Assembly (NCBI GenBank): GCA_045535925.1
Contig: JAZSMN010000202.1
Location: 1-24,432 of the forward strand
Direction of reading: 5' to 3'
Origin: Eubacteriales bacterium
GTDB lineage: Bacteria > Bacillota > Clostridia > Oscillospirales > CAG-272
Length of the DNA: 24,432 nt
The notes under the pieces are model-generated. The model had not been told where the DNA came from and searched no databases. It was given only the letters and a program-made list of their open reading frames with translations. Numbering within the stretch: the first letter of the stretch is position 1; each line of letters begins with the position of its first letter. The position numbers and the translations under genes are program-made. Shown one piece after another: positions 1 to 24,432 of the stretch.

Positions 1-1116
1 ACCGCTTGGCCTCCGACTTTTTGCAAGGGCTGACAAGGGGCTCAAGCCCTCGAGCTTTGCGACAGCGAGTGATAGACTCGCTCTTTTGTCCTTAAGTCTT
101 GCCTTTATACACTCGCTCGCCCTCTTTGACAGCTCGGATATATAAGTGCCTTTATCGGCGAGCAGCTGACCTGGATTTGCAAAAATGTTGTTAGATTTTA
201 AATTATCTATTCTTTCGCGGAGTCTTTGCACCTTATTTAGTAGCGCTCTGTCGCATCTGTCTGACATACTATCAAGGCCGATAATCAATTCATTTATATC
301 CACCGAGCAGAGCTCGGCAGCGGCAGACGGTGTAGGAGCGCGAAGGTCTGCGACAAAATCGCAGATAGTAAAGTCGGTTTCGTGACCTACCGCAGAAATA
401 ACAGGAATTTTTGCCGAAGCAATGCGGCGAGCAAGTGCCTCGCTGTTAAATGCCCACAAATCTTCAATAGAGCCTCCACCTCTTCCTATAATTATCGTAT
501 CAACAAGCGAGGAGGTGTCGAAATAGTCCACACCTTTAATCAAAGATGCCTCTGCACCCTCGCCCTGTACAAGCGCGGGGTAGACATAGACCTTTGCAAT
601 AGGATATCTGCGCCCAAGGATATTTAGTATATCCCTCACAGCGGCACCGGTAGGCGAGGTGACTACACCGATAGCCCTCGGAAATCTTGGTATATCCTTT
701 TTTCTATATTCATCAAAGAGCCCCTCTTCGGCAAGCCTGCCCTTCAACCTCTCGTAGGCGAGGTATAGCGCTCCAATGCCGTCAGGCTGGATAGACTTGA
801 CATAAAGCTGGTATGTTCCGTCCCTGACATATACAGATACAGAGCCACGAACCGTGACCTTCATACCATTTTCGGGTTCGAAACGCAGGTTTTGTGCCGC
901 CGAGGCAAACATTACAGCCTTTATCTGCCCCTCACTATCCTTTAGCGAGAAATAAAGGTGGCCGCTCCTATGACGGACGAAATTCGATATTTCGCCACTT
1001 ACAGAAACCGCACGAAGAAGCGAGGTATTTTCAAACACTTTTTTGATAAAGTCGTTTAACTGACAAACCGACATTATCCCAGAGTCCGGTCTTTCTCTCA
1101 AAGCCGAAATATCCAT
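1..1116 (-). CDS. xseA: Exodeoxyribonuclease VII large subunit (3' end runs off the window)
   Basis: Absent from the ORF track because there is no stop codon in the window. Manual translation from ATG at 1116 (GGAGG RBS at 1121-1125) gives MDISALRERPDSGIMSVCQLNDFIKKVFENTSLLRAVSVSGEISNFVRHRSGHLYFSLKD...IGVVTSPTGAAVRDILNILGRRYP...LEGLSPLSALA. These match the XseA OB-fold, the TSPTGAA motif and the LSPL motif. Confidence 0.95.
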   Translation of the reverse strand, partial: MDISALRERPDSGIMSVCQLNDFIKKVFENTSLLRAVSVSGEISNFVRHRSGHLYFSLKDSEGQIKAVMFASAAQNLRFEPENGMKVTVRGSVSVYVRDGTYQLYVKSIQPDGIGALYLAYERLKGRLAEEGLFDEYRKKDIPRFPRAIGVVTSPTGAAVRDILNILGRRYPIAKVYVYPALVQGEGAEASLIKGVDYFDTSSLVDTIIIGRGGGSIEDLWAFNSEALARRIASAKIPVISAVGHETDFTICDFVADLRAPTPSAAAELCSVDINELIIGLDSMSDRCDRALLNKVQRLRERIDNLKSNNIFANPGQLLADKGTYISELSKRASECIKARLKDKRASLSLAVAKLEGLSPLSALAKSRRPSG

Positions 1117-1150
1117 AATACCTCCTTCATAAACTCTTATCCTGTGGTAA

Positions 1151-2104
1151 TTAATGGGTTTGCTTGTATCTTAAAAGTCCAAGCGACGCAACACCAACCG
1201 CGTTGTCCGCGCTCAACATAGGCTCGGCAAAGCTGCTATCCTTGATAGTGGTGCCTATCATATCCTTAATAATAGAGTTGGACATAACTCCACCAGCGAA
1301 AAGCATCGGCATCTCGCCATATTCGGAAAGGAAGCGCTGGCAAATCTCGACAATCGCGCGCCCCAGATATCTTAAAACAAAGTGTGAGACAGCACTCTTA
1401 TCATTGGTATCCTCATAAAGCTTGGTCGCTATGTTTTCAAGCCCCGATAAATTCATATAACAAGCATCGGTCGAGGGGCGGCGATTTATAGGTTTGCCTG
1501 AATATTCGAGTGCTAAACGCTCAAGCGCAGGGCCACAGGGGAATGAAAGCCCCATTTTTACTCCAATACGGTCTATTACCTGCCCTGCGTTAAGGTCCTT
1601 GGTGCCACCGACAATCTTTGCCTCAAAGCCGTTTTGCGAATAGCTGCATAAGAGGAGCTCGGTAGTGCCACCCGAAATGTGCATAGCACCAAATTGTCTA
1701 TCAAGCAAATCGAATTTGCCCGAGGAAAAGATGCCCGCCATCAAATGACCACACTGGTGCGACACCTTGTATAAATCAACACCATGTGTCGATGCTATAC
1801 CCTGTGCCACGGCAACGCCACTCAAAAAGCAAGGCATATACGAGCCCTCTTGGTTTCTTGGCTTTTCGCTAACAGCCACTGCCAAAACAGGGCTATCCCC
1901 TATGGCTTCGCGAAGGCGCTCCATACAGGTGGGAAGATTTTTAATGTGGGCAAACACAGCATCCGCCTGTCTTAACCCACACTCCCCCGCCTTTACGGGT
2001 AACGGTATTTTTATATTATCAACAAGCCCTCCGTCATAACCAATGGCTGCGACAGAGGTCGTATAATTGCTTGTATCTATTCCGAGTATAATACCCTCTC
2101 TCAT
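1151..2104 (-). CDS. TsaD/Kae1-like (peptidase M22/ASKHA fold) protein, probably a paralog rather than the canonical TsaD
   Basis: GIDTSNYTTS N-terminus, HxxxH (HQCGH), SGGTT, AGQVID, GPALE, SGL, GGVMSN and DNA motifs align with Kae1/TsaD motifs. Overlaps nusB by ATGA. Confidence 0.85.
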   Translation of the reverse strand: MREGIILGIDTSNYTTSVAAIGYDGGLVDNIKIPLPVKAGECGLRQADAVFAHIKNLPTCMERLREAIGDSPVLAVAVSEKPRNQEGSYMPCFLSGVAVAQGIASTHGVDLYKVSHQCGHLMAGIFSSGKFDLLDRQFGAMHISGGTTELLLCSYSQNGFEAKIVGGTKDLNAGQVIDRIGVKMGLSFPCGPALERLALEYSGKPINRRPSTDACYMNLSGLENIATKLYEDTNDKSAVSHFVLRYLGRAIVEICQRFLSEYGEMPMLFAGGVMSNSIIKDMIGTTIKDSSFAEPMLSADNAVGVASLGLLRYKQTH

Positions 2105-2514
2105 TTTCTGCCGAGAACCTCTGCCACCTTATTAAGTACACCGTTTACAAAGGAATATGCCTTGTCATCATCGTACTTCTTGGCCAGCTCTATGGCCTCG
2201 TTTATTGAAACACGAACAGGAATATCCTCCATAAACATAAGCTCGTATGTAGCAAGTGTAATTATAGCACGAGATACAAAGGAAACGCGCTCCTTGGCCC
2301 ATCCAACCAGGCAGGGCTGTATGGTCTCGGATATAATCTGTGCGTTCTCAACAGTGCCAAAAAACACCTGCTTTACATATCCGTCCACCTCGAGTCCACG
2401 AATTTCTGTGGCTTTTGTATATATCTCCTCTGCGGTTTCGTCCTTTGTAGTCTCTTTAATTGCATTCTCAAACAAAAGGATAAAAGCATTTTCTCTCGCT
2501 GTTTTTCTGTTCAT
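2101..2514 (-). CDS. nusB: Transcription antitermination factor NusB
   Basis: RKTARENAFILLF N-terminus; VSINEAIELAKKY..SFVNGVLNKV C-terminal motif. Confidence 0.96.
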   Translation of the reverse strand: MNRKTARENAFILLFENAIKETTKDETAEEIYTKATEIRGLEVDGYVKQVFFGTVENAQIISETIQPCLVGWAKERVSFVSRAIITLATYELMFMEDIPVRVSINEAIELAKKYDDDKAYSFVNGVLNKVAEVLGRK

Positions 2515-2549
2515 ATGGTCAAAACCTCATAAATATTTTTAGTATTAAT

Positions 2550-2578
2550 ATTATAATATTATTTTTATATTTTGTCAA
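2550..2578 (-). promoter_or_regulatory. sigmaA promoter for nusB-tsaD-like-xseA
   Basis: Minus strand reads TTGACA (2578-2573), 17 nt, TATAAT (2555-2550): a perfect consensus. Confidence 0.8.
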
Positions 2579-2723
2579 CCACAAAGCGCGGATTTTTCAC
2601 AAAAATGCATTTTTATTCACTATATACAAATTATAGTGGTATGTTTTACATTATAGCAATCGAAAGGTATACGATGTATTCTTTTACTTATTTCGCTTTT
2701 TTCTTTAATTTTCCTTTTCGGTA

Positions 2724-2752
2724 TTTACATTCACCCATTTATGTGGTATACT
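2724..2752 (+). promoter_or_regulatory. sigmaA promoter for DUF951-ruvAB
   Basis: TTTACA (2724-2729), 17 nt, TATACT (2747-2752), with an extended -10 TG. Confidence 0.65.
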
Positions 2753-2779
2753 TATAAGGATAAGAAGGAGGGGTGCATT

Positions 2780-2977
2780 TTGTCGGTTAAATTTGGGGTC
2801 AAAGACAAGCTTTATATGAAAAAATCGCATCCTTGCGGTTCTTTCATTTTCACTGTCGCAAGAGGTGGTACGGATGTACGCATAATTTGTGACGGATGTG
2901 GAAGGGATATTACCCTCTCAAGGGAAAAACTCGAGCCAAGAATCAAAACCGTGCTACCCAAAAACGAAAACAATTAA
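2780..2977 (+). CDS. DUF951-family small protein
   Basis: MKKSHPCG....VARGGTDVRIICDGCGRDITLSREKLE matches the DUF951 pattern (KKxHPCG, R.G.D.ri.C..CgR). TTG start at 2780 follows an AAGGAGG RBS; the track's ATG at 2741 lies inside the promoter. Confidence 0.85.
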   Translation: MSVKFGVKDKLYMKKSHPCGSFIFTVARGGTDVRIICDGCGRDITLSREKLEPRIKTVLPKNENN

Positions 2978-2988
2978 AGAGGTTTAGA

Positions 2989-3606
2989 ATGTTTTATTAC
3001 ATACAAGGCGAACTTGCTATAAGAGATATAAATATGTGTGTTATTGATTGTGGTGGAGTTGGATATCAGCTTACTATCAGCCTTATAACCTCAGAGTCGC
3101 TCGCCTCGAAGGTTGGGCAAAGGGTGAGGCTCTATACCTATCTCGCGGTTAGAGAGGATGGTGTCGAGCTCTTCGGCTTTGGCTCTCCCGCTGAAAAAAA
3201 TAGCTTCAATCTGCTTACCTCGGTCAGCGGTGTTGGCCCAAAAGCGGCTATGAGCATACTCTCTATTCTCTCGCCTGACAGACTTGCTATGGCGATAGCG
3301 ACAGAGGACACAAAATCCATATCAAAGGCGCAAAATGTCGGTGCTAAAACAGCGGCAAGAATAGTTCTTGAGCTTAAAGACAAAATTGCCAAGGACTTCC
3401 TGCCTACCTCCTCTTCGATGACGGGGGCAACTCTTGGAAATGTGGGCGCTGTGGCACACACAAGTGGCAATCTCGCCGATGCAACAGAGGCACTTATGGC
3501 CTTGGGATATGACAAGAACTCGGTTCTTTCTGCTATCAAGGGCATCGACCCCACCACGGATACTGGCGAAATCATCAGGGCCGTGCTGAAAAAACTAACA
3601 AGATAA
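2989..3606 (+). CDS. ruvA: Holliday junction branch migration protein RuvA
   Basis: MFYYIQGEL start, VIDCGGVGYQL, LYTYLAVRED..LFGF, VSGVGPKAAMSILS, VGAKTAARIVLELKDK, ALMALGY. Start moved to ATG 2989. Confidence 0.97.
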   Translation: MFYYIQGELAIRDINMCVIDCGGVGYQLTISLITSESLASKVGQRVRLYTYLAVREDGVELFGFGSPAEKNSFNLLTSVSGVGPKAAMSILSILSPDRLAMAIATEDTKSISKAQNVGAKTAARIVLELKDKIAKDFLPTSSSMTGATLGNVGAVAHTSGNLADATEALMALGYDKNSVLSAIKGIDPTTDTGEIIRAVLKKLTR

Positions 3607-3621
3607 AGGAGGACAAGCACT

Positions 3622-4698
3622 ATGATGGAAGAATTTAATGACTTTGACTTTGAAAACAGAATAGTATCCTCCGAATATGACTCGATACAGGATTCTGAGG
3701 TCGAAAACAACTTAAGACCCAAGACATTAGATGACTACATAGGACAGGAGCAGGTAAAATCTAATCTGCGTGTCTATATAGAATCGGCAAAAATGCGTGG
3801 CGAGGCCCTGGACCATGTACTACTTTACGGCCCTCCCGGTCTTGGTAAAACTACCCTATCCGGTGTTATAGCCAATGAAATGGGGGTAAATATTCGCACC
3901 ACCTCCGGTCCCGCTATCGAAAAACAGGGCGATCTTGCTGCGATTTTGACGAATTTGCAGGAGGGGGATGTGCTATTTATCGATGAGATACACCGTCTTT
4001 CCCGTGCGGTAGAGGAAATTCTATATCCCGCTATGGAGGACTATGCCCTCGATATTATAATTGGCAAAGGCCCGAGTGCAAGAAGCATTCGCTTGCCTAT
4101 CCCTCGTTTTACCCTTATAGGTGCTACAACAAGAGCAGGACAGCTCTCTACCCCTCTTCGCGACCGTTTTGGTGTTCCATTAAGGCTTGAATTATACACC
4201 CCCGAGGAGCTTGCAACTATTGTAAAGCGCTCGGCAAATATACTGGATATAAAAATCACAGAGAGCGGCGCTCTCGCAATAGCATCTCGTTCAAGAGGAA
4301 CTCCCCGTATAGCAAACAGACTGCTTAAGCGAGTACGAGATTTTGCACTCGTCAAGGGTGACGGAACAATAACCCCCGAAATAGCAGATCTGGCGCTTAA
4401 GGCTCTTGAAATAGACGACCTCGGACTTGACAACATAGACCGAAAAATGCTAACTGCAATTATCAAATTCTATTCGGGTGGTCCTGTGGGTCTTGAAACA
4501 ATTGCGGCAACGATTGGCGAGGAAGCTATCACTATCGAGGATGTTTACGAGCCCTATCTTATGCAAATCGGTTTCCTCTCTCGTACACCTCGCGGCCGAT
4601 GTGTAACTCATCTGGCATACGAGCATCTCGGCATCCCTTTTACAACAAACAAAAACAACCCAAAGATTTCACCAGACCAGGCATCATTCGATATTTAA
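3622..4698 (+). CDS. ruvB: Holliday junction branch migration ATPase RuvB
   Basis: [12 protein letters not shown], Walker [10 protein letters not shown], Walker [42 protein letters not shown]. Confidence 0.98.
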
Positions 4699-4715
4699 CG
4701 CTACATTATATACGC

Positions 4716-4752
4716 AAAAAACCGACAGAACTCATTCTGCCGGTTTTTATTT
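4716..4752. terminator. Bidirectional intrinsic terminator between convergent ruvB and rpe
   Basis: AAAAAACCG-A-CAGAA / TTCTG-C-CGGTTTTT stem flanked by A and T runs. Confidence 0.75.
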
Positions 4753-4784
4753 TTGTTATTCTGCCCTAATTTATTTCCCAAATT

Positions 4785-5432
4785 TTAAACTTTTCTTAAA
4801 TCATCGATAGCGGCTTTTCTGTCAGCTGCCTTAAATACAGAGCTACCTGCTACCAAAACGGTAGCGCCCTTTGCGATAGCCACAGGAGCATTCTTTGCGT
4901 TTATTCCGCCGTCTACCTGGATGTCGATATCAAGGCCTCTTCTCTCGATTTCTGCCCTCAATGTAGCCACCTTGTCAAGACATTCGGGAATCAAGGACTG
5001 TCCGCCATATCCGGGCTCGACTGTCATTATAAGCACCATATCACAGTATTCAAGAAGGTCATAAATTGCACTAACGGGAGTCTTGGGTTTAACCGATATT
5101 GCCGCCTTTACACCGCGCTCTCTAATATGCTTTAACGCCGCAAGAGAGTCCGCGCATGCTTCGTAATGGAATGTAAGGATATCAGCTCCCGCATCAATAA
5201 AACGATCTATGTATCTCTCCGGTGCTTCTATCATAAGATGCACATCGAATACCATCTTTGTTTTGTTTCTAAGTGCCTCAATAACAGGGTTGCCAAAGGA
5301 CATATTTGTAACAAACATACCGTCCATTACATCCAAGTGTACCATATCTGCCCCCGCTTTTTCTATTTCAAGAACTTCATCGCAAAGACGGGAAAGGTCG
5401 GCCGCAAGAACCGAAGGTGAAATTTTAATCAT
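4785..5432 (-). CDS. rpe: Ribulose-phosphate 3-epimerase
   Basis: ISPSVLAAD, HLDVMDGMFV, DVHLM, MTVEPGYGGQ, VDGGIN, VAGSSVF. Confidence 0.97.
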   Translation of the reverse strand: MIKISPSVLAADLSRLCDEVLEIEKAGADMVHLDVMDGMFVTNMSFGNPVIEALRNKTKMVFDVHLMIEAPERYIDRFIDAGADILTFHYEACADSLAALKHIRERGVKAAISVKPKTPVSAIYDLLEYCDMVLIMTVEPGYGGQSLIPECLDKVATLRAEIERRGLDIDIQVDGGINAKNAPVAIAKGATVLVAGSSVFKAADRKAAIDDLRKV

Positions 5433-5592
5433 AAAAACCTCTTTCTGTATGTAACTATAAATTATACTACTTCATATCATAATGAAGGGCCTATTAAACG
5501 GAAAGTCCGATGCCGACAGTATAAAGAAAAAGACGTGAGATTATACATCGGGGGTATCCGTTTCCCGCCATCTTCCCTTGGGAGATGGCTTT

Positions 5593-6075
5593 TTATTTTA
5601 TTTCGAGCAGGCACACCGCGTGTGCAGAAGCGCCCTCCTCATTTCCTGTAAAACCAAGTTTTTCCTCGGTGGTTGCCTTTATATTTACTCTTGCGATATC
5701 AACATTGAGTATGGAGGATATGTTGGAACGCATGTCCAAAATATAAGGTGCTATTTTCGGTCTTTGTATTACCAAGGTAGCATCGATGTTTACCACCTCT
5801 GCTACCGAGTCATCAAGGAGACGCTTTACATATTTTAATAGTTCGAGGCTCGAAATCCCCTTATACTTATCGTCGGTGTCGGGAAAATGCTTGCCAATAT
5901 CCCCAAGTCCCAAGGCGCCTATCAATGCGTCCATTATAGCGTGAACAAGCACATCGGCATCCGAGTGACCAAGGCATCCCTTTTCGTGTGGAATATCTAC
6001 CCCGCCGAGGATAAGCTTTCGCCCCTCGGTTAGCCTGTGGACATCATATCCGTGCCCAATTCTAAAGTTGCACAT
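5593..6075 (-). CDS. ispF: 2-C-methyl-D-erythritol 2,4-cyclodiphosphate synthase
   Basis: [48 protein letters not shown]. True start is ATG 6075, 1 nt after the ispD stop. Confidence 0.97.
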
Positions 6076-6076
6076 C

Positions 6077-6775
6077 TTATTTTCTCTCCCCACCAAGCAA
6101 AATTTTGGCATATTCAAGGTCAAAGGTATCGGTAATCTTGATATTATCAGCCGAAACCTCAACGCATTTTATAGGCGCGCCTATGACCTCGACAAGCATA
6201 TTATCATCGGTTATAACCGAGAGGTCAGGACACTCTACCAAGGCTCTCTTATACATATCGGTATTAAACACCTGGGGTGTCATTGCTCTTTTAACCATTT
6301 GCCTGTCTATTGTGCCACTAATAAAGCCGTCCTTGTCGACTGCTTTTAAGGTATCGTATACAGCACTAACAGCGGTAGCCGCACCATTTTGGTATGCCGC
6401 CCTAACCACCAGGGAGATATCCTCGGGCTTAACAAGACACCTCGCCGCATCGTGAATTGCCACAAAATCTGTGTCGTCAGGAACGGACAAGAAGCCGCGA
6501 AGAGCAGATTCTGCCCTGCAATTTCCCCCGACTACTATTTTTGTAGGCTTTTTTATCCCTTTTTGAAGTTCGCCCTCTGCAAACTCTATCTCATCCTCGC
6601 GCACAACAACGATAATCGAGGAAATATCCTCGCACATATCAAATGCCTTGACACTATGCCAAAGGATAGACGAGCCACAGAGAGTCATTCTCTGCTTTGT
6701 TGTATCGCTTTTCATACGGCTGCCGCTACCACCCGCGAGGATAAGTGCTACCGTTTTATTACCTAAACTGCTCAT
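6077..6775 (-). CDS. ispD: 2-C-methyl-D-erythritol 4-phosphate cytidylyltransferase
   Basis: [36 protein letters not shown]...DL; adjacent to ispF. Confidence 0.95.
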
Positions 6776-6778
6776 ATA

Positions 6779-7120
6779 TTACTTCCTATGATATACGAAA
6801 TGGACGGTAACAGTTCTCACCTTGCCATCCTCAAGCAGGTTAGGGCCGGTTATAATTACACCGTTGCCACTCATAAGCCAGCTTGTCTGTAAATGCTTTA
6901 TTTCGCAGACAAAAATTCTGTCTCCTGAGGAGTCAATAATAAAGGTATCGTTATGTATTGCAAGAGCACCGCCCCTGCCTATTACGTCCTCGTTGTTATC
7001 AATACGCTCGGTAACATACTGCACGGGCTGACCGTGTAGCTCCTTTGCCCTTGCGAGTCTGTAGGAATAGCTCTCGGGATTTTCTCCTATTCCAAACAAT
7101 TTCTTAAAGAAAGATAGCAT
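6779..7120 (-). CDS. Hypothetical protein, 113 aa, first gene of the ispDF operon
   Basis: AAAGGTG RBS-like sequence upstream, 3-nt gap to ispD, own promoter, no overlap with another real gene. No family recognised. Confidence 0.8.
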   Translation of the reverse strand: MLSFFKKLFGIGENPESYSYRLARAKELHGQPVQYVTERIDNNEDVIGRGGALAIHNDTFIIDSSGDRIFVCEIKHLQTSWLMSGNGVIITGPNLLEDGKVRTVTVHFVYHRK

Positions 7121-7173
7121 AATTTCACCTTTATATATCGTCTTTTTTGACCTGTCTTTTAACCTGTATAGTT

Positions 7174-7202
7174 ATTTTAACACAAAAAAATCCTTATGTG
7201 AA
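7174..7202 (-). promoter_or_regulatory. sigmaA promoter for hypothetical-ispD-ispF
   Basis: Minus strand reads TTCACA, 17 nt, TAAAAT, with an extended -10 TG. Confidence 0.6.
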
Positions 7203-7262
7203 GGGCTTTTCTAATTTTAATTAAACTTTATTCAAAAAAATTAACTTTTTTTGCAAAACCTA

Positions 7263-7291
7263 TTGATTTTTTCCTACATATATATTATAAT
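7263..7291 (+). promoter_or_regulatory. sigmaA promoter of the mraZ/dcw operon
   Basis: TTGATT (7263-7268), 17 nt, TATAAT (7286-7291). Confidence 0.7.
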
Positions 7292-7297
7292 GGTATC

Positions 7298-7333
7298 AAA
7301 GTGGGGCAAAGTGGAGCAAAGTGAAGCAAAATA
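7298..7333 (+). promoter_or_regulatory. MraZ operator: three 10-bp-period direct repeats
   Basis: AAAGTGGGGC AAAGTGGAGC AAAGTGAAGC directly downstream of the -10. Matches the known GTGG(A/G)G-N4 MraZ-binding repeats. Confidence 0.85.
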
Positions 7334-7414
7334 CCATTAAATTGCCACCGTTTCCCCATAAAGCATACAAATTGGTAGCCTTTTTGAAAAAATCTGATGA
7401 AAGGAGATATGAGG

Positions 7415-7843
7415 ATGTCGTTTGTAAGCCACTATACACACTCGCTTGATGCAAAGAAGCGCGTATTTATCCCCTCGAAGTTCCGCGAAGAACTTGGCGA
7501 CGAATTCTACATTACCAAGAAATTCGACCCTTATCTCTCCATATACACCGCAGAAGATTGGGCTGAATTTGTTGATAAAATCCAGCGCCTCCCCGAATCC
7601 GAGGCTATGGATATCCAAGAGCATCTCTTGGGCTCGGCACAAAAGTGCACCCCTGATGCAAGCGGAAGAATAATTCTTGATGAGGAGCTGGCAGAGTATG
7701 CCGGCATTACTAAAAATATCGTTTTCGTCGGTGTTGGTCGACAGATAAGAATTTGGGCTGAGGAAACCTGGCTCGAAAGAGAAAGCGAAAGAAAGAGCAA
7801 GATTGGTGCTATGAAGGAGTTTATGATCTCTAGGGGTCTTTAA
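7415..7843 (+). CDS. mraZ: Division/cell wall cluster transcriptional repressor MraZ
   Basis: HYTHSLDAKKRVFIPSKFREELG, DASGRIIL, VFVGVGRQIRIW. AAGGAG RBS supports the start at ATG 7415. Confidence 0.95.
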   Translation: MSFVSHYTHSLDAKKRVFIPSKFREELGDEFYITKKFDPYLSIYTAEDWAEFVDKIQRLPESEAMDIQEHLLGSAQKCTPDASGRIILDEELAEYAGITKNIVFVGVGRQIRIWAEETWLERESERKSKIGAMKEFMISRGL

Positions 7844-7866
7844 TCTTCATAGGAAAGGAAAGTTAA

Positions 7867-8811
7867 ATGTCAGACTTCGAGTTTTCTCACAAGTCAGTAC
7901 TTTTATATGAATGTATAGACGCGCTTAACATAAGAGACGGCTTTACCTATGTTGACTGTACCGCAGGTGGCGGTGGTCACTCGCTGGAAATAGCAAAGGC
8001 AATGGGTCCTAATTCCCGACTCATCTGCTTTGACAGAGACAAGAATGCTATTGCGGCGGCAACAGAGCGTTTAAGAGACTACCTGGACCGTGTCACATTT
8101 GTAAACGAGAACTTCTCCTCTTTGGATACGGTTCTTGCCGATATGAATATCACCAACCTTGGCGGTGTGCTTGCCGACCTTGGTTGTAGCTCGCACCAGT
8201 TTGATGTACCAGAGAGAGGCTTTAGCTATATGCACGATGCGCCACTCGATATGAGAATGGACACCGACGCTCCCCTTTCCGCTTTTAATGTTGTAAACGA
8301 ATATTCCGAGGCGGATATAAAAAGAATACTCTTTGAGTATGGCGAGGAAAGATTTGCACCAAGAATTGCCTCTATGATTTGTAGACAGCGCGCTATTTCC
8401 CCAATTCGCACAACAGGCGAGCTCACAGAGGTTATAAAGAGTGCCATTCCCCCTGCTGCAAGAGCAGACGGCCCTCACCCCGCAAAAAGAAGCTTCCAAG
8501 CAATTAGAATAGAGGTCAATGGTGAGCTTGATGCTATCAAGCCCGTTATTGAAAGTGCGGCAAGGCGCCTCGCTACCTCTGGTAGAATAGCAATAATTTC
8601 CTTCCACTCGCTTGAGGATAGAATAGTAAAGCAAACCTACAAGTCCCTGTCGGTTGGATGCACTTGTCCGAGAGATTTCCCGATTTGCGTATGTGGAAAA
8701 AGACCTTTGATTAAAGAAATCTCTAAAAAACCAGTCCTCCCCACAGAGGAGGAGCTTCTCGAAAATCCTCGCGCAAGAAGTGCGAAGTTGAGGATAGCCG
8801 AGAAAATTTAA
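7867..8811 (+). CDS. rsmH: 16S rRNA m4C1402 methyltransferase
   Basis: HKSVLL, DCTAGGGGHS, DLGCSSHQFD..ERGFSY, PLDMRM, FQAIRIEVNGEL, SFHSLEDRIVK, NPRARSAKLR. Confidence 0.98.
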   Translation: MSDFEFSHKSVLLYECIDALNIRDGFTYVDCTAGGGGHSLEIAKAMGPNSRLICFDRDKNAIAAATERLRDYLDRVTFVNENFSSLDTVLADMNITNLGGVLADLGCSSHQFDVPERGFSYMHDAPLDMRMDTDAPLSAFNVVNEYSEADIKRILFEYGEERFAPRIASMICRQRAISPIRTTGELTEVIKSAIPPAARADGPHPAKRSFQAIRIEVNGELDAIKPVIESAARRLATSGRIAIISFHSLEDRIVKQTYKSLSVGCTCPRDFPICVCGKRPLIKEISKKPVLPTEEELLENPRARSAKLRIAEKI

Positions 8812-8833
8812 GAAAAAACAAGGAGAAAGAAAA

Positions 8834-9292
8834 ATGACTACGATAACTAACCCTTATGCCGCTCTATATACAAACCTTAAAAATAGTTACACCGTTATTC
8901 ACGATGGTGCAGAGTGCACTATCGCGGATTACCTTCTTGCAAAAGCAGGCAGAAGAAAAGCCAATTCTTCTCTCCCTGCCACCAAGCCCACCTATGAGCG
9001 CAGTGTAATAACCTCGCTTGTTGACTATGTATCCGACAAGCTTACCCTCAAGGATTGCCCCAAAAAGGATAGCACGATAAAGAGCTTCCCTCTTCGCACC
9101 TCTTTCTCTGCCCTTCTGTCCTCGGTGGCAGCCTGCGCACTCGTTTTGTCCTGTGGAATATTTGCCCTTCTTGGCAATAATATAAGCACCCCTGTTTTAT
9201 CAAACAATGAGGAGTCATCCTATGTTTCTACCGAGAGCACACTCGAGGCAGAAGAATACGAGGATATAATCACAGAAACTAACAATAACTAA
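8834..9292 (+). CDS. Bitopic membrane protein of unknown function in the ftsL position
   Basis: AGGAG RBS. One hydrophobic segment (FSALLSSVAACALVLSCGIFALLG) followed by a short acidic tail. Located right after rsmH but not recognisably FtsL. Confidence 0.8.
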   Translation: MTTITNPYAALYTNLKNSYTVIHDGAECTIADYLLAKAGRRKANSSLPATKPTYERSVITSLVDYVSDKLTLKDCPKKDSTIKSFPLRTSFSALLSSVAACALVLSCGIFALLGNNISTPVLSNNEESSYVSTESTLEAEEYEDIITETNNN

Positions 9293-9299
9293 ATTTTAT

Positions 9300-9337
9300 A
9301 AAGTTCGTGCTATCTTTTGCACGGACTTTTATTATTT
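9300..9337 (+). terminator. Intrinsic terminator after the mraZ-rsmH-orf152 unit
   Basis: AAAGTTCGTGC (9300-9310) / GCACGGACTTT (9319-9329) stem with one G-U pair, followed by TATTATTT. Confidence 0.7.
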
Positions 9338-9444
9338 GCATATCATTTTATAATGGTGTAAAATCTTTTTTATATTGATATAATAAGAAAACAAGCTGCA
9401 TACAATATAGCGATAACCATCTTTGGTTATCGCTATATTTTTTA
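9336..9444 (+). promoter_or_regulatory. Composite control region upstream of the PBP gene: sigmaA-like promoter, sigmaE-like promoter and a 16-bp perfect hairpin with T-tract
   Basis: TTGCAT, 17 nt, TAAAAT (9336-9364). ATAAT (9380-9384), 14 nt, CATACAAT (9399-9406). AATATAGCGATAACCA-TCTT-TGGTTATCGCTATATT (9404-9439) followed by T residues. Confidence 0.55.
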
Positions 9445-9458
9445 TTTAGGGAAAAATT

Positions 9459-11714
9459 ATGTTTAAAAGCAACCTCACAAACACCAAAAACAAGACCACA
9501 AAGAGAGCGATGTATGTCCTAATTGCCTTTTTGCTCTTTGCCTCATTTCTACTTGTCAATATATTCAGGCTTGATGTACTGCTGTACGAGCATTTTCGCG
9601 ACAAGGCCTTTGACCAAATCACAACAACCTCCTCTATAAAAGCCGAGCGAGGAAATATCTACGATAGATATATGAATATTCTCTCGACTAACAAGACCTG
9701 TTGGCGCGTATTTATCTCCCCCAAGGCACTAAAAGAACGAGTCGCAACCGATGGAGACACTATAATAGACAACCTTGCCGAGGGGCTGTCGAGCATCTTT
9801 AATCTGGATAGAAAAGAGCTTGTTGAAAAGATATCGAGTGCAAACACACTTGATTTAACTATAAAGCGAGATATCAACGAGGAAGAATACGAGCAGGTGC
9901 TATCGCTTATAAGCGAAAAGTCGCTTGATGGAATACTATTCACCGAGGCGCAGAGCGAAAGAGTATATCCAGAAGGGACACTTGCGGCGCACGTGCTTGG
10001 TTTTACAGGAAGTGACAATCAGGGGCTATACGGTCTTGAATACTCGTATAACGACATTTTGTCGGGTACAGACGGCTATTATCTGTACGCAAAGGACGCG
10101 GGCGGCAATGCTCTGCCCGGCGAGTATGCCGACTATGTGGAGCCAGTCGACGGAAACAGTATAATCACAACCATCGACACATACATACAAACCGAGCTTG
10201 AAAGCATCATCGAGTTAATTAGAGAAAAGCACAGTGTGACAAACAGAGTAACCGGGATAGTTATGGATAGCAGCACCGGTGCGATTTTGGGTATGGCAAC
10301 CTCCTCCCCTTTTGACCCAAACGACCCATTTACCCTCGATGATGTTTCTATGTCGATGTTGTTGGCATCCGGATATGAGGAAAACAGCGAAGAATATGCC
10401 GCATTTAAGCGCCAGCTTATGGAAATTATGTGGTCAAACAAGGCGGTAAGCGAAATATATGAGCCTGGCTCAACCTTTAAGATTGTAACCGTATCAAGCG
10501 CAATTGACAGCGGAGCAGCCGATATGAGCGACACCTTCTCTTGCTCTGGCTATTTATCGGTCGGTGGCTGGCGAATAAAATGCCATAAGAGGCAGGGACA
10601 CGGCTCGGGCTTTGACCTGGCATACGGCTTGCAAAACTCCTGCAACCCCACTATGATGACTATCGCCGAGCGCATGGGTAGCGACGTCTTCTATGAATAC
10701 ATAAAGACCTTTGGCTATCTTGAAAAGACAGGAATAGACCTGCCAAGCGAAGCGAGCGGAATATTCCACAAGCCCGAAAATATAGGTAGCACTGAGCTTG
10801 CTACCATATCCTTTGGTCAGAGATTTAAGGTTTCGATAATAGCACAGCTAACCGCGGTGGCGGCGGTAGCAAATGGCGGCCTCTTGGTAGAGCCATACCT
10901 GGTAGAGCGAATTGTCGACGCGGAGGGCAACATTGTACAAGAGCACGAAACCGTAGTTAAAAGAAGGGTTATTAGTGAGCAAACCGCAAAAGAGGTTTCC
11001 ATTGCCCTCGAAGAAGGTGTAAGCGGTGATGGTGGTGCTAAAAACGCCTATGTTTTCGGATATGAGGTTGCCGCAAAAACAGGAACGAGTGAAAAGTTTG
11101 ATATTCTTGACGAAAACGGAAACTCCTATCTTCGTATAGCCTCTACGGTTGCCTATGCTCCTATAAACGATAGCGGAATTGTTGCTATTATCGTAGTCGA
11201 CGAGCCGCAAAGCCAGGTAAAGTACGGCTCGACTGTTGCCGCACCATATATTTCTATGCTTTTTGAGAACATTCTTCCCTATCTCGACTATCCAGCGAAG
11301 GAAGAAAAGCCTGTAACAACTCTTAAAAGCTATGTTGGTATGAATATTAATGCCGCTACAAAGGAATTAAAAGCCCTTGGAATTAAATATATAGTAGTTG
11401 GAAATGGTCAGGTAGTCCTTGAACAAACACCGAATGCAAATATTGATATATACCCACTTACCTCTGTGGTTTACCTCTATACCTCGGGGGAAGATAAACC
11501 AAAGGCTATTGTGCCACAGATGACAGGCAAGACACTCTCCGAGGCTATGAGTCTGGCAAAAGAAAGCGGGATATCGCTGGAAATAGACGGAGTTTTTGAC
11601 CTAAATTATAGCGATAGACTAATTATAGTATCTCAATCAAGGGCGGCAAACGAGATAGTATCCTGTGGAGAGGTAATACGAGTATGTGCCCAAATTGTTT
11701 TTCACGAGGATTAA
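9459..11714 (+). CDS. spoVD: Class B penicillin-binding protein (SpoVD/FtsI family) with C-terminal PASTA domains
   Basis: N-terminal TM helix, AERGNIYDR, RVYPEGTLAAHVLGF, GLYGLE, catalytic EPGSTFK (SxxK), SCN (SxN), KTGT, two PASTA-like repeats. The choice of spoVD over ftsI is an inference from context. Confidence 0.9.
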   Translation: MFKSNLTNTKNKTTKRAMYVLIAFLLFASFLLVNIFRLDVLLYEHFRDKAFDQITTTSSIKAERGNIYDRYMNILSTNKTCWRVFISPKALKERVATDGDTIIDNLAEGLSSIFNLDRKELVEKISSANTLDLTIKRDINEEEYEQVLSLISEKSLDGILFTEAQSERVYPEGTLAAHVLGFTGSDNQGLYGLEYSYNDILSGTDGYYLYAKDAGGNALPGEYADYVEPVDGNSIITTIDTYIQTELESIIELIREKHSVTNRVTGIVMDSSTGAILGMATSSPFDPNDPFTLDDVSMSMLLASGYEENSEEYAAFKRQLMEIMWSNKAVSEIYEPGSTFKIVTVSSAIDSGAADMSDTFSCSGYLSVGGWRIKCHKRQGHGSGFDLAYGLQNSCNPTMMTIAERMGSDVFYEYIKTFGYLEKTGIDLPSEASGIFHKPENIGSTELATISFGQRFKVSIIAQLTAVAAVANGGLLVEPYLVERIVDAEGNIVQEHETVVKRRVISEQTAKEVSIALEEGVSGDGGAKNAYVFGYEVAAKTGTSEKFDILDENGNSYLRIASTVAYAPINDSGIVAIIVVDEPQSQVKYGSTVAAPYISMLFENILPYLDYPAKEEKPVTTLKSYVGMNINAATKELKALGIKYIVVGNGQVVLEQTPNANIDIYPLTSVVYLYTSGEDKPKAIVPQMTGKTLSEAMSLAKESGISLEIDGVFDLNYSDRLIIVSQSRAANEIVSCGEVIRVCAQIVFHED

Positions 11715-11723
11715 GGAGTTTTT

Positions 11724-13190
11724 ATGTATATAGACTTAAATGAATTAAAAGATAAAACAAAATTAGTAATTCCATTGACACTTGACCTGAACAAGCCTCT
11801 AAAGATTTGCGAGGTGGGAGAAGGCACGGATAGTGATAGCCTTTTGTTTATCACACCACTTTCGGGCGGTGAAAAAAGAGAGGTTAAGGTAACCTCTCCC
11901 CCGTATGCCATAATTACAGATTTTGCCGATGAGAGGACATTTGGCGATATTCCAGTAATAAAAACCGAGAGTACAAGAGAATGCCTATCTATTGCTTACA
12001 GCCTTAGTTACAAAATCGAGTATAACACAATAAAAATCATAGGTGTAACAGGCACAAGTGGAAAAAGCACCACGGCAGAAATGATTTTTGGGGTATTATC
12101 ATATAACAATCTAAGGGTTGGTCTAATTGGAACAGGAATAATTAAAACCAACGAGCGAATTTATACAGACAGATATTATTCTATGACTACCCCAGACCCA
12201 AAGGATTTGTATAGGTACATAAGTCAAATGCAAAAGGAGGGCTGCCAATACATTGTTATGGAGGTGTCGAGCCACTCGATAGCCCTCGGCAAGGTGTCGC
12301 CCATCCCCTTTGAGGTTGGAATATTTACAAACCTATCCGAGGAGCACCGTGATTTCCATAAGGATATGAAAGAATATCAAATGGTAAAAGCGAGGCTGTT
12401 TAATATGGCGAAATACGGAATATTCAATATAGATGACGAGTGGGTAAAGGAGGTATATGAAAAGGCTGAATGCGATAAATGTGGTGTTGGAATAATGTGG
12501 CATGGCGATGTCTATGCCACCGATATTTGCCAAAGGGGGCTTAAAGGTAGCTCGTTTTATTACCGAGAAGATGGACTCATTTTTGGTGTTGACCTCAAGC
12601 TCCCCGGTGCATTTAATATTTACAATTCGCTCTTTGCAATTAAATGCTGCATACACCTCGGTATAAAACCCACACTTGTAAAACAGGCAATAAACTTTAT
12701 TGACGGTGTAAAGGGGCGCATGGAATGCATCTATGACGAGCTGACAGTGGTTATAGACTATGCCCATACACCTTTAGCGCTTCAAAGCCTGCTAAAAGCA
12801 CTAAATTCCAGCAAAAATGCAAGGCAGAAGATAACAACCGTGTTTGGTTGTGGTGGTGAAAGAGATAAAGAAAAGCGGCCGCAAATGGGTAAAATCGCCC
12901 GAGAACTATCCGACAATGTGATAATAACCGAGGACAATAATAGAGGCGAAAGCTTTGATGAAATAGCAGGACAAATCCTATGTGGCATCGAAGAGCGCGA
13001 CTCTGTAAGTGTGATAACCGATAGAGCCCTAGCAATTAGATATGCTATTATGAGTGCAGAAAAAAACGATATTATCGCGGTAGTTGGCAAAGGACACGAG
13101 GAGTATATTATCGATGGCAGTGGCATTCACCCCTTTGACGAGCGAGGGGTTATAACCGAGGCACTAAGGGATAGAAAAAATGCGAATTAA
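11724..13190 (+). CDS. murE: UDP-MurNAc-dipeptide:diamino acid ligase MurE (divergent)
   Basis: GVTGTSGKSTT P-loop, MEVSSH, FTNLSEEHRDFH, DYAHTP, FGCGGERD..KRPQMG, GKGHE. Confidence 0.93.
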   Translation: MYIDLNELKDKTKLVIPLTLDLNKPLKICEVGEGTDSDSLLFITPLSGGEKREVKVTSPPYAIITDFADERTFGDIPVIKTESTRECLSIAYSLSYKIEYNTIKIIGVTGTSGKSTTAEMIFGVLSYNNLRVGLIGTGIIKTNERIYTDRYYSMTTPDPKDLYRYISQMQKEGCQYIVMEVSSHSIALGKVSPIPFEVGIFTNLSEEHRDFHKDMKEYQMVKARLFNMAKYGIFNIDDEWVKEVYEKAECDKCGVGIMWHGDVYATDICQRGLKGSSFYYREDGLIFGVDLKLPGAFNIYNSLFAIKCCIHLGIKPTLVKQAINFIDGVKGRMECIYDELTVVIDYAHTPLALQSLLKALNSSKNARQKITTVFGCGGERDKEKRPQMGKIARELSDNVIITEDNNRGESFDEIAGQILCGIEERDSVSVITDRALAIRYAIMSAEKNDIIAVVGKGHEEYIIDGSGIHPFDERGVITEALRDRKNAN

Positions 13191-14541
13191 ACTTACGAAT
13201 AGATACACTCTTGCCCAAATTCTTTTTGCCATAGGTGGTAAGGGGCGAAATATAGATAATAGAATTATCGAATACATTTCTACCGATACAAGAGAGCTAT
13301 ACCCCGGGGACCTGTTTTTCCCGCTATGCGGAAAAAATTATAACGGCGAGGATTTTGTAGAGGAGGCAAAAAGCCGGGGAGCAATAGCGCTCTCGCAAAA
13401 AGACGGCAGCCAGATACAAGTAGATAACGGACTTGATGCGCTCATGCGCCTTGCTATATTTCACCTATCAAAATGTAGTGCTCTTCGGCATAGAATTGCC
13501 ATCACCGGAAGTGTGGGGAAAACCTCAGTAAAAGAATTTACCAAATTTATACTCTCTTCAAGCATAAAAACCCACGCAACAAAGCACAATTATAACAACA
13601 GCCTTGGCCTTTGCCATACCCTGCTTACAGCACCCACCGATAGCGAGGCTCTGGTGGTGGAAATGGGAATGAATGCCCCGGGGGAAATAAGCGATATGTC
13701 TAAAATGCTCTCACCAAGCATAGGTGTGATAACAAACATCGGCTTCTCACATATTGGTATGCTTGGCTCAAGGGAGCAAATCGCCCTTGCAAAATCCGAG
13801 ATATGTGACGGAATTACAAACGGTGTGGTGCTTTGTCCCCATAATGAGCCGCTATTATCTTGTGTTAGAGGCAAAAAGACTCTCTCGGCATTTGATGAAA
13901 CCGCCGACTTTTATTTTAGAGAACACTCGGGTGGTGTAACACTTTACCTCCCCGGAGGAAGAATTGAAGACATAAATATTCCAGCATCATTGGCGCATAT
14001 TAAGGAATCTGTCTATTTCGCTATTGCAATTGGATGTTTATGCTCTTTAAAAGAAAACAAAATTCGCGAGGCTGTATGTTGGCTATCGCCTGTTTCTTCC
14101 CGCGGCAGTTTTGTAAGCTATGGTGGTTTTAAGTTTTATGATGACAGCTATAATTCCTCGCCGGAATCGGTGATATCCGACCTGAAAATGCTCGTTTCGT
14201 CGTGCCACGGAAATGTATCCGCCCTGCTTGGTGATATACTTGAGCTTGGCGACTACTCGGAACAAATCCACCGCGACCTCGGCAAAAGTATCGCCGCCTT
14301 TCAGCCTTGCCACTTATTTCTCTTTGGAAATTTTGCATATGCTGTAGCCGAGGGGGCTATAAGCGAGGGGTATGACAAAAACAAAATCTTCATAAATCCT
14401 GACCTTTCCGCCCCAGAAAAAACCGCATATGATATCTATAAAAACTGTGGCAGGGATGAAAGCATTTTGATGAAGGCATCGCACTCGGTAGATATAAAGA
14501 GAGTATCGCTTTTGTTGGAGGAAATAAAAAAATATGATTGA
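13180..14541 (+). CDS. murF: UDP-MurNAc-tripeptide:D-Ala-D-Ala ligase MurF
   Basis: STDTREL..GDLF, ITGSVGKT, NNSLG, EMGM, TNIG..H, DDSYNSSPES, LGDILELG. Confidence 0.93.
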   Translation: MRIKLTNRYTLAQILFAIGGKGRNIDNRIIEYISTDTRELYPGDLFFPLCGKNYNGEDFVEEAKSRGAIALSQKDGSQIQVDNGLDALMRLAIFHLSKCSALRHRIAITGSVGKTSVKEFTKFILSSSIKTHATKHNYNNSLGLCHTLLTAPTDSEALVVEMGMNAPGEISDMSKMLSPSIGVITNIGFSHIGMLGSREQIALAKSEICDGITNGVVLCPHNEPLLSCVRGKKTLSAFDETADFYFREHSGGVTLYLPGGRIEDINIPASLAHIKESVYFAIAIGCLCSLKENKIREAVCWLSPVSSRGSFVSYGGFKFYDDSYNSSPESVISDLKMLVSSCHGNVSALLGDILELGDYSEQIHRDLGKSIAAFQPCHLFLFGNFAYAVAEGAISEGYDKNKIFINPDLSAPEKTAYDIYKNCGRDESILMKASHSVDIKRVSLLLEEIKKYD

Positions 14542-15520
14542 CAAATACTTTCCACTATATGTTTTAACCTTTGCCCTAACATTTTCGATTACCACACTTT
14601 GCGAAAAGATACTTATTCCAATACTAAAGGCAGGAGCAAAACAACCTATATATGAAGGTGGACCCAGGTGGCACCTTTCAAAATCGGGGACACCTACCAT
14701 GGGTGGTCTTGCCTTTCTTATTGGAGTTAGCCTCTCTCTTGTAGTAGCAAGCCTACCCCTGTTTTTTGATATGAAAAGCGAGAGGGTTGCTTCGCTATAC
14801 CTTTGCCTTGGCTTTTCGGTATTAAACTCGCTTATCGGTGTAATTGATGATGTATCCAAACTCAAAAAGCGAGAAAACAAAGGCTTGACGGCTTTACAAA
14901 AAATACTCCTTCAGTCCCTGGTGGGTATATTATTTTTGGTTGGACGGACAATTTTTATAGAGGATGCCACTGTTCTCTACTTTTCCTTTGGCGAGTTTGA
15001 TATAGGGTGGCTATACTATCCTGTTGGTTTATTTTTATTGCTTGGAATTACCAACTGCGCAAACCTTACCGACGGTATTGACGGACTTGCTGGTTCCGTT
15101 GCATTCTCGATAGGGATATCATTGTTTTATATAAGCTCGACTGTTTCGCCAGAGGTTTCGCTTATTGGTAGCTCTATTATCGGCGCGACTTTAGGCTTTT
15201 TGATATTCAATCTACACCCTGCAAAGATTTTTATGGGCGACACGGGCTCTCTATTCCTCGGCTCTTTGGTTGTGTCGAGCATTTTTTCTCTTGGCAATCC
15301 CATCCTCTCAATCACTATTGGTAGTGTTTATGTAATAGAGGGGGTAAGCGTGGTTTTGCAGGTCATAGTTTATAAAATGACAAAAAAGAGGCTATTTAAG
15401 ATGGCACCCTTGCACCACCATTTTGAAAGGTGCGGGTGGAGTGAAAACCGTATTTGTATCGTGGGAATGATAATAACCTTCCTCACGAGCATATCAGCAT
15501 ATATACTCTATTTGCCCTAA
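14534..15520 (+). CDS. mraY: Phospho-N-acetylmuramoyl-pentapeptide transferase
   Basis: KSGTPTMGGL, GVIDD, NLTDGIDGLA, PAKIFMGDTGS, MAPLHHHFE; polytopic membrane protein. Confidence 0.97.
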   Translation: MIDKYFPLYVLTFALTFSITTLCEKILIPILKAGAKQPIYEGGPRWHLSKSGTPTMGGLAFLIGVSLSLVVASLPLFFDMKSERVASLYLCLGFSVLNSLIGVIDDVSKLKKRENKGLTALQKILLQSLVGILFLVGRTIFIEDATVLYFSFGEFDIGWLYYPVGLFLLLGITNCANLTDGIDGLAGSVAFSIGISLFYISSTVSPEVSLIGSSIIGATLGFLIFNLHPAKIFMGDTGSLFLGSLVVSSIFSLGNPILSITIGSVYVIEGVSVVLQVIVYKMTKKRLFKMAPLHHHFERCGWSENRICIVGMIITFLTSISAYILYLP

Positions 15521-16704
15521 TGAGCGGCCGAGTTTTTTCACTTAAGGATATATTAAAGAGAGAGAAAAGCAAAAGACAGTTTTCCCCTGACCTTGTATTT
15601 TTAGTTTTGGTTATAGCGCTTTCGATTTATGGCACTATTATGGTTTTTACATCAGGGTATCCTTTTGCCTCGGTTAGATATGATGATGCGTTTTATTTTG
15701 TAAAGCGTCAGGTTATTTGGCTCTCCCTTGGCTTTGTAATTATGTTCTTTGCGGCAAAAATAACCCCATCGAGGCTTAAAAAATTAACTCCAGCGCTTTA
15801 TGTCTTAACCCTGGTGCTTCTTGTATTAACACTCTTAATCGGAATGGTCGGCAACGGTGCACAACGGTGGATTTCTTTAGGTCCTATAACAATACAGCCC
15901 TCCGAGATAGCCAAGCTAACTATGGTTTTGATGATGGCAAGGTATTTCTCGGATGCGGAAAATATCACTGTAAAAAACAAGCGCTGGCACAGTCTTATAT
16001 ACGGCACACTTATCCCCTTTGCCATTATGCTGTGCCCTATACTTCTCGTTATGCTCCAGCACCACCTGTCCTGTATTATTATCCTCGGTGTTATTGGTGT
16101 AATTTTAATAGTACTGTCAGGTGCGGATTTGAAATATCTTGGCGCTCTTATGTCTTTAGGAGTCGCGGGGGTGAGCTACATAGCACTATTTACCGACTAT
16201 ACCAAGGACAGAATCACCGTCTGGCTCGACCCGGAAAAGTACAAGTTGACGGGTGGGTGGCAAACACTTCAAGGGCTTATGGCAATAGGCTCGGGAGGAT
16301 TTTTCGGCAAGGGTCTTGGACAAGGTGAGCTAAAATATTGCTATGTTGCCGAGCCTGCAAATGATATGATATTTGCTATTTTGTGCGAGGAACTGGGCTT
16401 TGTGGGGGCTTTTGCTGCAGTAATTCTTTTTGCTATGCTTATCTTCCGAGGCTACAAAATAGCACTTAAGCAAAAAAACAGCTTTTCAAGACTCGCCTCG
16501 CTTGGAATTACAACAAAAATAGCCGTGCAAACACTACTCAATATTGCGGTGGTTACCAACACCATACCAAACACGGGCATATCTCTGCCCTTTTTCAGCT
16601 ATGGTGGCTCGTCACTATTAATGTTGTTTTTTGAGATGGGAATAATGCTGTCGATTTCAAAGGGCGAGGAGTATGCAGTAACAAAACAAGGAGGAAGAGG
16701 ATGA
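15520..16704 (+). CDS. ftsW: SEDS peptidoglycan polymerase (FtsW/SpoVE)
   Basis: GAQRWI, IQPSEIAK, AIGSGGFFGKG, EPANDMIF (catalytic Asp present), LPFFSYGGSSL. Start set at ATG 15520, overlapping the mraY stop. Confidence 0.93.
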   Translation: MSGRVFSLKDILKREKSKRQFSPDLVFLVLVIALSIYGTIMVFTSGYPFASVRYDDAFYFVKRQVIWLSLGFVIMFFAAKITPSRLKKLTPALYVLTLVLLVLTLLIGMVGNGAQRWISLGPITIQPSEIAKLTMVLMMARYFSDAENITVKNKRWHSLIYGTLIPFAIMLCPILLVMLQHHLSCIIILGVIGVILIVLSGADLKYLGALMSLGVAGVSYIALFTDYTKDRITVWLDPEKYKLTGGWQTLQGLMAIGSGGFFGKGLGQGELKYCYVAEPANDMIFAILCEELGFVGAFAAVILFAMLIFRGYKIALKQKNSFSRLASLGITTKIAVQTLLNIAVVTNTIPNTGISLPFFSYGGSSLLMLFFEMGIMLSISKGEEYAVTKQGGRG

Positions 16705-17810
16705 AGGCGATAATTTGTGGAGGTGGCACAGGTGGGCACGTATATCCTGCCATAGCAATATCCGAGGTTATAGAATCCGCCTACAAAGATAGCGAGATAA
16801 TTTTTGTCGGGCGCAGTGGTGGAAAAGAAAACACAGCCTACGAAAACACGAAAAAGGAATTGTTCCTTCTTGATGTCTCGGGGATATCACGGTCGCTGTC
16901 GTTAAAAAATCTGTCATCTATCCTAAAGGCTGTAAGAGCAAAGGCATATTCAAAGAAGCTCCTACAGTGGATAAAACCCGATATAGTTATAGGTACAGGC
17001 GGTTATGTATGCTGGCCTATGCTGTCTTCTGCAATAGAACTAAAAATCCCAACGCTTTTACACGAGTCTAATGCCTATCCAGGTATGGTCACAAGAATGC
17101 TCGCCCACAGGTGTACAGGAGTAATGCTAAACTATGAGGCCGCGCTTTCTTATCTACCCAAGGCAAACAACACAATACTAACAGGAACACCGTTAAGGCG
17201 CGGGTTTAAATTATACACGCGCGAGAGCGCGAGGAGGATGCTTGGAATCAAGGATGATGAAATAATGATATTATCCTTTGGAGGTAGCCTCGGCTCGTCC
17301 TCTATTAACGATGCCATAATAGCAATGATGGAAGAGTTTTCAAAGCCAAGAGAAAAGATACGGCACTTCCACGCAAGCGGAAAAAATCATTATGAAGAAA
17401 TAAAGAAAAAGCACCCCTCTCTCGTCAGGGGCGAGGCTGGGTGTAAAATACTACCATTTATAGAGAATATGCCATTATATATGCGCGCCTGCGACCTTGC
17501 TATTACAAGAAGCGGTGCAATTACACTATCCGAGCTTGCCGCATCAGGAGTAGGCGCAATCCTGGTCCCCTCGCCAAACGTGAGCGAAAATCATCAGCTA
17601 AAGAACGCAAAGTCATTGGTAGATATGGGGGCGGCAATAATGATTGAGGAGAGCGCCCTTGATAGTGACAGGCTAATAAAAGAGGTAAAAGAGCTTATAA
17701 ACAACAAGCAGCTCCTATACAGGCTCAAACGAAGAATAGCAAAAACCATCAACAATAACAGCTCCTCTCTCATAGAATCGGCTATCAAAACTGCTATCGA
17801 TACGGTGTAA
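16701..17810 (+). CDS. murG: Undecaprenyl-PP-MurNAc-pentapeptide GlcNAc transferase
   Basis: GGGTGGHVYPA, GTGGYV, HESNAYPG, FGGSLG, TRSGA.TLSEL, HQLKNA. Confidence 0.96.
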   Translation: MKAIICGGGTGGHVYPAIAISEVIESAYKDSEIIFVGRSGGKENTAYENTKKELFLLDVSGISRSLSLKNLSSILKAVRAKAYSKKLLQWIKPDIVIGTGGYVCWPMLSSAIELKIPTLLHESNAYPGMVTRMLAHRCTGVMLNYEAALSYLPKANNTILTGTPLRRGFKLYTRESARRMLGIKDDEIMILSFGGSLGSSSINDAIIAMMEEFSKPREKIRHFHASGKNHYEEIKKKHPSLVRGEAGCKILPFIENMPLYMRACDLAITRSGAITLSELAASGVGAILVPSPNVSENHQLKNAKSLVDMGAAIMIEESALDSDRLIKEVKELINNKQLLYRLKRRIAKTINNNSSSLIESAIKTAIDTV

Positions 17811-17878
17811 ATTCTGCCTCGTTTTATCTTCCATTTTCCAAAATGTGCTTAAAATATCTAAAATATTTTAATATTTTC

Positions 17879-17906
17879 TTGACTTTTGTTGTAAAAATAG
17901 TATAAT
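17879..17906 (+). promoter_or_regulatory. sigmaA-like promoter dedicated to ftsZ
   Basis: TTGACT (17879-17884), 16 nt, TATAAT (17901-17906). Confidence 0.6.
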
Positions 17907-17949
17907 TAATATATAAATATTTTATAAATTGACCGGAGGATTTGACATA

Positions 17950-19236
17950 ATGGACACCAGCAGAATGGAATTCGACTTTGAGCAGACCTACGAAAACGAA
18001 ATAAATATAAAAGTAATCGGCGTTAGCGGTGGCGGAAACAACGCAGTAAACCGTATGATATCCACCAATATTCGCGGTGTAGAATTTGTCGCTATCAATA
18101 CAGATAGCCAGGTTCTCGACTCCTCCTGTGCGGCAAGAAAGCTCGTTATCGGTGACAAGGTAACAAGAGGTAAGGGCGCAGGCGCAATCCCCGAGGTTGG
18201 TAGACGCAGCGCGGAAGAATCCATTGAAGAAATCAAGGCAATTCTCTCGGATGCAGATATGGTATTCATCACCGCAGGTATGGGTGGTGGTACTGGTACC
18301 GGTGCCGCTCCTGTCATAGCAAAGGCGGCAAAAGAACTGGATATCCTCACCGTAGCAATAGTAACCAAGCCCTTTAGCTTTGAGGGTCACAAGAGATATG
18401 ACCAGGCAGAGAAAGGCATAGCAGAGCTCTCCAAGTATGTAGACTCTCTTATCGTTATACCCAACGAGAGATTGAAGCAGGTCGAGGATACTCGCATCAC
18501 TCTTGCAAACGCATTTGAGATAGCAGACGATGTTCTTCGCCGTGGTGTACAGTCTATATCCGAGCTTATCAATGTTCCTGGTTTTGTAAACCTCGACTTT
18601 GCTGATGTTACAACAATTATGAAGAATGCAGGCTATGCTCATATGGGTGTTGGCTCTGCTAAGGGTGCGGATAAGGCACAGCTTGCCGCTATGGCAGCAA
18701 TATCCTCCCCCCTGCTAGAAACCAGCATATCCGGTGCTATGGGTGTACTTGTTAGCATTACCGCATCCGATGATATAACCCTTGAAGAGGTTGAGATAGC
18801 ATCTCGTATGATTCACGATGAAGCTCACCCTGATGCAACAATTATTTGGGGCGCTGCCTTTGACCCTAACCTCAAGGACGAAATCAAGGTGACTATTATA
18901 GCAACAGGATTTGAGAATGCAAAAAATGAGACTATAACCATTCCCACCATCCCTGCTACTGCACCTCAACTTGAGACTAAACCCCAGACTACTATTATAC
19001 CCGAGGTAGTTATAGCAACCTCCGTAGCCGAGGAGCAGACCACATATCAGCCCGAGGCTCATCCCATCGAGGAGCCTAAATACACTCCTACAACTATCGA
19101 GCCTATTACCTTCGAGGTTCCTATGAGTAAGCCTACTCCTGCACCCGCACCCGCTCCCCAAACCGAGAGCAAGAACGTTGCAGAGTCCCTCGATGAGTAT
19201 GACGAAATTTTCACATTTATCAAAAGAAATAAATAA
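17950..19236 (+). CDS. ftsZ: Cell division protein FtsZ
   Basis: [34 protein letters not shown] signature, NLDFADV T7 loop, long Pro/Thr linker. GGAGG RBS supports the start at 17950. Confidence 0.98.
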
Positions 19237-19255
19237 TCTTTCGCCGTAAATTTTT

Positions 19256-19344
19256 AAAAAGAGAGAATCAAGTAACCGATATTTTCCATTAAAGCTAGTT
19301 GCTTTTTTGTGGATATCTGTGCTACTTTGGTTCTCTCTTTTTTT
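19256..19344 (+). terminator. Long imperfect stem-loop with T-tract downstream of ftsZ (probable terminator or 3' structure)
   Basis: AAAAAGAGAGAA (19256-19267) / TTCTCTCTTTTT (19331-19342) outer stem, further internal pairings (GATAT/ATATC, TCCA/TGGA, AAAGC/GCTTT), ending in a T run. Confidence 0.5.
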
Positions 19345-20058
19345 GCTTTTTATAACTTTCAGGTTTTAAACAATATCAACAAAGAAAACAAAAAATATAT
19401 TTTTCCGTCCTCAAAAAATCGACTAGTTTTTATAACTCTACACAATTCCGTTGTGAGAAAAAACGGCATTTTTAGGTCAAAAAACGCCGTTTAAAGCCTG
19501 TTTTTGCTCGTTTTTGGCTTTCATATCGGAATTGTGTAGTTTTTGTGTTGAAAATTATCAACAGAATTTAGGGGTGTATAATCGTGTTTTCAACACTAAC
19601 TAACAGCAAAAATCTCTTTATCGAATTTGTATATTTTGAATTTCTGAAGCTGCGCTCCGCGTTTAAACACCATAATCCTATCTTTCGGCAATTTGAAATT
19701 TTATTTTTTTTAGAATGCTATTTTATCAGCTTGGGCATATTGGTTTATACTATATTCCTTCTCTCGTTATACCCCTTCCCTGCCCTACTTCGTTATCTAT
19801 ACTCTATCTCTACACTGCCAATGCTTTGCTCTAATCTACCTTTTTTTCCATCCTGACTATGCTGGGCTTAAACTTGATTTTACAGTAAGCGTTTTTCTTT
19901 CTTGCTCGACGTATGAGTAAAAACCCACCTTTGTATACAACACTCTTATATTAAGGGCGCCAGAGCCGTTTTTTTCGCCTTTAAGACGCGTATAAAATTT
20001 TACCCGTTAATTAGTCATCTATTTCTTCTTGCCTTAAATTGGCGAAAAAATGCCGCAT

Positions 20059-20101
20059 AAAGAAAAATGCACCCCGAGAGCCATTTGCTCAAAGGGTGCA
20101 T
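20059..20101 (-). terminator. Intrinsic terminator after the mreB-like/small peptide unit
   Basis: ATGCACCC/GGGTGCAT stem with inner GAGC/GCTC pairing, followed on the minus strand by TTTTCTTT. Confidence 0.75.
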
Positions 20102-20122
20102 ATAAACGGTGTGCTTATTCAA

Positions 20123-20218
20123 TTAGATGAAAAGTACAAGAGCTCCCGCTACAACTCCGAAAATCATAAGGGCAACGAGTATGCCCGCCAACAATTTTGC
20201 TGCAGTTGTGTTTTTCAT
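20123..20218 (-). CDS. 31-aa single-pass membrane peptide (below the ORF-track cutoff)
   Basis: MKNTTAAKLLAGILVALMIFGVVAGALVLFI*. AAAGGATGG RBS-like sequence 8 nt upstream (alternative in-frame ATG at 20230). Lies between the mreB-like stop and a terminator. Architecture resembles DUF4044-type small proteins. Confidence 0.75.
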   Translation of the reverse strand: MKNTTAAKLLAGILVALMIFGVVAGALVLFI

Positions 20219-20251
20219 TTTTTTGTCCATCCTTTATTTTTTCAAAATAAT

Positions 20252-21295
20252 TTATTTTTTTGTGCTTTTGTAATATTGTGCTACCTTGCTGGTTATGTTC
20301 TGCTTGTTCTCTTTAAGCTTTATAGGTAGGAAGCTGTTTATTATAGACAGGCCTCTTGCCACGCAATCGATAGGATCCTTCGGTATCTTAACCTCAACAC
20401 CAAGAACCTTGGATATAAGTTTATCAAGACCGAAAATTTCTGCCCCACCACCGCTTAAAATAATTCCATTCTTAAACACCTCTTCAAGTGCATCATCGGG
20501 AATCTTCTTCAACGCGTCGATAATTGCATTAATAAGCAAGCGAAGAGCCGGCTCAAACACCCCGACTATGTCCTCGGTGGAAACACTCATCTTAAGCCTA
20601 TTTCCTGTCAAGGACAACGTTCCCTCTATATCAATACTGTCGTTAGGTCTGCCCTCCCAGACAGCACCCAAACGCTCTTTTATAGCTCTGGCGACTACAA
20701 GAGATATATTTACGTCGCCTTGCTCAAATATAAACTGCTTGACAGCCTTATCGAAATCCTCACCACCAATTTGATGTCGCTTGTTATAAATCAATGCTCC
20801 ATTGTTGGTAACCGAAATTTCTGTCGACAAGGCACCGATATTAACAGATACAGCGCTCATAGCAGGAGAATATCCTGCGCCAACCAAAGCGGCAACTGCG
20901 CGGGAAACAGATACAACCTGTTCTACACCCAAAGAAGCAACCATATCAAAGAGATCTTTTTCCTGTTTAGGCAAAATATCAGCAGGCACAGCAAGGATGC
21001 ATCTAATCTTATCCTTACGGCTAACCGCCTTTAGGGCACAACCGATAATCTCATTTGTCAAGGCGTGGTCAAATAGCAATCCGTTCTTGAACGGGCGAAT
21101 GAGAATACCCTCTTCCCCATTCTTGTCGCCACAATCCCTGCTTACCGCATCCGAACCAACCGAAATGATACGGGGCATACCGCTTTGTGGATTTTTATAA
21201 ACCAAGGCAACCGAGGGCTCTCTGAAAATGCCGCTTCGCTCGTCGCTGATGGTTATGTTAGCATATCCAAGATCCAAGCCGATTTTTGTAACCAT
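20252..21295 (-). CDS. Divergent MreB/Mbl-family actin-like protein
   Basis: GLDLG.AN, EPSVA, RPFKNG, GGEDFDKAV, IKERLG, GIILSGGGAEIFGLD, DCVARG. Catalytic motifs are altered (see findings). AAAGGAG RBS. Confidence 0.88.
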   Translation of the reverse strand: MVTKIGLDLGYANITISDERSGIFREPSVALVYKNPQSGMPRIISVGSDAVSRDCGDKNGEEGILIRPFKNGLLFDHALTNEIIGCALKAVSRKDKIRCILAVPADILPKQEKDLFDMVASLGVEQVVSVSRAVAALVGAGYSPAMSAVSVNIGALSTEISVTNNGALIYNKRHQIGGEDFDKAVKQFIFEQGDVNISLVVARAIKERLGAVWEGRPNDSIDIEGTLSLTGNRLKMSVSTEDIVGVFEPALRLLINAIIDALKKIPDDALEEVFKNGIILSGGGAEIFGLDKLISKVLGVEVKIPKDPIDCVARGLSIINSFLPIKLKENKQNITSKVAQYYKSTKK

Positions 21296-21333
21296 CCGTA
21301 TCTCCTTTCGTGATTATTTGTGCAGTACAGATA

Positions 21334-21362
21334 ATTATACTATGTTTTTACAGAAATTGCAA
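21334..21362 (-). promoter_or_regulatory. sigmaA promoter for the mreB-like gene and small peptide
   Basis: Minus strand reads TTGCAA, 17 nt, TATAAT. Confidence 0.7.
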
Positions 21363-21379
21363 TAGTTTTAGTAAAATAT

Positions 21380-23584
21380 TTAGTTTTCCGCCAGGCGCTC
21401 TGCAAGAGTGGTGTATCGCAAGGTTTCACGATTGTTTTGCACCATTCTACCGGGGATATCTGCCCTACCGACTAATATAACCATTTTCTTGGCACGAGTG
21501 ACGGCTGTATAAAGCAGATTTCTTGTCAAAAGCATCGGTGCGCAATAGTACATCGGAATTATAACAACAGGATATTCACTACCCTGACTCTTGTGTACTG
21601 TTATCGCGTAGGCGAGTTCAAGCTCTTCAAGATTTTCAAAGGGATATTCCACCCTTCTCTCATCAAACAGGATAAGCATCTTCTCTTCGCTTGGGTCGAT
21701 GCGTTCGACAACTCCCACGTCACCATTGAAAATGCCAATTCCCTCATATCCCGCCTTTTCCCAACGCAACTCATAGTTGTTGGTGTTTTGCATAACCTTG
21801 TCTCCCTCACGGAAGATTGTACCGTGGGCGGCTTTTTCTCGCTTAAACTTACCAGGCGGGTTTATTCTCGCCTGTAATTCCATATTAAGTGTTTCAACAC
21901 CGCCAGGCCCCTTTCTCGAGGGAGAGATAACCTGTATTTGCGAGGAAAAATCTCTGCCGTAGCTTCTTGGTAATCTCTCGGTAATCAAGGAGGAAATGGT
22001 AGAAGGTATCAACCTCTCGTCCTCACGATTTACAAAGAAGAAATCGTTGTCTGTGATACCAAGCAAAGGAGTAATACCCGCATTAATACGGTGGGCATTA
22101 CTGATTATAAGGCTTTTTTCCGACTGACGGAATATTTCTTTAAGACAAACCGTGCTAATAACACCAGAGGCGATAAAATCGGCAAGCACATTTCCAGCCC
22201 CCACACTTGGTAGCTGGTCAGAGTCGCCTATGAGGATAAGACGCGCGCCCCTCTTCATAGCACGAAGAAGTGCGGTAATCAAAGAGAGGTCAATCATCGA
22301 GGCCTCGTCTGCAATAACCACATCCTCGTCCAAGGGGTTTCGACTATCGCGGTTAAAGACGGTTTCAAAGCCGCCTCGTCTTTCCATTTCCAAAAGTCGG
22401 TGAATAGTCTTCGCCTCGTGGCCTGTCGCCTCGCTAAGTCGCTTTGCCGCGCGACCGGTGGGTGCACACAAGACAACCTTTCGACCAATACCGTTAAACA
22501 GGGTAATCATCGCACGAACGACAGTAGTCTTACCGGTACCGGGTCCACCGGTTAAAATGCTAACACCATTTTCAAGGGCACGGAACAGCGCCAGCCTCTG
22601 CAAGTGTGCATACTCGATACCCATATATGCCTCGACCTCTTCTATCATCGAGGAAATATCATACTGGCTAAAGGTGGATAAATCACTACACATGCTTCTG
22701 ATTTTAGCGGCGACAAATCTCTCGTTTTCGTCGGTGGTAGAACTCATAATAAGTCTATCATTTTCGGTTTGGTAAGAGGCAATAGCCTCCTCTACAATTA
22801 GTTCTTCGAGGGTTTGAGAAACTGCCGTTTTTTCAATATTAAGCATTTGTGCCGTGGCAGAAAGCAGTTTTTCCTCTGGAAGGCAGGTGTGCCCGTTGGT
22901 AACTCCGTTGTAAGAAAGTATGTATTCAAGGCCTGTGAATATACGATTTTTTGACATCATATTATGCCCCAAGGACATTGCTATTTTGTCAGCGGTTTCA
23001 AAAGAAATGCCATACTCGGTGTCGCATAGGATATAAGGATTTTCCTTAACTATACCTATTGTGTCGCCACCCAGCTTCTTATACATTTTTGATATTTCAC
23101 CCAACGAGGCATAGTCCTTAAAGAACATCATTACATTTCTAAAACCTGCTTGCTCACGGAAGGACGCGGAAATTGTTGCCGCTTTTTTTAGCGTAATTCC
23201 GGGAATATCCGCAAGCCACTCGGGGTGGTTCTCGATTATATTAAAGGTATCAAGACCAAATCTGTTTACTATTTTTAGCGCGGTGACGGGGCCTACTCCT
23301 TTTACAGAGCGGCTTGACAAATATTGAATTATGCCGTCAATTTCATCAGGCAAATACTTCTCATGCTTTGATAAGACAAACTGTTTACCAAACTCCTTGT
23401 GGAAAGTCCAAGTACCATAAAGCACTACCCTCTCCCCCTCAGTGAGCATCGGGATTTCTCCCACCGCTGTTACAAGTTCGTCATCAACCGAAATTTGGAA
23501 AACGGTATAGTCATTGGTTTCGTTTTTATAAACAATCTCTTCTACTGTACCACTGATAGTTTCAAGGGTTGACATTCTGTCCAT
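21380..23584 (-). CDS. recD2: ATP-dependent RecD2 DNA helicase (SF1B)
   Basis: N-terminal OB/HhH region (VKGVGPVTA), Walker A GGPGTGKTT, LCAPTGRAAKRL, DEASM, GDSDQLPSVG, FRQSEKS, YAITVHKSQGSE, LLYTAVTRAK. Confidence 0.96.
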   Translation of the reverse strand: MDRMSTLETISGTVEEIVYKNETNDYTVFQISVDDELVTAVGEIPMLTEGERVVLYGTWTFHKEFGKQFVLSKHEKYLPDEIDGIIQYLSSRSVKGVGPVTALKIVNRFGLDTFNIIENHPEWLADIPGITLKKAATISASFREQAGFRNVMMFFKDYASLGEISKMYKKLGGDTIGIVKENPYILCDTEYGISFETADKIAMSLGHNMMSKNRIFTGLEYILSYNGVTNGHTCLPEEKLLSATAQMLNIEKTAVSQTLEELIVEEAIASYQTENDRLIMSSTTDENERFVAAKIRSMCSDLSTFSQYDISSMIEEVEAYMGIEYAHLQRLALFRALENGVSILTGGPGTGKTTVVRAMITLFNGIGRKVVLCAPTGRAAKRLSEATGHEAKTIHRLLEMERRGGFETVFNRDSRNPLDEDVVIADEASMIDLSLITALLRAMKRGARLILIGDSDQLPSVGAGNVLADFIASGVISTVCLKEIFRQSEKSLIISNAHRINAGITPLLGITDNDFFFVNREDERLIPSTISSLITERLPRSYGRDFSSQIQVISPSRKGPGGVETLNMELQARINPPGKFKREKAAHGTIFREGDKVMQNTNNYELRWEKAGYEGIGIFNGDVGVVERIDPSEEKMLILFDERRVEYPFENLEELELAYAITVHKSQGSEYPVVIIPMYYCAPMLLTRNLLYTAVTRAKKMVILVGRADIPGRMVQNNRETLRYTTLAERLAEN

Positions 23585-23613
23585 ACCGTTCTCCTTTTCT
23601 TTTCGTTTAGTTT

Positions 23614-23642
23614 ATTATATCAAATTATAACTCTGATTTCAA
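23614..23642 (-). promoter_or_regulatory. sigmaA promoter (duplicated copy 1) driving recD2
   Basis: Minus strand reads TTGAAA, 17 nt, TATAAT, with extended -10 (TGaTATAAT). Confidence 0.75.
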
Positions 23643-23664
23643 GTACAGTTAAGGATATAAATAT

Positions 23665-23697
23665 TAAAAAATGGGTGCGATAAAATATCACACCCAT
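23665..23697 (-). terminator. Intrinsic terminator after TerY-C-like gene copy 1
   Basis: ATGGGTG.GA/TC.CACCCAT stem followed on the minus strand by a T run. Confidence 0.7.
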
Positions 23698-23725
23698 AAA
23701 ACAAGTATAAATCAAAGCGATTAAA

Positions 23726-24100
23726 TTAGAATCCGCCGCCAACATCAAGGCTCTCAAGTGTACCGCTAATTTCACCGCTGCTATTGCACCATTGGCAACA
23801 AGAAAATTGTTCTCCTGCGTGGCAATTAATTTTCCCGCAAGAACCACACCGATAGTAACCTCCCTTGCCACAGTAAGGACACCCCGGCCATTTTTCGTTC
23901 CAACGAATGTCACCTTTGATGGTAAAAATAGAAGCATATCCTTCACGACCTGCCGCCTTTTCATCAATAGCGAATGTCCAGTGATGCTCCCAATAAGCCT
24001 CGCTGCTACTTTCAAACTTAACCATTGTCATTCCGTAAGGTTTACCAGTCTTAGAACATTTGCACATTATAACGCCACCATCTGTTATATTTGATGCCAT
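23726..24100 (-). CDS. Standalone TerY-C-like Cys-rich metal-binding protein (copy 1)
   Basis: AGGAGG RBS. CKCSKTGKPY..W.FAID..PGCPYCG..CGSCGKINC..CQWC..LDVGGGF matches the TerY-C domain pattern as I recall it. Confidence 0.78.
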   Translation of the reverse strand: MASNITDGGVIMCKCSKTGKPYGMTMVKFESSSEAYWEHHWTFAIDEKAAGREGYASIFTIKGDIRWNEKWPGCPYCGKGGYYRCGSCGKINCHAGEQFSCCQWCNSSGEISGTLESLDVGGGF

Positions 24101-24190
24101 CCCTTACCTCCTAAATAAAATACACATTATACACATTTCTTTGAGAGCATCTGCATTTTTGCAGATTTACAATTTAACTTTTTTAAGTTC

Positions 24191-24219
24191 ATTATATCAA
24201 ATTATAAGTCCGATTTCAA
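24191..24219 (-). promoter_or_regulatory. sigmaA promoter (duplicated copy 2) driving TerY-C-like copy 1
   Basis: Minus strand reads TTGAAA, 17 nt, TGaTATAAT; same layout as 23614-23642. Confidence 0.7.
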
Positions 24220-24289
24220 GTACAAGATAAAGATTTGGGTGAGATAGAATGTCGCACCCATAGAAACAAGTATAAATCAAAGCGAAAAA

Positions 24290-24432
24290 TCAGAAGCCGC
24301 CGCCAACATCAAGGCTCTCGATAGTACCGCTAATATTACAAGTGCTATTGCACCACTTGCAAACAGAAACACTCTCTCCTCCGTGGCAATTTATCTTTCC
24401 ACAGCCACCACACTGGAAGTAACCACCCTTGC
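24290..24432 (-). CDS. TerY-C-like protein copy 2 (C-terminal part only; starts beyond the window)
   Basis: Manual translation KGGYFQCGGCGKINCHGGESVSVCKWCNSTCNISGTIESLDVGGGF* is 34/46 identical to the C-terminus of copy 1. Confidence 0.88.
   Translation of the reverse strand, partial: KGGYFQCGGCGKINCHGGESVSVCKWCNSTCNISGTIESLDVGGGF

Follow-up and report, generated by a model that had tools for sequence, protein, structure and literature searches.

Here we show that the window, a 24,432-nucleotide stretch of DNA from an Eubacteriales bacterium, encodes an MreB-fold protein that is the sole surviving MreB copy of its genome. Residues on which canonical MreBs rely for ATP hydrolysis have been exchanged for others that recur almost without exception in its homologs. 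This substituted active site is a fixed state under strong purifying selection, not a stage of decay.

An MreB fold with a substituted active site

The 347-residue protein matches Pfam PF06723 (MreB_Mbl) with 167.3 bits against a cut-off of 27, over profile positions 2–318 of 327. Its AF2 model (pLDDT 92.7, pTM 0.90) has the four subdomains of the actin/MreB fold, and the best 25 Foldseek matches to the model are all MreB or Mbl (TM 0.78–0.88), with MamK and actin ranking after them; its top matches, the solved Mbl and MreB structures, have TM 0.80–0.87. The NCBIfam cut-offs for canonical MreB (NF010539/TIGR00904; MreBH NF010540) are nevertheless missed (155.7 versus 293, 145.3 versus 365.75 and 132.6 versus 515), the scores reaching about half or less than half of them. 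Other actin families fit no better. The FtsA model TIGR01174 gives 44.5 bits against 175.85, from the IIA region alone, and the 1C domain of FtsA is absent. PilM (TIGR01175) gives 32.5 bits against 133; the PilM_2 (PF11104) match spans 37 residues (150–186; 28.6 bits), and no pil genes lie in the surroundings, where a PilM would be expected with pilNOPQ. Weak FtsA and PilM Pfam matches lie over the phosphate-2 region. The MamK, BeeR, salactin and volactin cut-offs are missed as well (53 versus 400, 31 versus 530, 28 versus 400), and in homologs the salactin and volactin matches are sub-threshold or marginal and lie beneath the MreB match.

Residue equivalences were taken from phmmer alignments to solved MreBs, with 4cze_A as the reference (chain index plus 7 gives native Caulobacter numbering). 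Against 4cze_A, the canonical phosphate-1 motif DLGTAN becomes DLGYAN, which replaces Thr with Tyr11 and keeps Asp8. The segment I(D/E)EP(M/F)AAAIGA reads VSRAVAALVGA, so that Arg132 stands at Caulobacter Glu140 and Ser131 occupies the acidic position preceding it. Phosphate-2 changes from DIGGGTTE to NIGALSTE, with Asn152 at Asp162, Gly-Ala-Leu for Gly-Gly-Gly at 154–156, Ser157 at Thr167 and the equivalent of Glu169 retained as Glu159. In place of the canonical catalytic set (E...T-X-[D/E], the Mg-site Asp and the DxGGGT loop), the protein thus has R132...S157-T-E159, N152 and G-A-L. Nothing is changed in the adenosine motif, ILSGGGAEIFGLD, or in IGGEDFD. The first-pass annotation had read the protein as an MreB with altered ATPase motifs but an intact adenosine motif and GGEDFD, and these alignments bear it out.

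Among 120 homologs with 58–100% identity, Tyr11 and Arg132 are found in all 120, Asn152 in 119 and Ala155 in 118. All 26 canonical relatives retain the GGG, the catalytic Glu and the E...T-X-[D/E] motif, the last of which is found in 95.8% of MreBs (PMC9597168). The substitutions are far from chance; because they are conserved in orthologs, the possibility raised at first pass that orthologs keep the Glu or Asp falls away.

The attacking water in canonical MreB owes its position to E140 and T167 (PMC4051119). Mutagenesis has shown that the ATPase of ScMreB5 needs D12, E134, D156 and T161; the activity is lost in E134A, D156A and T161A, although E134A filaments are nonetheless stable (PMC9195046). 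Three of these four residues are replaced here. A natural precedent is SpeMreB3, in which the motif is absent and which releases Pi slowly and polymerises regardless (PMC9597168). The substitutions suggest that the MreB-like protein hydrolyses ATP poorly. Nucleotide binding is probably retained, to judge from the adenosine motif and the phosphate-1 Asp, both of which are still there, but it could be lost altogether through Asn152, the Gly-to-Ala/Leu changes and the bulky side chain of Tyr11.

An arginine in the γ-phosphate region could also stabilise the transition state instead of killing catalysis. The protein would then be an active enzyme with a re-built centre, in which Arg132 (with Tyr11, Asn152 and Glu159) serves the transition state or another acidic residue activates water, leaving a polymer that still hydrolyses, or a phosphotransferase. 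The new residues are invariant rather than random, as those of a working site would be; Glu159 (the acidic half of T-X-[D/E]), Asp8 and the adenosine motif are kept; and active-site arginines are used by other ASKHA-fold enzymes, such as acetate kinase. We nevertheless regard this reading as unlikely: Glu or Gln positions the water in every MreB, ParM, MamK and actin studied (PMC4051119, PMC9195046), single loss of E134, D156 or T161 cripples the ScMreB5 ATPase and all three are changed here, the Mg-coordinating Asp is Asn, and the phosphate-wrapping glycine loop carries Ala and a large residue.

Filament and membrane elements are altered too. Lys110 occupies the inter-protofilament position of Caulobacter Val118 and is Lys in 119 of the 120 homologs, against Val in 25 of the 26 canonical relatives; V118E in CcMreB gives single protofilaments (PMC4051119). 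At the level of sequence, the hydrophobic face through which antiparallel double filaments pair is missing; as the template for mapping the interface is only 26–27% identical, Lys110 is weak evidence on polymerisation. The region of the hydrophobic loop reads SRKDKIR; canonical relatives have 2–4 residues more there and carry VF, FW, FF or LV. MAFFT and phmmer place residues 96 and 97 differently, so the loop is described here as shorter and without the hydrophobic pair. The protein begins MVTKIGLDLG and hence has no N-terminal extension; judged from sequence, neither of the membrane-binding elements of MreBs, a hydrophobic loop or an N-terminal amphipathic helix, is present. The C terminus extends 30 residues beyond CVARG, compared with about 17 in Geobacillus MreB; it includes a conserved, confidently modelled helix (residues 335–344, AF2) and ends KSTKK. 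The loop (as VSRKDKIR) and the basic C-terminal extension had both been noticed at first pass; Lys110, and the micro-ORF described below, had not.

Gene neighbourhood and the micro-ORF

The features of the locus are collected in Table 1.

Table 1 Features of the MreB-like locus in the window
Feature	Coordinates	Strand	Evidence or remark
Intrinsic-terminator-like hairpin and U-tract, closing the candidate two-gene unit	20058..20101	(-)	-30 kcal/mol, z -3.5, UUUUUCUUU past stem
Micro-ORF, 31 aa: MKNTTAAK, then one transmembrane helix	20123..20218	(-)	ORF listing and comparison with L036
MreB-family protein gene, 347 aa	20252..21295	(-)	Alignment, conservation, dN/dS, model and fold
Ribosome-binding site AAGGAG, 6 nt before ATG	21302..21307	(-)	AAGGA(G/T) conserved in 12 orthologous upstream regions
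Sigma-A-type promoter-like site, TTGCAA-17 nt-TATAAT, in the 84-bp recD2/mreB-like spacer	21334..21362	(-)	Score 10/12
RecD2/YrrC-type helicase gene, co-directional, upstream	21380..23584	(-)	Pfam; synteny partner, functional partnership not claimed
ftsZ, end of dcw cluster, convergent on the MreB-like unit	17929..19236	(+)	No ftsA/ftsQ between murG and ftsZ

The promoter-like site, which the first-pass annotation had also called, has a perfect -10 and four of six matches at -35, and the arrangement TTG(A/C)A(A/T)-17-TA(T/C)AAT lies upstream of all 12 group-I orthologs examined (group I is the window's subfamily). On the other side, a micro-ORF begins 33 nt past the mreB-like stop, with AGGA 11 nt before its ATG. 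Comparison with the orthologous locus L036 gives eight synonymous versus four conservative codon changes, and an in-frame ATG upstream of the assigned start is out of frame there. A homolog of 31–41 residues lies directly downstream of the MreB-like gene in 23 of 23 genus loci examined (the window and 22 others), three of which have an ATGA stop/start overlap and translational coupling; no such ORF follows the 49 MreB genes examined from other genera. Pfam gives no significant match for the micro-protein, which gene callers have predicted in public data but left unnamed. A search confined to the 120 near-length homologs and to representatives of the closest 50%-identity clusters turned up no fusion of an MreB-like protein to a transmembrane segment; the longer MreB-like calls in it were due to artefactual upstream starts or to polar tails.

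In two further loci, L024 and L078, the micro-ORF is likewise followed by GC-rich hairpins with T-runs. Another hairpin in the window, at 20186–20170, was rejected as a terminator as it is part of the coding sequence of the micro-ORF. The MreB-like gene and the micro-ORF thus stand between promoter and terminator as a candidate two-gene unit. Rfam returned nothing at gathering thresholds in the window, only chance hairpin matches in the gap between ftsZ and the mreB-like gene.

As had been noted before, no mreC or mreD adjoins the gene: its neighbours are recD2 upstream, and the micro-ORF and then the convergent ftsZ downstream. recD2 is upstream of the MreB-like gene in 20 of 22 fetched genus loci. 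ftsZ lies within about 1 kb of the module in nine group-I loci; in the group-II genomes (sister genomes of the same genus) the module is about 15 kb away from the dcw cluster.

Gene content, origin and selection

Searches of the window's own genome (81.6% complete) for a canonical MreB, for MreC and for MreD came back empty, as did those of 24 genus genomes for a canonical MreB. MreC, MreD, RodA/PBP2 and RodZ were not found in five genus genomes that are 95–99% complete, so the usual partners of canonical MreB are missing from this set. Each genome of the genus has one MreB-family gene, alongside one SEDS protein, two transpeptidases and SepF. The gene had earlier been called a paralog, with a canonical mreBCD cluster to be sought elsewhere in the genome; both expectations give way to a single copy. 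Across 121 genomes of the bacterial family, MreC is present in 61 of 65 with canonical MreB and missing in 23 of 25 with only a divergent one. A further 31 of the 121 are without any MreB, which indicates that the function is dispensable in similar cells.

The arrangement recD2(-comFC-like)-mreB2 occurs with a canonical second MreB copy in the relatives L046 and L054, and the MreB-like gene is the positional descendant of this second copy of rod-type relatives, the one linked to recD2 and not to mreC. Long branches keep the tree from joining the genus clade to any one canonical clade, and the origin is accordingly read from synteny.

The position beside ftsZ raises the idea that the MreB-like protein and the micro-protein replace FtsA and tether FtsZ to the membrane, which would account for both this position and the missing ftsA. 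FtsA is not found between murG and ftsZ, in the genome or in the genus; the gene is convergent on ftsZ in group-I loci and gives weak FtsA/PilM Pfam matches; MreB–FtsZ contacts are known in E. coli, and in Chlamydia division is driven by MreB. However, FtsA was found in 0 of the 121 family genomes, whether these have canonical MreB and are rods, belong to the 31 without MreB or have any other MreB state. Its absence therefore does not track the MreB-like gene, and we down-weighted the idea on this ground. SepF, which suffices to anchor FtsZ in other bacteria without FtsA, is present, the group-II module lies far from the dcw cluster and the protein has no FtsA 1C domain, all of which make such a replacement quite improbable.

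We give as little credence to a sporulation-specific, Mbl-like MreB that shapes engulfment or the spore wall and cortex rather than vegetative growth. The genus does encode SpoIVA (350–378 bits), and Mbl, which is the second MreB paralog in Firmicutes, has links to spoIIID and spoIID and a proposed role in sporulation (PMC8136486). Yet what is conserved as promoter is a vegetative, sigma-A-type one, no sporulation genes adjoin the MreB-like gene, and SpoIVA occurs in 104 of the 121 family genomes, many of them MreB-less (for example, G044, G046, G047, G050 and G054). Sporulation genes thus do not track the MreB-like gene, and the idea was set aside because SpoIVA distribution is uncorrelated with MreB state.

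Selection on the gene is strong. At least 98% conservation is seen at 103 of 347 positions across the 120 homologs; identity to the nearest ortholog is 89.9%, exceeding that of RecD2, FtsZ, FtsW and MurG; and dN/dS to that ortholog is 0.041, against 0.041 for recD2, 0.051 for ftsW, 0.075 for ftsZ and 0.016–0.054 for canonical MreBs. The reading frame is intact in every genus genome that has the locus. The genus is a single clade in the tree (SH-aLRT 98), with group I on a stem of 0.91 followed by short branches. A fast-evolving gene was considered and rejected for group I, whose rates match those of neighbouring housekeeping genes and whose change is a jump on one stem branch. 'Degenerate', the term used by the first-pass annotation, does too little justice to Tyr11, Arg132 and Asn152, which are near-invariant and under strong purifying selection. 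At position 132, group II carries Ser, Ala or Thr where group I has Arg, and it often keeps the Asp and Val118, so the features of group I are not required for the original function of the module. In other genera, loss of the catalytic Glu from orphan MreBs has taken many forms, and these proteins evolve faster, with dN/dS of 0.11–0.29 and long branches; one relative, G099, has an in-frame TAG. Such orphans, and the family's continuum from canonical through divergent to no MreB, would suit a left-over gene drifting to loss after the elongasome, with no important function, but this very improbable reading is already contradicted for group I by the low dN/dS and high identity of the gene and by the conserved promoter, ribosome-binding site, partner ORF and terminator.

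Candidate role and significance

Taken as a whole, the evidence makes it fairly probable that the protein is an MreB-derived scaffold or adaptor at the membrane, poor at hydrolysis and tethered there by the micro-protein. The actin/MreB fold would have been kept, probably with nucleotide still bound, and the dynamic, ATP-hydrolysing, self-membrane-binding double-filament role given up. The second, recD2-linked copy would have outlived the loss of the elongasome (mreB-mreC-mreD-pbp2, RodA, RodZ), and a burst in group I would then have fixed Tyr11, Arg132 and Asn152 where the phosphates bind and Lys110 on the flat face between protofilaments, and cut back the hydrophobic membrane loop. The MreB-like gene and the 31–41-residue single-pass membrane protein would be co-expressed from their own vegetative-type promoter. 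The micro-protein's short basic cytoplasmic N-tail most likely docks on the MreB-like protein and so provides a membrane tether, a contact suggested by conserved adjacency. For the cell, we infer that the pair would form a static scaffold or adaptor attached to the membrane; the most plausible uses are in support of the one SEDS/PBP cell-wall synthase left or in organising the membrane.

More tentatively, the protein may form no filament at all. It would then be a pseudo-ATPase adaptor, nucleotide-locked or nucleotide-free, in which Arg132 and Tyr11 fill the γ-phosphate site, Lys110 abolishes the double-filament face and the N-tail of the 31–41-residue bitopic micro-protein is clamped; the two would make up a previously undescribed two-component membrane module with a morphogenetic or division-site role, taken over once these spore-forming gut Clostridia had discarded the whole elongasome.

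The scaffold or adaptor has partial parallels in known systems. Spiroplasma eriocheiris MreB3 (PDB 7e1c/7e1g; PMC9597168) is likewise a natural, elongasome-independent MreB with an intact fold and no catalytic E...T-X-[D/E] (TM about 0.8 to our model; identity only about 22%). Its substitutions are Asp, Lys and Ser, whereas here they are Arg, Ser and a retained Glu, with Asp to Asn, GGG to GA(L/Q) and Thr to Tyr in addition. Spiroplasma is wall-less, with five MreBs that drive swimming and no micro-protein partner; the genus here has peptidoglycan genes, spores, a single MreB and its micro-protein. Canonical MreB, Mbl and MreBH of Firmicutes (Geobacillus MreB 7zpt, B. subtilis Mbl) share with the MreB-like protein the fold, length, domain order, phosphate-1 Asp, adenosine motif and Pfam family. 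They differ from it at 26–29% identity in the catalytic Glu, Asp, Thr and glycine loop, all replaced here, in the shorter membrane loop, Lys for Val118 and the C-terminal helix extension, and in the dedicated micro-protein; they also go with MreC, MreD, RodA, RodZ and PBP2, none of which was found in the window's genome.

PilM–PilN of type IV pili and, by analogy, FtsA–FtsN and MreB–RodZ each pair an actin-fold protein, which binds nucleotide without needing turnover, with an adjacently encoded bitopic membrane protein whose cytoplasmic N-tail it clamps. A clamp of the PilM–PilN type may serve as a working analogy for the pair described here, although there is no family-level homology and the micro-protein has neither a periplasmic domain nor a PilN motif. 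Chlamydial MreB offers a further likeness, being retained in a coccoid lineage with reduced morphogenetic genes and repurposed from rod elongation. Chlamydia has no FtsZ but keeps RodA, PBP2 and RodZ, and its MreB is ATPase-competent with an N-terminal extension; the genus described here has FtsZ and an MreB with a rewired active site, and searches for rod-system partners came back empty.

Most work on MreB concerns a double filament, driven by ATP and bound to the membrane, that guides the elongasome. When Firmicutes turn coccoid, it is typically MreB that goes, while MreC, MreD and RodA stay (PMC8136486). The opposite holds here: searches for the rod partners found none, and a single MreB is retained under strong selection. 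A new invariant set has taken the place of its hydrolysis centre, membrane loop and filament-pairing face, and the micro-protein gene accompanies it in all 23 loci examined. A rewired MreB that persists without rod partners would be a natural experiment on the MreB fold without ATP turnover and without a rod system. Also new is the candidate family of micro-protein partners, unnamed in public data. For hundreds of public entries named 'rod shape-determining protein' (MBR3681126.1 is one), a part in setting rod shape is very unlikely. The hosts appear to be uncultured gut Clostridia, and the finding therefore bears on how reduced-genome commensals build their envelopes.

Family, fold and active-site residues

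The first-pass annotation had proposed an MreB-family gene with altered ATP-hydrolysis motifs; the gene is real, and residue-wise alignment to solved MreB structures bore out every motif change that it listed. The product matches Pfam MreB_Mbl over the full length of the protein (167 bits; cut-off 27), scores less than half of the NCBIfam cut-offs for MreB, MreB/Mrl and MreBH, and falls far under the cut-offs of the MamK, FtsA, PilM, BeeR and salactin family profiles. Its AF2 model, computed from a 117-sequence alignment (pLDDT 92.7, pTM 0.90), has only Mbl and MreB structures as leading Foldseek matches (TM 0.78–0.88) and places a confident helix (residues 335–344) in the C-terminal extension.

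Tyr11 takes the place of the Thr in DLGTAN, and Gly154-Ala155-Leu156 that of the canonical Gly-Gly-Gly. Further equivalences were read from 4cze_A, for which chain index plus 7 gives native Caulobacter numbering, an offset verified by the F102/V103 and S283D constructs of PMC4051119. Arg132 aligns with Glu140, Ser131 with the acidic residue just before it, Asn152 with Asp162 and Ser157 with Thr167; Glu159, the equivalent of Glu169, is retained. Asp8, IGGEDFD and the adenosine motif ILSGGGAEIFGLD are unchanged. The hydrophobic-loop segment is 2–4 residues shorter than in canonical relatives and has no VF, FW, FF or LV pair.

In CcMreB filaments, E140 and T167 position the water for its attack on the gamma-phosphate (PMC4051119), and in Spiroplasma citri MreB5 (ScMreB5) ATPase activity is reduced by E134A, D12A, D156A and T161A (PMC9195046); of these four positions the protein studied here keeps one, Asp8. 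ScMreB5 E134A still makes filaments, which are stable and bind liposomes more weakly (PMC9195046). Among MreBs that are poor ATPases by nature, SpeMreB3 comes closest to the protein studied here; it naturally lacks the ‘E...T-X-[D/E]’ motif kept in 95.8% of MreBs, releases Pi slowly and retains polymerization (PMC9597168). Taken alone, the proposal that our protein is hydrolysis-poor is probable; an active site that has been rebuilt around the substitutions and still catalyses would be an unlikely reading of the same residues.

The filament-pairing face also differs. CcMreB V118E forms single protofilaments, and the E. coli equivalent cannot sustain a rod shape (PMC4051119). The protein studied here has Lys110 at this position, which is Lys in 119/120 homologs of group I (the window’s subfamily), compared with Val in 25/26 canonical relatives. 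CcMreB S283D is monomeric, and Glu271 occupies this position, a variable site with Glu in 78/120 homologs. This single-residue mapping, from a template only 26–27% identical, is weak evidence, but it suggests that canonical flat antiparallel pairing is not kept as such.

Gene content of the genus

The dcw cluster of the window (forward strand) comprises mraZ, rsmH, a PASTA-bearing bPBP gene, murE, murF, mraY, an FtsW-type SEDS gene, murG and ftsZ, with neither ftsQ nor ftsA. The MreB-like gene is convergent with ftsZ, and an 84-bp spacer separates it from the RecD2/YrrC helicase gene upstream.

Coordinates of the MreB-like gene, its partner ORF and surrounding features
Feature	Position	Strand	Description
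MreB-like gene	20252..21295	-	ORF, 347 aa, ATG start
Micro-ORF	20218..20123	-	31 codons; MKNTTAAK, then a single transmembrane helix
Sigma-A-like promoter	21362..21334	-	TTG(A/C)A(A/T)-17-TA(T/C)AAT; form conserved in 12/12 group-I loci
Hairpin and U-tract	20101..20058	-	Downstream bracket of the pair; -30 kcal/mol, z -3.5
Gap region	19237..20057		ftsZ stop to the unit’s terminator; ~0.8 kb, AT-rich; several blocks near-identical in L036; inverted repeats 19438-19456/19521-19539, 19256-19271/19327-19342, 19542-19554/19587-19599
murG and ftsZ	16701..19236	+	murG followed by ftsZ; ftsQ/divIB and ftsA missing between them
Cys-rich protein gene	23726..24100	-	124 aa; TerY_C metal-binding domain; upstream of recD2; 78% identity and same place in L036

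The gap region holds no convincing ORF and matched Rfam only through chance miRNA-like hairpins; it may comprise the ftsZ terminator together with a small RNA or regulatory element missing from the annotation.

The gene had been called an MreB paralog, a label that calls for correction. No further MreB-family gene, FtsA or MreC was found in the window’s assembly (1.63 Mb, 81.6% complete), and canonical MreB was found in 0/24 other genomes of the genus, where the leftover weak matches are DnaK. A single divergent MreB-like gene (160–243 bits) is present in 23 of these 24; the one with no match is 63% complete. Each of five genus genomes (95–99% complete) encodes a single SEDS protein, two proteins with a transpeptidase domain, SepF and SpoIVA; MreC, MreD, RodZ_C and FtsA were not found in them. 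Because of this gene content across the genus, the organisms, known from MAGs alone, look like spore formers that divide with FtsZ and SepF and without an elongasome, the absences meaning not found in the genomes searched. In the usual Firmicutes pattern, by contrast, cocci drop MreB and retain MreC, MreD and RodA (PMC8136486); here the pattern is opposite, with the MreB-like gene kept and MreC and MreD not found.

A role in place of FtsA is improbable: FtsA (TIGR01174) was found in 0/121 genomes of the GTDB family, MreB-less ones included, and SepF is present (5/5 genus genomes tested). SepF may be the sole FtsZ anchor across the whole family. A sporulation-specific role is equally improbable, since the promoter type lends it no support and SpoIVA occurs in 104/121 genomes irrespective of MreB state. 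As a separate observation, G004, G013, G014, G016 and G024, all of the genus, have SpoIVA, yet each yielded only a single SEDS protein; either one FtsW/SpoVE-type protein would then have to act in making the septum and the spore cortex alike, or the cortex would be made otherwise.

Selection and descent

A homolog search over 5.8 billion proteins returned 975 relatives, of which the best 120, full-length and 58–100% identical to the query, were used for conservation. Tyr11, Arg132 and Thr158 occur in 120/120, Asn152 in 119/120 and Ala155 in 118/120, and conservation reaches 98% or more at 103 of the 347 positions. Against L036, the locus of the closest ortholog (90% identity), dN/dS of the MreB-like gene is 0.041, alongside 0.041 for recD2, 0.051 for ftsW and 0.075 for ftsZ in the same genome pair, and the MreB-like protein is conserved more strongly than its four neighbours; canonical MreB pairs from related genera give 0.016–0.054. 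The conservation across the 120 homologs and the low dN/dS mark the substitutions as an alternative state that has become fixed and is held by strong purifying selection. The orthologs do not retain the catalytic residue: Glu occupies this position in 0/23 genus proteins (the window’s and 22 fetched loci) versus 26/26 canonical relatives.

We cross-tabulated MreB state with MreC in the 121 family genomes, taking a best MreB_Mbl match of at least 300 bits as canonical. MreC is present in 61 of the 65 canonical genomes, in 2 (both of one genus) of the 25 with a divergent match only (<300 bits) and in 0 of the 31 with no match. Rod-type relatives carry two canonical copies, one inside a maf-mreB-mreC-(mreD)-pbp2 operon; the second follows recD2 and a gene for a ComF-like phosphoribosyltransferase in G121 (461 bits) and G095 (424 bits). 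The order recD2 then MreB-like gene recurs in 20/22 fetched loci of the genus, and divergent orphans from several other genera show it too. Because this synteny is conserved, the window’s gene is best read as descended, by its position, from the second MreB paralog and kept after loss of the mreBCD operon. The ~260-aa ComF-like gene that separates recD2 and the second mreB in relatives (L046:3062-3856, L054:3056-3865, L058:4781-5566) is deleted in the window’s genus, where the 84-bp spacer remains.

Other genera independently retained the maf-linked copy instead, with an nth gene where mreC was; these orphans lost the catalytic Glu in varied ways and evolve faster (dN/dS 0.11–0.29). This second orphan kind, formerly of mreBCD, was seen in G041, G057, G100, G109 and G122 (loci L062, L069, L064, L067 and L074), with no mreC or mreD, an endonuclease III gene downstream and the catalytic Glu missing. 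Loss of hydrolysis residues seems to recur with each elongasome loss. Genus g22 (G045 and G126; L056, L057 and L077) keeps MreC, has divergent MreBs only (226–294 bits) and yielded no SpoIVA; it may be an intermediate stage of elongasome decay.

Maximum-likelihood analysis groups the genus proteins in a single clade (SH-aLRT 98); the tree does not single out a donor clade, and the origin claim stands on synteny. The stem leading to group I (12 loci) is long, at 0.91 substitutions per site, and the branches beyond it are short, which looks like a burst then stasis rather than ongoing decay. Group II, the remaining genus proteins, is 27–33% identical to the query and has V-Y-(S/A/T)-P where group I has S-R-A. 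That the gene is a decaying relic is highly improbable, contradicted by group-I selection and conservation.

The micro-ORF and a proposed role

Alignment of the 1-kb gap with that of L036 revealed one sharply conserved block immediately 3′ of the MreB-like stop, containing a micro-ORF that differs from its L036 counterpart by 8 synonymous and 4 conservative codon changes; the upstream in-frame ATG of a 35-codon version falls out of frame in L036. It is predicted by gene callers, nameless in public records and without a Pfam match. A homologous ORF of 31–41 codons begins within 54 nt of the MreB-like stop at 23/23 genus loci (overlapping it as ATGA in three), encoding a basic N-tail and a transmembrane segment whose conserved core reads A..LA.LM..G. 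No family member follows any of 49 MreB genes, canonical or orphan, of other genera; small hydrophobic ORFs scored after MreB genes in L007 and L060 are unrelated. A promoter-like site upstream and a hairpin/U-tract downstream flank the two ORFs.

No paper describing the subfamily or its micro-protein was found in our literature search, and homologs are listed in public records as ‘rod shape-determining protein [Clostridia bacterium]’. The features that appear to be new are the invariant Arg/Tyr/Asn set, Lys on the pairing face, the dedicated micro-protein and sole-copy status in a putative walled, elongasome-less spore former.

The protein has lost its cis membrane loop and hydrolysis centre, and probably the double-filament face. 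It keeps the fold and adenosine pocket and is obligatorily co-encoded with a bitopic micro-protein, whose short basic N-tail would tether it to the membrane in trans. Direct contact between the two is slightly favoured. Such a pair would resemble PilM–PilN, FtsA–FtsN and MreB–RodZ in working mode, without belonging to any of these families. On sequence evidence, the most economical reading overall, and one we favour with some confidence, is a scaffold or adaptor that hydrolyses poorly and is tethered by the micro-protein; candidate roles are as an organizer of the single FtsW/bPBP and aPBP machinery, or of the membrane.

What the first reader, a model, noticed from the sequence alone, without database searches (positions are those of the whole stretch)
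23614..24432. Tandem array of diversified standalone TerY-C-like zinc-binding genes in units that carry the promoter for the next gene
Seen in sequence: at least two paralogs in tandem. Their last 46 aa are 74% identical, with the CxxC, C-H and CxxC ligands kept. Each gene is followed by a conserved hairpin and then a nearly identical extended -10 sigmaA promoter (32/34 nt). One promoter copy fires into TerY-C copy 1 and the other into recD2. The repeat boundary falls exactly at the -10 box, so the unit reads 5'UTR, gene, terminator, promoter: it can sit between a promoter and its gene and restore that promoter. Established knowledge: TerY-C is a metal-binding domain linked to the TerY vWA / Ter stress and anti-phage neighbourhoods. 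Inference: an expanding, diversifying family of small sensor or defence proteins. The promoter DNA appears more conserved than the encoded protein, which may reflect diversifying selection.
Basis: partly seen in the sequence, partly recalled or inferred. Interest (0 to 1): 0.7.

Follow-up and report, generated by a model that had tools for sequence, protein, structure and literature searches.

The report
Duplicated TerY-C zinc-protein gene pair
Two neighbouring small zinc-binding genes come from one old, ordinary tandem duplication that happened to copy the next gene's promoter, and they probably work with a kinase, vWA and phosphatase signalling system encoded elsewhere in the genome.

Summary
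The sequence observation largely holds. Two paralogous 124-aa TerY-C genes lie head to tail on the minus strand upstream of recD2. Each is followed by a copy of a near-consensus extended -10 promoter (32 of 34 nt identical).

The interpretation as an expanding, diversifying array of promoter-carrying units does not hold:
- Joining the window to contig C79 (141-nt exact overlap) gives metK, copy 2, copy 1, recD2. That is two copies, bounded by housekeeping genes.
- The repeat starts inside metK. A decayed copy of its last ~65 nt forms copy 1's leader. It ends about 15 nt past the -10 box. This is a plain tandem duplication of about 0.56 kb with arbitrary ends.
- The promoter is the ancestral recD2 promoter.
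- Four related lineages have one copy at this site. Most congeners have none.
- dN/dS is about 0.16 and dS about 0.88, so the duplication is old and under purifying selection.

What is new: elsewhere this family sits beside a kinase, vWA and PP2C ("TerY-P") triad. This genome has such a triad, plus a transglutaminase, unlinked on contig C199. A complex prediction supports TerY-C docking on the vWA metal-binding (MIDAS) face (score 0.71, best control 0.07). Overall it is an ordinary member of a known family, of modest interest.

The parts
21380..23584 (-). recD2 (734 aa), the gene downstream of the pair
   Evidence: ORF. Pfam finds AAA_19, AAA_30, HHH_RecD2, OB_YrrC, SH3_13 and UvrD_C_2.
23614..23642 (-). 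Ancestral recD2 promoter, TTGAAA-17-TGaTATAAT
   Evidence: Scores 11 of 12 plus TG. The same promoter lies in the metK-recD2 spacer of congeners that lack TerY-C and in single-copy orthologs.
23671..23697 (-). Intrinsic terminator after copy 1 (12-bp stem, T-run)
   Evidence: The only terminator-like site in the region. Folds at -17.1 kcal/mol, z -4.97. Conserved in orthologs.
23726..24100 (-). TerY-C copy 1 (124 aa), the more diverged paralog
   Evidence: Pfam TerY_C 34.3 bits. AF2 model pLDDT 87.7. TM 0.87 to a standalone TerY-C cluster. Eight conserved Cys are present.
24101..24178 (-). Leader of copy 1. It is a decayed copy of the last ~65 nt of metK (about 24116-24178, with a hairpin at 24149-24166), followed by the RBS AGGAGG at 24107-24112.
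   Evidence: It aligns to the metK 3' end of this genome and of orthologs. The matching metK sequence is conserved coding sequence in congeners.
24191..24219 (-). Duplicate of the recD2 promoter, now upstream of copy 1
   Evidence: Scores 11 of 12 plus TG. 32 of 34 nt are identical to 23614-23647.
24237..24259 (-). Decayed hairpin after copy 2 (internal mismatch, T-run lost through a 13-nt deletion)
   Evidence: Folds at -9.8 kcal/mol, z -1.99. Not called by the terminator scan. The deletion is visible against orthologs.
24290..24432 (-). 3' part of TerY-C copy 2. The full gene is G000:C79:2549-2923 (124 aa), 15 nt downstream of the metK stop.
   Evidence: 141-nt exact overlap of C79 and C129. 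ORFs. Copy 2 covers TerY_C profile positions 7-124 of 129.
23599..24178 (-). Repeat unit 1 (about 580 nt): metK remnant, copy 1, terminator, recD2 promoter to about +5
   Evidence: Alignment of the two units. Contigs of relatives join 23598 to 24191, which is the single-copy form.
24179..24432 (-). Repeat unit 2 (about 555 nt in all, continuing to C79 position 2480): metK 3' end, copy 2, decayed hairpin, promoter copy

Best explanation
The locus is a single, old tandem duplication of about 0.56 kb. It is not an array.

History:
- The genus-wide ancestral arrangement is metK, terminator, promoter, recD2.
- In one sub-lineage a standalone TerY-C gene was inserted right after metK, with a 15-nt spacer and its own RBS, so it is co-transcribed with metK.
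- Later, in this genome's lineage only, a segment was duplicated in place. It ran from about 65 nt before the metK stop to about 15 nt past the recD2 -10 box.
- As a by-product, the downstream copy (copy 1) received a copy of the recD2 promoter and a leader made of a dead metK fragment. recD2 kept its own promoter.
- The hairpin after copy 2 has since lost its U-tract. Copy 1 is therefore probably transcribed both by read-through from metK and copy 2 and from the duplicated promoter. This step is inferred.

Both proteins are kept by purifying selection, with all eight zinc-ligand cysteines intact.

Function (inferred): they are the zinc-binding TerY-C subunit that in classical TerY is fused to a vWA domain. 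Here they are encoded apart from their partners, a Ser/Thr kinase, vWA, PP2C, transglutaminase and LRR operon on contig C199. The N-terminal beta-sheet half of TerY-C, including the near-invariant Glu53 region, is predicted to dock on the MIDAS metal site of the vWA protein. The cysteine-rich half stays exposed. The module would act as a TerY-P-type phosphorylation switch, possibly in stress or phage defence.
For: Structure of the locus:
- 141-nt exact overlap joins C79 to C129. The order is metK, copy 2, copy 1, recD2. No other copy is in the assembly.
- Copy 1's leader aligns to the metK 3' end.
- metK and recD2 are adjacent in 22 of 29 sampled congener loci, and none has TerY-C there. The spacers hold a terminator and a TTGaaa-N17-TGnTATAAT promoter.
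- Single-copy metK, TerY-C, recD2 is seen in L043-48, L049/50, L051 and species G488. Relatives' contigs join window 23598 to 24191.

Selection and age:
- dN/dS is 0.16-0.17 and dS 0.82-0.90.
- metK dS between the species is 0.84-0.86.

Protein:
- Pfam TerY_C scores above the cut-off.
- At least 500 cluster representatives match, mostly standalone proteins of 115-125 aa that align over the full length.
- C15, C74, C77, C102 and C105 are invariant. C85, C88 and C93 are nearly so.
- TM is 0.87 to standalone TerY-C models and 0.75 to vWA+TerY_C fusions.

System link:
- TerY-C lies next to Pkinase, VWA and PP2C_2 in Prevotella, in Oscillospiraceae, in a third lineage and in a DnaJ fusion. It lies next to Transglut_core in P0005, P0007, G002, G533, G478 and G492.
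- C199 carries kinase, vWA, PP2C_2, Transglut_core and LRR_5.
- Sister species G488 has the same unlinked pair of loci, with vWA 99.6% identical.
- G533 has all components in one operon.
- A PP2C homolog was found in only 2 of 60 sampled congeners.
- The components diverge in step: 27-40% identity to the C199 proteins, against 35-40% for TerY-C.

Complex prediction: score 0.71, best of 3 controls 0.07. That mark was reached by 58 of 80 solved complexes and by 2 of 110 mismatched pairs; these counts hold only roughly here because my own alignments were used. The runs agree in at least 89% of contacts and the partner's pLDDT is at least 79. The interface covers vWA MIDAS residues 33-35, 98-101 and 138-143 and TerY-C residues 2-10, 23-27, 40-45 and 52-54. 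Only 2 of 21 interface sites differ between the paralogs.

Literature: PMC10542128 describes the TerY-P triad as a predicted metal-sensing phosphorylation switch, and TerY-P-like modules as anti-phage systems.
Against: - The join of C79 and C129 rests on a k-mer-length overlap at a contig break. No read or contig spanning both copies was seen. An extra, nearly identical unit collapsed by the assembler cannot be excluded.
- The ML tree places copy 1 outside the copy 2 + G488 group. An in-lineage duplication is disfavoured, though not rejected (delta lnL 7.9, p-AU 0.064). The alternatives are loss of a copy in sister lineages, import of copy 1, or a faster-evolving copy 1.
- The TerY-C genes are unlinked to C199. 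Co-occurrence rests on about two independent lineages.
- PADLOC models give no hit for TerY-C, vWA or the transglutaminase, and only weak kinase hits.
- There is no expression, binding or metal data. The complex score is a model's confidence, not a measurement.
- The genome is 81.6% complete.
Confidence: 0.72

Rival explanations
1. The locus is an expanding, diversifying tandem array of self-contained units (5'UTR, gene, terminator, promoter). Each unit can insert between a promoter and its gene and restore that promoter.
For: Two units do carry near-identical promoters, and the second promoter does face recD2. The paralogs differ most in the cysteine-rich half, 12 of 38 sites.
Against: - There are only two copies, bounded by metK and recD2.
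- The unit's ends fall inside metK coding sequence and about 15 nt past the -10 box, not at module edges.
- Four related lineages have a single copy.
- dN/dS is 0.16.
- The promoter is the ancestral recD2 promoter, present without any TerY-C gene in congeners.
Confidence: 0.04
2. Copy 1 did not arise by duplication of the resident gene. It came in by unequal recombination with DNA from a diverged relative carrying the same metK, TerY-C, recD2 locus. The two copies were therefore already diverged when the tandem formed.
For: - Copy 2 is closer to the G488/L043 ortholog (dS 0.46-0.48, 89% aa) than to copy 1 (dS 0.88, 77% aa).
- The ML tree and AU test favour copy 1 outside the copy 2 + G488 group.
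- Copy 1's metK remnant shares some synonymous states with L043 rather than with this genome's metK.
- A contig in run X1 shows a different recD2 start joined to this sequence, a hint of recombination at the locus.
Against: - Both copies share a 3'UTR stretch, 22 of 22 nt identical, that is absent from all orthologs. This argues for common descent within this lineage or for later gene conversion.
- Synonymous four-point sums slightly favour copy 1 with copy 2. This is my own arithmetic on the distances.
- The in-lineage topology is not rejected (p-AU 0.064).
- Only 119 codons are available.
Confidence: 0.15
3. The two TerY-C proteins act on their own or with the flanking housekeeping genes, for example as zinc-binding or storage proteins or as modulators of metK or recD2. 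They have no functional tie to the C199 kinase, vWA and PP2C locus.
For: The genes are unlinked to C199. Copy 2 is tightly coupled to metK, with a 15-nt spacer conserved in orthologs. PADLOC gives no hit.
Against: - metK-recD2 is just a spacer that also hosts AraC-type regulators in other congeners.
- Elsewhere the family is consistently beside the triad or the transglutaminase.
- Both loci are kept together in G488.
- The complex prediction passes its controls.
Confidence: 0.15
4. The tandem arrangement is an assembly artefact. Alleles from two co-occurring strains were stitched head to tail.
For: The contig breaks inside copy 2 with a k-mer-length overlap. That signals a branch in the assembly graph, and related strains occur in similar samples.
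Against: Contig C129 alone contains copy 1, the junction with a decayed metK fragment and a 9-nt internal duplication, the second promoter, the decayed hairpin and 143 nt of copy 2. A chimera of alleles would not create a degenerate metK remnant between them.
Confidence: 0.03

Closest known systems
TerY of ter (tellurite resistance) clusters: vWA domain fused to a C-terminal TerY-C domain (Pfam PF00092 + PF15616)
   Same: The same TerY-C domain: HMM above the cut-off, eight conserved Cys, and TM 0.75 between this model and predicted vWA+TerY_C fusion proteins. A TerY-like vWA protein with an intact MIDAS motif exists in this genome.
   Different: Here the TerY-C domain is a separate 124-aa protein, present twice, and encoded on a different contig from the vWA gene. 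No TerD and no Ter-type C-C bond lyase were found in the 82%-complete assembly.
Standalone TerY-C genes beside TerY-P triads (Pkinase, vWA, PP2C), e.g. Prevotella sp. WP_248613912.1 and Oscillospiraceae MAG MBQ9521584.1
   Same: Same length, full-length homology at 35-43% identity, and the same partner gene set in the genome.
   Different: In those genomes the TerY-C gene lies inside or next to the triad operon and is single-copy. Here it has moved to the metK-recD2 spacer and has been duplicated.
TerY-P-like anti-phage modules (Gao et al. 2020, as cited in PMC10542128)
   Same: The same three enzyme types, vWA, PP2C and Ser/Thr kinase, in one operon.
   Different: The PADLOC models give no hit for the vWA, transglutaminase or TerY-C proteins and only weak PD-T4-6-type kinase hits. 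The added transglutaminase and LRR_5 genes are not part of the described triad. No defence phenotype has been tested.
Ordinary tandem segmental duplication with promoter capture
   Same: Two direct repeats of about 0.56 kb. The junction joins the right end (just past a promoter) to the left end (inside the upstream gene). The downstream copy therefore gains a promoter and a pseudogene fragment as its leader.
   Different: Nothing essential differs. The only notable point is that both copies have been kept under purifying selection for a long time.

Membership tests
Pfam PF15616 TerY_C (TerY-C metal binding domain) | HMM score above the curated gathering threshold (28.4 bits) | tested here: met
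   Copy 1 scores 34.3 bits. Copy 2 covers profile positions 7-124 of 129 and scores 31.4 bits with its neighbours in the frame.
Pfam PF15616 TerY_C (TerY-C metal binding domain) | Conserved set of cysteine metal ligands | tested here: met
   C15, C74, C77, C102 and C105 are invariant, and C85, C88 and C93 are at least 90% conserved in 80 sequences. All eight are present in both copies. His94 is not conserved.
Pfam PF15616 TerY_C (TerY-C metal binding domain) | Same fold as other family members | tested here: met
   AF2 pLDDT is 87.7. TM is 0.87 over 117 residues to a standalone TerY-C cluster and 0.75 to vWA+TerY_C proteins. Both sides are predicted models. No solved structure is available for comparison.
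Pfam PF15616 TerY_C (TerY-C metal binding domain) | Actual metal (zinc) binding | not testable with these tools
   Needs metal analysis of purified protein.
TerY-P triad system (TerY-like vWA + PP2C + Ser/Thr kinase) | All three genes present and adjacent | tested here: met
   C199 minus strand carries kinase 5321-6709, vWA 4320-5129 and PP2C_2 2298-4196.
TerY-P triad system (TerY-like vWA + PP2C + Ser/Thr kinase) | TerY-C fused to, or adjacent to, the vWA gene | tested here: not met
   The TerY-C genes are on C79/C129, and none is on C199. The same unlinked layout is seen in G488.
TerY-P triad system (TerY-like vWA + PP2C + Ser/Thr kinase) | Physical association of TerY-C with the vWA protein | tested here: inconclusive
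   The complex prediction supports binding: score 0.71, best control 0.07, runs agree in at least 89% of contacts, partner pLDDT at least 79. This is a model, not a measurement.
TerY-P triad system (TerY-like vWA + PP2C + Ser/Thr kinase) | Match to curated defence-system models or an anti-phage phenotype | tested here: inconclusive
   PADLOC gives weak PD-T4-6 kinase hits only and nothing for vWA, transglutaminase or TerY-C. No phenotype has been tested.
Ter tellurite-resistance / Ter-associated biosynthetic cluster | TerD-family proteins and the ATP-grasp and C-C bond lyase biosynthetic genes present | tested here: not met
   No TerD and no C-C_Bond_Lyase match was found. The ATPgrasp_Ter hit lies in a 1064-aa ORF, and the same search fires in all 14 control genomes. 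The genome is 81.6% complete.
   This genome has two units. Four related lineages have one, and most congeners have none.
   The left boundary is inside metK coding sequence. The right boundary is about 15 nt past the -10 box.
   dN/dS is 0.16-0.21 overall, 0.17 for residues 1-70 and 0.15 for residues 71-124.

The most novel reading that the evidence does not exclude
The two paralogs are alternative, exchangeable sensor or adaptor subunits for one vWA, kinase and PP2C switch. Both keep the MIDAS-docking face but have diverged on the exposed cysteine-rich face. They are wired to different inputs: copy 2 is co-transcribed with SAM synthetase (metK), and copy 1 is driven by a copy of the recD2 promoter. 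The unlinked signalling or defence module would then read two different physiological states.
Probability: 0.15. Interest if true: 0.5.

Novelty: new member of a known kind. Interest (0 to 1): 0.25.

Why it matters
It removes a tempting but unsupported idea, that of self-propagating gene units that carry their own promoter. In its place is a documented, step-by-step history: insertion of an accessory gene into a housekeeping spacer, then a segmental duplication that captured a promoter.

The more useful outcome is a testable hypothesis for a domain with no solved structure and no known mechanism. TerY-C is predicted to dock through its conserved N-terminal sheet and Glu53 region onto the MIDAS site of the TerY-like vWA protein, and it can be encoded far from its partners. 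Surveys of TerY-P or defence islands that rely on gene adjacency would therefore miss this component.

Tried and rejected
- The search for related loci with alignments A1 and A2 failed, because no stretch is conserved enough.
- PDB fold searches found no relative: Foldseek gave nothing at E <= 0.001, and VIA-align's best was Z 3.4 over 34 residues of RBR/RanBP2-type zinc ribbons.
- No RNA holder is listed for this DNA, and no run holds more than 14% of the sampled words. Transcription starts could not be examined.
- The laid contigs did not bridge the copy 2 to copy 1 junction in the near-identical runs X1 and X2.
- The class-level search found the family in none of 398 other genomes. Only about 11 candidates per genome were scored, so this count is a floor.
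- TerD, C-C_Bond_Lyase and a true Ter ATP-grasp were not found in this genome.
- PADLOC gave no match for TerY-C, vWA or the transglutaminase.
- I considered and dropped a special function for the 22-nt identical 3'UTR stretch. It is not conserved in orthologs. At 79% overall identity, about 0.7 such runs are expected in 560 nt by my own estimate. A short gene-conversion tract is as good an explanation.
- The enrichment of paralog differences outside the predicted interface is not significant (Fisher p = 0.16).
Full report
WHAT IS IN THE SEQUENCE

The genes of interest lie on the minus strand:
- recD2 is at 21380-23584.
- A 124-aa ORF (copy 1) is at 23726-24100.
- The last 46 codons of a paralog (copy 2) are at 24290-24432, cut by the window end.

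Copy 1 scores 34.3 bits on Pfam TerY_C against a cut-off of 28.4, and the copy 2 fragment scores 21.6 bits. The consensus scan finds two sites reading TTGAAA-17-TATAAT with a TG extension, each 11 of 12, at 23642..23614 and 24219..24191. They are 32 of 34 nt identical.

EXTENDING THE LOCUS

The window is the whole of contig C129 in a 265-contig MAG that is 81.6% complete. Contig C79 (2921 bp) ends with 141 nt that are identical to the reverse complement of the window's end. No other contig shares this sequence.

Joined, the order is: a pfk-like gene, a small ORF, metK, then 15 nt, copy 2, copy 1, recD2, and an mreB-like gene. There are two copies, bounded by housekeeping genes on both sides. 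A family search of the genome finds no third copy.

Caveat: the join rests on a k-mer-length overlap at a contig break, and no spanning read was available. A collapsed, nearly identical extra unit cannot be strictly excluded.

NATURE OF THE REPEAT

Aligning the two units shows that copy 1's 5' leader is a decayed copy of the last ~65 nt of metK, with a 9-nt internal duplication. The matching metK stretch is conserved coding sequence in congeners. On the other side, similarity continues about 15 nt past the -10 box and then meets the metK remnant.

The unit is about 555-580 nt. It runs from inside metK to just past the recD2 promoter. This is the signature of a segmental tandem duplication with arbitrary ends, not of a module built from 5'UTR, gene, terminator and promoter.

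The hairpin after copy 1 is a good terminator (-17.1 kcal/mol with a T-run). The one after copy 2 has an internal mismatch, has lost its T-run through a 13-nt deletion, folds at only -9.8 kcal/mol and is not called as a terminator.

COMPARATIVE HISTORY

- In 29 congener loci sampled around recD2, 22 have metK within 1.5 kb upstream and none has a TerY-C gene.
- Their spacers, mostly 60-260 nt, hold a terminator and a TTGaaa-N17-TGnTATAAT promoter. Two share the TTTGATATAAT motif. The promoter is therefore the ancestral recD2 promoter.
- Four lineages close to this genome have metK, one TerY-C gene, a hairpin, the promoter and recD2. They are the metagenome contig groups L043-48, L049/50 and L051, and the species representative G488.
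- Contigs of relatives in two other gut metagenomes join window 23598 to 24191, which is the single-copy form.
- The family was found in 9 of 200 congeners and in none of 398 other genomes of the class. This points to horizontal acquisition.
- In two other congeners the same spacer holds an AraC-family regulator.

SELECTION AND AGE

The copies are 77% identical in protein and 79% in DNA. dN is 0.14-0.15, dS is 0.82-0.90 by two methods (0.69 by a third), and dN/dS is 0.16-0.21, similar in both halves of the protein. This is purifying selection, not diversifying selection.

metK dS between this genome and G488 or L049 is 0.84-0.86, while recD2 dS is saturated. The duplication is thus roughly as old as the split of these species.

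Copy 2 is closer to the G488/L043 ortholog (dS 0.46-0.48) than to copy 1. The ML tree places copy 1 outside the copy 2 + G488 group, and the in-lineage topology is disfavoured but not rejected (delta lnL 7.9, p-AU 0.064). Against that, both copies share a 3'UTR stretch that is absent from every ortholog.

I cannot decide between three options: an in-lineage duplication with a fast-evolving copy 1, an older duplication followed by losses, or import of copy 1 by unequal recombination. None of them makes this a currently expanding array.

The promoter and the terminator-to-RBS region are about as conserved between species as between the two copies. Their conservation reflects constraint on recD2 regulation.

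THE PROTEIN

- A sensitive search finds at least 500 cluster representatives. Most are standalone proteins of 115-125 aa that align over the full length.
- In an 80-sequence alignment, C15, C74, C77, C102 and C105 are invariant. C85, C88 and C93 are nearly so, along with W37, W41, F43 and E53. The His after C93 is variable.
- The AF2 model is confident (pLDDT 87.7). It has an N-terminal antiparallel sheet with one helix, followed by a cysteine-rich half of short hairpins.
- It has no meaningful solved relative.
- It matches predicted standalone TerY-C proteins at TM 0.87 and vWA+TerY_C fusions at TM 0.75.

THE PARTNERS

Elsewhere the gene sits beside a Pkinase, VWA and PP2C_2 triad. This holds in Prevotella, in Oscillospiraceae, in a third lineage and in a DnaJ-TerY_C fusion. 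Hsp70, GrpE or DnaJ genes lie near three of these four contexts. It also sits beside a transglutaminase-like gene in several genomes.

PMC10542128 describes this TerY-P triad as a predicted metal-sensing phosphorylation switch, with relatives that act as anti-phage systems.

This genome has exactly such a set on contig C199: kinase, vWA (intact MIDAS motif), PP2C_2, Transglut_core and LRR_5, with no TerY-C gene there. Three comparisons support the link:
- Sister species G488 keeps the same two unlinked loci, with vWA 99.6% and kinase 97% identical.
- Congener G533 has kinase, vWA, PP2C, an unknown ORF, transglutaminase and TerY-C in one operon.
- A PP2C homolog of this type was found in only 2 of 60 sampled congeners.

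The components also diverge in step across genomes.

A complex prediction of the C199 vWA protein with copy 1 supports binding. The score is 0.71 and the best of three controls 0.07. That mark was reached by 58 of 80 solved complexes and by 2 of 110 mismatched pairs; these counts hold only roughly here because my own alignments were used. The runs agree in at least 89% of contacts, and the partner's pLDDT is at least 79.

The interface places TerY-C residues 2-10, 23-27, 40-45 and 52-54 on vWA residues 33-35, 98-101 and 138-143, which form the MIDAS face. Only 2 of 21 interface positions differ between the paralogs, both conservatively, against 12 of 38 in the cysteine-rich region. This contrast is not significant (p = 0.16). 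No TerY-C complex has been solved, as far as these searches show, so the pass is unlikely to be memory of a known structure. It is still a model, not a measurement.

VERDICT

The locus is an ordinary, old, two-copy tandem duplication of a horizontally acquired standalone TerY-C gene. As a by-product it copied the recD2 promoter.

The most interesting result is secondary. The pair is probably the unlinked zinc-binding subunit of a TerY-P-type kinase, vWA, PP2C and transglutaminase system, with a specific and testable docking mode.

Novelty: new member of a known kind. Interest: modest.

Noticed in passing
G000 contig C199 (L079) 27-6709, minus strand: An operon of Ser/Thr kinase, vWA (intact MIDAS), PP2C_2 with a long coiled-coil tail, a transglutaminase-like protein and a BspA-type LRR_5 protein. 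G488 has the same order, followed by several more LRR_5 paralogs (L096).
   Followed up: partly
window 24149-24166 and C79 about 2491-2506: The metK 3' end holds a 16-nt perfect palindrome in coding sequence, and several congeners keep a similar palindrome. The dead metK copy in copy 1's leader keeps a hairpin there through a paired G:C to A:T change. This may be a conserved RNA element at the end of metK, or chance.
   Followed up: no
L024:2064-2846 and L041:2015-2878: In two congeners the metK-recD2 spacer instead holds an opposite-strand AraC-family regulator (HTH_18, HTH_AraC, Cupin_2). This spacer appears to be a recurrent landing place for accessory genes.
   Followed up: partly
recD2 5' region (window 22874-23584) versus metK and TerY-C: Between this genome and G488, synonymous divergence is saturated in recD2 (dS about 2.5). 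It is 0.86 in metK and only 0.46 in TerY-C copy 2, three adjacent genes. Possible causes are codon-usage constraint or recent exchange of the metK and TerY-C segment.
   Followed up: partly
window 23563 (run X1): A contig at least 99% identical to recD2 codons downstream of 23563 continues with a different recD2 start and RBS, resembling the L049-type sequence. This hints at a recombinant strain at this locus.
   Followed up: no
G478:C114 (L087, L093): Two TerY-C-like matches about 0.9 kb apart lie inside ORFs of 308 and 338 aa, next to a transglutaminase homolog. This would be a second case of tandem TerY-C-containing genes, here as larger fused proteins.
   Followed up: no
P0035 context; L066 and L070: A DnaJ-TerY_C fusion protein exists, and Hsp70, GrpE or DnaJ genes recur next to TerY-C and triad loci. 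This suggests a chaperone connection for these systems.
   Followed up: no
G002:C72 (L078) 5088-8187: In congener G002 the transglutaminase and TerY-C pair is followed by NikA-like and ParB genes, so it probably sits on a mobile element.
   Followed up: no
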